Shown: piece after piece, positions 1-64,000 of the stretch | Layout: every line of letters starts with the position of its first letter | Position numbering within the stretch: the first letter of the stretch is position 1 | Assembly (NCBI RefSeq): GCF_037042905.1 | Contig: NC_087250.1 | Location: 17,300,001-17,364,000, forward strand | DNA: 64,000 nt | Origin: Lytechinus pictus | Taxonomy: Eukaryota | Reading direction: 5' to 3' | Notes under the pieces: generated by a model | The model's database searches: none | What the model saw: the letters and a program-made list of their open reading frames with translations, nothing else | Told to the model about the DNA's origin: nothing | Program-made: the position numbers and the translations under genes

Positions 1-1191
1 CAGTATGATTAATGCACCGTAAGTAAACATGGTAAATGTTATTTTTCTATTCATAAATACTGGCGAAGTAAGATTCGGTGGTATTAATCCTATAACGGCT
101 AGCATACATCGTGTATAAGATCGTGTCAGTGCAATTATAGACGATGATAGCAGCAATGTTTTTCCTGCATTTGCAACGATACATGCTTTTGCAAGGAACC
201 CTACTTTGCTAGGAGGGTATTCAAGGCTTGCTATAAGATAACTCGCGTACAAAATGCTGATCCGTGTAGAAAGAGTTGCATTTAAACGAAACTAACAAAA
301 GAATAATAAAACAATTAAAAAAAACAAGCGCTTATCCGTCATACGTGCATTTCATGGGTTAAAAGTCAAGATGGGTTTATTTTTTGGAGTTGTGTTTGAT
401 CGTTGCTCTTTGTGCAACCGGTCCGCAGAGTTCACCTGAATCATGCTTAATTGAATATGAAACAAATTAAGTCATGCGGGGTTAGCGAAAAATTATTCTT
501 TCCAGCATAAAAAAACAACAACAATCAAATAGCATACTTTAGACAGTGTGACCAAGGGGTTACTTGGTAGGACGTAATTCCTCGGCATCATTCATCATTA
601 TCCACCGTAGGCTTGCATCATCACTTAACATGCTTAATGAAGTATACTAACATAATATGTAGGTCTCAAACTTGAAACCCTGGCTTAATGAATCAGATTA
701 AGTGCCTTTGGTATTAAAGTAATCGTAAGGCGTATTATTATGTCATTTAAATTGGATCGTCACTTTGAATTTCTCTATGAAAGAGATACAAAGTATAATC
801 ATAAAAATTACTATACACATTACGACGCTTACTCCTTATAATTACATAGTTCGCAATGATAGAGAGTTTTCGCTCGGTAACGTGCGGATGATTCAAGTTT
901 CAAATAACCGTCAAAAAACAACTAAGGAGCCTTCGTCGGAAGTTGTTGAATCAAAATAACAGCTTAACCCTTGATTCTGGGCAAGCGATGCATTTGATTT
1001 TTTTATCAGCTCTGGAAGTAGGACTTCTTGGTAACTCTTTATCATTTGACTACCTATTAGTAAAGTTCCAAAGCGGAACTCCTTATCCCTTAACATCTTG
1101 CCTTTCAATGGATTAATTAAAGAAAATGTATTGAAAATCCTCGTGTAATGAAAGTATAAAACAATTACTTTGACAACTACTTTATGTTTAC

Positions 1192-1261
1192 CTGTAAATT
1201 CAGCAACAAAGGTTGTCAAAATAATTGTACTTTCAGATTTGCAAATCACAAGGATTTTCGC
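1192..1261 (-). CDS. Candidate exon (AKILVICKSESTIILTTFVAEFTG)
   Basis: Acceptor actttatttttag, donor cag|gtaaac; the same frame stays open to 911. Confidence 0.45.
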
Positions 1262-1584
1262 CTAAAAATAAAGTTTATTGAATTTGCTGTTCATTTCTTC
1301 ATTTTGTTTTTATCCTTTTTTTTCACGTAAGGTCAGTCTTGTCCAAGACGTACTGAATTATGTCATGATGTATAATAATTTCTTGTGTAGGTCTATTTTG
1401 TGGAAGGTTTATACAATGTTCGTTTGCAAATCAGTCGTCCCAATTCCAATCGTCTAATTCAAATACTTTATGTCTATTGTCCACTGTCTGAAGTAGGGTC
1501 TGAAAACGTCCTTGATCCATCATCACTCTTGACATAAGACTACCGCACGGTGGCATTTTGGCATCTTAGAGAGTGAAGTCATAC

Positions 1585-1642
1585 CTTGTTTGGATTAAAC
1601 TCAGAAGTGATGGACCGCCCTTGAATATATTGGTTGTCAGTG
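1585..1642 (-). CDS. Candidate exon (TDNQYIQGRSITSEFNPNK)
   Basis: Acceptor cctttcgttttgttttccactctcag, donor aag|gtatga; phase continues the previous exon. Confidence 0.5.
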
Positions 1643-1789
1643 CTGAGAGTGGAAAACAAAACGAAAGGTAAATGACAGACCAATGGCATAGCCTCTTTCT
1701 CAAGGGGCCCAGTTGCAGTTAGGAACGGGTTTTCGCAATTGCAACGGGGACCGATTCTACATCATAACAAATCTATTGAAAATGGCCGT

Positions 1790-2040
1790 CAAATTACAAT
1801 GAACAGATGAGAGGTCTTTGTCGAAAATTGGTGAACCGGGACCGCAGGTCGTACTACGATTTGGAGCTGACGAAATATTGCAAATATGTCGTTTGTCCAG
1901 AGTCCAGTACGACTTTGTTGTTTTGATTCACCGATTTTCGGCAAAGCCTGTTTTCTCAAGAAGGGCCTTTGACAATAGATTCTCAATGTTCTAGAATTCG
2001 TCTGCGAAGTGGTTGCGAAACTTCCTAGTATTGCAGTCAA
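1790..2040 (+). repeat. Dispersed repeat; other copies near 13930-14160 and 18790-18970
   Basis: All three share gaggtctttgtcgaaaat...tgacgaaa; the first two also share atgtcgtttgtccagagtc. Confidence 0.7.
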
Positions 2041-2452
2041 ACGCAACACCAAATAACAAGTGATAGTACATACATCATTGATAATGAGGCAATGATCCAG
2101 TTGACTTATTCTGAGACGCAGAGGGATGAAGAAGATACAGGGTTAAGCAATTACAAATTATTTATAGGAGAGAGAGGTCAAAGGTAACTTATTTCCATAA
2201 AAATAACCTGTATCAAAATATACATCCGTTTAAAGTGTGTATAGATTGGTTACATAACCAAATGCAGAGAGTATATTGATCGGACATGAGAATGGTATTA
2301 CACGACGTGTATAAAACAAAACTCGCATTATGGTGTTGTGTGACTATTGAAAGGACGTTTTGCATTATCCCAGCGTGGCCGACGAGAATAATTTGTTTGG
2401 CCTTGATTAGATAGTTTTCCATACTGTTCGTAGGCTGACTTTATACACTCAC

Positions 2453-2574
2453 TTGCCGTTTCTTGAATCTCTTGCTCTTTTATTCGTAAAAATTGAAAAA
2501 GAGCCGGTATGCCTAACAGTAATAGTATAAGTGGTGTATCCGGCAAACTTCGTCAGAAGGGGAAGAACAATAAT
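2453..2574 (-). CDS. Candidate exon (IIVLPLLTKFAGYTTYTITVRHTGSFSIFTNKRARDSRNG), unknown product
   Basis: Acceptor ttcttttcctcttctctaacttgtcag with ctaac branch point; donor caa|gtgagt. Confidence 0.45.
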
Positions 2575-2699
2575 CTGACAAGTTAGAGAAGAGGAAAAGA
2601 AATCCATCAAAGGTAACGTATATCCATAAAATATGACAACAAGCCCCTCCCCCTCCAAAAAATGAATAAATAAAAATCCTGCGCATTCTCAATATACGT

Positions 2700-2990
2700 C
2701 AATGAGTAAAAGTAGCAGAAGCAGCATAAGCTTCCGTAATAGTAGTAGTAGTAGTAGTATTTTCATCTTGTAGTAGTAGTGACATGAGTAGGCCTAAAGA
2801 AGTAGTAGTTTTGTAGAAGTATAGTAATAGTAGAAGGAGCAGTAGTAGTTGTTTCAGCAGTAGAAGAAATAGCAGGAGTAATACAAATGATAATAATACT
2901 TTAGTAGTAGTAGTAGTAGGAGTAGTAATAACAATAATAGTATTAGGAGGATGAGGATGAGTAAAGAGTCCTAGTAATATTATAAGACGG
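2700..2990. repeat. Degenerate (AGT)n microsatellite
   Basis: Runs of agtagtagt. Confidence 0.9.
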
Positions 2991-3267
2991 AGAAGAAAAA
3001 TTAAATATATAGAAGTGATGTTGGTGTTCATACAATGATGGCGATGACGAGGACTGCAATAATCATCATTCGATTATAAGAAAAGTAGACAAGATATAAA
3101 CATAAAGGGTAATGGTACTCTTTTGAAATCCGACATAAATGTGAATGCCTGGGACCAAGGGGAAAACAGCCTTGGAGTCAATTTAACTATTCATTATGCT
3201 CTTACTGAAATTGAAGGAAGTCGATTAGAATGATAAATTAGCCGTGTCAGTCATTTAGCGTACTCAC

Positions 3268-3400
3268 GGCGCCATTACCCCGTATCGAACTTTCCTATTT
3301 TCTACCGACGTCGCAGAAGATGAACCGTGGATATGATGTATGCAAGCATTAAAGGAACTTGAGCGAGGGCAGTGGATTATTATAAGCCAGTTCGTAGTTT
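3268..3400 (-). other. Candidate first exon of an unidentified - strand transcript
   Basis: Ends ATGGCGCC|gtgagta on the - strand; CpG-richer; 5' boundary approximate. Confidence 0.35.
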
Positions 3401-5217
3401 CACTCTGCGCATGATCAGAAGACTCTGCACATGATCAGAGGAAGGTCATTTGTACTAAAGTGACATGGTGGTTTAGAATTTAATGAGATAAGCACCAACT
3501 TTGATGTTTTGATTATTCATAGATTCTTTTGAATTGTTTTTTTTTTTTTTTTACATCCACAAAAAACAACAATGCGTCCACGAACGACTGATATTTCACT
3601 GTTTACCGAGTACATTGTACAACATGCTGTAATATGCATTCAAAGTAGAAATAGAGTGTTAATTTGTGTGTTATTCTAGTGAGCTGATCTATTCAATTTT
3701 TTTTTTAATTTATGTTTTTATTGATAAATCTTCAACATACAAATCATTTACATCAAATTCCACTTATAAAAGTTACAAAAAAAATAATAATAAATCAAAA
3801 TATATACAAAGGATTGGAGTGATCGGAAAAAAAAATCAACAAGGAGAAAGCGGAGTACATGTATATCATTTCATTAAAACAATATCATATTTTTACATGA
3901 GCAAGAACCCCTAGAATGAAAACCAATCAGCAACATACTTTGGGTCTATTCAATTTCTTCATCGTGCTATGTAAGACATGCTCACGTAATATCTTGCTTT
4001 GAAATCTGCCTATCATAATGAAAAAATATGAAAGGTCATTTGACCAGAATTGTCCATGAAATAACTACGAACTGGTAGATTTGCTGACCCTAAACTATTT
4101 TAAAATGGATGAAAATACGGGTTAACAAACCGAAATAATAGTTGCAAAGGCAGAATAATAATGGGTTGATGAAATATATTAATTTTCATTAAGATGAAAG
4201 TATACAAAATCTGATTTTACATTCTACATTTGCAATACATGTATATTTTAGCACAGAGTAAGTTAAATCATTTCAATACGTAACATCAGCAAACCTCTGG
4301 ATATTAAACAAGCTTTTCCTAATCATACTTGCATATGTGATAATGGATGACATACAGTACATGTTGTATAATTATTGCACGTTATGTAGCTAAACATGAA
4401 CAGTGTAATGTTTACATCGCATGATAACAAGTAGCTTCACGGTTTACCCGGCTTCGAGCATGTATAACATCCATATAACGGTATGTGTTGAGATGGTAAA
4501 TAGATAGAAAGCGTCAAAAACCATGGCAACGGAATGGTAAAAGAGCTTATTCAAGGTAATTGCTGACCTCATGTTTATTTTTATTTCAGACTGTGAGCAA
4601 TGTTAAGCAGGTGAACATCGTGTTTTGTATCACTCAACAAGCTCTCATTAAGTACTTTAAATACACGTTGATCCCCAGCTTGCACGTAATGCTTTATATA
4701 ACATCTCCGAAAGCACTCGCAAATTTATTGTAGATAATGGTTTTATACGTTTTTATATTTTAGTGCAACAGTGTTCTTCATGTAACATTTTCAGAATATT
4801 TAGTCTCATATTTCGTTTTATAATTATATGTTGATGATAATTTCTGAATGTTGATATATATTTTTTTTTTGGGGGGGGGGATTCAAAGTAGTTTGCAATA
4901 ACGTTTCCGAAAATTTATTTAGAGAACATCCTAATCATTGCCAAATGTAGTATAGAAATGTTATCTAAGGCCTAACCATATTAAACTTATACAACATGTT
5001 TTCTATACCTAAATAACCATATTATAATATATTTTGAATGTTTTTTTTTTTGTGCTATACCTGGATACATTCCGACCAGTTTTGGTATTGAACACGATGC
5101 AAAATTCAAAATAATATCAGCAAAATCCGACAAGCCCCTTTTTCTCGAAAGAGAGAGGGGGAAATATTTAGGCATGCTCATTGACTTTTTCCTCAAGTAT
5201 AAAACTCAGCTGACTAA

Positions 5218-5632
5218 AGGCCACCGCACACCTTACTACTGTTCGCGATCCGATTTTGGAACAAATCGCATTTTTCTCATTTTCTGAAAATGTGAATGGA
5301 ACATATCATTTTATTTGAGGTTAAAATCAATTGAAAGAATACTAATATAACCATATTGAAAGATTGCAAGCTTTTAGTTTGGAGTAAAGGTCAAATTAGT
5401 TTCAAATCGTAGCCAATCATACGACTGCTATGACGTCATTACGACTAGATATTAAATTTGCTGTTATTCTAAGATGGATGATAACATAGTCACAGATTTG
5501 AACATATATATTCGTACGATGATTTAGAACATTACACAGTAAGATATTCCATGTCTCAATATTAGCATCAAATTATATTACATTTTATTCTGAAATCGGG
5601 TCGCAGACCAATCGTAAGGTGTGCGGTCGCCT
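5218..5632. mobile_element. PIF/Harbinger-like MITE
   Basis: TIRs aggccaccgcacaccttac / gtaaggtgtgcggtcgcct; TAA on both flanks. Confidence 0.75.
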
Positions 5633-7726
5633 TAAAGGTTCATGTACATTTTCGCGTAGACACCTTCTCACGCACGCGCCCACGAACACATCCAAACGGT
5701 CACCCTCGCGCACATTTTTTCTAACTACAGTATAGAGTATGGATGTATACAGTATCCCATTATGAGTCAGATCCAGGCGATCTTCACGCTTTTTGAAGGG
5801 ATCGATGATTATTGTTAGTGCGATATTTATGCCTAATACCCGGTGGACAGTGATATTTATACCCCAGCAGCTTTCCGCTGACCCATGACATATCGTTACA
5901 ACTTTAGGGAGAATCGTGTGATTATCACCGCATTTAGCTGTCCTCCCCCATCAGGGTAAACTATCCATCTTGCATACGGAGCTGGAAAATAAGGGAGCAT
6001 AGTTTTTACCGGACATGTTTGGAGAAATGATCTCGTTGGCGTGTAGCCATCTTTAGGACGTGTGTTCCACCCTATACTTATGCACATTATCATACGAAAA
6101 ATGCCAAAGATGTATCACCGACATATGAATATAAAATAAAAATCCAATTTTTGATAAAAGTTGAGGCAAGACTATGAACAATATACAAGTCAAAGCCTTC
6201 TTGCCAAATTCAATAACTCTAAAACTGCTTATCTGCGGTACGAAGCCTATTGGCTTTTTGCTACTCCCTTACATCCAATTCCTTATGTATTTTGCTATTT
6301 GGTCAAAGTTGTCAAATTTTCAATGTTATTTGAGTTTATTAAGGGTTCATTGATTGATTGATCTCGGTGTACTGCATCTTATTTGCTTTTAGAGATGTAA
6401 AATAAATGAATTTGAATTTTAAATTTGAATTTGATGAAAAGTCATAGGAAAAAAGGAGTGCTGTGTGCGGGGGGGGGGGGGATGCATTCCTTATGATTGG
6501 CCTTTCACCGTGCAGAGTGGTGCATGTTCCTGTTTACATTCCCTCTCTTGCAGGGTTCTTAAAAGGCAGATGTAGCAATAACCTGTCACCTGTCTTGTTT
6601 GCTGAACGCTCTTTCATATCGGAGTATATCGATTACCCAATCGATAACTTCTGCATTCCTCAATTATCGTGCAGTGTATATCGTATATTGTCAGGCCTTC
6701 AAAACTCATTTGAAAAGGTTAAAAATAAAGTAGTTTACGATCCATATATGTCGCCATTAGAATTTTTAGTTGTCAGGTAAAAGCAATAGGTTCTTGAAAT
6801 CATAATTCATCATGTTTATAACCATACACAAGTCTCGATTTAAATTTGCAGGAGTTTAAACTCAGATATATTTCATAACGATATTTGGCGCATTACTCCC
6901 TTTTGAATATTCAATTTAATTTACTTATTTAACATACCTAATATAGTTTCTTTTCTTTTCTACTTACTATTTAAAATTGGTGCTTATGACGTGTTCTAAT
7001 CAGTGCTGCAGTCTTTTCCATGTGATCAATAGTTGCAATTGGTAATATAAATTTCACTTCTATATTACAATATTTTAACTGGAAATACTGTAACGCATAA
7101 TAATATTCCATTTTCAATCCTTACAAACATCTAAATGTGAAGAAAAAATTGCATAATATATTCATTATACTTCACGATCTACATTTGATTTCATTTTAAT
7201 AGCAGAAATCAAAGAATTCAGAGTCGTTAATGATATTAATATGCAATTCATTTTTCGATTGTTATGACTATCGCATTTGCGATCTACCGTATAGTAAATA
7301 AAAACGGACTATGTTACTGGGACAGACATGTTGCTCGTTTGGCTGGTATAACCAATTAATTCCGTTACTTCAACACGCAAACATGATCACAGATGGCGGA
7401 CTGAGTATAACAAGTCTGAATATGACATATCATGTTTTTAGATTTAAGGGTAAATGTTACAATTTCATATGTCAAAACCGTAAGGTGAAAATGACAAGGA
7501 CTTTTTTAATTTCGATTTTAAATTTTGACTTTATTTGTCCCACTTTAACAACAAATAGCAGTACTGTGTTTTATATGTTTAACAAATATATTCTTAAACA
7601 TAGCGTTGGAAGGGTAAATCAAGTAGGCCTATTTAACATAAGGTAATGTACAGTGTGTAATGAAAGTGGGAGACTAAATAACAAGCAGAGCTTGTAGAAA
7701 ATTTGGCTCTCATTGGGAGGTACATA

Positions 7727-7956
7727 CAGTGGTGCTCGAAAGATAGTGAACCCCACCAGAAAATGAACAAATTTAAAGTGTTCAGGTTCTGCCATGTGTT
7801 AGATAGTTAATTGTGAAGTCGGGTGATAAAATATTACATTCAATAAAGTTGGTCTCCCTGGGCTTGCCGAACATTGCAGTGTTGTTTTTTACATTCCACA
7901 CTGAGAGAGAAGGGTTGCATTTTGTGGTGGGGTTCACTAACTTTTTAGCACAACTG
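7727..7956. mobile_element. Tc1/mariner-like MITE
   Basis: ta|cagtggtgctc...agtgaaccccacca and tggtggggttcacta...gcacaactg; right TA is mutated. Confidence 0.7.
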
Positions 7957-9302
7957 CAAATGGTTTTTTTTTGTCAAGAATAATCTGAAGCTAATATCCA
8001 CGGGTTAAACCCACAACCGACAGAATCTGAACATTGAAAGGTGCTGCTATTCAGTATTGACATTCTTGGCTTATTTAGTACATGGCTATTTAACGTTCAA
8101 ATTTTTATGATACAACTTTGCAATACCCATCTCCATCCCAGCGATGGCCTTCATTCATTAGGGTAGTATGTTCAGAAGTTACGGGATGTAATAAAACCCC
8201 ATATCTCATGTGATTTACATCAATCCGCTCGGAGATGTCAATACGGAAGTAATGTTTATAATTACATATGTATCTATCGAGGAAATTTGCGATTGCTCTT
8301 TCAAATTGGCTCTAATTCAATTATTCATTATGAAAATAAAAATATGACGATATAAAACAGAATTTGTGTTTTTTCCTTCCAAATAAATCTATTGTCATTC
8401 ACGTACATTTGTTTAGGACCAAACTGTAAGTATTGTAAGTTTGTGCCAAGGTGAATTACTTCGATGTGATGTTTTAAATGTCACTTTATGCGAATATACT
8501 TTGAACGAAATTGTATCCTTGTGAGAAATTATAAATATCTCTTTTATTTATGCCCATATATGTATTAGGATAGCACGGGGATTCGCACACAGTTTCCATC
8601 GTCAAGCTCTTGGCCCTGTCTTACAAAGAGTTGTGATTGATTCGATCATCAGTGTCATAACTTTTCATACAGACTGTGCACAATGTTAACAAATAAACAA
8701 TGTAAACAAATTTGTAAACAAATAGATTACTTAATTGTCGAGATAGCGATGAATGTATGAGTATACATTATATTTATAAAGCATTTTCAACTAACTTGCA
8801 TTATAGATGTTGGCGTAGCTGGCTTTCCATAATTTTAGACATAGCCTGCGGAATGGACGCTCCCGATTTTAAGCAAGACCAGTTGAGACACCATCACATG
8901 CATGCGTACATGCAAACGTACAGCAAAGGTTTTGGATCAGCGAAATGGATCGCGACCAATCGTTATACCAAGAGCGCTGGCTGAAATCCTCCTCACTGAC
9001 CGTGAATTACTTCTACAGCTCTCTGCAACAAACTGCATATAGCCAAATGTTATTAAAAGCCTGTCAGTGTTGCTTGGTCTTGAGATTTGGTTTAAAGGGT
9101 ACTTAGCTCTGACAGGTTACCTCAACTTATTTTAAACTTTATTTAGGCTGACTGGTATATATGACGAATGAATCACTACAGAAGGACTTGGACTTGTCAA
9201 GGCCAACTGATTGGTTTTGACACGGGTAAAGACACGTTCAAGAGGATGCTTGGACTCCAGGGTGGGGACCATTTCATACAACTAGTTATAATACTTATTT
9301 TG

Positions 9303-9508
9303 CACTCTAAAACAAATCAGTCAAAAAATGACTAGTTAATATGGTCAGCTGGGTGCAACTGTTATTCTAGTCATATTTGAATATTTTAGTCGTATTTTAC
9401 TAGAACATGGTTATTTCTAACTAGAATTTGTCAGAAATGTGACTAGCATATCGGTTGCACCCAGCTGACTACTTTTCTAATCAATTTGACGGATTTGTTT
9501 TAAGAGTG
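9303..9508. mobile_element. CACT-terminated palindromic element (CACTA/EnSpm-like)
   Basis: TIRs cactctaaaacaaatc / gatttgttttaagagtg; 2-bp TG direct repeat on both flanks. Confidence 0.65.
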
Positions 9509-10029
9509 TGGAATGACAGTTGTTAAACTACTGAAATCAGTCTATTTGATGTGGTTAACAAAGTAATTGGGCACTGATGCGCGTCTGTCTGCTCCCCCAC
9601 CTGCAGCGTTTCCCTCAGATAGGCACACGCATGCGCATTTTTGAAGGGGAGGGGCATCAAGTTCTAAATAAATCATAATACAAAAAATAGAAAAATTAAA
9701 TCAGTGAAAGTTCGACGAGAATTCATCAATATATTTGCGATTTTGTTCCCTACCTTATCGGCTCCCTCATTTGCATACCCCTAATTATTGTGCAAATAAC
9801 CATGATAACTGAAATTTTAACATATCAAACAAAATTATCAATTCATAGTACTTCTTTGTTGAGTTGGAATTACCCTTCAATCCTGGAAAAACTGAATGAT
9901 ATCAAATCTTGGCAGACATTGTTAAAAGGTTTAAATACATATTTTTGCTAGTTTAATGAACGAAAGGTGTAGATATTCATGTTTAACTTATAACCTTATA
10001 ATTTTTCTTTTGATTCAATGGGAATTCCA

Positions 10030-10460
10030 GAATTTTGTATTCATTTATTTATTCATTTTCTTTAGTTTATACTGCAGGGTAGGCCTGTTCAGTTATACAA
10101 AGCTGTTTTCCAAAAGCGCCCTGCAGTTTAACAAATAACTCAACATCAAAAGCAATTTAATGTATGTAACATAATAATAAAGGAAAAAACAGAATACATT
10201 ATATACGTATAGATTGAATCAACTAGTATCATGGAATCATTACATCAAGTTATTCAGTGTATGGCAGTCAGAATTTTAATGATTTACAGTGGGGTTTATT
10301 AATGCATGGAGGGACGTGCATTTTTTTTATGCATGTATCACAAGGGAGCGAATTAAATAAGACGGCAGCAACATAATCATTGAAAAGATTTTCTTTTATA
10401 ATCCGTCCTTAGGCAGTGTATTGAAGGGGACATTGTTCACAATATCGTGTTTTATAAGGT
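10030..10460 (-). mobile_element. Decayed LINE 3' end (L2/CR1 group)
   Basis: Stem-loop ctgcagggt...cagttatacaaagctgttttcc...ccctgcag followed on - by an aataaatgaa tail, as at the 36.0 kb LINE end. Confidence 0.45.
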
Positions 10461-11151
10461 AAGTTACGTTTGCAGACACAACGATGCAACGAAAAATCCA
10501 TTCGATAGAAATTTTGAGTACTACATTCTTTCAGATCCATACGGTGATTTCATATACGTCACAACGGCTAATTACGCGTGGCAACCCCTGATGCGTTGGT
10601 CGTACCGGGAGCGCGTTTCATGAAGAGGTTTTTCGGTAATTTTCATCGGCAGTTGTTAAAAGCTACTGAAAATCCTCAGATCTTATTGGCTGAGAGCACA
10701 CTAGTCAGTGAAAATCACTGGCAGAGCTCTTCCTGAAAATGATTCACTGATTTGCAGTCTGTCGTCCAGTAATCAACTATGACTGCACAATGATGATGAA
10801 ATGAATTATCATATTGGTGCCGGCGGAAGTTCTTGTCAGTCATCTGTTGTGCCGCGGTCACACCATCATACCCGATACCAAACCGACCGATGGTATGTCA
10901 TCGAATACAGTGTAACAATATTTGATCGATTTCCATTCGGTTTCGTTGTTGTGACTGTGATGTTCAGTTCGTGTTGAAATTGTAATAGTTTAAAGGGGAA
11001 AGTCTAACAAACCATCCCTTTGCTTTCTGTGTAACCTGAAGGCAGTCCACCCTCACGTTTTTCATGACATTGTTCATGATGTAGCGTCTTTTCAGGAAAC
11101 AAAAACTTCTTTTAATAGGGAAAAGCCTCGGCGACACACCTTTTGCCAATA

Positions 11152-11818
11152 GTGGGTTTTCGCCCAGCGTCGTACGACGTAGAACGTACGTGTGCAAAAA
11201 TCGCCAACTTTCATGGAAACAGAGGCCCGAGCGTTCTTGAGCTCAAATCACGGACGGTTCTTCCGCAAATTAGCGGGCGTCCGCATTAGAACGTAGGATT
11301 TGTCAATAGCCGTCAACAGCCAATCAGATCGCTTGTAGAGCGAGCAAGCTGAGCCGATCGATGTAAACACATTCGCCCATCGCGTGCATGCACATGTTGT
11401 ACTCTACTCTGACTACACTGATAGCTGAAAGCTTCAAAACATGGACTCGAATGCGAGTTTTTCGGTGAGTACCATTTCAATTATACTAAAATCAAGCTAA
11501 GTATAATTTCAAAATGTTACAGTAGAAGTTTAAACGAGTATGATTATTGAAATATGATTGAAAAGCCGTTGCATGGCTCGGTCGACGACGCGACTGCAAG
11601 ACACATGGCACTGCCAGTTGTGTGCACATAGTAGGAACATATACAATGCACATGTTGGCGTGTCAACATTACATGCCAACCATGCCAGCCGGTCGATCCG
11701 GCCGCGTTCAGCGATTTGCGAAACTGCTTACAAGCGAGAGTTGAGCGCGACGGACGCACGAACAAAGAGATCGTTCTACGTCGTAGATAGCGTCGTACGA
11801 CGCTGGGCGAAAACCCAC
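11152..11818. mobile_element. TA-flanked non-autonomous DNA transposon
   Basis: Perfect TIRs gtgggttttcgcccagcgtcgtacgacg / cgtcgtacgacgctgggcgaaaacccac; palindromic target caaTAttg; CpG-rich interior. Confidence 0.8.
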
Positions 11819-13399
11819 TATTGTGTGCAGTAGGCGTTAGAGCATGCGCTCGTGAATATTCACCGTTCTCCCGCTCATTTCCCTTATCACGATTAAATAC
11901 TTCATATGAAAGCACTCACGGCATCCTAATCACGCATCGCTCTGACATTGCATGCCATTCGTTGACTTAGATCCGTCATAATTATACCAATGTATCAGAC
12001 TGTTTATTGATTCTGGCGTTACAGGTTTCGCACGTGTTTGGCGCCTGCTCCGCAGGTTTAATTACACGATACTGGTAATCCAATCGGGATATAGTAAGCT
12101 CTTAATAATGGTATTGACCCAAGCACTTAGTGCAAAATCTATGGAGACTGGTTATTATCCTATATCATAACCTTCCATTGTGGTGTTACAGTATTTGTGA
12201 GTTGTACTCTGCATGATTTTAGTAATATCAGCCAATTAAAAGGCATAGTAAACAAGGTCCAATTTCATTACTCGTGTTAGAATAACAATTATGATATTTG
12301 ACTGAAATCAGAGCATTTGATTAATTGATTTGCGTCGGGTATCGGTTTATGAAACGATATCCAGAACTAAAATAGAATACCGGTACTTTTTACTCCAGCC
12401 TGGATTTGCTTTCATGATTGAATTGATTATACAATTTACTGGAAGGTCTGTATCACGTGTGGAGTGTTGCAAGAAACTTACGACCAATTGCAAGACAAAT
12501 TTTAGTCTCCAAATCAGTCATAAGTCTTGTAATTAATTGCAATAGTTTAATCGATCACTTGTCTGCTTGTTGTATCGACAAATGCATTGTCTATTTCGCA
12601 GATCGTCTAACACCATCATACCAAAACCCTTTGGTCTGCTATCAATTTGTTAACTATCTTCCATTGCACCAGTGATTACTTGCCATGGTCAAATACCCAC
12701 TTGTTATAACTATCATTTTAGTCAATGCCTTGATGTCGTATTTTTCACTTCATCTCATAATTATTGACACTTCGTCAAATGAAAATTTGATTCATATACG
12801 CTTGACTAATCGTATAGACTGATTACACCAAATGGGATTATACAAACTAGGAATCAGACAAAATATTCGATAAATTATTCGACCAATGGTTTATAGACCA
12901 ACTACAAACCCATAGTATATTATGTTCACATACAATTCTTATTCTTTGAGTATTAAGCACTGATACCGAAGACCAAACGTAATTGTGGGTATCATGCGGA
13001 TCATAGTTATACATGTTTATTGGAAGCATTTTATTTTCCATTAATTCGAACATTGGTCTCAGATATACCCTTTTGCGTAGGCATGGCCTACGTTCCCAAG
13101 TATAGCATAAGGAGGTATTTGTTAATAATGCAATGTTCTAGTTCACAGTGCTTCCCAATTTGAATTTGAAATCATCGAACTAAAATGTATAATTAACATT
13201 TGAACCAAAGGCCAATCGCGCGTCCTTTGGCGGCATCGATACGCGGAAGGGTCACAAACGTGATCGAAAATGACCTTCGTCTATTAAACCAAGGGTCAAC
13301 TATCTGACCATTGTGTCTCATCATGCTGACCATCTTTGGTAGATGATATTTTAAAGGGGGGCAATGCTCCTACAATGTCTATTGGTGTGTGCTAATAGG

Positions 13400-13600
13400 C
13401 GGGTTAGTGCGTGTGTGGGTGTCCCTTTGTGTACAAGGGCGAGGTTACGTTTGTGTATGTGTGTGATTGTGGGTGTGCGTGTATGTGTGTTGTGTATGAA
13501 ACGTAAGGAGAGGGTGTAAGAGGATGTGTGTTTGCTAGTGTACGTGTGCGTGTGTGTGTGTGAGAGAGAGAAAGGGTGTGTATATGTGAGTAAGAGTGTA
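13400..13600. repeat. Degenerate (GT)n/(GA)n tract
   Basis: gtgtgt runs. Confidence 0.85.
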
Positions 13601-15709
13601 GGTTATATATGACATTACCATGACAGTACTCGCTATCATTCCCACCCCCTCCCCTCTCCCATTCTCGATCACCTCTCTCTTCTTCTGTCGTTAAGCCTTC
13701 CAACATTTTAACGTTTCCTACTTTATTGTTCAGTTTACCTGGGATATCGACATTGCCGTTTACAGCGCTCGATTTAATTCCCCTCGGCATCGACATGATT
13801 TCTGCTCTGCATCGTTAAAAACCGCAGTCACACTCACCGACTCGTGGACGTTCGTTAGTGCTAATCGTGAATTGTAGCCTCCACTTTGCAGACGCTTTCT
13901 GCGACGCACCAATTCCTTTGAAAATGCAAGTGAAATCACAACGGACAGCTGAGAGGTCTTTGTCGAAAATTGTTTAACCAAAACGGCTGATCGTATTTAA
14001 TATTCGGAGCTGACGAAAAATTGCAAATAGTTATGTCGTTTGTCCAGAGTCACGGACGACATTGTTGTGTTGATTTTCGACAAAGACTTCTTCGCCATGA
14101 AGGGCTTTTGACAAAAGATTATCTACGTTCCAGAAAACGTCCGCCTAGTATTGGCAAATTTCGCTGGTTATGCTTAGTCACACAAAATCGGCATCCAAGC
14201 CGGCCGATGGATTATCGTAAAAGCTTTGGACTGAGTGGAGTCGATTTTGACTAACCCATTACAATCAACCCCAATAATCGAACGCAACTTTATTTTCAAC
14301 CAACAGTAAGCGCGTATTGGGCATGCTAGGTAATTCCTCTTGACATTTTGAATAGTATTTAAACGCAATTCTCCCTACGAAAGCTACTCCAATGAAACCG
14401 ACTCCAAACCGACCTATCGTCTGTCATTGGAAATAACGTAATAGATTCTGTCGGTCTGGGGCCCTTTGCACAAAGTGTAGTCTTTAAACGCAACTCAAGA
14501 AATCAGGCACAACTTCCCGAATACGAGTGTTTCATTGGTCGAAAAGCAAGCATCCCTTTTTACAACGGGCACCTACCCGTGGAGTCGTTTTCATCAGCGT
14601 GTCTGCACCATGAAAGACATTGATGTTGGTGTGACATGAACGTAATAAGGCCAATATTCTGCAGGTGTAGCTTGTTCCATTGGCGTTGTAATTAGCACGC
14701 TAATGTGTGCTCTGTTTCCGTCGTAAAACAGATCAATGCTCTCTCCCCCCCGGTCGCCACACGAGACAATCACATGCCATAGGGCTCAGGTCTGACCTGT
14801 GTAAACACACGACTTGTTATTAAAGGCATTTCTTATGTACTTGCCTTTCATTAGTTTTGTATAATTTCGCCCAAAGATATTTCATTGTCTATAGATTATT
14901 ATAAGACACATATTTGAATTGGAATGTGTACACTGCCAAAGTCAATGTATTAAATGCATTAAGTTATGCAGTATATACTTGGATACTTTTAGTTAGCGAA
15001 TAAACATGTCTCCCCATCTATGTGTTGACATGTTATATAATACATTTTTGAATTAATACTCAAATAATGTATTTTCTACATAAGGGCCATGTCAATGGTG
15101 CTCTCCTTTCGCTCCACGTGTACATGTATTAATGTATATATTTGATATATTTCATTATCTCATACAATGTGATTAGCATTAGACCCACCCTTATTGATAT
15201 TATGCAAAATTATCGTAAGAGATACGAAATAGATAGATATAGAGAAAGAGAGAGAGAGAGAGAATGTAGCATTTTATATCACTTGCTATTAACAAATATC
15301 TATATATTCAAGATGGAAAGGGACTTATATTTCTTCTAACTTTTATACACAAAACTGAAGAATCGAGAAAGAGAAAGCATAATTTGTCATTCAAAATGCT
15401 ATCAAGTGATCAGTTTTAGTGGAATTTCTGAAGTATATCGTTTTGGTAATGCCATTTTTGTTTTCTTGTCTTGATTTTTGATGGTAGTGCATTCTTACGT
15501 ATTACTGCTGGTATGAGTATTATTGGTTTTTACCCGTTTTATGACTTCAGGTGCTATGTTTGCTCAGCTGTGTTCCGTAGCTTAAAAAATTGACTAGGTA
15601 CGAGTAAATAACCTTGTGGTACCACCTATATCATAGGTGAATGGATTAATAAAGAAGCGTTCAAGCAAGAAAAAACAGTATATAAAGGATATAACACAAC
15701 ATTCGTTTT

Positions 15710-15860
15710 GATAGTGAGAGACAGAGTGAGAGAGATAGATAGAGGGAGAGTGAAGGAAGATTGGAAAAGAAAAATATAGAGAGACAGAGAGAAAGAGAGA
15801 GAGAAGAGAGAGAGGGTGAGAGGTAGAATATTACATAGGGAGACAGCAGAGAGAGGGGAA
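15710..15860. repeat. (GA)n-rich tract
   Basis: gagaga runs. Confidence 0.85.
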
Positions 15861-16087
15861 ATGATGTTGCTTTGCTGTATTTCGCGGTAGACTATGGGAC
15901 AGACTACATAGCGTACAGTGAGATTGAAATCAATATTAGTCTGTTTTATGAGAGAGCTGTATCGATTCATCGACGGGAGTCTAATTTTACGCGAGAAAAG
16001 AACCTTGTTAACAAGAAGGTCATGAATTATTCCACATGGATTGCCAGCTAAATCACATCAAGTCAATTCGCAGAATATGTTCCGTAG

Positions 16088-16340
16088 TGGGATCCTAGTG
16101 GTGAAGCGGTTCTGACTCTTGCCTTGTCATCAGAGGACCGCGTGTTCAAATCCATGCAACGCGTCGTAGCGTCCTTTGACATGTATCAGTTCCCATTTTA
16201 TGACACTCTATCCAGCTGCTGATAAAGGTTCGGGTACTCGGGAGGATGTGAAAGACTTTGTAAAATGCCAAGTAACATTGAATTAGAAAAAATTACTTGG
16301 AATACTCCCCTTGGAGTGGAGAAAGTGAATATAATTCATG
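16088..16340 (+). mobile_element. Decayed tRNA-derived SINE
   Basis: A-box tggtgaagcgg and B-box gttcaaatcc, followed by a CORE-like body (...actctatccagctg...gggtactcgg). Confidence 0.6.
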
Positions 16341-18087
16341 TCACTAGTTTGCTTATCTATTGATGAAATTAGGTTATTCATCTCGATTGTAATATCATGT
16401 AATAAAATAATATTAGACTTATTCGAGCTATCTGCAAGGAATAAAATATCGTGACATGATCCCCTTTCCCATCCCCGTTTGAATAGCGTTACGTCACATG
16501 TCTACCCTGACAAAATTACATTGTTATAGAAACGTTCAAAATAAAATAATTTCATTTTCCCCAATATTGCTAATCGATTTTTCCACTATCAACATTCGCT
16601 TCCAATATATCGGGCTGTACACTCGATGCAGAATCGAAATCCGAAGAATATTGTCTCGGCTGCGCGGCGATCCCGTCTCATTTCCGAAAGTTCAGCTTCA
16701 GCGGACATTGGCATTTGGGTTGAAAGATAGAGAAGGGTTCACTCTGTAGTCTGGTAGATTACGGCGGTAAATCGATGCATGAATTATTCGCCCTCGGTAT
16801 TAAAAACCAAAAAAGACTTTTACTAAGCGATATCAAATTTATGCACATATCTTTCCCTGGAACGAAATTATAAATGATAGTAATAAAGCATTCCTTTGTT
16901 AATAAAAAGAATAATGCAATACTTTTACTAAGAGGATAGTGAAACTGCTTAAACTAAGCTGATCATTCTGAGATGTTGAAGTGTAGTGTACGTGTAGCGC
17001 TTTGTAACCAATAGCAAAAGGTGCAAAATCAAATAACTACTGGTTGGATTGGATACTCGCAACCCAGCTGATTAAAAGGCCTGGAAATTTGAAGATGTTT
17101 ATAGGCATGCTAGGTCTAGTTGCATAGGCCTGTACGCTCACATTTCTCCCACACGATGATATCGCACTATGCATGATGAACCAAATTCATTCTATTATGC
17201 GTGAACATAATGATTATACTTTAATGTATGAACATGATATATATAATATACTGTAATGCATAGATATATTTTATATGTATTCATGCGTCGTACGAAAGAC
17301 TTAAATAAATCAGGGCGCTTCCACTTCCCCTGATTAAATGAAGCGGCTGTATGCCAATATGTATTTTTGATAGTAAATGTCGGTAATTATGTTACACATA
17401 CATTATTTTCATACAACTACGTTCTCTCTTGTATGTAAGGATAACATGAGGTAGAACTACTACAGTTAAATAACATAAGCAGATAAGCAACAACATTAAA
17501 CACTCTTGCTATTACAGTAAAATACAGATTCGTCTATTCGTCCACTCATCACATATTCTACCTTCATTCAGTCTTATGCCATTCAATCCGTCGAAATTTC
17601 GTCTACCAAACATTTGGTCCAATAATCACTTCTAATCACCAGTTCCTCTATTACCATTTCGTCTCATTGACTCATTTTCTCTTCATTCATTTCGCCCAAT
17701 TAACACTTAGTAAAATTAGACCTTTTTTTTGGGGGGGGGGGGGGGCTTGTCAAATTTTTCCTTGGGAAAAAATTGCCCCCCACCTTTGAAAATCCTGGAT
17801 CCGCCCCTGATTCTATTATAGTTCAGTTAACATTGAACATATCTCTAATTAGTGGAAAACTAAGGTAACACGCGGCCTCATGAATATTGTTAATCATGCA
17901 TTTATCATGTTTATATTACAACAATCTTCCTAGCAATAGAATATTTTTTCATCATTTCATGCCGGTATTTTCTTCCAAGTGGCGTCGTGGACGCTAATAA
18001 TAAGATCTTACCATCGTTTATATCTGTGGTCGCATTCAAAACAAGACGTGCGGAAAAGCCTCTATACTCTGACATTTCGAGCTTGTG

Positions 18088-18101
18088 GTTACCATGGAAA
18101 C
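18088..18101. promoter_or_regulatory. RFX X-box-like motif GTTACCATGGAAAC
   Basis: Close match to the GTTGCCATGGCAAC-type RFX palindrome in apparently non-repetitive DNA. Confidence 0.35.
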
Positions 18102-18991
18102 GTGCCATAATTCACTACCATATCCCTATTCTCTCTATGCATTATTGGGGTGGTGGTGATGTTGTGTAGAAACAGGCTGGGAGCAGGCGTTATAGCGTGC
18201 ATTTATTTATCGTACTCACTCTCCTTTATTTTGACAATTGCAGCAAAAATGAGAAAAGTCCTATGTGCTTGATCTCTTAATCTCCTTTCACAAATGGTGG
18301 TGCAACTGCTTACAACCGTTGCGATTGTGTGCCACATTATATTGTGACCAAATGATCGAAAACGATCGCAAGATCGATTGTGATAGCCCCTTTACGAGAA
18401 ACTGCTGAAATATTGTTTTTGTGAATTAGAATATGTCTCCTGACGAAAGAACAATAATACAATAAGGAACAGTATTTGACTGAATTGTTAATGATATATA
18501 ACATGGGGTGTCGTACTGCGTTATCAGTGAAAACTGACAACCCTATACGCACACTATTAGGGTTATCTGTGTACGATGTGATGTGGTACATGTAGACCGA
18601 CCAAACTGATGTCAGACCGACCGATGGTATAGTATTCGAAATGACGTAATAACTTTGATCGGTCTGGAGTCGGTCTCGTTGGTGTGACTGTAGTAACAGA
18701 TAATTATAATATTGAAATAGGGAAATTTTTATCCGCGATGCACGACGAATTCAGGAACACAGTAAATGTATTGGAAAATGCCCGTCGAATGACAATGACC
18801 AGCTGGGAGGTCTTTGTCGAAAATAAAAAAAAAATCGTCCGAAGCTTCGGAAATGACGAAAAATGTCAAATCCAAGAGTCGAGGACTAATCTGCTGTTTT
18901 GCTTCACTAATTTTCGAGAAAGACCTCCCAGCTGTTCATTGCCATCTGACTTTGAAGGGCATTGATTCTTAGAGTTTGCATTTGACTGTAA

Positions 18992-19290
18992 GGCCCGTAT
19001 TCTGAAGTCAAGTTTAACTTAGACCATGGTCTAACTCTGTGCTAAAATTATGGGAAGCCAAAAGTGTCAACATTTTTATTAAGTTGTATGTTTCTTATGT
19101 TTACTGTGCTCTTTCCTGATTCATCGATGGAGAAGACAGTCATCTTTTAATACTTCCTAGACAATTATGAATGACTTGAAAGGCAGAAGAGCTGAAATGT
19201 GATATCTCTATACTGTTAGTAATTTATGTAACAATTAGCTATCCATGCTTAACCTTGGTTTAAGTTAAACCCGACTTCAGAATACGGGCC
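18992..19290. mobile_element. Harbinger-like MITE; decayed copy near 54180-54450
   Basis: TIRs ggcccgtattctgaagtc / gacttcagaatacgggcc. Confidence 0.75.
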
Positions 19291-20399
19291 ATTAGTTTCT
19301 TCAACGGGTCCCTCTTCTCTCTCTCTCTCTCTCTCTGTCTTACCTTTTACCATTATCTGTTCTTCCATTTTCGTCCTATTTTCCATTCTTTCTTTCGACT
19401 AACTGAAAAATTAACGGGGTGTTCTGGCCTCTGTCCTGCTACCATGTTTGCACCAGCCAAAGTATAGATACCAACAAATACGACAAACTGACCATTAAAA
19501 AAAATTGTTATTTACCACTTCTCTAATAAATTAAGATATGTAATGTTCCTCTTGAATCAAATCAATCATGGTTCTAGAAAAAAAAAAACAATTTGTAAAG
19601 ATAGCAAATTGAATGTAAGTAACATTCAAATTTAGACAAAATAATAAAACATGAGGTATGTCTGTGCCTTATGTACCTTATCATGCTATCACTTTCTTAC
19701 GAAAGAAATATACATGTGTGATTATAGAGCCTACATGTATTTGTATATTTTCTCAATCTCAATCTTATCTTTTCTTTTTATTCCATTTTTCATGTGCCGC
19801 CTTTTTCCCATCTGTTGTCGTGTCTGGATTGGCATTAATAGGTAAGTGATCCTCGATATTGTATCTGTGTGATTAATGAGTTTGTGCAAAGTGATGATTG
19901 TTTAAATTGGGGAGATTGCTTTATTGAATAATTGCGACTATTTTCGTTTTCGTTTCTCTTTATCGTATTTATCGTTATCTACATGTATTTATTTTGTATT
20001 GCTTTTCTTTTCTTTTCTTTACTTCACTCTTTCATCCTTTATAATAAAAAATGTAAGTCTGAAACTGTGTAGCCCCCTTTTTTCTCCCTCTCTCTATCTC
20101 GTTCTCACCCTCTCTCTCTTCCGTTTCAACTCTCGTGCTTTAATGCATTTTCTGACTTGCTATTTTTACATTGCAGTTGGGTGTGCTTTTTTATTTATTT
20201 TGTTTTGTTGAGGTTTTTGCAGGTGTTTCTTTTTATTTCTTGATGAAAAATGGAAATACAAATTCGGTATAATGATAAAAACAAACATACAAAATGATTA
20301 TTCAAGTTACAAATATTAAAAAAAGTTAACATTAGCAATTAATTATATGTAGTCACATATACACACATACACACACCCTCACACACACCGTATGTGTGG

Positions 20400-20431
<32 letters not shown>

Positions 20432-20550
20432 AATTATGCATGCACAATAGCTTTGGTAACTCTTTTTCTTTTAGATATGTTATCTTATGAAAGAAATGAA
20501 TATTGAGAACAATGGTATTCTAGGCGTAGTTAAAATCTCACCCTTTTATA

Positions 20551-21373
20551 CAGTGCGTCCCACAAAAAACGAAACCAAGATTATCGATGATTTATCATAA
20601 CTTAATCACAAATACAATAGACAAATGACCTAACATTTTAAAGTTTAGAATCTCCTCTTTCATCTGAAATTACTTAGATTATTTCTCATTCACGCATGAG
20701 TGAGCAAAAACAATTTGAAGAGGGGATACCAAAAACTCATTTGGCGGGCTGTATCAGGGTTTCAAAAGGAAAACCACATTTTTTGAAAAGTTCAATATCT
20801 GCTCTTTAATTTGATACCTCAATTACAGAAAATGGTCAAGAAATAACAAAGTTCTGGTTATTTGAAATAAGGCTTGAATTTCAATAATTTCATAAAATTA
20901 AGAGGTTCTACAGGCTAGCGTTCAAATTCACTTGACACTCCGTTTTGTTGACGATCAGCCTGCATTAAGTCTTTTGTTAACCATGCGATAGCTTCTGTGG
21001 GAAACGGGTGAAAACACGTTTATTTAATGCAATTTTGGAAATACAAGCTCTGTTTTGAGGGAACATTACTTTTTTACTTCTTGACCATTTTTTGTGATTA
21101 AGGTATCAAATAAAAGAGCAGATAATGAAATTTTTAGGCGTGTGATTTTCCTTTTGAAATTCAGATACCCCCAGCCAAATGAGTTTTTGGTATCCTTTCT
21201 TTAATTTGATTATGCTCACTCATGCGTGAATGGGGAATAATCTAAGTAATATCAGATGAAAGAGGAGATTCTAAGCTTTACACATTGGTAGGTCATTTGT
21301 CTATTGTATTTGTGATTAAGTTATGATAAATCATCGCTTAATCTTGGTTTCGTTTTTTTTCTGGGACGCACTG
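20551..21373. mobile_element. Tc1/mariner-like foldback element with TIRs of about 300 bp
   Basis: ta|cagtgcgtccca...tgggacgcactg|ta; the arms are long inverted copies. Confidence 0.9.
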
Positions 21374-23351
21374 TATAAACTAGTGAAAGAAATGAATACA
21401 GATAATTATTGCAGGAGTAGTTTAATCATAGTTCCTCAGAGCTATCCTCCCTTTTGATAATAATATTAAAAAAGGATAATATTTCAAAGGGTAAGATAGC
21501 TCTTGGGAACTTTGATTTAAGCTATGCCTACCATCGTTCTCTATATTAATTTCTTTCACAACATATTTAAATAAAAACGTTGTGTCTCTAATGTTGTGAT
21601 TGTAAGGAGACTGTCCCGCATTTGCGTTTTACTCAGCGCATGCCATCATTGGTATGGCAAGCCGGCATATCACAATTAATAATCCTACTTCCTGATATCA
21701 AGTAAGCATTTTGTGTTGCCAAAGATGGCAAGTCTTAATAGCAATATTATTCATTTTTTCATTTAATCATTCATATTACGAGTTGTGATGTTATAATATA
21801 CTGCCTTACGCGTAAGCATTCAAAAACTTTGTTTTATGGCTCAAGTTCGAAAAGAAAGGTCTGTATTAATGTTTTCATTGTGCTTTCTTTTCATTTAATC
21901 TGATTTGCTAACATTTTATATTTTCAAGTTAGAAAACTGTTATTTTACTTTCTTTGAGATATGTACCTTTAGACGCTTTCAAGGTTTAAGATTACCCATG
22001 CTATTGTGAGACACTGCGATAGCTTGGGTTGGACTCGAGGAAATTTCTCTGTTTTTTCCGGAGTGGATTTTTTTCGATTTTCGGATACCTTACATAGCTT
22101 GTGTTTCAGCAATACAAGTCTTCTTCAGAACATGTGTATAAGGCCTTAGTCTAATCGCTCTAGACCATTTTTTGTTTATGGTAGGGAAAGAAAGGCTATA
22201 ACAAAACTGTTTAAGAAAAAAAGATAGCAGCTAGACATACACACAGTCTTGTAAATTGACGCGCTTTTAACTCTCATACACTAAAAATTTTGACTTAAAT
22301 ATAGGCTACTAACCGAGCCCATTTCGGACATAAGTTAGGTATACAATAGTTGACCTCTTGCCCCGTACACATGCACGCCATGCACACCACTTGGATTGCC
22401 CGAATGGTTGATGGATAAATGTAAGCAAATGTCCTCAGATTCGCACATGCACACGTATACAAACACATCCTCACACAAAAGCACCATCCTAAGACACCCA
22501 GCCCCACAAAGAATAATATGCAGAATAAGAATCTCAATGGAAAGAGTGAAATGAGAGGAGCAATTAGTAACAGGTTTCATTACGATAGGCCGTAAAATAA
22601 AAGAGTTATGGAAGTTTGAAAAATCTTGCAAATTGTGTTTTATAAGGATCCTCAACATATTGACAAGCATGCTTCAAAACGGCTGATATTGGGGGTGACT
22701 CTCGATTTGTTTTGAAAGAGAATTTTTCAGATTTTCCCCTTTATTCTACCTATTTCTGATTATCTCCTAACCTTGACATATGTAGTGTGAATTATATTTT
22801 CTCATGACAACGTTGTGCTCAAGGCAAGATGTTTGTTTTATAACCGATTTTAATGAAACTAGTTTAGAATTGCTCTCCTCATTTTATCATTTTTTCTCAG
22901 ATTGACTCTCTCCTCGGGTTTTTTGTTTCTTAAGCGGGAAGCCCGACGAATATGAAATGAAATTCGTTCAAACAGACAAATGTACACTTCGGATGGTCTA
23001 GACGCGAAGACTAATGAAGTTATATATAGTGTGTGTTTATTAGAGTGTGTAGATTGATCAAAGCTGGAGGGGTAATAGCCTGGGCGTCAGAGGGGTTGGT
23101 ATTACCCCTTATCAGGACTCTTCTGGGGGTGTCGAGTGTTTGCCTTGGCTTCACATCGGATGTACGTGTAGGGCCTTTGTAGCCTCCCATCAAGTCTGAC
23201 ATTGTTAAATATATCTGTCACTATTACAGAAGAAAAACTTTAAAGAAACGGATCACTCTCAAATTTAAGGAAACCGGTCGATGTAATCTAAAGGCATAAA
23301 ATAGTGTTGGGGAAAAATGTGTTGTGAATTTTAGAGTCCTCGTACTTTTAT

Positions 23352-23353
<2 letters not shown>

Positions 23354-23414
<61 letters not shown>
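23354..23414. repeat. (TA)n microsatellite; others near 25775, 26265 and 35670
   Basis: Pure TA run. Confidence 0.95.
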
Positions 23415-23417
<3 letters not shown>

Positions 23418-24339
23418 GTTACTAGTGAACCTTGTCGAGGTAGACTGTTAAATATCTTTACATCTTTATATGTTAAAAGGTTTCTAAACGAAGCGGGACA
23501 GCAAATGTTTTTAACATATTTTTTATTTAGTTCTCCCTGGTTTGCAAAGTATTACAAAGAAGTTGTTATAAAACAGATGAACTGTAAATTGTGTGAAAGA
23601 ATTTATACTAGTAAAATTACAGGAGTATTAAAATAATAACGATGTTCATAAAATTAGCATCATTTTCTGAGCCTTTTTGCGGTAGCAGTTTTAAATCTTG
23701 TTTAATAAGTGATTTAACTAGATGAATTGCTACATTCCACAGTTTTAAACCAGATCATTTTATCTCTACTGCTTAAAAGTTTAATGGAAAATCAAAATGG
23801 CCGGACATTTAGTGGTTTCTGTCTCCTATATTTTCAGGAACATGTGTCGTGATCGGTCCATTAACCAAAAGATTTTTCCGTTGGTTACTATAATCATGGA
23901 CCTGTAATTTTTCGTGTATATAAACTCATGATGCAAATTGTGTATATCCTCACAGACAGAATGGTACATTTTTATTCAAATATTCATTTATATATAATAC
24001 ATGCATATAATGTGTCTGCGCGGGTATACTATTTTAGTATTTCAGTATTTCCATTTTTTTACATTATTCATATAGAGCTTTACAATATGCGTTTGAATTT
24101 AGGATTTTCCTGATTTACATTTTTTCCACAAAAATACATTATGTCATAACAAATAAAAAGAAAGTGTGCGTATAATTGGAAGCGAGGCTAACGGAAATTA
24201 CTGAGCGGTGTTTGGTCAGGCAAAAGAGATAAACAACCCGCAAGCAAAAATGAGGTTTAGTTTCATTGTCATGTGTGTGCAATACGTTTATGTTGTCCTT
24301 CAACTTAACATGCATAATATGAAGTGTGAGTTTTGAGCC

Positions 24340-24897
24340 TCAAGCAATGTGATATTGTCACATGGGTTAGCAATATTATTGACTCCTGATTACCCAGAGC
24401 ATAAGGGGATAGTGGTAACTATGCCCTTGACGTCACAGTGTGAGTTTTTAACGAGTTATATTACATTTAGGAACAATAAGATGAAAACGTTATGTAATTG
24501 CAACACTGAAACTGTACTTGAGTGTCAAGGAATGTGATATTGTAAACATGGGCTAGCAATATCATCAACTCCTGTTAACCCGGAGCAGAAGGAGATAGTG
24601 ATTACTATGCCCTTGACGTCACAGCGTGAGTTTTAAACGAGTTACATTACATTTAGGAACAATAAGATGAAAACGTTATGTAATTGCAACACTGAAACTG
24701 TACTTGAGTGTCAAGGAATGTGATATTGTAAACATGGGCTAACAATATCATCAACTCCTGTTAACCCGGAGCAGAATGAGATAGTGATTACTATGCACTT
24801 GACGTCATAGCGTGAGTTTTGAGCGCGCTATGTTATAACACATTTATGAACAGTAAGATGAAAACGATTTTAGATAGTTGAAACACTAAAATGTACT
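24340..24897. repeat. Tandem repeat, three units of about 186 bp
   Basis: tcaag.aatgtgatattgt recurs at 24340, 24525 and 24711. Confidence 0.9.
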
Positions 24898-25675
24898 CTA
24901 AAAATGGAAAGTAGTCAATCACTCCAGCGTTTTAAAAATGGATGGAAAGCGCTGCCGCTCCTCGGCCCGCTCCCTCAATTTTCCAATCTTTGTGTATTTT
25001 TTTTTCATTGTCAAAAGTTTCAATATTATTCTTTATCCTTGCTGTAGGTCTTTTCAGACAGGCTCTTTCTAAAATTTTGGAACATATTAATCCTCGTTGA
25101 ATTACTAAAATAATGTTGAATGAAAGGAATTTAATCAGCAAATAACTGTCAATCATATTTACCCGAAGTTCTATAACAAAAATAAAATTAAACATGGGGT
25201 TATTGGAGCTAATTCCATAAGTTTGACAGGATTCCTTTTTTTGTTATTCCATCTCTAATACACATCTTTCTCTACCTCTCTCGGTAACATTTCTGAACAG
25301 GATGCACTTTTTACAGCATTGATCAACATTCCTCTCCCTCGAGATAGGGATTTAAAACCAAATCAAGGAATGAAACCGCAATGACAGCTAGAATTTATAC
25401 CATCTTAGAAGAAGATCCGAGGTGATTTTGAAGGATCATGCACTACTGAATGTTTCTTCCTTCCTTAAAGGAGCATTGCGATTTTGTGAAGGTTTGCTAC
25501 GAATGTTGAAGTCTGGTTGTTGTCCGGTTAAATGATGATTGATGTGTTTTTTACACATAGGGCTCATTCGTTTGCATTATGAATAGGCAATATAGAAATA
25601 TTGTATTTCAATTTATCCAATATGAGATTAATCGTTAATGAGGTTGAATTGCTCTGCTCAGGGGATGGGGAAAAG

Positions 25676-25760
25676 GTGTCTTTGCCGGGGACCGAACCCC
25701 TGAGTTTCATTATTTGTGTAGGCAAGTGCCTTTAACAGACCACTTGGCCACGGCATTGCC
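25676..25760 (-). mobile_element. tRNA-like SINE head
   Basis: - strand A-box tggccaagtgg and B-box ggttcggtccc; no clean cloverleaf. Confidence 0.5.
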
Positions 25761-25800
25761 GATCATTGTCCCGATATATATATATATATATATATATATA

Positions 25801-26199
25801 GTATTGTAATATGGTGGAGCGAGTTGCTTAGATTTATACTATTTCCCCCCGAGGGTTCATCAGCAACTAAATCAAATTTAATGTTGAACTAAAGTACAGC
25901 TAAAGAGAACAATAACTCTAGTGCAGTCGAGCAAACAAACAAAAGACACATTGTAAGGGGGATGAAATGACTACAGTGAACAGATAATAGCTATTTTCTT
26001 TAAACTGAGTGTTCACTGTAGTCAGTTATCCCCCTTACATTTTGTTTTTTGTTTGTTTGCTTGACTGCACTAGAGTTATTGTTCTCTTTAGCTGTACTTT
26101 AGTTCAACATTAAATTTGATTTAGTAGCTGATGAACCCTCAGGGGGAAACAGTCTGTACAACTAAAATCTAAGCAACTCGCTCCACCCTATTACTATAC
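25801..26199. mobile_element. Foldback palindrome with arms of about 180 bp and a loop of about 28 bp, TA-flanked
   Basis: ggtggagcgagttgcttagatt...aatctaagcaactcgctccacc; near-perfect arms. Confidence 0.85.
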
Positions 26200-26262
26200 T
26201 ACATGAAGCTCCTATATGTACATGTAGTTGAGCACTTTTCAGTAACTGCAGTTTCGTGTAGT

Positions 26263-26293
<31 letters not shown>

Positions 26294-27003
26294 ATGTTGG
26301 ATTTATCTGTTTAGGAATCATGGATAACATGGTTTGGAAAGATTGGATATCGCTTTACGACTCGATAACGTACCATTACCGCAGTACAAAGTCAATAGAA
26401 ATCGCATTTACAGTCCCACCCATTGCTATCTATGTCTGGAATGTTTATTGAGAGTCTAGCCGTCGCATTGAATTTGTGTACATAAGGAGGTCTGACGATT
26501 AATTTAGCCTGTATATCCTTCTTACCGGTGAATGACTCGACAATTAACTAAATGACAGATGCAGGTAGATCCATTGGTCGGTTTAGACGGACTCGAAAAG
26601 CTGTTTGGCGGAACAACGTAGTCCAATACGGAAAACTATGACCATATATATATATATTTAAAAAAATCACACATTGAAATTTGCCATTTTAAAATATAGA
26701 CCTGAGCAACAACAGTTAACTTTCAATTAGAACGATAATCTGCAATGTTTCAATAAGAAAATGTACTCAATGAGAGTGTCATATTGTCCCACTCCAGTGC
26801 GCACTGGTGTCCAGCCCCCATCCCCACCCACCCCCCCCCCCAAAAAAAAAAGGGGGGTGGGAAGAAGGCAAGACAAAGTGTTTTTTTCATTTCATTTTGT
26901 AATGTTAGCGTGAAAGGCAAAGAAATTTGTTTTGAACTCTTAAACTTCTCTGATACAGTTTCCCCTCTCTCCCCCCCCCCCTCTCTCTCCCCCTCTCTCT
27001 CCC

Positions 27004-27034
<31 letters not shown>

Positions 27035-27839
27035 ATGTAAAGGTGCCTGAAATTCAATGCGGTAGTAAGTTTATATGTCCGTTAGATTTTGATAGGATAG
27101 TGAGAGAGAGAGAGAAAGAGATGGTAGAGAGAGCGGTGTGAACAAAAAGCAGTGTGAACACAGTAGAGAAGACAAAGTTAAATGAAAATTATCATTATTC
27201 GGTGATAAGACATCTAAAGAAGATATCAAGTAATTATACATTGATTTTGCATTTAATTGTTTCATTGTGACTGTATCAGAAAAAAAACAAGTTGATGCAC
27301 AATATTAGCTTGCAAAAAAATATATATATAACACAGAGGAAGGATCATTTTGGCGAGGATAGAAAGAGATAATGTTCGTTCATCCGATATCTAATGAAGA
27401 TATTAAGTAGTTATTCATCATTATTGCATCTCACTTCTAAATTATGTTTTTTCATCTAAACTATATTGCGTATAAAGAGAAAAACGTACCGCATGATATG
27501 ACATAGTAAAGAAATATAGGATATAAGACGTAGAGAGAGGAAAAAGGGATATGTATGATATTTAATGAGGATATGAAATACATGTAATTATTCATCAATA
27601 ATGAATTCGATTATAAGTATGTTATTTGTGTGGCATATTTAGACGAAAAGAAGCAAAATACAATAATATGAGCTGGAAGCATAAATAAAGGACATGAAAG
27701 AGACAGAGAAAGAACGAGGAAGAAGGAGGAATAGGGAGATATTCTTCATTTTCGATAATTCGATATCTAATGAAGATATTAAGTAATTATCCCTCATTAT
27801 TGCATTTCACTAATTATACTGTGTTAGATATAGAGATGA

Positions 27840-29110
27840 AAATGGCTGCTAAAGTTAGATAGGGAATGTGAGAGAGAAGGAAGGGGGCAAAAGGAGAAAA
27901 ATGGAAAAAAAGAAAGAGAGAAGGTTTAGGAAGAATTGTTATTTTGTTCATTATTATGAGTAAATTTTATTAATTTCTACAGAAAAGGAAGGAAATGCTC
28001 TTCTTATTCGAATGTTAATATTGATATAGTACGGAAAAAGAAGGACAAAGGAGAAGACGACGCAGAAGGAAAAGAAGAGGGGAAGAAGAAGGAAATGAGA
28101 AGATGGAGGAGGAAGAGGAAATGAAGAAAAAAATGAAAAGAAAATGAAATATGAGGGGGTGAGAAGAAGAAGAAGATAAAGAAGAAATAGAAGACAAGGA
28201 GGAAGAAGAAGTGAAAGGGGGAAAAGATTACGAATGTATAGAAGGAAAGCAGCTTAAGAAGACGCAATAGACGAAGAAGAAGGGGAGAAGAAGAAAAAAG
28301 AGAGAAAAGAAAGTAAATGTAATAAAAGACAAAGAAGAAAAGGATTTGCTAAATCTTCGATACTTCAAGGCAAGAAGTGCACTGTTTTCTAATCCGTGTA
28401 AACCCCGAAGTCTTTTCACTTAGTGCCGCTCACCAAGGCATATTTTGTTTCTTCCTTAGGCGCACCGATACTTAAGCCACATAGATCCCGAGGCAATTTT
28501 AATTGGGCGAGATGATATCGTAGTCTTATCAGACAGACCGTGGGCGCTCTCCGTCTACCGTTGTCATAATATCTTGCTGTTGTATATATTCTCTGAAGAT
28601 AAATCAATTGATTAAAATTGTCATCCTCTTGAGGATAAACAAGATGAAGTAAGGTATGTTGAAATAGAATATTAAATTGTTAAACAATGCAGGGAAGTTA
28701 TAAACTGAGAAAAAAAAATGTCAGAAAGTGTCATATAATAAAAAGAGATAATAAAAACAAAGGAGAATAAGAAGAAGCCAGGGTAAAAAAGGAGAAGTTG
28801 GAAAAGAGAAAAAGTAAAATAAGAAGAAGGAGGAGGGGGTAAGGAAGACGAAGATTAACGGAGGATGAGAAGGAAACGACAGGAGAAAATGGGAAGAGGA
28901 AGAAATGGAAGAGGACGAGGATAAGATAGAGGGGATTATAAGAGAAAGACATAAGAAAGAAAGGAAAGAAGAACGAAAAAAAGCCAGAAAAATGAATATC
29001 AGACAAGGGGAAATAAAAGAACAAGAACACGATATTGAGATCTCGAGGAAAAGGAGTACATAAAGAGAAACGAAAAGGGGAAAATTGGGAACAAATGAAA
29101 TTACAAGATT
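27840..29110 (+). repeat. Purine-rich (GAA/GGA) low-complexity tract, interrupted at about 28340-28700
   Basis: Strong purine strand bias. Confidence 0.85.
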
Positions 29111-29769
29111 AAAATGAAACACATCATGCGTAACCTATTTCTGGGAAGCCACGAAATCTATAATATCGATGACCGTGTTTATTTTGTTTGTTTAACATCC
29201 CTTAACCATTACCATTCGAGGCACGTCTACATTCAAAAGACGGGTAACACAACTGAATATTGATGCTGAAATAAGCAGACTTGTTTTTGGTAAATGGGCT
29301 TGATTTTACACAAGGGATCTCATCAACATGATTATTACATGTACTGGCTTGAGAGAAGACTACGTCACAGCTGACATTTTGTAAGTGAATGAGAAACAAC
29401 TAGGCCACACAATCATACCCTTGGGATTGGGTAAAAAAGAGCACTAATTTCAGCCCATTGAATATCTTACTTAGCAGTACTGAAACGCGCAGCGAGATAA
29501 ACTGAAGTAATCGCCTAACAGTGGTGACAGTGTTTGCTAATTCCTGCCACTTCCAATACCTTAAAAGTATTTGCTCAAATGTGAGAGGCCATTCTAGGGT
29601 GAGGATCGACGAATCAAAATCAGAGCCGACAAAAGTAGGCCCACGACCATCGGCAGCGATTTCGTCTGATTCTGATCCCTGGGGGGAGAGGACAAATGCC
29701 CCTTTTCGATAGACTGCTGTACAAAATTCCAAATTTGAGCTCGTACTCACCCACCCCCCCCCCCCCTTA

Positions 29770-30980
29770 TCCTTTATTTCAGGAGCAAAATTAGATTAAC
29801 CTTAGATTTTATTCAGGTTTGATACGCCTTATATTCTTATTTCAAGGTGTAAGAATGAATAAAAATTAGCGATTAAAGACAGATTAATTCTGACTAGATG
29901 TAAAACTAGATGCCTTCATTTTATATCTATGGGTTTTTTCCAAAGTATATACATAAAATAGAAAATACATATTTTTTTCAATATGAGGAATAAAAGCCGA
30001 TTATGTAATTTCTGAGGTGTCCATGGTAAAGAAAACGATATGTAGTGGGTTACGGTACACCATGTATTTTTCGTTGACAAATGTTGGTCCTGAAAAGACC
30101 GCCAGCTGATTAATTTTGACTACTTTTTAACGTTGGGTTGCTTAATTTTATTTCCATGTTTTTTTTTAAAGTGTGGAAATAAAATTAGAAATTCCGATTG
30201 CTGTCAATTTGAGGAGTAAATACCAATCAACTTTGGCTATATTTAAAGTTAGGTACTTTTTCTTTATATTCATGTTTGTTTCAAAGTATGAAAATTAAAT
30301 TGATAATTAGTGATGGTTGCAATTTGAGGAGAAATATCAGATTAATCTTTCAATATAATTAGGTGTAGTACCTTTATAAATTTGACATCCATGTTTTTGT
30401 GGGGTTCTTTTAAAAGTAATGAAATAGAAAGTTATTTATTGTTGCCGATTCCAGGAACAAAGGCAGATCATCTTTTACAATATTCAAATTTGGATACCTT
30501 TATTTTATATTCACGTTTGTTTTTGAAGCATGTAAATGGATAGAAAATAAACGGTTGATTCCAATTTGAGAAGCAAAAACAGAATAATTTTGAATATATC
30601 TAAAGTTAGGAACCTTTATTTGATATCCATACTTGTTTGTTTCCAAAGTATGGAAAATAGATATAAAATTTTGAATTTTTTAAAGTTGGTTACCTTTATT
30701 TTATATCTGTTTTCAAAGTATGAAAATAAAATAAAAAATACTGATTGTTGCCAATTTGAGGAACAAAGGCAGATCAAATCTGAATATATTCAAATTTAGA
30801 TACCTTTATTCTATATTCACGTTTGTTTTTTAAATATGTAAATGAATGGAAAGTTAGCGTTTGATTAACTTTGACTATAATTAAAGTTCGGTGCCTTTAT
30901 CGTTTTATATCCATGTTTGTTTTCAAAGCGTTGAAATAACATAGAAAATAATGATTGTTGCCAGTTTGAGAGCAAAACGT
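29770..30980. repeat. Degenerate tandem array with a unit of about 115-125 bp
   Basis: caatttgagga...tacctttattttatat.catgtttgttt recurs near 30206, 30321, 30448, 30563, 30753 and 30963. Confidence 0.7.
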
Positions 30981-31501
30981 GACCTATTCTGCATTGCGTA
31001 GACCCTAACCCACAGGCGTTCATGAATTCTTAGAGCGACGTCAAGTCAGTAACCTTTCTCCTCGATTTGCTTGAAGGCAACTCGCTCTGACGGGGGAAGA
31101 TGAATGCTATGAATATATGCAGGAAGTCGCCGCTATCCTGACATTTTGGCACAACATGATATGCAAAGGAGTGTAGAGGGGAAAGATGATTCATGGATAT
31201 AACTGTAAAGGTGCTTTCATGAACTGCACGCATGTCTATGGCAAGCCAAACGTCCTGTCATACTTATGATGGAACCGCTCTTATGAAGCGCATCTTGCCC
31301 ATACAAAGTATATGAATTTAATTAGTATTTCTCTTAAAAAAATATTCAGAAAGTAGTCACACTTACATATGAGCAAAACATGATTTCCAAAGGATTGTAG
31401 AAGTGGGAGATGATACGTGGGTCCATTCAAAAAGTTGCATTCGTGAACTACATATCTATGACAAGCCAAACGCACATGTAAGTCGTGATTGATTTACTTT
31501 T

Positions 31502-32205
31502 CAGGGGGGATCCAGGAATATTTGAAAGGGGGTCGTCCTGACGGGGAGTCTGGTGGCCCTCGAGAGAGATTTGGAAATATTAACCGGCTTATATGCAATT
31601 TCAGTATGTGTGATGTCATTCACTTTATGTCAAAAATTGTCGATTTCAAAAGTAAAATGTGCGTTTTGATGACCAAAAGTTGACGCTACGGAGCTTGATT
31701 GAAATAGAAAAGTGATATTGCGGCACGCATATCGCGCAGGTTCGGTAGCATGGTTTGCATACATGTGAACCAACAGAATGCGGTGCCACTGCGGGTAGGC
31801 CTATGGGGGTCGGGCCGGCCTTTACGAGGTCGTAAATTAAACATTGGTATAATACCTCCTTACTTTTCTTTCTGTTTTTAAGTGTTTCTCTCAAGTTAAA
31901 TCGACAACTTCTTTTACTTTATGGTAATCATAGCCTTTTTTCAAGTAAACTGGCTCCATGGAAGATCAGCAGCAATGCATTATTGCAGCTGAATATGGAC
32001 TAACAGCCGTATAATTTACTTTATTTCTTACCTTTTATTATTGTATCTTAACATTGACCTCATCACCTCATGTTATATGTATTTGTATGTGCTTTGTATA
32101 TGTTATTTATATATATACGGAAATAAAACAAACAAACACTTTTTCTGCAGGTTGCGCAATAATAGAGGGACCGGCTCGCCCCCCCCCCCCCTGGATCCGC
32201 CCCTG
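31502..32205. mobile_element. hAT-like non-autonomous element; related ends at about 17790-17810 and 61695-61909
   Basis: Ends caggggggatccagg / cctggatccgcccctg; no clear 8-bp TSD. Confidence 0.5.
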
Positions 32206-32660
32206 ATTTTTAGTAACGTTTTGATTAAAGAGACACCTAGTAATCCCAATATAGAATCTTTAAAAGAATCGGTCAAAATTACCTTTGTTAGTGAATATAT
32301 TTCCACCAATTATGCCACGACCAAAAATGGCCAAAATTAAAATCTTGGAACGATTTAACAAATATATTGGTAGAAAAAAAACCGTCACAATGTCAATCTT
32401 GTGTCAAACTAATCAGAGGGTAAGAGAATTAATGTCCAGCATTGATGTGGTCAGGGTGAGAAAAGATTTGAGTACGATTTAACCAATGTTCGATACAAAA
32501 GTGAAAATAAAAACAATTAAATTCAATTATTTTTTATTGTCATATCATTAAAAAAATCACACAAATAGTCTTCAGACTCTTAATAACAGATGAGTGCATA
32601 GAAAAAAAGTATATATCACTTATCAGTCACATAAATAATGAATGGATACATCAAAATAAT

Positions 32661-33672
32661 AACAACTAAAATGCCTCTGGCGCTCTCACCTGCATCACGC
32701 GATTCAATATAGCAGCAGTGCTGACTTTGAAAAACACCATTTAAATAATTATTCACAAAAAACACCATTCATATAATGATACAATACTACGTTCATTGAC
32801 ATTGGACCTTGATCATGTGACCTAAAACTGAGATACTTGATTACCCCTATATCCACATTTTATACACTATATCTATAAACTTATATAATAAAGTTATGAC
32901 AGCAATCTAATAATTACCTCTAAAATGGCCAAAGTACAATGACCTTTAATGACCTTTGACTTTGGTCATGTGACCTGAAACTCGCATGAGATGTTCAGTG
33001 ATACTTGACAACTCTTATGTCCATGTTTTATGAACTAGACCAATATACTTACAGAGTTATGATGGTAATTCAACAAATACCCTCAACATGGCCAATAACC
33101 ATTGTCCTTTGACCTTGGTCATGTGACCTGAAACTCGCACAGGATGTTCAGTGATACTTGATTACTCTTATGTCCAAGTTTCATGAACTAGACCAATATA
33201 CTTTCAAAGTTATGATGGTAATTCAACAAATACCCCCAATTTGGCCAAAGTTCATTAACCGTAAATGACCTTTGACCTTAGTCATGTGACCTGAAACTTG
33301 CACAGGATGTTCAGTAATACTTGATTAACCTTATGCTCAAGTTTCATGAACTAGGTCTATATATTTTTTAAGTTATGATGACATTTCAAATACTTAAACT
33401 TAGGTTAAGATTTTGATGTTGATTCCCCCAACATGGTCTAAGTTCATTGACCATAAATGACCTTTGATCTTAATCATGTGACATGAAACTCAGGCAGGAT
33501 GTTTAGTAATACTTGATTAACCTTATGAACAAGTTTTATGAACTAGGTCTATATACTTTCTAAGTTGTGCTGTCATTTCAAAAACTTAACCTTCGGTTAA
33601 GATTTGGTATTGACGCCGCCGTCGGAAAAGCGGCGCCTATAGTCTCACTCTGCTATGCAGGGGAGACAAAAA
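32661..33672 (-). mobile_element. Helentron-associated (HINE; Tsp/pearl-like) element with an internal tandem array
   Basis: Subterminal IR tctcacctgcat / atgcaggggaga; terminal hairpin gtctc...gagac next to an A-run; five catgtgac-anchored units spaced 153, 153, 163 and 192 bp. Confidence 0.7.
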
Positions 33673-35668
33673 CTCCTCCAAAACCATTGTCAATCGTTAA
33701 CAATATTTTCAGTCAGATATTCAGCAGCACATAATTAGACCAATGGTTTATTTCGGTACATGGAATAAAACATTTCAGCAGCTCCTATTTTATCCGTTCA
33801 TCTGTTTCCCATCACCATGTGGGGGTGTTTCAAGAAGCATTTTGCCAGTGAATTTTTCTGACAAATCTCTTCTGAGCCAATCAGATGCAAGGATTTCAGT
33901 AGCTTATAACAGTTGTCAGTGAAAGATCACTGACTGTTGTTTCGTGAAATGCTCCTCCGATCCCGGCCAATACTCTCTGCGGGGTGCACGACCGCCACTA
34001 GGCCGACGTCAATTGAGAGCTTCTTTCGCCCGAGGGATGGGAATTATTAGGCAGGGTCATTAAGCTACTTGTACGAGCTGCAGGGATCGCATCATTTCAG
34101 AATTCCAACCATGTATACGGAGACTGAAAGATGAGGATGGGAGAAGGCTTTGAGAAGGATATTCCATATTCGGTTTGCTTTCCTTACCAACACTGCAGGC
34201 TTTCGTTGCTTAATCTATGTTCGGGGCCCGTATACACAAAACTTAGCAATGACCGTTTCACATTTTCTACGATTGATTGCATCGGCTACAATGTACAATC
34301 AATCGTGAAAATCAAGCATTCGATTAATCGAATACCTTTGTGTTCCGGGATCGACCCTGGTAAGTTTTTCCACTAAAAGGAAATTTCCCGACCTACGGGA
34401 AATCCAGATCATTTGGGGAAAATGAAAGAAATTCTGGGAAAACAGAAAATTCAAATTACACAATAATTTCAATATTTAAAGAGGTATTTGGACTCATGTA
34501 ATTCAATACCAATTTTCGTCTCCGTAATAGCGCTCGCACTGATGATTTTGTCAGCATTGTAAGAAGTGCATGAACCAAATTATTTTTTTTTTTAATCCTT
34601 GATTATTGATCATGAGGCTCAATTGTTTTTTTTTTCATGAGGTTTTTAATAAAAAGGAAAGTTGAAGATTCCAGGAAGCTCCGAAGAATTGCTGTTATCA
34701 AAACCAAATAGGTAATAAGGGAGGACCTTTCCTTTTAAGTCACTTTAATACACAAGCCTATTATTTTTACCAAGTAAACTTACACAACTGCATCACGTAC
34801 TGTTATGATAATTTTCTGTCACAAAATCGATAAAGCCCTCCTAGTTCAGTGATCTGAATCCATATGAATTCTTTATCATCAAAACATTGGCGTGATATGT
34901 GTCATTTATTAGCGCTCAGCAGTATAGGTCTGTTTTGATGTATATTGGTTCTAACCACGACAATACGACTCCAAGCGACCTTTACCAGCTTACGAACGAC
35001 TGATGATCCTTTCTTAGGCACTTAATCAACACGGAAGAAAATGTGATGTATACCATTAACGACAAGAAAGAATCACCATTCGTTCATTAACTCACTCATA
35101 ACTAACGAACAGCTTTATGAAACACCTATCAGAACCACGTCCACGATTTTAAAAATTCATCATTTTCCTACACTCTCAATTCTTTAACCAACTTATCGAG
35201 TTGGTTATGATATGAACTTACCAACTGTTCATGAAAAATAATCCTGATGCGATTTACACGCAATTTAATTTTAACCAACAGTTCGTGGGTTTATTACGTT
35301 ACCCGACCTATTTATTTCTGAGAATGAATATTCCTTGTGACATCCAGTTTGAAAAAAAGGATATGCTGTTATTCTCGTAAGCTTTTTTTTATTCATATCG
35401 ATTCAATGTTTGGGTGAGTTTGTCCTTGAATGAGAATGATTTGATTTTATACTTTGGAACATGAATGCACGGTATGAACTCATTACTAGATATCATCCGC
35501 ATCAGTTGCAAATAGATACTGTGGTAATTGTGTCTCCATCAAGGTTATGCAGAAGCATGTCAAATATTCCGTGCTATGGGATGTGCCTTATAGGGGGCGA
35601 GCTGCCCCAAGATATCGGAAAATAAAGATAAAGGGCATAAATGTGAGCACAATAAGTAATAAGCCTAT

Positions 35669-35709
<41 letters not shown>

Positions 35710-36004
35710 GTTTTGTACAATAGAATAACTAATATAACTTATATATATATAATATAAGCTTACCAAAATGTGTAGCAATAATATTCCCTATCTTTTTCTC
35801 TAACAAAATAATATCAAGTAATATTTTTAGTCACTTCGACCCCTACCATTTACCCCTACTAAAAATACCCTTGCGTTGTTTTTGCTCTTGAAACTGTCCT
35901 TTTCCTTTCTATGTCGATGAAAATATCAGATGACTGGACATTTTCTTTTAATGTTCGGCGATACATTTTACTTCAGCGAAATTGATATTAAAATGTGGGT
36001 GATA

Positions 36005-37110
36005 ATTTTATTTATTCATGTTTTATTTAACAAAAAATCGATAAAAAGAACGGTGGAGGGTAGTCCGGTTCAGTTACAAAACTGTTTTACAACGGAGCCC
36101 TCCACGAATAAAAAGAAACATAAACATGATAAATGAAAAGCAGAATACATACATAGTAAATGAATAAATTACAGAAAATGAATATAATGAAATAGATAAC
36201 ATAACACAAATCATAATTAAAATTTAAAAATGAAAACATAAACAAAAGCACAAATATAAACAAAAACCATAATTAAGTGTAGCTGCACATGGTATAGCCC
36301 CCCCCCCCCTCCCTCCCAAACTAGGCCAGGTTGTAAAGTTAGAGCTTGTTGATGAAAGTTTTGCAAAGTTTTTTTAAGTTATTTAGGGACTTAGAGTTTT
36401 GTACGGACAATGGTAATTTATTGAAAATAGAATTTGCAGTGAATGAGAATGATCTTTTTTTGTATTCAGATTTAGGGTATGGTATTTGTAGACGATTTTG
36501 GGCGGAATGTCTAGTATTATAAACAATGGGTCGTATAACAGATAATGGTTTCAAATATTTTGGTCCAGAATCATTCCAAATTTTGTAAATTAGAATACAT
36601 TGTTGGTATTTAATCCTTTGTTCAACGGATTGCCAGTCGAGTGTAGTTAACAAAGAACATTGTGAAGTTGAATAATCTGTATTCAAAACCAAGCGAGCAT
36701 ATCCATTCTGCAATTTCTGTAATCGGGTTATATTACTTTTCGAACAATTTCCCCATGCTGTACAACAATAGTCAATATATGACAATATAAGCGCTAAGTA
36801 TAACTGTTTTAATTGATTACTGTTGATTAAGTGTTTAATTCTTCTTATGCAAGCGATAGAGCGTGATATTTTACAAGAGATGTATTGTATATGCAAAGAC
36901 CAGCTTAATTGAGAGTCGAAAATAATTCCTAGGTATTTAATATTATCAACATGTTCCAAAGTTGTATTCTCAAATTTTATTGTGATTGTATTATTTTGTA
37001 ATTTACGTTTATTACCGAAAATCATGATCTTAGTCTTTTGTGGGTGTAAATACATTCGATTAATTTTGAGCCATTTGGCAATTAAGTCGTGTTCAAGATG
37101 TAACGTAATT
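36005..37110 (-). mobile_element. 5'-truncated LINE (L2/CR1/Crack group): RT C-terminus and 3' UTR
   Basis: ORF2 motifs W...N...LHPQKTKIM.F, KYLGIIFD..LSW..HI, YC...WG, LQ.LQN..AR, RSF; 3' stem-loop ggagggctcc...ggactaccctcc and aataaa tail. Confidence 0.9.
36339..37110 (-). pseudogene. Truncated LINE ORF2 (reverse transcriptase C-terminal region)
   Basis: The 238-aa ORF extends in frame upstream (LHLEHDLIAKWLKINRM); the YADD core is missing. Confidence 0.85.
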
Positions 37111-37245
37111 TAAAAAAAAACATGGTAACCGAATTACCGGTGATAACACATTTATATTTTATTGCGACTATCTTGCGAAAATGGACATATAAGTAATATC
37201 CACTTAGGTCAAATGGTTTAGAAATCTTTTGGAAACACTTCTTAA

Positions 37246-38121
37246 GGACGTTCCTCAGTTGAAGTGAAATCCATGTAATTTTCACCAAACTTTTCCACGT
37301 AGATACTTTAGCACCTGAATGTTTCAAATATGCAAAATTTAACATGGGTCCATGTGCTTGATTTGTTTTGCTATAGAGCTTCAAACTTCACCCAAATGGA
37401 TGTTCTTAAGAATTGCGCATTTAAAAGAATTTGGCATTTAGACTCACGAGATCACTACAATGGGTTTACACCTCTATTGCTCAGTCACAATCCATGAAAA
37501 TTTCATCAAATTTCACAATATTCCGTTGCTCTTAAGTCTTACAGCACTGTCAGTTCTTTAAAATGGTGTGAAAGATAACAAAAACCCAATCTAAAAAATG
37601 TGAAATTTCATTAATAAACTTGAAAAGTACATTAAATGCTGTATTATTCAAAACCCATGTCATTTTCTCTAAACTTTGCAAAGTTTTAAAGGAAGTTATA
37701 CCTAAGAGGTGCAAACATTAAAAAATAGGGGTCCATATGCTTGTTTTCAAACTATCAGCACTTTTATTGGAGCAAATTTACTTTTTAATACATAAAAAAC
37801 GCACCAATTGCATTGTATCTATGTGAGAAAAAAACCCAAACCACTGTACATTTTTTTCAAACTCGGCGTCATATTCGTCATACTTTGCAGCACTGCAGAG
37901 GAAAGCATTTTGAAATTTTAGAAGTATCTTTTTTAAATGGTCCATGGAATAATTCCAGTGTATTTGTTTCATGAAATAACACATCGGATCTGCAGTGATA
38001 ATGAGAAAAATCAGCTCATACTACAGCTAATTAATCACCTGTTCATTCATTGTGACGTCAGCGCGCAGAGTGTAAAATATGCGCAGATCATGATGCCCAC
38101 AAACATAACTGTGGAACGTCC
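37246..38121. mobile_element. TTAA-type (Kolobok-like) non-autonomous transposon
   Basis: ttaa|ggacgttcctcagtt ... aactgtggaacgtcc|tttg. Confidence 0.65.
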
Positions 38122-38225
38122 TTTGTAATAGCATTATCTTGCTAGTAACAACAGTAGAAGAGGTTGAAGTAGTAATAGTAGTAGTTGTAGAAGTAGTAAT
38201 AGTCATAAAAGTAGTATTGTTATCC

Positions 38226-38457
38226 CAGCAATGGCGTAATTTCCTTCGGCAAGAAATTTATCCACACTGTGCCGCACTCGACCCAGGTGAGGTGAATGGG
38301 TACCCGGTAGGAAGAAATTCCTCGAATGCCGATCAAGGTAGCCGTGCTAAAGCCGGGGTTATGATAATAGCAGGGCCCGCTGGGAGAATAGTTTTCGGAA
38401 CTGAAGTGGCTACCCTGGGTAAATATGCCGTTATTATTATTATTATTATTATTATTG
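38226..38457 (+). mobile_element. 5'-truncated SINE with CORE-like body and (TTA)n tail
   Basis: ccttcggcaagaaatttatccacactgtgccgcactcgacccaggtgaggtgaatgggtacc...ttattattatt, inside an (AGT)n tract. Confidence 0.7.
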
Positions 38458-40467
38458 TTTAGTATTAGTAATAGTAGTAGTTGTAGTTATAGTCATAAAA
38501 TAAGTATTGTTCAGTATTAGTATTATTAGTAGTAGTATTTGGGATTTTTGGTGGGAGGCGTTGACAGGTCAAACTTATATATTTATCCTGCAAATTGGAA
38601 ATTATACATGTACCATTAAAATAAACAGTTTGCATCTGAGAAAATACAAAGCCTTTAACAATATTTAATATACTATGACAATAGTGATAATAGTGATACG
38701 CTTGAAATCATCAATATCATTTCACTATCATCGCCATCATCCGGTAATACCGTATACCTGCTCAATGGAGTATTGAAAACCTAACGAATTCGCAAAGCAA
38801 CTTAAAAAATCGCCATGACGGCATTTCAATTTATGCACGCATTAAATATGTCATCTAAATCCATGACCCCATTTTTCGGAGGACCCTGTGGAATTGCCTC
38901 CATTCGAGTTTGATATTTTGTCACCATAACCCCCTATCAATCAATCACGGTCACGTGACCAAGTGTCCACCTGTCACCATCATTCCATAGAGATTTCACT
39001 GTTTAAATGAATGACTGTAATGAAATGAAAACACCAATAGGAGGAATTTTATGATCTATGGTGGCCTCGAAGATCATCACCAGTTCTGAAAATCGTAGAC
39101 AATGCAGCCACTTCCATGACTTCAAAACTCCTTTGCAAATGTGATAATCAGTTCAACCGTGGAACTCGCCGCAACGTCGACCCAGCGTCTCTTAGACGTC
39201 ATCAACAGTTGACACATCTTCTCTTTTGCGTGTCCTCAGCATGGCCCTGGAAAGCGGGGGTGCTGCGTGTATTATTCTCTTTCTTATTTTACATCCGATT
39301 TTGATTAAATTTTCAGTGTTATGCTTGTATGATATTATCCCCATCTATTCAAATCAAAATTTTTCTGGGGTGGACTTGACCTTTAAAATGAAATTACTCT
39401 GATGGATTAGTGTGCACAATTGAACAGGGAGGAAAGGAAGCAATGGAGACGGGGAGAATAAAGGGGGAAGGGGGAAAAGAGTGGTGTTGAGAAAGAGTTT
39501 TAGCTAGTTAGAAGAAAATAATACACAGCTTAAGAAATAAAAGTATTAAAAAACATTCATCTAACCATGAAAATTTACAACACACAATTAAGTCTATACG
39601 ATGTTTTAAAACACGTGTTCTTGTAAAAAAAAACCGGGTGTTTTAAAACGCGTTTTAAATTATGTTTTAAAACGCATTTAAAACATGTTTTAAAACGCAC
39701 CGTTTAAAACGTGCCAACCCTGGAAGACAAGCCTCCCCGACAGCTCTAAAGCACAAGGCTTGCTTTGAATCGTGAAATACGAGTCCAGTGGATAAACAGG
39801 AAGAAAATAAAACTTGCCTGGCCATTTTGATTATCAACAATGAAAGACTTATACGCCAGTCAAATCAGCGAAACCAACCATTGGCCGATAACAGATAATA
39901 CGTTACTACCAATGATACACTATCGGTCATGTTTAGAGTCGGTTTCGTTGGCGTAACTGTAACATAAAACAAGAGCTAGCTGGAACGTGGTAACATAACT
40001 TTAATTGTAATAACTGTTTCAATAACAACGGCAGATCCTTTCAAGTCTGTATCTCTACCACCTTCCATTGTTATCCATGAAAAGGCCAACCAGTATAATG
40101 ACGTCTGTACAGGCGATGCTGTCTGAAAGCGCCTTCAGATTGATCTTTTATCGCGATTCCACAATATTGAGTGATGGAGCTTGCGGCGTTCCTTCGAGCA
40201 CTGAGGATATGTGAAACCGATATACAGAGAAAGGAAGATATCGTATTATAATTTTCTTAGAAACAATTACATATATACAGGAAAAATTCGCCATTGTCAC
40301 GTGATTTTGAACATCGGAGTGGTACTTGGAAAGCACCGAGATCTCGTTAATTGAATTGAATTTGTCAGCATCTACAAGGCAGAAATTTGTCTTCCATCGG
40401 ATGAACCATTTTATGAACAGAAGATGTGCACAAAATGGAATTTGAATAGACATCCAAAACAGATATA

Positions 40468-41323
40468 GGGGAAGGCGGGGTAAGTTGAGCATAGGGGCAA
40501 GTTGAGCCACCACCCCCAGGCCAATAATGAATGAGTCAGACATTATGGCGGTGTCATGTATTGATGACCCATTACATAACACTTAACCCCACCACATTGA
40601 TTTCAACTTTGAAACAAAAAGTACTTTTTTAGAGGGAAAAATAAAAATTTCAGCCAAAAAAGTGAAAAAGGGTGTGAAATAGACAAGTGTTTTTTACACA
40701 CACACGTCTTTACATATAAAAAGACATAAGAACAACATTGTCAGTCCAGGTATGGCTCTTCATTCTTGCCACAGTCTTTTACATGATGGATGCATAAGAA
40801 ATGTGTGGATTCGAAATTATCACATTAAGTTCGGACTGGGGTAAGTTGAGCCAGCCAACATGGGGCAAGTTGAGCCATTGTAATTCTTATGGTAATGTAA
40901 ATAAAAAAACAAAACCTTAAAAAGCCTTCGATATGCAGGCAGAAAAGAGCAAATTCACATGACAGTTCTTTTACTTTTAGAGAATGTTAGTATTTATAGA
41001 GAATTAGCAAGTGAAAAGACTTTAAATAAAAGATTGACATGCTGGTTCTTCCCGCATACATTTTGTACATAGTTTTTGTGGCTCAACTTACCCTAGAAGG
41101 TGGCACAACTTACCCCACAGATGGGGCAAGTTGTGCCACTTGACATCGTTTTTTTCAAAGGTCACAACGACTTTCAGTGTGGGGGTAGAACGTAGTATAT
41201 AGGTGAAAAAGATTTCCCAAGAATCATATTTAAAGGCAAGGTACTTATTTATACAATATTATTAGTCATATCAATTCTATCATGCAAAATGCAAAAAGTG
41301 TCACAACTTACCCCGCCTTCCCC
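40468..41323. mobile_element. TA-flanked DNA transposon derivative (Tc1/mariner/pogo-like)
   Basis: ta|ggggaaggcggggtaagttg ... caacttaccccgccttcccc|ta; internal ggggcaagttgagcca repeats. Confidence 0.85.
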
Positions 41324-42647
41324 TACCCATGAATGTTGTACTTTAACTACACAGAGGTGGCAAAACATTTTGGCATTGTGATAGCTTCATAAATGACATA
41401 ATTGAAATTCATTTATTTCAAATCTATTATGTAAAAAAAAAATAGAGGATAAAAAATTATGAAAATGAAAGTAAACAGAGTAGAAGATGAAGAAAATAAG
41501 TCCCGACAGGAAAGGTTGATGGGCTCAGAAAGAAAAAAAAACACGCAATCAATTTCCCACCGTCCTCGTTCTCTCACCAGCAGAAATCCATTACTCTTAA
41601 ATCGTCATGCACATTCGACCAATAATAAGTCTGACGCTGGAGATACTTGTCTGAAGTTCCTCTATTAACAGTTACGTGTTGGCAAGGTGTTATTGATGCG
41701 AGGTTAGGGTGAGATAAATTGATAGCAAGGTGTAAGAAAAGACGTGCCTCTCACTCTCAGAGTGTCAGATATATATGTATCGCTGCAATCTACATATGTG
41801 TTATTCAACCTCACGTCTGATATCTTAAAGAAAACATCGTCTTCATTTATTATTTCTTTCTATTATAAAGAGCGATTTCTCAAAAGTGGACTTAAATTTC
41901 TTGATATGGCATTTCAAAAACAGATTGAATCAACGATTGAATCAACCTCTGTATTTCAAATATGCATAGTAATTTCTTCTGTTTTTTGTAACTTTTTATT
42001 TTCTTTTTTTGTTTGTGTTGATATTCCCTGTTTTATGTTTTACTAGTATTTATTTATTTGTTTACACTGTAATTTTTAGAGTCCTGGCTTTGTTTGTGCA
42101 GTTCCCAATTTCATTTTAATTTCATTTTTGCTTATTTATTTTCTTATATTTCGTATTTATATTCTTAAGAGTTAATTGAATAAAAGCAAATTGAATTGGA
42201 GTGAATATGTTTGTAAGAGCTTTCAACATAATTGATACAGTGCGTGAATATATAAATTTGTCCTGTTTTATTTGTCTTTCTTTTTTTTTGCATTCTTTTA
42301 ACATCAAATTATTTTTTTACTGGACGTACATTTCGAGGATATGCTTTAGAAGCTTATACTGATATTATTATACTGCATGGATAAAAGTCTTCCGCACTAC
42401 CGCTACTGATGTACCCAGGTGAATTCAACAGGTTCCAAACCTGAGTACATGGAGTAGATGGTTTTAGGGAAAAGGACCAATAGCCAAACAGTTCTATTTA
42501 AATATAAAAGCTGGGCAAATATACCAGCTCTGGTAGGTCCACTCTTGGTTTGCAGTATGTGATGAATTGTTCGTTCCGGTGAATGGATGAACCTTCCTGC
42601 AAGGTTTATGCTGCAAACAAAATATTCACTATAGAAACGCTGTTTAA

Positions 42648-43237
42648 AGGTCAAGTCCACCCCAGGAAAATACTGACTTGAATAAATAGAGAAAAATCAA
42701 ACTAGCATAGTGCTGAAAATTTCATCAAAATCGGACGGAAAATAAGAAAGTTATGACATTTTAAAGTTTCGCTTATTTTTCACAAAACAGTGATATGCAA
42801 AACTAGGTGACTCAGTCGATGATGTCCATCACTCACTATTTCTTTTGTTTTTTATTGTTTGAATTATACAATATTTCATTTTTTATAGATTTGACAATAA
42901 GGACCAACTTGACTGAACCATATAGTATTAAACAATGCTAATTCCACATGTTCAGGGGGAATTAATCGTTGTATCACTTGACAATCAAGAGAAAATTCGA
43001 ATATTTAATATTTCATATAATAAAATACAAAAGAAATAGTGAGTGGATGACGTCATAGTCTCCTCATTTGCATACCAGCCAGGATGTGCATATAACTGTT
43101 TTGTGAAATTAAGCGAAATTTTAAAATGTCATAAGTTTCTTATTTTACATCCGATTTTGATGAAATTTTCAGTGTTATGCTTGTTGGATTTTTCTCTTTT
43201 TATTCAAATCAACTTTTTGTTGGGGTGGACTTGTCCT
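42648..43237. mobile_element. TTAA (Kolobok-like) MITE; partial copy at 39275-39386
   Basis: ttaa|aggtcaagtccacccca ... tggggtggacttgtcct; long internal IRs. Confidence 0.85.
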
Positions 43238-43254
43238 TAAAGAATTTTGTTTAA

Positions 43255-43648
43255 AGATAAATTCCAGTTGTGGTAACGATTTCAAAATGAATTCGTACAG
43301 AATCCAATGAAATGACTACCAAAGTGTTTGTTTGTATAGATAAAAATTATGTGCCAAAGGATTCTGGAGGAAATTGTGTAATTGCTGAGAAATTAGCAAA
43401 TAAGCACTGGATTCGGGTCAAGTGTCGGGCCGACATTCAAAGCAATAATAATACACACTGTCCCACGTGCGCTTATCTATGTTGGTGATCTTCAGTGTGA
43501 ACATTTTTCAGCGTAGATTTCAAGATTTCACAAAGTTCAGTTTATGTAACTACCAGATCTAGATCCTCGATGATATAGTGTCAATTAAGCTTGGTTTCAC
43601 ACACTTTCTCGTGAAATCAGTGTTTACTGCAACTACTTTCATCTATCT
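43255..43648. mobile_element. Second TTAA-flanked element next to the first
   Basis: ttaa|agataaattccagttgtggtaa ... ttactgcaactactttcatctatct|ttaa. Confidence 0.65.
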
Positions 43649-44133
43649 TTAAGCCCGTAACAACAAAAACAAAGCAATTGTTTGAACACTTTTAACTGTT
43701 TAGACGCTATGTAAAGCCCTTTGTAAATGATGTATTCGTTGTATTATCAACTACCTCTATTATCATTATTACCATTATGATCGTTATTAAAAGTAGTATT
43801 GTCACCATGATCATTATCATAATTATTTTATTCTTATTTCACCATTAGTATTTTATTACTATCATCGTTATTTCATTATTACATGACTATATATTACCAT
43901 TATTATCATCATTGTGCATTATCGGGTGTATGTTCCGTGGTCCCTTTATAGAAAGTGTTTCGTTTGATTGCAACTCCGAAAAGTTCGCTGCTTATTGGTC
44001 AGAAATGATATTGCATTTAATTACAAATATATGCATTAAGCTTTCAAACATGTCGAATGTGTTAGATCTACTGTATTGCTTAAACATGTTATATAATGCG
44101 GTTTGAATTAGTATAAAACCATCTTAAAAACTA

Positions 44134-44292
44134 CACAGTAAAAACTAACACGTTCCTCTAACAAAAGTTTAAACTTTTTTTGTAATTGTTGGTTAAAAGG
44201 TTTAAACATTTGTTTATGAAGTTTATACAGTAGTTGTTAGAGTGACGGACTCGAACAACGTGCTTAAAATTTTGAACAGCGTTTTTACAGTG
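44134..44292. mobile_element. CAC-terminated MITE; related copies at about 51467-51619 and 57571-57749
   Basis: cacagtaaaaac / gtttttacagtg; shared gtgacgg...aacgtgcttaaaattt..aacagcgtttt. Confidence 0.6.
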
Positions 44293-45215
44293 TACATAAA
44301 TGGAAGAATAGCTAATAATAACGTAGTGTTTGTGGAACAATCACATTTTAAAATGGAAATTCTCCTAATGAGCACAATGCGTTTCACGTGATACGTCAGA
44401 AATGCACAACTCCGTGTTTGAGGCATGTCCCTACGATTATCTTGGAAATATAAATACTACGTTATCTGCATAATAATCTAGGCAAGCGGCACCTTGGCCC
44501 ATATTCGCGTGAGTCGTATCCCTTATTTTGGAACAGTTCTTTTGATTTCTAATTTTATGTCACGATGCGAATGAGGTGTTTTACACTGTGGCATTTTCAG
44601 CGTTATACCTGTTTGTTGGTTCCCCAAGTTCTATTCACATAAACTCTTGGGGTGGTATTGACCTTCAATGACAGTTTTAAGTTAGGTTTCATTTGCGATT
44701 ATGTGAACGGGGTTGTTAAACTCCTCACCTTTGTAGAGTAAACTCCTTGGTAGAACGTGACATGGACGTCGAAATAACAGGTATACCAGTGTGTGGTCAA
44801 GCGAAGATGCATTTACACTACAGTATATAGGTGAGTAGGTGAACCAATTGCAACGATAGAGGAGGTTTGGCTATTACCCAAGACAGGGGTAACAGCTGCG
44901 CATAATTAGCTAATATTTCACCACCACAATTATACTCATTTACTTTTCGTATCCCCCTTTCTATCTCTTTCTCTCTCCCTCTTTTTATCTGTCGACTAGT
45001 ATTTTGATATTTTGTAGCTTGAACAAATATCTCGTTTTAAGAAATAATTCCTTCATAACACTCAAGGCACTGAAAGGATCATTAAGACATGTGTTTAATA
45101 TTTTGAGTTGCATCGCTTTATCAAATGGAGAAACTTGAAATCAATTGCAAGTAGATGTTAGGTTCCAAAATCGTTCATAATTCCCGCAATCAATTGTAAA
45201 TTGTAAGTTTTTGCT

Positions 45216-45396
45216 GGTGGGTGTTTCATAAAGCTGTTCGTAAGTAAAGAGCGACTTTAAAAACGACTGGTGGTCCTTTCTTATGCGCTAAATATTCACC
45301 AGCATATAATGGTGAACATCATTTACCACAAGAAAGGATCACCAGTCGTTCTTAAAGTCGCTCTTAACTTACGAACAGCTTTATGAAACGGACCCC
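45216..45396. mobile_element. Harbinger-like MITE family A; copies at 55681-55840 and 61288-61458 have CAG TSDs; partial copy near 34960-35128
   Basis: gtttcataaagctgttcgtaagt ... acttacgaacagctttatgaaac. Confidence 0.85.
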
Positions 45397-45674
45397 TTGT
45401 CTGGTTCTTGCAACAAGTAGTTAAATCAATTTGCTTTAGTAACAATTGATATATCACCCGTAAATTAGCAACATAAACTCGCCATTGATTGCAAATCTTT
45501 TCTTGCAACACCGCCTAGTTCTTTTTTATTCTCTGGTATAAAAAGGAGAGAAAAAAAAGACTTACAGACTTTATTCCTCTTTTTTGGTGCATTTACTCGT
45601 TATTTGTTAAATCATATACCATTTCATACTGGAGAGTCAGCAGTTGTCAACTTTAACAAAGTACCAAGGACTAA

Positions 45675-45808
45675 TACCTTGATCACATTTGCTCTACGGC
45701 GGCCGTACGGCGAGTCGAAAACAGCCGTTTTATTAATTTTAATTCAAACCACCTAATGTAGTTCGACTCGCCGTATACGGCCGACGTAGAGCAAATGTGA
45801 CCAAGGTA
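45675..45808. mobile_element. Palindromic MITE (Harbinger-like)
   Basis: taccttgatcacatttgctctacg / cgtagagcaaatgtgaccaaggta, flanked by taa and tta. Confidence 0.75.
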
Positions 45809-46689
45809 TTAGTTGAGACTACACTGTTATAAAGAAATAAAAGATTTTACATAAGAAAAATGTAAAAACAGATTTACAGAAAGATATAAACCAAATCATT
45901 CTATACATTGTTATACCAGGAAAGATTTTAAACAAATTTTCTACAATTTTACAAAACAGGCCTGTTTAAAAAAGAAAAAAAGGGGGGGGCAGTTTTATCA
46001 CAATGAATGTATAAGGTTACATACACTAAATATCAAATTTCTGTAATTTTACACAAATGCATGTAAGATTAGACAGTGCAGTAAGATTACAGGTATTCTT
46101 GAGACTGCTGCACGATTTTCTATTGACATTTTCTAACCGTGTAAATGCTGTAAACCATTGTGTGAATGCCACACGTCTTGACATTTTGCAAAAGAAAGGC
46201 TGCCTTGTCGATCTATACATTTTTGATTTACTCGTCAAACCCAGTTTGCCGTCCATTAGCAAGATGCAGCAAAGTAGTCCTTCGTTGAGACAAGACAGGA
46301 AATGACGTCGAGCTTGAACTTTACGCAACAATGGAGGTCCGATACCTACCAGAATGTGTTTCCTACATGTTTTCTCCACCCTCTCCCTTCTCCATCTCAC
46401 TTTCGCTCCCTCTTTCTATCTCTTTCTCTCTCTCTCTCTCTCTTTCTCTGTTATATCCGCCTACTTATCCTCCTTCGTCATCTCTCTTTCCCCTTTCTTT
46501 GCTGCTCACCTTTTACCTGTCCTTTTGCGACCTCCTCATGTTTGGTGTACATTACTATTGAAAGTACAACCTACAAATGTATAGTATATTATGTGTGTTA
46601 TGCATATGGTAGTTGAAAAATTGAAGTGCCATGTAATTCAAACTTGGGGTTGTGTGGTTTATTGATTAAATACGATTTACTTCTACTTT

Positions 46690-46921
46690 CACTCTATTAC
46701 TACTAAATCTACTACTATCGCGCCAAGACCACTCTGGAGAGTGCTCAAGGCTCTTTTTTTTTGGAAATTATAAAGGAAATTAAGAAGAATTGAAGAGAAA
46801 TGTTTTAAGGTATTGTTTGACAGTTTCAGAGGTCAAGCACTGTTTAATGTTTTCAGGGAGGCTATTCCATAACTTGGAGGATGAGTGAACAAATGATCTT
46901 TCCCCCCCAGGTTTTGGAAAC
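46690..46921 (-). mobile_element. L2-type LINE 3' fragment
   Basis: - strand reads approximately GERSFVHSSSKLWNSLPENIKQ...YLKTFL, then gagccttgagcac...ggcgcgatag and a (TAG)-like tail. Confidence 0.75.
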
Positions 46922-47810
46922 TATTACTTTTCCTTCTACTATTCCTGCCACTTCTACTACTATTACTACTGTTACTGCTACTACTACTATTTCTACTACT
47001 CCTTCCAATACTGCTTATACTATTTTCTTACTACTCATTGGCGGAAATACCAGGGGGGACGCGTCCCCCTACCCAAAATAGTAGGGGGGACACATATCAA
47101 ATGTCCCCCCTACCATTTCTGTTCTTTTATGATGGAAAGAAATACATCATTCAAAATCGAAATTAAACATGTATTTTGGACGAGATGACCTTACATTTTG
47201 GGTGATAACTGTTTTTTTTTTTGCTTGTTAAATTTATTTTGGTCGAAATAACCTTATATTTTGGGGTGTTAACCTTTTTTTTCAAATTTTCCGGCCCCTG
47301 GTACCCCCTACCTTCAGTGGGGAGAGATTTCTTCCCTTGTTACTACTACTGCTTCTACTACTACAACTACTACTACTACTACTACTATTACTGCTACTGC
47401 TAGTAGTAGTACTACTACTATAGTACTTCTACTACTATACTACTATTTCTAATACTACTACTACTACTAGTAGTACTGATACTACTTTTGTTACTAATAC
47501 TACTACTACAACTACTACTACTTCTACTATTACAACTACTACTATACTACTATTTCTACTACTACTACATTACTGATACTACTTTTACTAGTAATACTAC
47601 TACTGCTGCTACTACTACAACTACTGTTACTATTACTACTACTACAACTACTATTACTGCTACTTCTACTATTACTACTACTAAGTACTACAACTAGTAC
47701 TTCTACTTCTATTCTACTATTTGTTCTACAACTACTATTACTACTACTACCATTACTACTACTACTTCTAATAATAATACTACTACTAATACTAATACCA
47801 TTACAACTAT
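46922..47810. repeat. (ACT)n microsatellite split by an hAT-like insert at about 47037-47340
   Basis: actactact runs on either side of cattggcggaaataccagggggg... Confidence 0.85.
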
Positions 47811-48237
47811 AGTCGGTTGTGCTTGTGAGACTGTAACTTTAGTTCACGATTCGACCTTGTTTTCGCCTCTGGGGTATAATATTCCTCCACTGTTTGATTA
47901 ATGACTCCGACCTCTGGGGGATTTAAAATGATATATGATGAATGAAAGTCAGATTGCGATGATCGTGATCTTCATCGATTCCCCCGGGTCCGTTATGCGG
48001 AGATTATGAGCCGACTTCCCCTAGTTAATCCCCCAATTTATTCACTGCGCGCGCCAGTAGCCACTACGGCACTGCCTCGAGCCAGGCTGTACAAACATCG
48101 TACACTCCAATGCGGAAACATGCATGTTTCTTGGTTTACATAACGTTGATCAAAGTGTAATTTTTACACAATGCGGTGTGGGTGTCCCCCATGAGAAATC
48201 TTGTAATCATGTACGTTCTCTTCTTACAAAAGGCCAG

Positions 48238-48394
48238 GGGCCCGTTTCATAAAGAGTTACAACTGTTGTAACTTTGCCATTATATGGCAACTACCATGGG
48301 AACAGGGCTCAGCAGCCAATCAAAATCAAGGTTACCATGGTAGTTGCCATAATGGCAAAGTTACAACAGTTGTTACTCTTTATGAAACGGGCCC
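48238..48394. mobile_element. Harbinger-like palindromic MITE with CAG TSD
   Basis: cag|gggcccgtttcataaagagt...actctttatgaaacgggccc|cag. Confidence 0.85.
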
Positions 48395-48807
48395 CAGGTG
48401 AATGTTTACTCGGATACATACTAGACAATACTTTTACGGGAGGTACATATTTTTTTTCATTTCACGAATTGTTTCATATCTTCTTTAGATGTATGAAATG
48501 TACAATATTCTGTTTTTAGTATTGTTATGTGAAAAAATGTTTGAATAAACCCTGAACATTTGGAATTCTACTGTGATTCAATCAAGCTTTTAAATATGCA
48601 AAATTGAAAGGTTAAGCATTATGCTTTATTGCTTCCTTTGTCTTTGTATTTTGCCTGCTTGCGTTGTAACAATACAACACAAATGTCATGTGCGAATAAT
48701 TTCTAATACAAAAAAAATGCTGATAACTCACCAGTGTAAAAAAAAACATGTATAATTAGAGGGGGTGAGGTTGTGAGATTTCTTATCATCCATCTTCTTC
48801 AAGTTCA

Positions 48808-49079
48808 GGGCTCCATCTTACAAAGAGCTACGATTGATCCAATCAATCGTAACTCTATGGAAATCCATCCGTGTCATATTTTTTTCCACAAAAAACTTGC
48901 AAAATGTCCTTTGTAAACAAAGGAGACCACACCAAAATGTCAAGAAATCAATGAATTTATGGATATACATTTATATCTAGAATTTTTTATGAACAAACAT
49001 GCATTTATATGTTGACTTTGCTGGCTTTCCATAGTTGCGATTGGTCAGATCGATCGCTACTCTTTGTAAGATGGGCCCC
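48808..49079. mobile_element. Harbinger-like MITE
   Basis: ggg.ccatcttacaaagag / ctctttgtaagatgggcccc. Confidence 0.75.
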
Positions 49080-50096
49080 TGAGGTGCGATGTAGAAAAAA
49101 GTTACGATTAAACGCAGCTATGACGCATTTAATAACATCAGCGTGTTGGCGCCTAAGCATTCTCAAATAATTGTGAATCTCCACCGGGTCCACCCTCATA
49201 AAACTAAATACTAGTTTCATTTCACATTGGTTATTCTCTGAGTATGGAATGCCGATGTCACTCAGTAGGGATGGTTTCACCGAAAGCGACAGCTCACTTC
49301 AATTATAGCTACACTATTAAATTAAAGCCACAATTTCACATGTAAGCGAGTCTCGGCCTGTCAGGGTCCGTACCACAATCATGGATATCAACGTGTTATC
49401 TTGTCAGCGTGGGCCCCATAAAACAAAGTCTAGCAATGATTGTAGACCATTTTTAGGACTGATTACATTGACTAATGTACAATAATTAATCGTGAAATCA
49501 ATGGTACGATTTAATCGCATAACTTTGTGTTAAGTGTCGAGGAACAGGTCCATGATTTACCAAGGGTTCACCTTTAAAAAAATGACTATCAATAAAAAAA
49601 AGAAACACGTTGGCCTATCTGCAGTTCATGTCGAGGCCTGTATAAATGATGATTATCTTGTATTCCTTACAATTACAATAAATCACAAAACTCTGAAGTG
49701 AAATATAAGAGTGCGCTAATTTTGCTAAGCTCTTGTTTTCCATCTGTTATAAATTCTGTTTTCATTAGGGCTAAAACGCGGTTTTAGGAGAAAGAACACC
49801 ATTCAGAACACGACAAGAAAATAGCTTATCTCCTGCATGTCCTGGTTTTACACTCGTCGCAGTGCCACTCTATCGAAACCATTCTTGTTAGGAAGAATCG
49901 GATTCAACATATTTCGTTTTGAAAGACGACATTTATGCAAACAGAAAGTACATTTGCCCGTTAGTTCAGGTAAATGAGCGACCGTGTGGTCCATTTCAGC
50001 CGATCCTTTATCTGTAAAACCATTTATAAAAATGATGTAAAAATTATCATTGTTCTAAACAAAAGTCTTCTGTTTTTTTCTTTCTCTTTCTTTTAG

Positions 50097-50202
50097 TGGC
50101 TGAGTTTCATACAGAAGTAGCCCTTACCCACCTCGAGTATTCACGCAGTTTACAGTCACTGGTAGAAACATTCAAAGAAAAAACACTTCTAGCCAAAGAG
50201 AG
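50097..50202 (+). CDS. Exon, F-BAR helix 1-2 (xAEFHTEVALTHLEYSRSLQSLVETFKEKTLLAKER), phase 1 to 2
   Basis: Acceptor tttctctttcttttag, donor ag|gtgagt; only one frame is open. Confidence 0.85.
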
Positions 50203-51220
50203 GTGAGTATACGATCCAATGCCCACTGGAATTAGTGGACATCCGTGGGTTGAAAGAAGTCTCCACGCACAGACCCAAGTTTGACATTTTAATAAAATAT
50301 ACCCTTTGATACATAAAACAAACAAGATAGAGCATCAACGCGCTCATTTGAGGCCACCGGAAACAGTTCAAAAGTACTCCATATTAAAGGTCAAGCGCGC
50401 AAAAGGTGCCTCATTTTTTTCTTCCGGGTGCATGTTGTTTCTTACGTGTTAATTGTGTCACGGAGTACATTTCCTGTACGTTGAATGTTAAGTGTGCGGC
50501 AGCATACAACAGCTATTTCATATATATCGACGATTATTCCATGTCTGGAGTGACGACTACACTCCGAGCTCTTTTAGTTAACTATATTATGCCAAATAAG
50601 ATGCAGGCATATGCATAAGTGGATATAGTCTCACTACCTCAGACTTCTGATTATTATGCATTCTGTGAAAAACAAGGGTCTGTGCCTGCAGACTATGGCA
50701 CAGGGGGCGCACGTCCTGTGTATATTTTGAAATCGACTATTGAAATTTATTTGATACTGATATGTAATATATATCACTTCAAAACGTAGGGAAATGAACT
50801 TCTCCAAAATTTAATTTTAATCCTTGAGGACCCCTCATGTATGACGTATGTGTTTTGCTTGTGAAATTTCATTATAACTATTCTCTGCTCATAGTCTTAA
50901 CATTATCGAATGGTATGATTAAACGATTATAGATTGTGATATTTTGTCTTTTTCATTTTATGCTATATACTATGATAGTCGAACACAACATTGTTCATCG
51001 TCTATCAACTTCGTAAAAATCTTAATTAAAAGATTGTGAATGTGTATGTTGCCAAGAACAATTTGGATAATTTTTACGCATGCATAGGAATTCATCAAAA
51101 TGCATGATACAATCTACTTAAAAGTGATATTACATCAGAATTTAGATTTATAGTCTACCGTACTAATTTTGAAAAAAATGTGAATTTTGCATGAGTAATT
51201 TTATTTTTTCTCTTCGACAG

Positions 51221-51290
51221 GTGGAAAGAATGTAAAAATCTCTTTACAGTTTGGGAAAATGTTCTGCAGGCGTACGGCTCGGCTGCTCAA
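51221..51290 (+). CDS. Exon (WKECKNLFTVWENVLQAYGSAAQ), phase 2 to 0
   Basis: Acceptor ttttttctcttcgacag, donor caa|gtaaat; phase matches both neighbours; F-BAR W..VL motif. Confidence 0.85.
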
Positions 51291-52314
51291 GTAAATATAT
51301 ACATTTAATGTGTTTGTAAATTGTTGCAGTTGATCTAATCAACCCAAAATTATGGCAATCAATCGCTGTCATAACCTTTCCTACAGGAAAATTACACAAT
51401 GTATTTTTTTTTACAAAGAGGGGCATACACGATGAATGTATGAACATACACATTAATAAACAGGACATTGTTTAAGCCTGTCACTCTAACAACAAGTTGT
51501 TTAAATCGTTGTAAGTGTTTAAACTTTAAAAACAACGTGTTTGTTCAATTTAAACAATAGTTTTAGAGTGACGGGCATTAACAACGTGCCTTAAATTTTA
51601 AACAGCGTTTTTAAAGTGTACATTATATCTAGAAAAGGTTTTAAACAAACATGCATTAAATAATGTTGGCCTTGCTGACTTTCCATGGTTGTGGCTGATT
51701 GGATGGACCGCAATTCTTTGTAAGACGGGGCCCTGCATGGCATGCCTGGGATCCGGTTTAAAATTACTGAAGATTATGGTATCGCTGCCAGTAGGATAAG
51801 AAAATAAACCTTGAAACGATGAGTTTGTTGAGCAGCTTAGCCTTGCTGCCATGGTAATTACCCTATTAGCATAAGGCTATCGTAATAGCCGAAGGATCGG
51901 GTTACCATGGTAATCTGGATTGGCTCCTAAGCCCTGTTACCATGGTAGTTGCCATGATGGCAAAGTTCCCTTTAGGAAATGGGCCCGGGTCACTGTGCTT
52001 CCACTTCAATAAAAAAATCAAAAATATAACAATATAGTCATGAAAACAATATAACTTTATGTAAATTGATGTACATCTATATGAAGGACGACCCTGGGAT
52101 TTTCTTAACAGTGAAGGAAAAGGAGAAGAAATGATAGAAAGAGAAAGGAGGAAGATTATTATGACGAAGAATGATCTGGTTCATGTTGCCCTATAATGCC
52201 CCAAGGCTTGTTATTTAATTCAGAAAAATGACTTGTTATAGAAGTTATGCAGAACTTGTCTTGATGACAAGAAACTATGGCCATAAATTCGCTGACCCTC
52301 TTTCATTTCTTCAG

Positions 52315-52467
52315 GACCATAGTGACCTTGGTGAGGCTATTGAGGCATCAGTCACTGACCAGTTGGTGGAATCAGCGAAAAACAAACAGCAACTTGTGAA
52401 GATGTTGGACGTGTACAGAGATGATTATATCAAACAGTCGCAATCGCTCGATGCTGTCATTGATAAG
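52315..52467 (+). CDS. Exon (DHSDLGEAIEASVTDQL...LDAVIDK), phase 0 to 0
   Basis: Acceptor tttcatttcttcag, donor aag|gtatag; helical, heptad-rich peptide. Confidence 0.9.
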
Positions 52468-52995
52468 GTATAGCATTGTACGCAGACAATGGCGGCGAAT
52501 TGTGATGTATCCCGTTCTCTGATTGTTTTATATGAATCACATGATCTGAGATATTCTTGTTTAGTTACTGGTGCTAAGGAGAGTACATGTTTGGGTGTTT
52601 TGACCTTCCCCGCAAGAGGATCTGCAAGGAAGAACGTGACAAATAATTGATTATACAACTTTTATCGCCGTTTGTAAGTTTCTGTAATTTAATGAATATA
52701 TTCTCCCAGGTGATAAATTAATGACAGTACATTTGAGATATTATTAGGCTCTTAAAATTGATATTATCACTATAGTGATCATAAAATAATACCAAAATAA
52801 TTTTTACTAGAGTTTTGTGCAGAAAAATTTGCTCTACGTTTTATTGCTATATCAAAATGGGCAAAACCAAACATTGTATACAAACGTTGGGATTTCGAAT
52901 GAACGAAACAAAATGAAATGAAATTATCATCATTAAGTAGTTATCTATTTAAATGGTTTAATTTGATTTAACTATTTATCCTTTTTCCAATACAG

Positions 52996-53058
52996 AGTGA
53001 AAAGGAATACTTTGAAAGCTGGTCGAAAATGAGCAAGGATGGGATGAACACTATAAAG
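52996..53058 (+). CDS. Exon (SEKEYFESWSKMSKDGMNTIK), phase 0 to 0
   Basis: Acceptor ctttttccaatacag, donor aag|gtatcg. Confidence 0.8.
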
Positions 53059-53738
53059 GTATCGACCGTAGAGGGCGTGATCACTCTGCTATCTAGAAAG
53101 TGTTGACTGAAATGTGACTCCAAAATAGTGTGCATACACTGAGAAATTGCATTATGGTTGAGCTAATATAATCTTACCATCGGGTAATCCGACACCTTCA
53201 TGCGTATTTTAAGAGTGTGTGATTTTTTTTTGGGATTACCTTTTTAAATGCATAATGATGATTGAATTCTGTGGAAATTAATAGCTATTATGTTATTATG
53301 TCTGATTACAATCCGTCCAATTTCTGTTTTCTTTGACCAGTATTTTCAGTTTTATTCTCCTTTTCTATTATCGCTTTACAAAGTCTGCATTACATGACCG
53401 GCGAACTGCTCGCACGTGACGTCACAAAGCAATTCTAAAATATCATATCTGTCACTAGATTGATACTTGATTCATGCCAAACCTCAAATATGTGCGTCAT
53501 CTTTTCTGCATTCACTATTACAAACTTTAGATTTTTTAATCAACTTCTTCAATATATACCTTCACTATTAATTTCGTTATTTCAATTTAATGCCTTTCTT
53601 TTATTGATAATTGTATTTTTATTTATCTTTATATAGTGTTTTTTATGTAGTTTGTTTTTCTTCTAAATGCATTTTGTATATGATTCCTAAATGCGAATGT
53701 AACTATGTTACATGCATTTTTTTTTTCATATCCTACAG

Positions 53739-53852
53739 AATCACAATACGGCGTTCTGCTACAATAGATTAAATGATTATATCCTACAAATACAGTCAGC
53801 AAATCAGTTGAATGAATCTTTATCTACCGCAGTGCTTCCAAAAGTTAATTCC
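53739..53852 (+). CDS. Exon (NHNTAFCYNRLNDYILQIQSANQLNESLSTAVLPKVNS), phase 0 to 0
   Basis: Acceptor ttttcatatcctacag, donor tcc|gtaagt; N.Y.L....AN and LP motifs typical of F-BAR helix 4. Confidence 0.9.
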
Positions 53853-54455
53853 GTAAGTGTGTTCTTTTTTCTCTCTCTCTCTCCCTTTCATTCCTTTCTA
53901 GAACATCGGCCGTTTATGATTACACAAATGTAACAATCATCGTATCTTTTCAATTAACGTTATGTCTTCATCACTTTTATTTTTATATGTTCGTACCAAA
54001 CGAACGAAAGAAGCAGTTATTAGGGTGAATGTTATCTTCATACCGTCCTGTACAATGTACTTGCTCTGTACCACTTGCTTTTCTTTTCAAATCATAGTTA
54101 AACTCTTGAATTCGAATGCTTGTATTTTGTTTTTCTTTAAACTATTTCTAAAGGGAATAAATACAAAGGATTCTATTTTCCATATTCTGAGTCCGACTTA
54201 ACTAATGCCGTGATCTAAGTTTGTGCTAACATGGGAAACCAAAAATGACAAAATTGTATTTACATCATATGTTTCCTATCTTCACTAGATACTTTCCTCA
54301 TATTTTATTGATAAAGAGAACTATTCCAGTAATTATTGCCAGTCAGATGTGAAGGAATAGACTGTCATATTAGCTTGCAAATTGAGCTGGTATATACTGT
54401 TTAGAGATGCCTGTCGAAATCGGCTATCCACAGGTCAACTATACCTTTAGACCAG

Positions 54456-54724
54456 GAGCCCGTAACACAAAACTTAGCAATTATCGAATCCATTGACTAC
54501 AATGTACAATCAATCGTGAAAATCAAGTGTACGATCAATCGCTAACCTTTGTGTTACGGGACCCACGGCTCCGTAACAGAAAGGTTTGCGATGAATTGCA
54601 AGTATGAAAGAACGGCACCGATTGGTTCCCGGTCAGTATTTTAAACAAAGTGCGCTTGCAACGACGATCTTGATTGGTCGTTGGTATTTAGCGATTGATT
54701 GCAAACCTTTGTGTTACGGAGCCC
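54456..54724. mobile_element. Two abutting Harbinger-like MITEs; related copies near 34224-34350 and 49410-49510
   Basis: cccgtaacacaaa...tttgtgttacggg, then ggctccgtaacagaaagg...cctttgtgttacggagcc. Confidence 0.75.
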
Positions 54725-54909
54725 TGAGCTTAGATTAAACCGGAGTGCAGAATACCGTCCTATGATTTTCAGACTGAAGATAACATGGCGCTTAATTTGA
54801 AGCATATTCATTTTATTAGAATGTTGTGCTTTCTTTATTGTTCTGTTCCTCAATTGCTACCACAATTTACATAAAATACTTAAAAGTATTTTCTGTTTAT
54901 CCGTTGCAG

Positions 54910-54990
54910 GACTCAGATTTAGTCCGTCATGAAATTTCAGAATCAGGAATATCTGGACTAGTATGGCATTCCAAGGTTCTTATAGCAAAG
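54910..54990 (+). CDS. Exon (DSDLVRHEISESGISGLVWHSKVLIAK), phase 0 to 0
   Basis: Acceptor ttttctgtttatccgttgcag, donor aag|gtaatt. Confidence 0.8.
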
Positions 54991-55029
54991 GTAATTAAAA
55001 ACTAAAAATAAATTGTGTACAATTTTCAG

Positions 55030-55678
55030 TCAAATCTTGAATTCAAATTTCATATGGTACACATAGGTACGTTATGGAGAGTGTGATGGTGTGTGGATGG
55101 GTGTGTGTGTTTGAGTTTGAGTATCAATCTTGAATCCAAATATCATACGTTATACATAGGTACGATATGGAGGGGGTCTGTGTGTGTTTGAGCTTCAATA
55201 ATAAAATCTTGAAACCAAATATACGTTTTACATATAGGTACGATATGGAGGGGGTCTGTGTGTGTTTGAGCTTCAATAGTAAAATCTTGAAACCAAATAT
55301 ACGTTTTACATATAGGTACGATATGGAGGGGGTCTGTGTGTGTTTGAGCTTCAATAGTAAAATCTTGAAACCAAATATACGTTTTACATATAGGTACGAT
55401 ATGGAGGGGGTCTGTGTGTGTTTGAGCTTCAATAGTAAAATCTTGAAACCAAATATACGTTTTACATATAGGTACGATATGGAGGGGGTCTGTGTGTTTG
55501 AGCTTCAATAGTAAAATCTTGAAACCAAATATACGTTTTACATATAGGTACGATATGGAGGGTGTGTGTGTGTGTTTGAGTTTAAGTAGTCAAATCTTGA
55601 ATCCAAATACCATACGTTATACATAGGTACGATATGGAGAGGGTGTGTATGAATGTGTGTGTTCGAGTTTTAGCAATC
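55030..55678. repeat. 78-bp minisatellite, about 8 copies
   Basis: ggtacgatatgg recurs at 55159, 55237, 55315, 55393, 55471, 55547 and 55626; outer copies diverged. Confidence 0.95.
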
Positions 55679-55680
55679 AG

Positions 55681-55840
55681 GGGGCTGTTTCATAAAGCTG
55701 TTCGTAAGTTAGGAGCGACTGGTGATCCTTTCTCGTATATGCGCTAAACCATCGCCAATGAATCTACCATAGACAAGAAAGGATCACCAGTCGTTCTTAA
55801 AGTCGCTCTTAACTTACGAACAGCCTTATGAGACACCCAC
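55681..55840. mobile_element. MITE family A copy
   Basis: Family A TIRs, CAG on both flanks. Confidence 0.85.
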
Positions 55841-56290
55841 CAGATATGACTATTTACGTCTGGGATCGACATTTAACGTTTCCATTCGAAAGACATGACT
55901 AGGGCTCGAACCTCTGCATCAATTTGTAATATCCCCAATGTACGTAGCTTGGAGTACAGGCGCATACTACAGCACCCAGCATGAAAGTTGTAGCTACATT
56001 ATTTCATTCATAAATTCCAGCGGCGAAAAGTGTTGCCCTTTATGAAAACTTTAGCCGCGTGACGTAACATTACATATTTAGGGGAAGTCTTTTCATCTGC
56101 CAATAATGCAATAATAATGCCATGATGCTATGAATGAAAATGATGTCGCCATAAGCATGAAAAGGGGTCAATTTTCTGATGAAATTTTCTTCAAAGGGAG
56201 CACTTATCACATACGTTCCTGACGGAACGGAGGGTCTTTAAATTGCGCATTAATTTTGTTAATGGTTTCTACTCGTTCTATTCTTGCTAG

Positions 56291-56419
56291 TTATCGGATG
56301 AGATGCGAAAGCTTGAGGTCATCTCGAAAAGATCATCATCAGAGAAACCAAAGGGGAAAGCAGAGTCCTTTGAAGCCAAGCAATACACATTCAATAAACC
56401 ACAGCCAGCAACAGGAGGG
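56291..56419 (+). CDS. Exon (LSDEMRKLEVISKR...YTFNKPQPATGG), phase 0 to 0
   Basis: Acceptor ttctattcttgctag, donor ggg|gtaaga. Confidence 0.8.
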
Positions 56420-57148
56420 GTAAGACAGTGAGCCCGTTTCATAAAACTTGTTATGATAACAGATGTGCAATAATAGTTTTAAGCTACTGAAATCATTTGA
56501 TTTCATTGGCTGAAACTTGTTCCAGAATATGTGAATTTGTTAGTATAAGTCTTAATGAAACGGGTCCATTTTTATCGGGTGTTCAAATGATGAAATCACA
56601 GTAATCATAATATATGAACAAAAAAACATACGAAATGAGTGATCAAATTACAGGTTGTGACATTAACATGATGACGAAAGACAAAGTTCGTATAGATATA
56701 CTTCTCTCGACAATGTAAAACTCTGGGTTGTTCAAACTGGCAACAGTTGCTGTTCCTTGAGGACTACACCACGAGATGTTAAATTACACCTTAAAAATTG
56801 GACGTAACACCAAAGCGTGTTAAAATAACAACCGAGGGTGTTGTAATTGAGTGTTGAACTAAAACTGTAAAGAAGAAAAAGAAGAAGAAGGGGAGGAAGA
56901 AGAATTCTAATTTTTCAAAAGAAAAGAAGCTGATAAAGGTTAAGAGAAAATGAAAAATATTAAAAAGAAGTATTTAAAAACAAACAGGAATTGGAGGAGG
57001 AGAAAGAAGCAGCATTAGAGAACGAAACAAAAATGTCAAATCAATTGCGAAGTTCCAAATAGGTCAGGATAGTCCGCCCCCCCCCCCCTCCTTCCGAAGA
57101 GAAAGGTCACTACCCTCATTTTTTTGTTATTTTTGTCTCTCATTTTAG

Positions 57149-57229
57149 GAATTTGCTCAAAATAAACTGGTGCTCAACTCAGCTACTGAAGGTAATCTCA
57201 GAGAAAAATACGACTCACTCACCAAAGAG
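57149..57229 (+). CDS. Exon (EFAQNKLVLNSATEGNLREKYDSLTKE), phase 0 to 0; start of the FX-like coil
   Basis: Acceptor tttttgtctctcattttag, donor gag|gtaagc. Confidence 0.85.
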
Positions 57230-58137
57230 GTAAGCTATCTTCCCTTTCTCTCCTTCATTAAAAAAACTCCGATGTCAATTTAACACCAATCTGTATTTAA
57301 GGACCTTAAGCTTATACGTCACCGCGTCGCCATGTTAGAGGTCAGCGCCATTGCCTTGCTGCGTAAGTGAGCCACAGCTGGTGCATATCTACTATAGCCT
57401 CTGAGGGCGATATGAGATCATGACGTCACATGCATAAGGTCCAAGCCATGAAAAACTTCCTAACAATTATGCTCTTTAATATATTTTGAAAATTTTGTAA
57501 AATGTCTGGGTCTATTGATCAGAGATAAAATCCGTTTAAGTGACATTCACATGCACTTCAAGAAAATAGCACATTGTTTAAGCCAGTCACTCTGACAACA
57601 AGCTGGTTACACTTTTGTTGTTATTGTTTACAATTTTTAAACAACTTCTTTAAAAAGTTCAAACCGTTGTTTAAACAGATTAAACAATAGTTGTTACAGT
57701 GACGGGCTTAAACGGCGTGCTTAAAATTTCTAACAGCGTTTTGACAGTGTGCAAATGGAAATTATTATTCGTCAGTACCCTACATTTTTTTTAAAACAAT
57801 GAAAAGAAAGATCTTTATGGCCAGGATACATAATAAAACGCTGTTTCGAATTTTAATACAACGTTGTTTGCTATATAAACTTTACAGTATTAGTTAAATA
57901 GTTTATACAAGTGTTTGAAATCTTAAACAACAAAGTTGATTTATATATATCGATATATATGTAAATATATTTATTAGTATTCAATGAATTAAGTATGTTT
58001 GTTTAAACTGATAAACGACTACTGTTAAGTTAAAATAGCATTGCATAAAACTATAAACAGAGTATTACATTGTAGTCATATTAGTTAAATTTAGTGAGCA
58101 CTCATATCCAAATATAATTGTTCGAAGACGCGAAGTT

Positions 58138-58322
58138 CACTCTGAAAAACGAAAAGCGACGAAGAGCTAATTTAGCTCTTAACGTATCTTATAGTGACTG
58201 CACTTCGGGTTGCTGATTTATCTCGTCCAAATTTGAAGTAGACAGCACTCCGAAGTGCAGTCACTATACACTCTCTTTAAGAGCTAAATTAGCTCTTCGT
58301 AGCTCTTCGTTTTTTTAAAGTG
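58138..58322. mobile_element. CACT-terminated palindromic element
   Basis: cactctgaaaaacgaa...gaagagctaatttagctctt and its inverse ...ttcgttttttaaagtg; TT on both flanks. Confidence 0.75.
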
Positions 58323-58356
58323 TTCGTTTTCCGGATTTTTTTTTTCTTGTTTTCAG

Positions 58357-58427
58357 ATCCAGTCACTAGAGACGGAAATAAATGTTGTCAAAGACCAGAC
58401 TAATCGGTTAAAGAGACAATATGAAAG
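58357..58427 (+). CDS. Exon (IQSLETEINVVKDQTNRLKRQYES), phase 0 to 2
   Basis: Acceptor tttttcttgttttcag, donor ag|gtaata; coiled-coil heptads. Confidence 0.85.
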
Positions 58428-58996
58428 GTAATATATTAATAACCATTGTTCATTTTTATTGATAGAAACACTTATGATTTGAAGCCATTATCTAGACCTA
58501 AACATCTGTGATTTACTTTTTCCTATGATAATTCCATTTCTCGGACCAGGATATTTTCTTTGGTTTTCATTTTAATATTTCATCAATACATAAGTGTCCC
58601 TGAATTTTAGGGCGATTCCATAAAATTATCAACCTTTTTGTACGTCCGACCTCTATTTTTCTCCATTCTTACTTCACTTCATAAACTAACCAAGTCATAT
58701 TCCTTTGAGAACATTACAGACTGTCAAAAGAACAAGAAATCAGAGACAGAAAATGTCATGAATGTCCCACATATAAGGGGTCGGACGTACATATTTTATG
58801 TAATTGCCCATTAGTGAAAAAAGTCGAGTATGCATTTTGTTTAATATTTCATTGAAAAAAAGCAGTTCTATATCAAATTAAGCAAAGGGTCCTATTGCAG
58901 GAAAGTTCCAATCGAATTGAATCCCAAAATTATTACTAATTTAATGCGAATCATTGAATCCTTTTTCTTGTTTCATTATTTTTCTCTCACTTTTAG

Positions 58997-59105
58997 CATC
59001 AAGTCCAATCAGTCCAGTAAAGCACATGAAACGTTACTTGAGATTCACAAGCTACGTAATGACAACAGGCAAAACGAGACGAACCTCGCCTGCAAAAGAG
59101 CTCAG
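58997..59105 (+). CDS. Exon (IKSNQSSKAHETLLEIHKLRNDNRQNETNLACKRAQ), phase 2 to 0
   Basis: Acceptor ttttctctcacttttag, donor cag|gtaaat. Confidence 0.85.
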
Positions 59106-59789
59106 GTAAATGTTTTTTGTCATTGTTGTATAGATACGGGCACTTAACCCCTCCCCCTCCAAAAAATTATAATAATGAATAAATAAATTTGAATAAATAA
59201 ATAAAATACAATAAAAATTAAAATAAAATTTAAAAAAATAAAAAAAAATGTTTCACGACAAAGTGAAAACAAATAAAGAAAAAGGAGGCGAGGTGAAAGA
59301 AGGAAACATAAAATGGGTGAATAATATTTGCTAATAATATATGTTATTAATACTATCATTACATTACCATTTATTTCATATTATCAATTACTATAATAGT
59401 AATATTTACTGTTATTGATCATGTATATTCAATTTTCGACTTTCATCCAGTAAAAAATATCGCATATTCGATCTGATAAATACATGTAAGTCAGAAAAAA
59501 TCTTGGAACCAGCAGAATTTGGTCCGTTCATGTATTATCGGTCAGCGACTCTACCACCAAGCCGTCACTGGTCCATGGCAAGGTCACAAGGCAATATAAT
59601 AAGAGCAGATATCTCAGTACCTCTGATTTTTAATCTGACCAGTAGTCCTAGTCGGCAATGGATGATAATAAGAAGAAGAATGATGAAAATAATAGTAATG
59701 ATCATTGGTGTCATTATTATCAATATTGTATTCCTCCCTACTTTTTTTTCGCATTAATATCCTCTTTACCATTGTATTCCTACCAACAG

Positions 59790-60003
59790 CTTTTATTGTT
59801 TTCACCCGAATGGTTTAAAACCCGTCTCAGCAATGGCCACGCTATCATGGCATCGCCGGAGAGACGAGCTTCAGAATCGGGCGATTCCATCCGAGAAATG
59901 GGGGTGTCAAGTAATGGATCGATCAACTCAAAGTCGCATGTCTTCCAGGAATATAACTTTATCAAACCAACGTTTTGTGATGATTGTAAGGGCCTGCTTA
60001 AAG
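59790..60003 (+). CDS. Exon: linker plus first half of C1 (...SHVFQEYNFIKPTFCDDCKGLLKG), phase 0 to 1
   Basis: Acceptor tgtattcctaccaacag, donor aag|gtgaga; H-x12-C-x2-C. Confidence 0.9.
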
Positions 60004-61287
60004 GTGAGATGCTAGTTTCAATAAGCTGTTCGTCATTTTGCGCACAATCATCAAATTCCGGATTCTAGGGATTTTGCTCTGAAGAGCCAAACATAACCTC
60101 AATTTTTGCCAATATCAGTTTGTTATCTTTCTTTAATGTGATCTTATTTGTTATTATTATTATCAGTATTATAAACATTGTTATTTGTTCGTACGTACAG
60201 TTTTGAAAGTCTTCCCAAAAGGCTTCCGATGTTTACTCACGTATTTACGTCACGGCACGCTCTCACGTTTTTAGTACTTTCGTAAAAACGCGTTCCCTGA
60301 TCTACGAAGTGTAGGGTCTACACTTTTGCATGCCGGTAAATCACAAAAAGTCACAGTTTTGCATATACGTGACATGAGTTTTTACGCACTTTACCCAACA
60401 GTTTTTCAAGATTATAAAAATTGCAAGCGCTTGTTTAATAGTAAGACTAATCACACACATCACAATGCACCCGCACACAGATTGCAATGTATCTGTGCAA
60501 AAAAAACATGCAAGTCCGTAAGTCTCAACCTTTAAATAAGCTGTCCTGTATTCATTTTAATTTTGCAAAGTGGTAACGCATGAAGCAGTTTAATCTCCGG
60601 TCGTAACCTGCCATTTGCATTTTGGTAAATTTTTTGCAATTTCGTAAAACTAGAGAAATTCCGGCGGTGTTCCATGGAACCCTCGTTGTTTTCAGGTTCG
60701 ATTCACAAACGTACCTGTGCCCGGCGGTCGGCCGTATACCGTGCGAGGGTGTTAGTCTGTTTTCAATGACAATATACAGTACATTGTTTTTGTTAACGTA
60801 TTACGTGATGGTTCGTATTTTGCTTGTAGCATTTCAAATAGATTATAGGACGCGTTTTGACGAAAGTACTCAAAACGTGATAGCGTGCCGTGACGTGATT
60901 ACGTGTGTAAACGTTGCAAGCCGTTTTGAAAGCAGGGCAAAGATCTAGAGTAGATATAAACATGGTTCAATGGGAATTTGAACGAGTTGTCAATTATCCT
61001 CACCAACCACATCTACATTTTTTTACTATTGAAATTATGATTATTCCATGAGTGTTCGAAGGAATAGAATTCCACAGTGTGTACACAGTGTGTATATAGT
61101 GGACCATGTGACAATGTTATATTCGCAAAAACAAAATGCTCAAAATTAACACTGCCGAGATAGTTTCAATGTAACTGAGTGCTCACACTGTGATCCTCGC
61201 CAAGAACATACTGGTAAACTGTGTCCTTTCGATCGGGATCACCAATTTATTTAGAATTATTTTCAATGCTTACGAGTGTAAGGCCAG

Positions 61288-61458
61288 GCGGGTGTTTCAT
61301 AAAGCTGTTCGTAAGTTAAGAGCGACTTTAAGAACGACTGGTGAACCTTTCTTACGCGCTTAACCGTCGCCAATGAATATACCATTTACCACAAGAAAGG
61401 ATCAACAGTCGTTCTTAAAGTTGCTCTTGACTTACGAACAGCTTTATGAAACACCCAC
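61288..61458. mobile_element. MITE family A copy
   Basis: Family A TIRs, CAG TSD. Confidence 0.85.
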
Positions 61459-61556
61459 CAGAATAATGATATCGCCCATTGGAAGCACACAGAGACGCTA
61501 GGCAACAACTAAGCAAGAATTTCATTTTATTATCATTGTTATTATTATTTCTTCAG

Positions 61557-61651
61557 GTATAATGAGACAAGGTCTGAGATGCAAAGTATGTAAAGCCAAC
61601 GTTCACCATCGCTGTATGGAATCTGTGTCATCATGCTCCGGTCCAGCATCA
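61557..61651 (+). CDS. Exon: second half of C1 (IMRQGLRCKVCKANVHHRCMESVSSCSGPAS), phase 1 to 0
   Basis: Acceptor attatttcttcag, donor tca|gtaaat; C-x2-C-x4-H-x2-C-x6-C completes the C1 domain. Confidence 0.9.
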
Positions 61652-62158
61652 GTAAATATATCTTTTCTCTACATTTTAAATGGTAGAATGATACATTGGC
61701 GGATCCAGGGGTACGACCCCCACCCTCCGTCCGGACCAAATCCGTATTACTTTTTTCGACTTGGTTATCTTTTCATATTTTTTACCAGTCTGGAAAATGC
61801 GCCAGTAAGAGAAAATGGCTTTCTTCGTTTTTATTTGTATTGCTTGGTAATATGTTTAATTTCTGAAAACTCAACTCTTTAATTTTGTAATTCCTGGATC
61901 CGTCACTGACAGCTAATAAAATATGTATAAACATGTTTTTAATTATGTATATGCATGGCGTGTGCCATGGTCATCATTATGATATGAAAAGTTTTCTAGT
62001 TCTGACCAAAAACTTCTCGATGCAAGGAATTTCCCGTTTTTATCATGTTTTAGTTTTTAGATTGTTTCCAAATGATGTTTACACAATGTACAGGTTCGAT
62101 TCAGTTCTCATTAATAGACCCATTTCATGATGAAATGAAAATAAAATAAACAGATCAG

Positions 62159-62304
62159 GGGCCCATTGCAGAAAGAGTTGCAATCAAACGCATCTCTAAA
62201 AAATCATGCGCAACTTCATTTTCAACCAATCACCAGCGCGCATTTTGGACTTGCGATTGATTTTTTGACTTGCGTTTAAACGCAACTCTTTCTGCAACGG
62301 GCCT
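62159..62304. mobile_element. Harbinger-like MITE; related copies near 260-424 and 14458-14570
   Basis: cag|gggcccattgcagaaagagttgc...gcaactctttctgcaacgggcct|cag. Confidence 0.8.
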
Positions 62305-62549
62305 CAGTAGACACTTTGTTGTTGTATAATTTTGTTTGAATCGATATCATCAGGGAATCTAAAAATAAATATGACTACATCATATCTATACAGTTGAATT
62401 ATTAATGGAAACGTTTTTTTTTATAGATAATTTATTCTTATTCGTTCTTGTTTACCCAAAGAACAATCATCACAGCCTGTTTCATTTTGTTTTCCGTTTG
62501 GTCAGTATACCTTTGAAACCTTCATTTTATAATCTCTATCATATTTCAG

Positions 62550-62606
62550 TTTGATAATCCACGGAGGGTTTCTCGGCGGTTTAGCTTCCGCGATCCCGGT
62601 TATTGG
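62550..62606 (+). CDS. Probable next exon (FDNPRRVSRRFSFRDP[GYW]); donor after 62598 or 62606
   Basis: Acceptor ctctatcatatttcag; phase-0 frame open; GC-richer than flanks; donor ambiguous. Confidence 0.5.
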
Positions 62607-63448
62607 GTATAATCTCGCAGCTTTAGTGTTCTTGAAATAAGAAATACTAATGTTCTTGCTCTTTGTGCTTTAATGTTTTGTTTTTTTAAACAAAGTAGTG
62701 GAGAGACTCTGATATTGCAAACAGAGTTTTAATGGGGGTCAAAAGCGTTCCTGTACCCTTTTTTTAACTTCGATGGACTTTTGTTTCATTGTGACAGACT
62801 TAGAAATTAATGACACACTCCCAATCCCACCCCTGCTTTCCGGATATGAATTTTATTTTAACATGAAAATAACTCCAGACCATTTTTCATTTAATCATCT
62901 TTATTTTCTATTCCAATTGATTATATTCACAATAATGTTTTAAAACAACCCAATATAAAATTCGTAATTTTCATAAGTATAAACAAATTGACCTCGATGA
63001 GTTAGTCAAAATGACCGAAGTTATGTTTTTTAAGTGTTTTGTTTATTACTGTTAGAGTTCGTTGAGTTCTTTTGTTTGGTTATTTCAATTGTTTCACTCC
63101 GATCGAGAATTTTTTTTCTTTTCTTTTTGAATTACAAAAAAACAAAAGAATTCAGGATATATGTCTCTGAAACTATAGAATTTTCTGTTTTACAAATTGT
63201 TTAGAGTTTATTCATACTAATGTATGTCACGTGGCGAGTGACTTTTTTTTTTTAATTATCTACCTACTGCTACTTGACACCAAATAAGGAATACGTAAAA
63301 CTGATAAATACAGTTAGTAAAAGATTTAATCAAATCTTTTCAATCATTCTGTTACTTTCTTTTGATTTCTTTTACAATGATTATACTGATAACAAAATAT
63401 ACATGGATATTGATAACAAAATATAACTTAACTTAAACAATAGTTGAC

Positions 63449-64000
63449 TAGAGCCCCCATCATCTCGTCTGGCCTGGCCTGACATGCCCCACTCAGCCCT
63501 GGTGGTCGGTCGAGTTCCTGGGCTCCGCAGCTTGCGATATCTCTTCCACTCGGCCTCGGCCTCCGCAGACTGTGTTGCCCCTTGATGAGTAGCCCCCTGA
63601 TCAGAGAGATGTGGCTTCAACGAATTAGTGGACGAGATCGAGCCCCCAATAATGACATGAGTTTTGACGAATCATGTCGGTGGAGAACCGGCGGCAGCTG
63701 GGGTCGTTATCTCGTCACCGACGTAGTCCCTCAGTTCTAACTTTGACTGCCTATAGTAACATCCGTAGTCTATTCTAGCTTAGGTGGTTCTCCACCGACA
63801 TGATTCGTCAAAACTCATGTCATTATTGGGGGCTCGATCTCGTCCACTAATTCGTTGAAGCCACATCTCTCTGATCTGGGGACTACTCATCAAGGGGCAA
63901 CACAGTCTGTGGAGGCCGAGGCCGAGTAGAAGAGACATCGCAAGCTGCGGAGGCCAGGAAGTGGACCGACCACCAGGGCCGAGTGGGGCATGTCAGGCCA
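63449..64000. mobile_element. GC-rich foldback element, truncated by the window end
   Basis: 63475-63689 is the near-perfect inverse of 63786-64000; spacer of about 96 bp. Confidence 0.85.

Follow-up and report, generated by a model that had tools for sequence, protein, structure and literature searches.

A sea-urchin STAC gene with a predicted F-BAR and FX-like module ahead of its C1 domain

The closest described relatives of the gene analysed here are the STAC proteins. The fly member, Dstac, is a muscle regulator of the L-type channel Dmca1D. Invertebrate STACs are described as carrying a putative BAR domain, which vertebrate STAC1/2/3 are without (PMC7573238); the first-pass annotation had noted the same contrast, naming the fly Stac-like protein. 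Dstac knockdown is reported to have left T-tubules without obvious defect, with only 3 of the 13 BAR-containing transcripts targeted (PMC7573238). In vertebrate STAC3, W284 has a role in the binding of SH3 to the CaV1 loop, and the C1 groove is occluded. Beyond this family, the FX of Fes/Fer kinases binds phosphatidic acid, and Ascochyta ArF-BAR carries an F-BAR (7-253), a C1 (407-459) and two SH3 domains and tubulates liposomes.

Exon chain of the locus

The window is a 64,000-nucleotide stretch of Lytechinus pictus DNA. Twelve exons between 50097 and 61651, all AG/GT-flanked, in frame and stop-free, give a spliced peptide of 428 aa (429 counting the split first codon), which bears out the 12 phase-matched exons and approximately 429 aa proposed earlier.

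50097..50202, plus strand: exon 1 of the window, aa 1-35; modelled F-BAR begins
51221..51290, plus strand: exon 2, aa 35-58; F-BAR, carries a Trp conserved across the family
52315..52467, plus strand: exon 3, aa 59-109; F-BAR, contains Met88, the start of public Lytechinus models
52996..53058, plus strand: exon 4, aa 110-130; F-BAR
53739..53852, plus strand: exon 5, aa 131-168; F-BAR, three columns invariant in a 67-sequence alignment
54910..54990, plus strand: exon 6, aa 169-195; F-BAR, helix of the predicted dimer interface
56291..56419, plus strand: exon 7, aa 196-238; F-BAR ends at ~56341, then an extended linker
57149..57229, plus strand: exon 8, aa 239-265; FX/HR1-like helical hairpin begins at ~57188
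58357..58427, plus strand: exon 9, aa 266-289; helix 1 of the hairpin
58997..59105, plus strand: exon 10, aa 289-325; helix 2 of the hairpin
59790..60003, plus strand: exon 11, aa 326-397; linker, then the opening half of the C1 zinc finger (from 59937)
61557..61651, plus strand: exon 12, aa 397-428; remaining half of the C1 (to ~61639)
62550..62606, plus strand: candidate cassette exon 13, unsupported; 19 aa, phase 0-0

Residues 88-428 of the spliced peptide are identical to the public gene model L. pictus LOC129263744 (P0007) at 341 of 341 positions. Alignment with the S. purpuratus public gene model P0001 is gapless, with 79/87 residues identical before Met88 and 302/341 after it. Because of this gapless alignment and the full identity to P0007, chance does not account for the exon chain. 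On these sequence comparisons, the window contains a real gene, the N-terminal half of a sea-urchin STAC. The gene had been drawn to end at 62606, with the candidate exon at 62550-62606. This exon has a GC content of 0.53 (0.32 in its flanks), a weak donor and no counterpart in any homologue or public isoform compared, and the supported end lies at 61651. A scan of all upstream GT donors in the window gave no convincing first coding exon, and no U-motif or SH3 exon was located before the window ends at base 64000. Pfam searches with single exons 1-10 gave 0/10 matches at E ≤ 1, and seven further open frames in the window had no useful Pfam match. In nine sequencing runs from four studies, none recorded as RNA, a fraction of 0.05-0.06 of words was present, where exon content alone would amount to ~0.07; these fractions do not count as evidence.

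C1 domain, U-motif and SH3 pair

The first-pass annotation had likened the C1 to vertebrate STAC C1 domains. Pfam C1_1 matches P0007 at 56.4 bits (cut-off 26.5), and both halves of the domain are recovered in exons 11-12, but STAC3 C1 ranked 20th of 32 PDB matches to the urchin C1, at 39.9 bits versus 61.6 for PKCdelta C1B. By this ranking, the C1 alone is not diagnostic of STAC. Whereas the groove of vertebrate STAC3 C1 is occluded, the urchin domain resembles PKCdelta C1B and retains Thr12, Leu21 and Gly23, together with Pro11 and Gln27, which have roles in typical C1 domains. Compared with Dstac and insect Stacl, it keeps Pro11 and a hydrophobic residue at position 24, where the arthropod members have Ile/His. 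PKCs carry Trp or Tyr at position 22, but the urchin domain has Lys. Lys at this position would be expected to abolish DAG binding; DAG sensing is therefore doubtful, and docking of the C1 to a protein or an anionic surface is more likely than high-affinity DAG sensing. A literature search on C1 residues returned nothing relevant.

The STAC identity itself stood, on other parts of the protein. Each of the nine close homologues has a pair of SH3 domains at its C terminus, and the order of C1 and two SH3 was found in all five urchin proteins scanned with Pfam. The best PDB SH3 matches to the SH3 pair of the public protein and its orthologues are the tandem SH3 domains of STAC3, STAC1 and STAC2 (E 4e-20 to 4e-15), with a single-gap alignment to STAC3 6UY7 at E 4e-20. 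As in vertebrate STAC1/2/3, the two domains abut, with a period of 61 aa in urchin (58-62 aa in this family), the second SH3 is degenerate, and the pair retains the Trp equivalent to STAC3 W284.

The U-motif, defined by the stac2 core (PMC6156082), is likewise common to the urchin and vertebrate proteins. It lies at P0007 position 373 and agrees with the stac2 core at 7 of 15 residues; of the nine critical ones, five are identical and two conservative. None of 1,000 shuffles reached its score, and the same holds for 8/8 echinoderm proteins; Pfam STAC2_u1 also matches the linker of P0013 (E 4.6e-4). The urchin motif is far nearer the vertebrate one than is that of Dstac and Stacl: in six arthropod members tested, the U-motif is weak (p 0.013-0.79), and p values near 0.01-0.05 count for little because 36 proteins were tested. 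A match in Bolinopsis (p 0.005) was rejected, as it sits inside the F-BAR.

A RhoGAP after the C1, as in ARHGAP29/45/GMIP, and an SH2-kinase, as in Fes/Fer, are absent from the orthologues: Pfam gave no RhoGAP, SH2 or kinase family among the matches listed for 49 long relatives, and no kinase motif was found in 115 proteins. The earlier suggestion that an SH3 might follow downstream agrees with this outcome and with the SH3 ends of the nine close homologues. Because the orthologues continue into a U-motif and a STAC-type SH3 pair, with neither kinase nor RhoGAP, we assign the gene to the long, invertebrate-type STACs. It is thus an orthologue of a known family, for which passages of PMC7573238 already report a BAR domain; those passages do not type it as F-BAR plus FX.

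The predicted N-terminal module

An AF2 model of P0001 residues 36-377 reached a pLDDT of 95. In structure comparison (VIA), the best 14 rows are all F-BAR structures (Z 13.1-16.3), including FES (Z 16.3, 319-322 residues aligned, rmsd 3.3-3.4 Å, 12% structural identity) and the GMIP F-BAR (Z 14.9, 221 aligned), and the model matches a Fer model with a TM of 0.86 over 339. The module is predicted to be an F-BAR followed by an FX-like hairpin, packed as in FES. Of the profile and structural match anticipated at first pass, the structural part was obtained, while Pfam FCH scored P0001 at 21.5 bits, under its cut-off of 27.8. Among the Pfam matches listed for the 49 long relatives, FCH appears at E ≤ 0.001 in 18, with four above cut-off.

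The proposed Fes/Fer type is supported by the fold, the hairpin and FES as best match, but srGAP2 ranks first or ties on some scores. An N-terminal profile without C1/SH3 had FES as its sole significant PDB match (E 5e-8), whereas the 67-sequence profile placed srGAP2 first (E 7.5e-18 versus 2e-15 for FES). Foldseek gave srGAP2 the best E-value, one structural comparison tied it with FES on Z, and hhalign gave 91% probability to a wasp srGAP. A four-sequence echinoderm profile had no significant PDB match. The srGAP whole-module superposition is poor (rmsd about 9-11). The urchin family profile thus also matches the srGAP F-BARx, which differs by the RhoGAP after its module, and the urchin orthologues differ from Fes/Fer by having no SH2 or kinase. 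Among readings of the module, Fes/Fer-type comes first, with srGAP2 as a competitor.

Prediction of an antiparallel homodimer scored 0.64 (best control 0.00), with at least 56% of contacts agreeing between runs and a partner pLDDT of at least 67. This mark was reached by 17/29 eukaryotic solved homodimers (animals 7/16) and 0/30 single chains; because F-BAR dimers have already been solved, the pass may reflect memory.

Proposed function and origin

We propose, at a rough probability of 0.62, that urchin STAC acts as a dimer at the membrane, an adaptor for holding and tuning L-type calcium channels, with F-BAR, FX hairpin and C1 followed by the U-motif and SH3 pair. By analogy with the STACs of vertebrates and with fly Dstac, its first SH3 would bind the proline-rich CaV1 II-III loop via its conserved Trp, and the U-motif would damp Ca/calmodulin-dependent inactivation. 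The basic face of the dimer and the hairpin may bind acidic lipids, as suggested by F-BAR and Fer biology, so that a single membrane site would receive, from each dimer, two tails able to bind channels. The published putative BAR would become a specific, testable claim of a FES-type F-BAR and FX dimer, with the urchin as a deuterostome example in which channel-regulating motifs of the vertebrate kind persist alongside the old N-terminal module.

We give about one chance in five to a less probable reading, in which the protein serves mainly endocytosis or actin, on the pattern of fungal Bzz1 or CIP4/TOCA: the F-BAR would tubulate membrane, the SH3 pair would recruit WASP/dynamin-type partners, and any channel role would be secondary or nil. 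This reading draws on the domain order shared with Bzz1 and ArF-BAR (F-BAR, C1, SH3, SH3) and on the nearest Atlas clusters of a choanoflagellate member, where a fungal BZZ1 cluster, at a feature score of 0.93, ties with an arthropod cluster. HR1_TOCA, in turn, matches the hairpin in 5/49 long relatives (four above cut-off), but these are coral, ctenophore and choanoflagellate-grade members and none is an echinoderm. The ArF-BAR SH3 domains are ~54 residues apart rather than abutting, and the U-motif and degenerate second SH3 of the urchin protein follow the vertebrate STACs.

Slightly less probable still is that the F-BAR/FX serves only as a dimerisation or autoinhibitory scaffold, or that the main product starts at Met88 without a working F-BAR and acts like a short vertebrate STAC. 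In public gene models for L. pictus and L. variegatus, the protein begins at Met88, which would cut ~90 F-BAR residues; echinoderm N-termini seem to be without the first F-BAR helix, the model aligning from FES residue 24; and the modelled F-BAR region is net acidic (33 acidic versus 26 basic residues), to which Lys22 of the C1 may be added. However, identity to S. purpuratus is 91% over the 87 residues before Met88, compared with 89% downstream, as expected of translated sequence, and the window sequence retains 10/14 family-conserved basic F-BAR columns and 5/7 basic hairpin columns. An F-BAR-C1-RhoGAP of the ARHGAP29/45/GMIP type or a Fes/Fer kinase is highly improbable: the fold resembles the GMIP F-BAR, and FES and Fer are the nearest F-BAR and FX shapes, yet the orthologues contradict both through their SH3 ends and the absence of catalytic domains.

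Returning to the channel-tuning membrane adaptor, its layout recurs from arthropods to sponges, one ctenophore and choanoflagellates, in keeping with the old architecture suspected at first pass. Such a distribution suggests that a protein on which vertebrate muscle excitation-contraction coupling depends arose before animals and lost domains step by step. Tentatively, and with the odds somewhat against it, STAC may have arisen before animals as an F-BAR-FX-C1-SH3-SH3 membrane adaptor, its module common to Fes/Fer, perhaps from a Bzz1-like opisthokont gene; in bilaterians, the U-motif would have been added and the second SH3 remodelled to capture L-type Ca channels, while vertebrates would have lost F-BAR-FX and spiralians the C1. 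On this reading, the STAC3 of excitation-contraction coupling would be what is left of a membrane-shaping dimer, its shortened tail, and pairs of channels would be gathered by long STACs where the membrane is curved. No fungal sequence occurred among the 25 organism-naming clusters of 30 looked up, and a database search with a broad alignment returned two proteins, neither fungal. Compared by sequence, the choanoflagellate SH3 pair had no STAC among its 20 PDB matches at E ≤ 1e-8; sponge and coral pairs had STAC among their matches, behind GRB2. Literature searches returned no paper linking STAC, F-BAR and invertebrates (Hsu 2018 and Hsu 2020 PNAS lie outside the search and may type the BAR or list species) and none linking STAC and Bzz1. 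Among the matches listed for STAC3 evolution with amphioxus/choanoflagellate there was no mention of STAC3, and STAC with BAR, SH3, cysteine-rich and Fer gave nothing beyond a general SH3 review.

For FastTree, 75 N-terminal regions were rooted on one wasp srGAP, leaving out near-duplicate urchin isoforms and hits covering <190 profile positions. The set is without Fes/Fer, FCHSD, CIP4 and Bzz1 sequences and does not resolve the family's place among F-BAR families; within it, clades follow lineage broadly and echinoderms are supported at 1.0. The N-terminal profile also recovers a mosquito cluster named Stacl.

Exon structure and identity of the gene

Twelve exons flanked by AG and GT, spanning window positions 50097 to 61651, join in frame into 428 residues with no stop. 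A database search with exon 3 as query retrieved nine sea-urchin proteins. From residue 88 of the joined peptide (Met88) onward, the public L. pictus protein LOC129263744 (P0007) is identical at 341 of 341 positions, while the S. purpuratus orthologue P0001 aligns without gaps, with 79/87 residues identical before Met88 and 302/341 after it. The junctions are therefore shared by two independent public gene models, bearing out the 12 phase-matched exons of the first-pass annotation. Met88 (window 52402, exon 3) is where the public models of both L. pictus and L. variegatus begin; these lack at least 87 conserved coding residues upstream of it. Because conservation upstream equals that downstream, we take exons 1 and 2 to be coding; judged by sequence, the Lytechinus start is likely an annotation truncation. 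No first coding exon was found within the window. After C1, homologues carry an optional 22-residue segment or pass straight into the linker, and neither was found before base 64000. The gene end had previously been placed at 62606, which takes in a 13th candidate segment:

62550-62606, + strand: 57 nt, AG..GT, in frame, GC 0.53 versus 0.32 in the flanks

This segment has no match among the homologues compared, and that end was not upheld. Sitting where relatives carry optional segments, it is possibly an unannotated cassette exon, or chance. Separately, the public model of P0010 (Diadema antillarum) joins the second half of the STAC gene to an unrelated Death-domain-bearing N-terminus, probably by gene-model fusion.

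All five orthologues scanned show the order C1, disordered linker, SH3, SH3. The best PDB matches of their SH3 pair are STAC3, STAC1 and STAC2, and the pair retains the Trp equivalent to STAC3 W284, described in PMC8258685 as central for CaV1.1 II–III loop binding. For the U-motif, the STAC linker motif between C1 and SH3, we used the stac2 sequence given in PMC6156082 and 1000 shuffles per protein. The urchin linker is identical to it at 7 of 15 residues, and no shuffle (0/1000) reached the score of any echinoderm (8/8) or hemichordate (2/2) protein. Values were p 0.001–0.003 in spiralian and tardigrade members (6/6), 0.033 in amphioxus and 0.013–0.79 in six arthropods tested; among 13 coral, sponge, ctenophore, choanoflagellate and taxon-unnamed members, only one, taxon-unnamed, had a hit behind C1. 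Among the matches listed for 49 long relatives, C1 occurs in at least 36, SH3 in at least 29 and both in at least 23, with no kinase, SH2 or RhoGAP. On this sequence evidence the gene is a STAC, as first proposed, rather than a RhoGAP or kinase.

In six members, P0019 (nemertean), P0023 (brachiopod), P0045 (oyster, named 'nostrin'), P0056 (flatworm), P0065 (bryozoan) and P0064 (tardigrade), the U-motif is kept and no C1 was seen, which may reflect lineage loss or isoform choice. The precomputed Pfam accession PF26085 is given for P0002, P0003, P0010 and P0011 and is absent from local Pfam scans of P0002 and P0003.

The N-terminal module and the C1 domain

Pfam FCH scored below threshold on P0001 (21.5 bits). 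An AF2 model of its residues 36-377, built from a 67-sequence alignment (pLDDT 95), has three long helices, an extended linker and a two-helix hairpin. Against 48,161 chains, F-BAR structures filled the top 14 rows; FES superposed over 319 residues (rmsd 3.3, Z 16.3) and srGAP2 over 322 (rmsd 9.0, Z 15.0), the others aligning to the F-BAR part only. The Atlas's own model gave Fer clusters at TM 0.86 and 0.79 and FCHSD1 at 0.59. With a 39-sequence profile of members lacking a full C1 or SH3, FES was the sole PDB match (E 5e-8), whereas the 67-sequence profile placed srGAP2 (67.6 bits) above FES (59.6 bits), Foldseek E-values also put srGAP2 ahead, and a further structure comparison tied their Z values. 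At least 5 of 49 relatives have an HR1_TOCA match in the hairpin among the matches listed. By its modelled fold, the module belongs to the extended F-BAR group and is most like FES in shape, with sisterhood no more than putative; the earlier Fes/Fer-type assignment remains the preferred reading, with srGAP2 a rival on several scores. In echinoderm members P0001 and P0011–P0014, the first F-BAR helix is seemingly replaced by a Ser/Arg-rich tail; it is present in members from corals, insects and spiralians.

The C1 domain has a full set of zinc ligands. It had been likened to vertebrate STAC C1 domains, a resemblance that was not borne out: PKCdelta C1B is closest (61.6 bits) and STAC3 C1 ranks 20th of 32 (39.9 bits). 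It retains three residues of the PKCdelta phorbol-groove lining, Thr12, Leu21 and Gly23, and position 22 is Lys. A basic residue there is associated with lost DAG binding. The bilaterian members shown generally carry Lys or Arg at this position, as do the coral and two sponge members. In PKCs, according to PMC4756072, Trp or Tyr at position 22 determines DAG affinity. Lipid sensing, proposed at first for the protein, is accordingly only a possibility for its C1.

Distribution and proposed function

Searching 1.84 billion proteins with the N-terminal profile yielded 105 representatives; 30 of the 105 clusters were surveyed and 25 have a named organism. These comprise echinoderms, a hemichordate, amphioxus, insects (Stacl is the name given to one member), mites, an ostracod, a tardigrade, spiralians, corals, sponges, a ctenophore and three choanoflagellates, with no vertebrate or fungal member among the 25. 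PMC7573238 describes a putative BAR domain, its function unknown, in fly Dstac and the other invertebrate STACs but not in vertebrate ones; the architecture is therefore already known and the gene is a new member. In literature outside most subscription journals and the two primary Dstac papers, we found neither a Fes/Fer-like F-BAR+FX typing of this BAR nor a link of STAC to Bzz1 or choanoflagellates.

We favour, at a probability of about 0.62 and by analogy with vertebrate STACs, a dimeric membrane adaptor that would bind L-type channels and damp their Ca-dependent inactivation. Two module copies were predicted as an antiparallel dimer (score 0.64 versus 0.00 for the best of three controls), possibly by recall, F-BAR dimers of that kind being already solved. 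The dimer would sit on acidic membrane through conserved basic F-BAR residues, 10 of 14 of which are kept in the window peptide, and through the hairpin; the Fer hairpin region binds phosphatidic acid, as stated in PMC4021885. Its two tails would bind the channels through SH3-1, and the U-motif would damp inactivation. In line with such a role, fly Dstac acts on the L-type channel Dmca1D (PMC7573238). A non-membrane scaffold, or a short product, seems unlikely, and an endocytic role like that of Bzz1/CIP4 only slightly less so.

For the choanoflagellate (Salpingoeca) member P0097, an arthropod cluster and fungal BZZ1 come nearest in the Atlas, all at 0.93. ArF-BAR, a fungal protein, shares the F-BAR, C1, SH3, SH3 order and tubulates liposomes, but has ~54 residues between its SH3 domains (all as described in PMC8158962), unlike the STAC pair, which abuts: in every member with both motifs detected, choanoflagellates through urchins, the period is 58–62 residues. 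In non-bilaterian members, the second SH3 is canonical. The P0097 model (pLDDT 80), possibly biased by bilaterian members in its alignment, matches FES over 345 residues (rmsd 3.0–3.1) and the STAC1 SH3 pair over 114/115 residues (rmsd 3.3, Z 14.2), against rmsd 12–22 for other tandem SH3 structures.

Other frames and repeats

Within window 1-50096, limited checks recognised no other protein-coding gene, which would fit a long first intron in the STAC gene. One open frame there looks, by eye, like the terminal part of a LINE reverse transcriptase; the inverted arms at the window end are likely a foldback or MITE-type element.

36339-37109, - strand: open frame, 256 aa, sole Pfam match DUF3463 (E 0.005)
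55102-55648: tandem array within an intron, seven copies of a 78-bp unit, 93% matches
55676-55845 and 61287-61462: a related pair of short MITE-like elements, each with inverted ends and each in its own intron
60211-60932 and 62160-62303: further inverted pairs
63475-63689 and 63786-64000: inverted arms, 215 nt each, 96% complementary, reaching the window end
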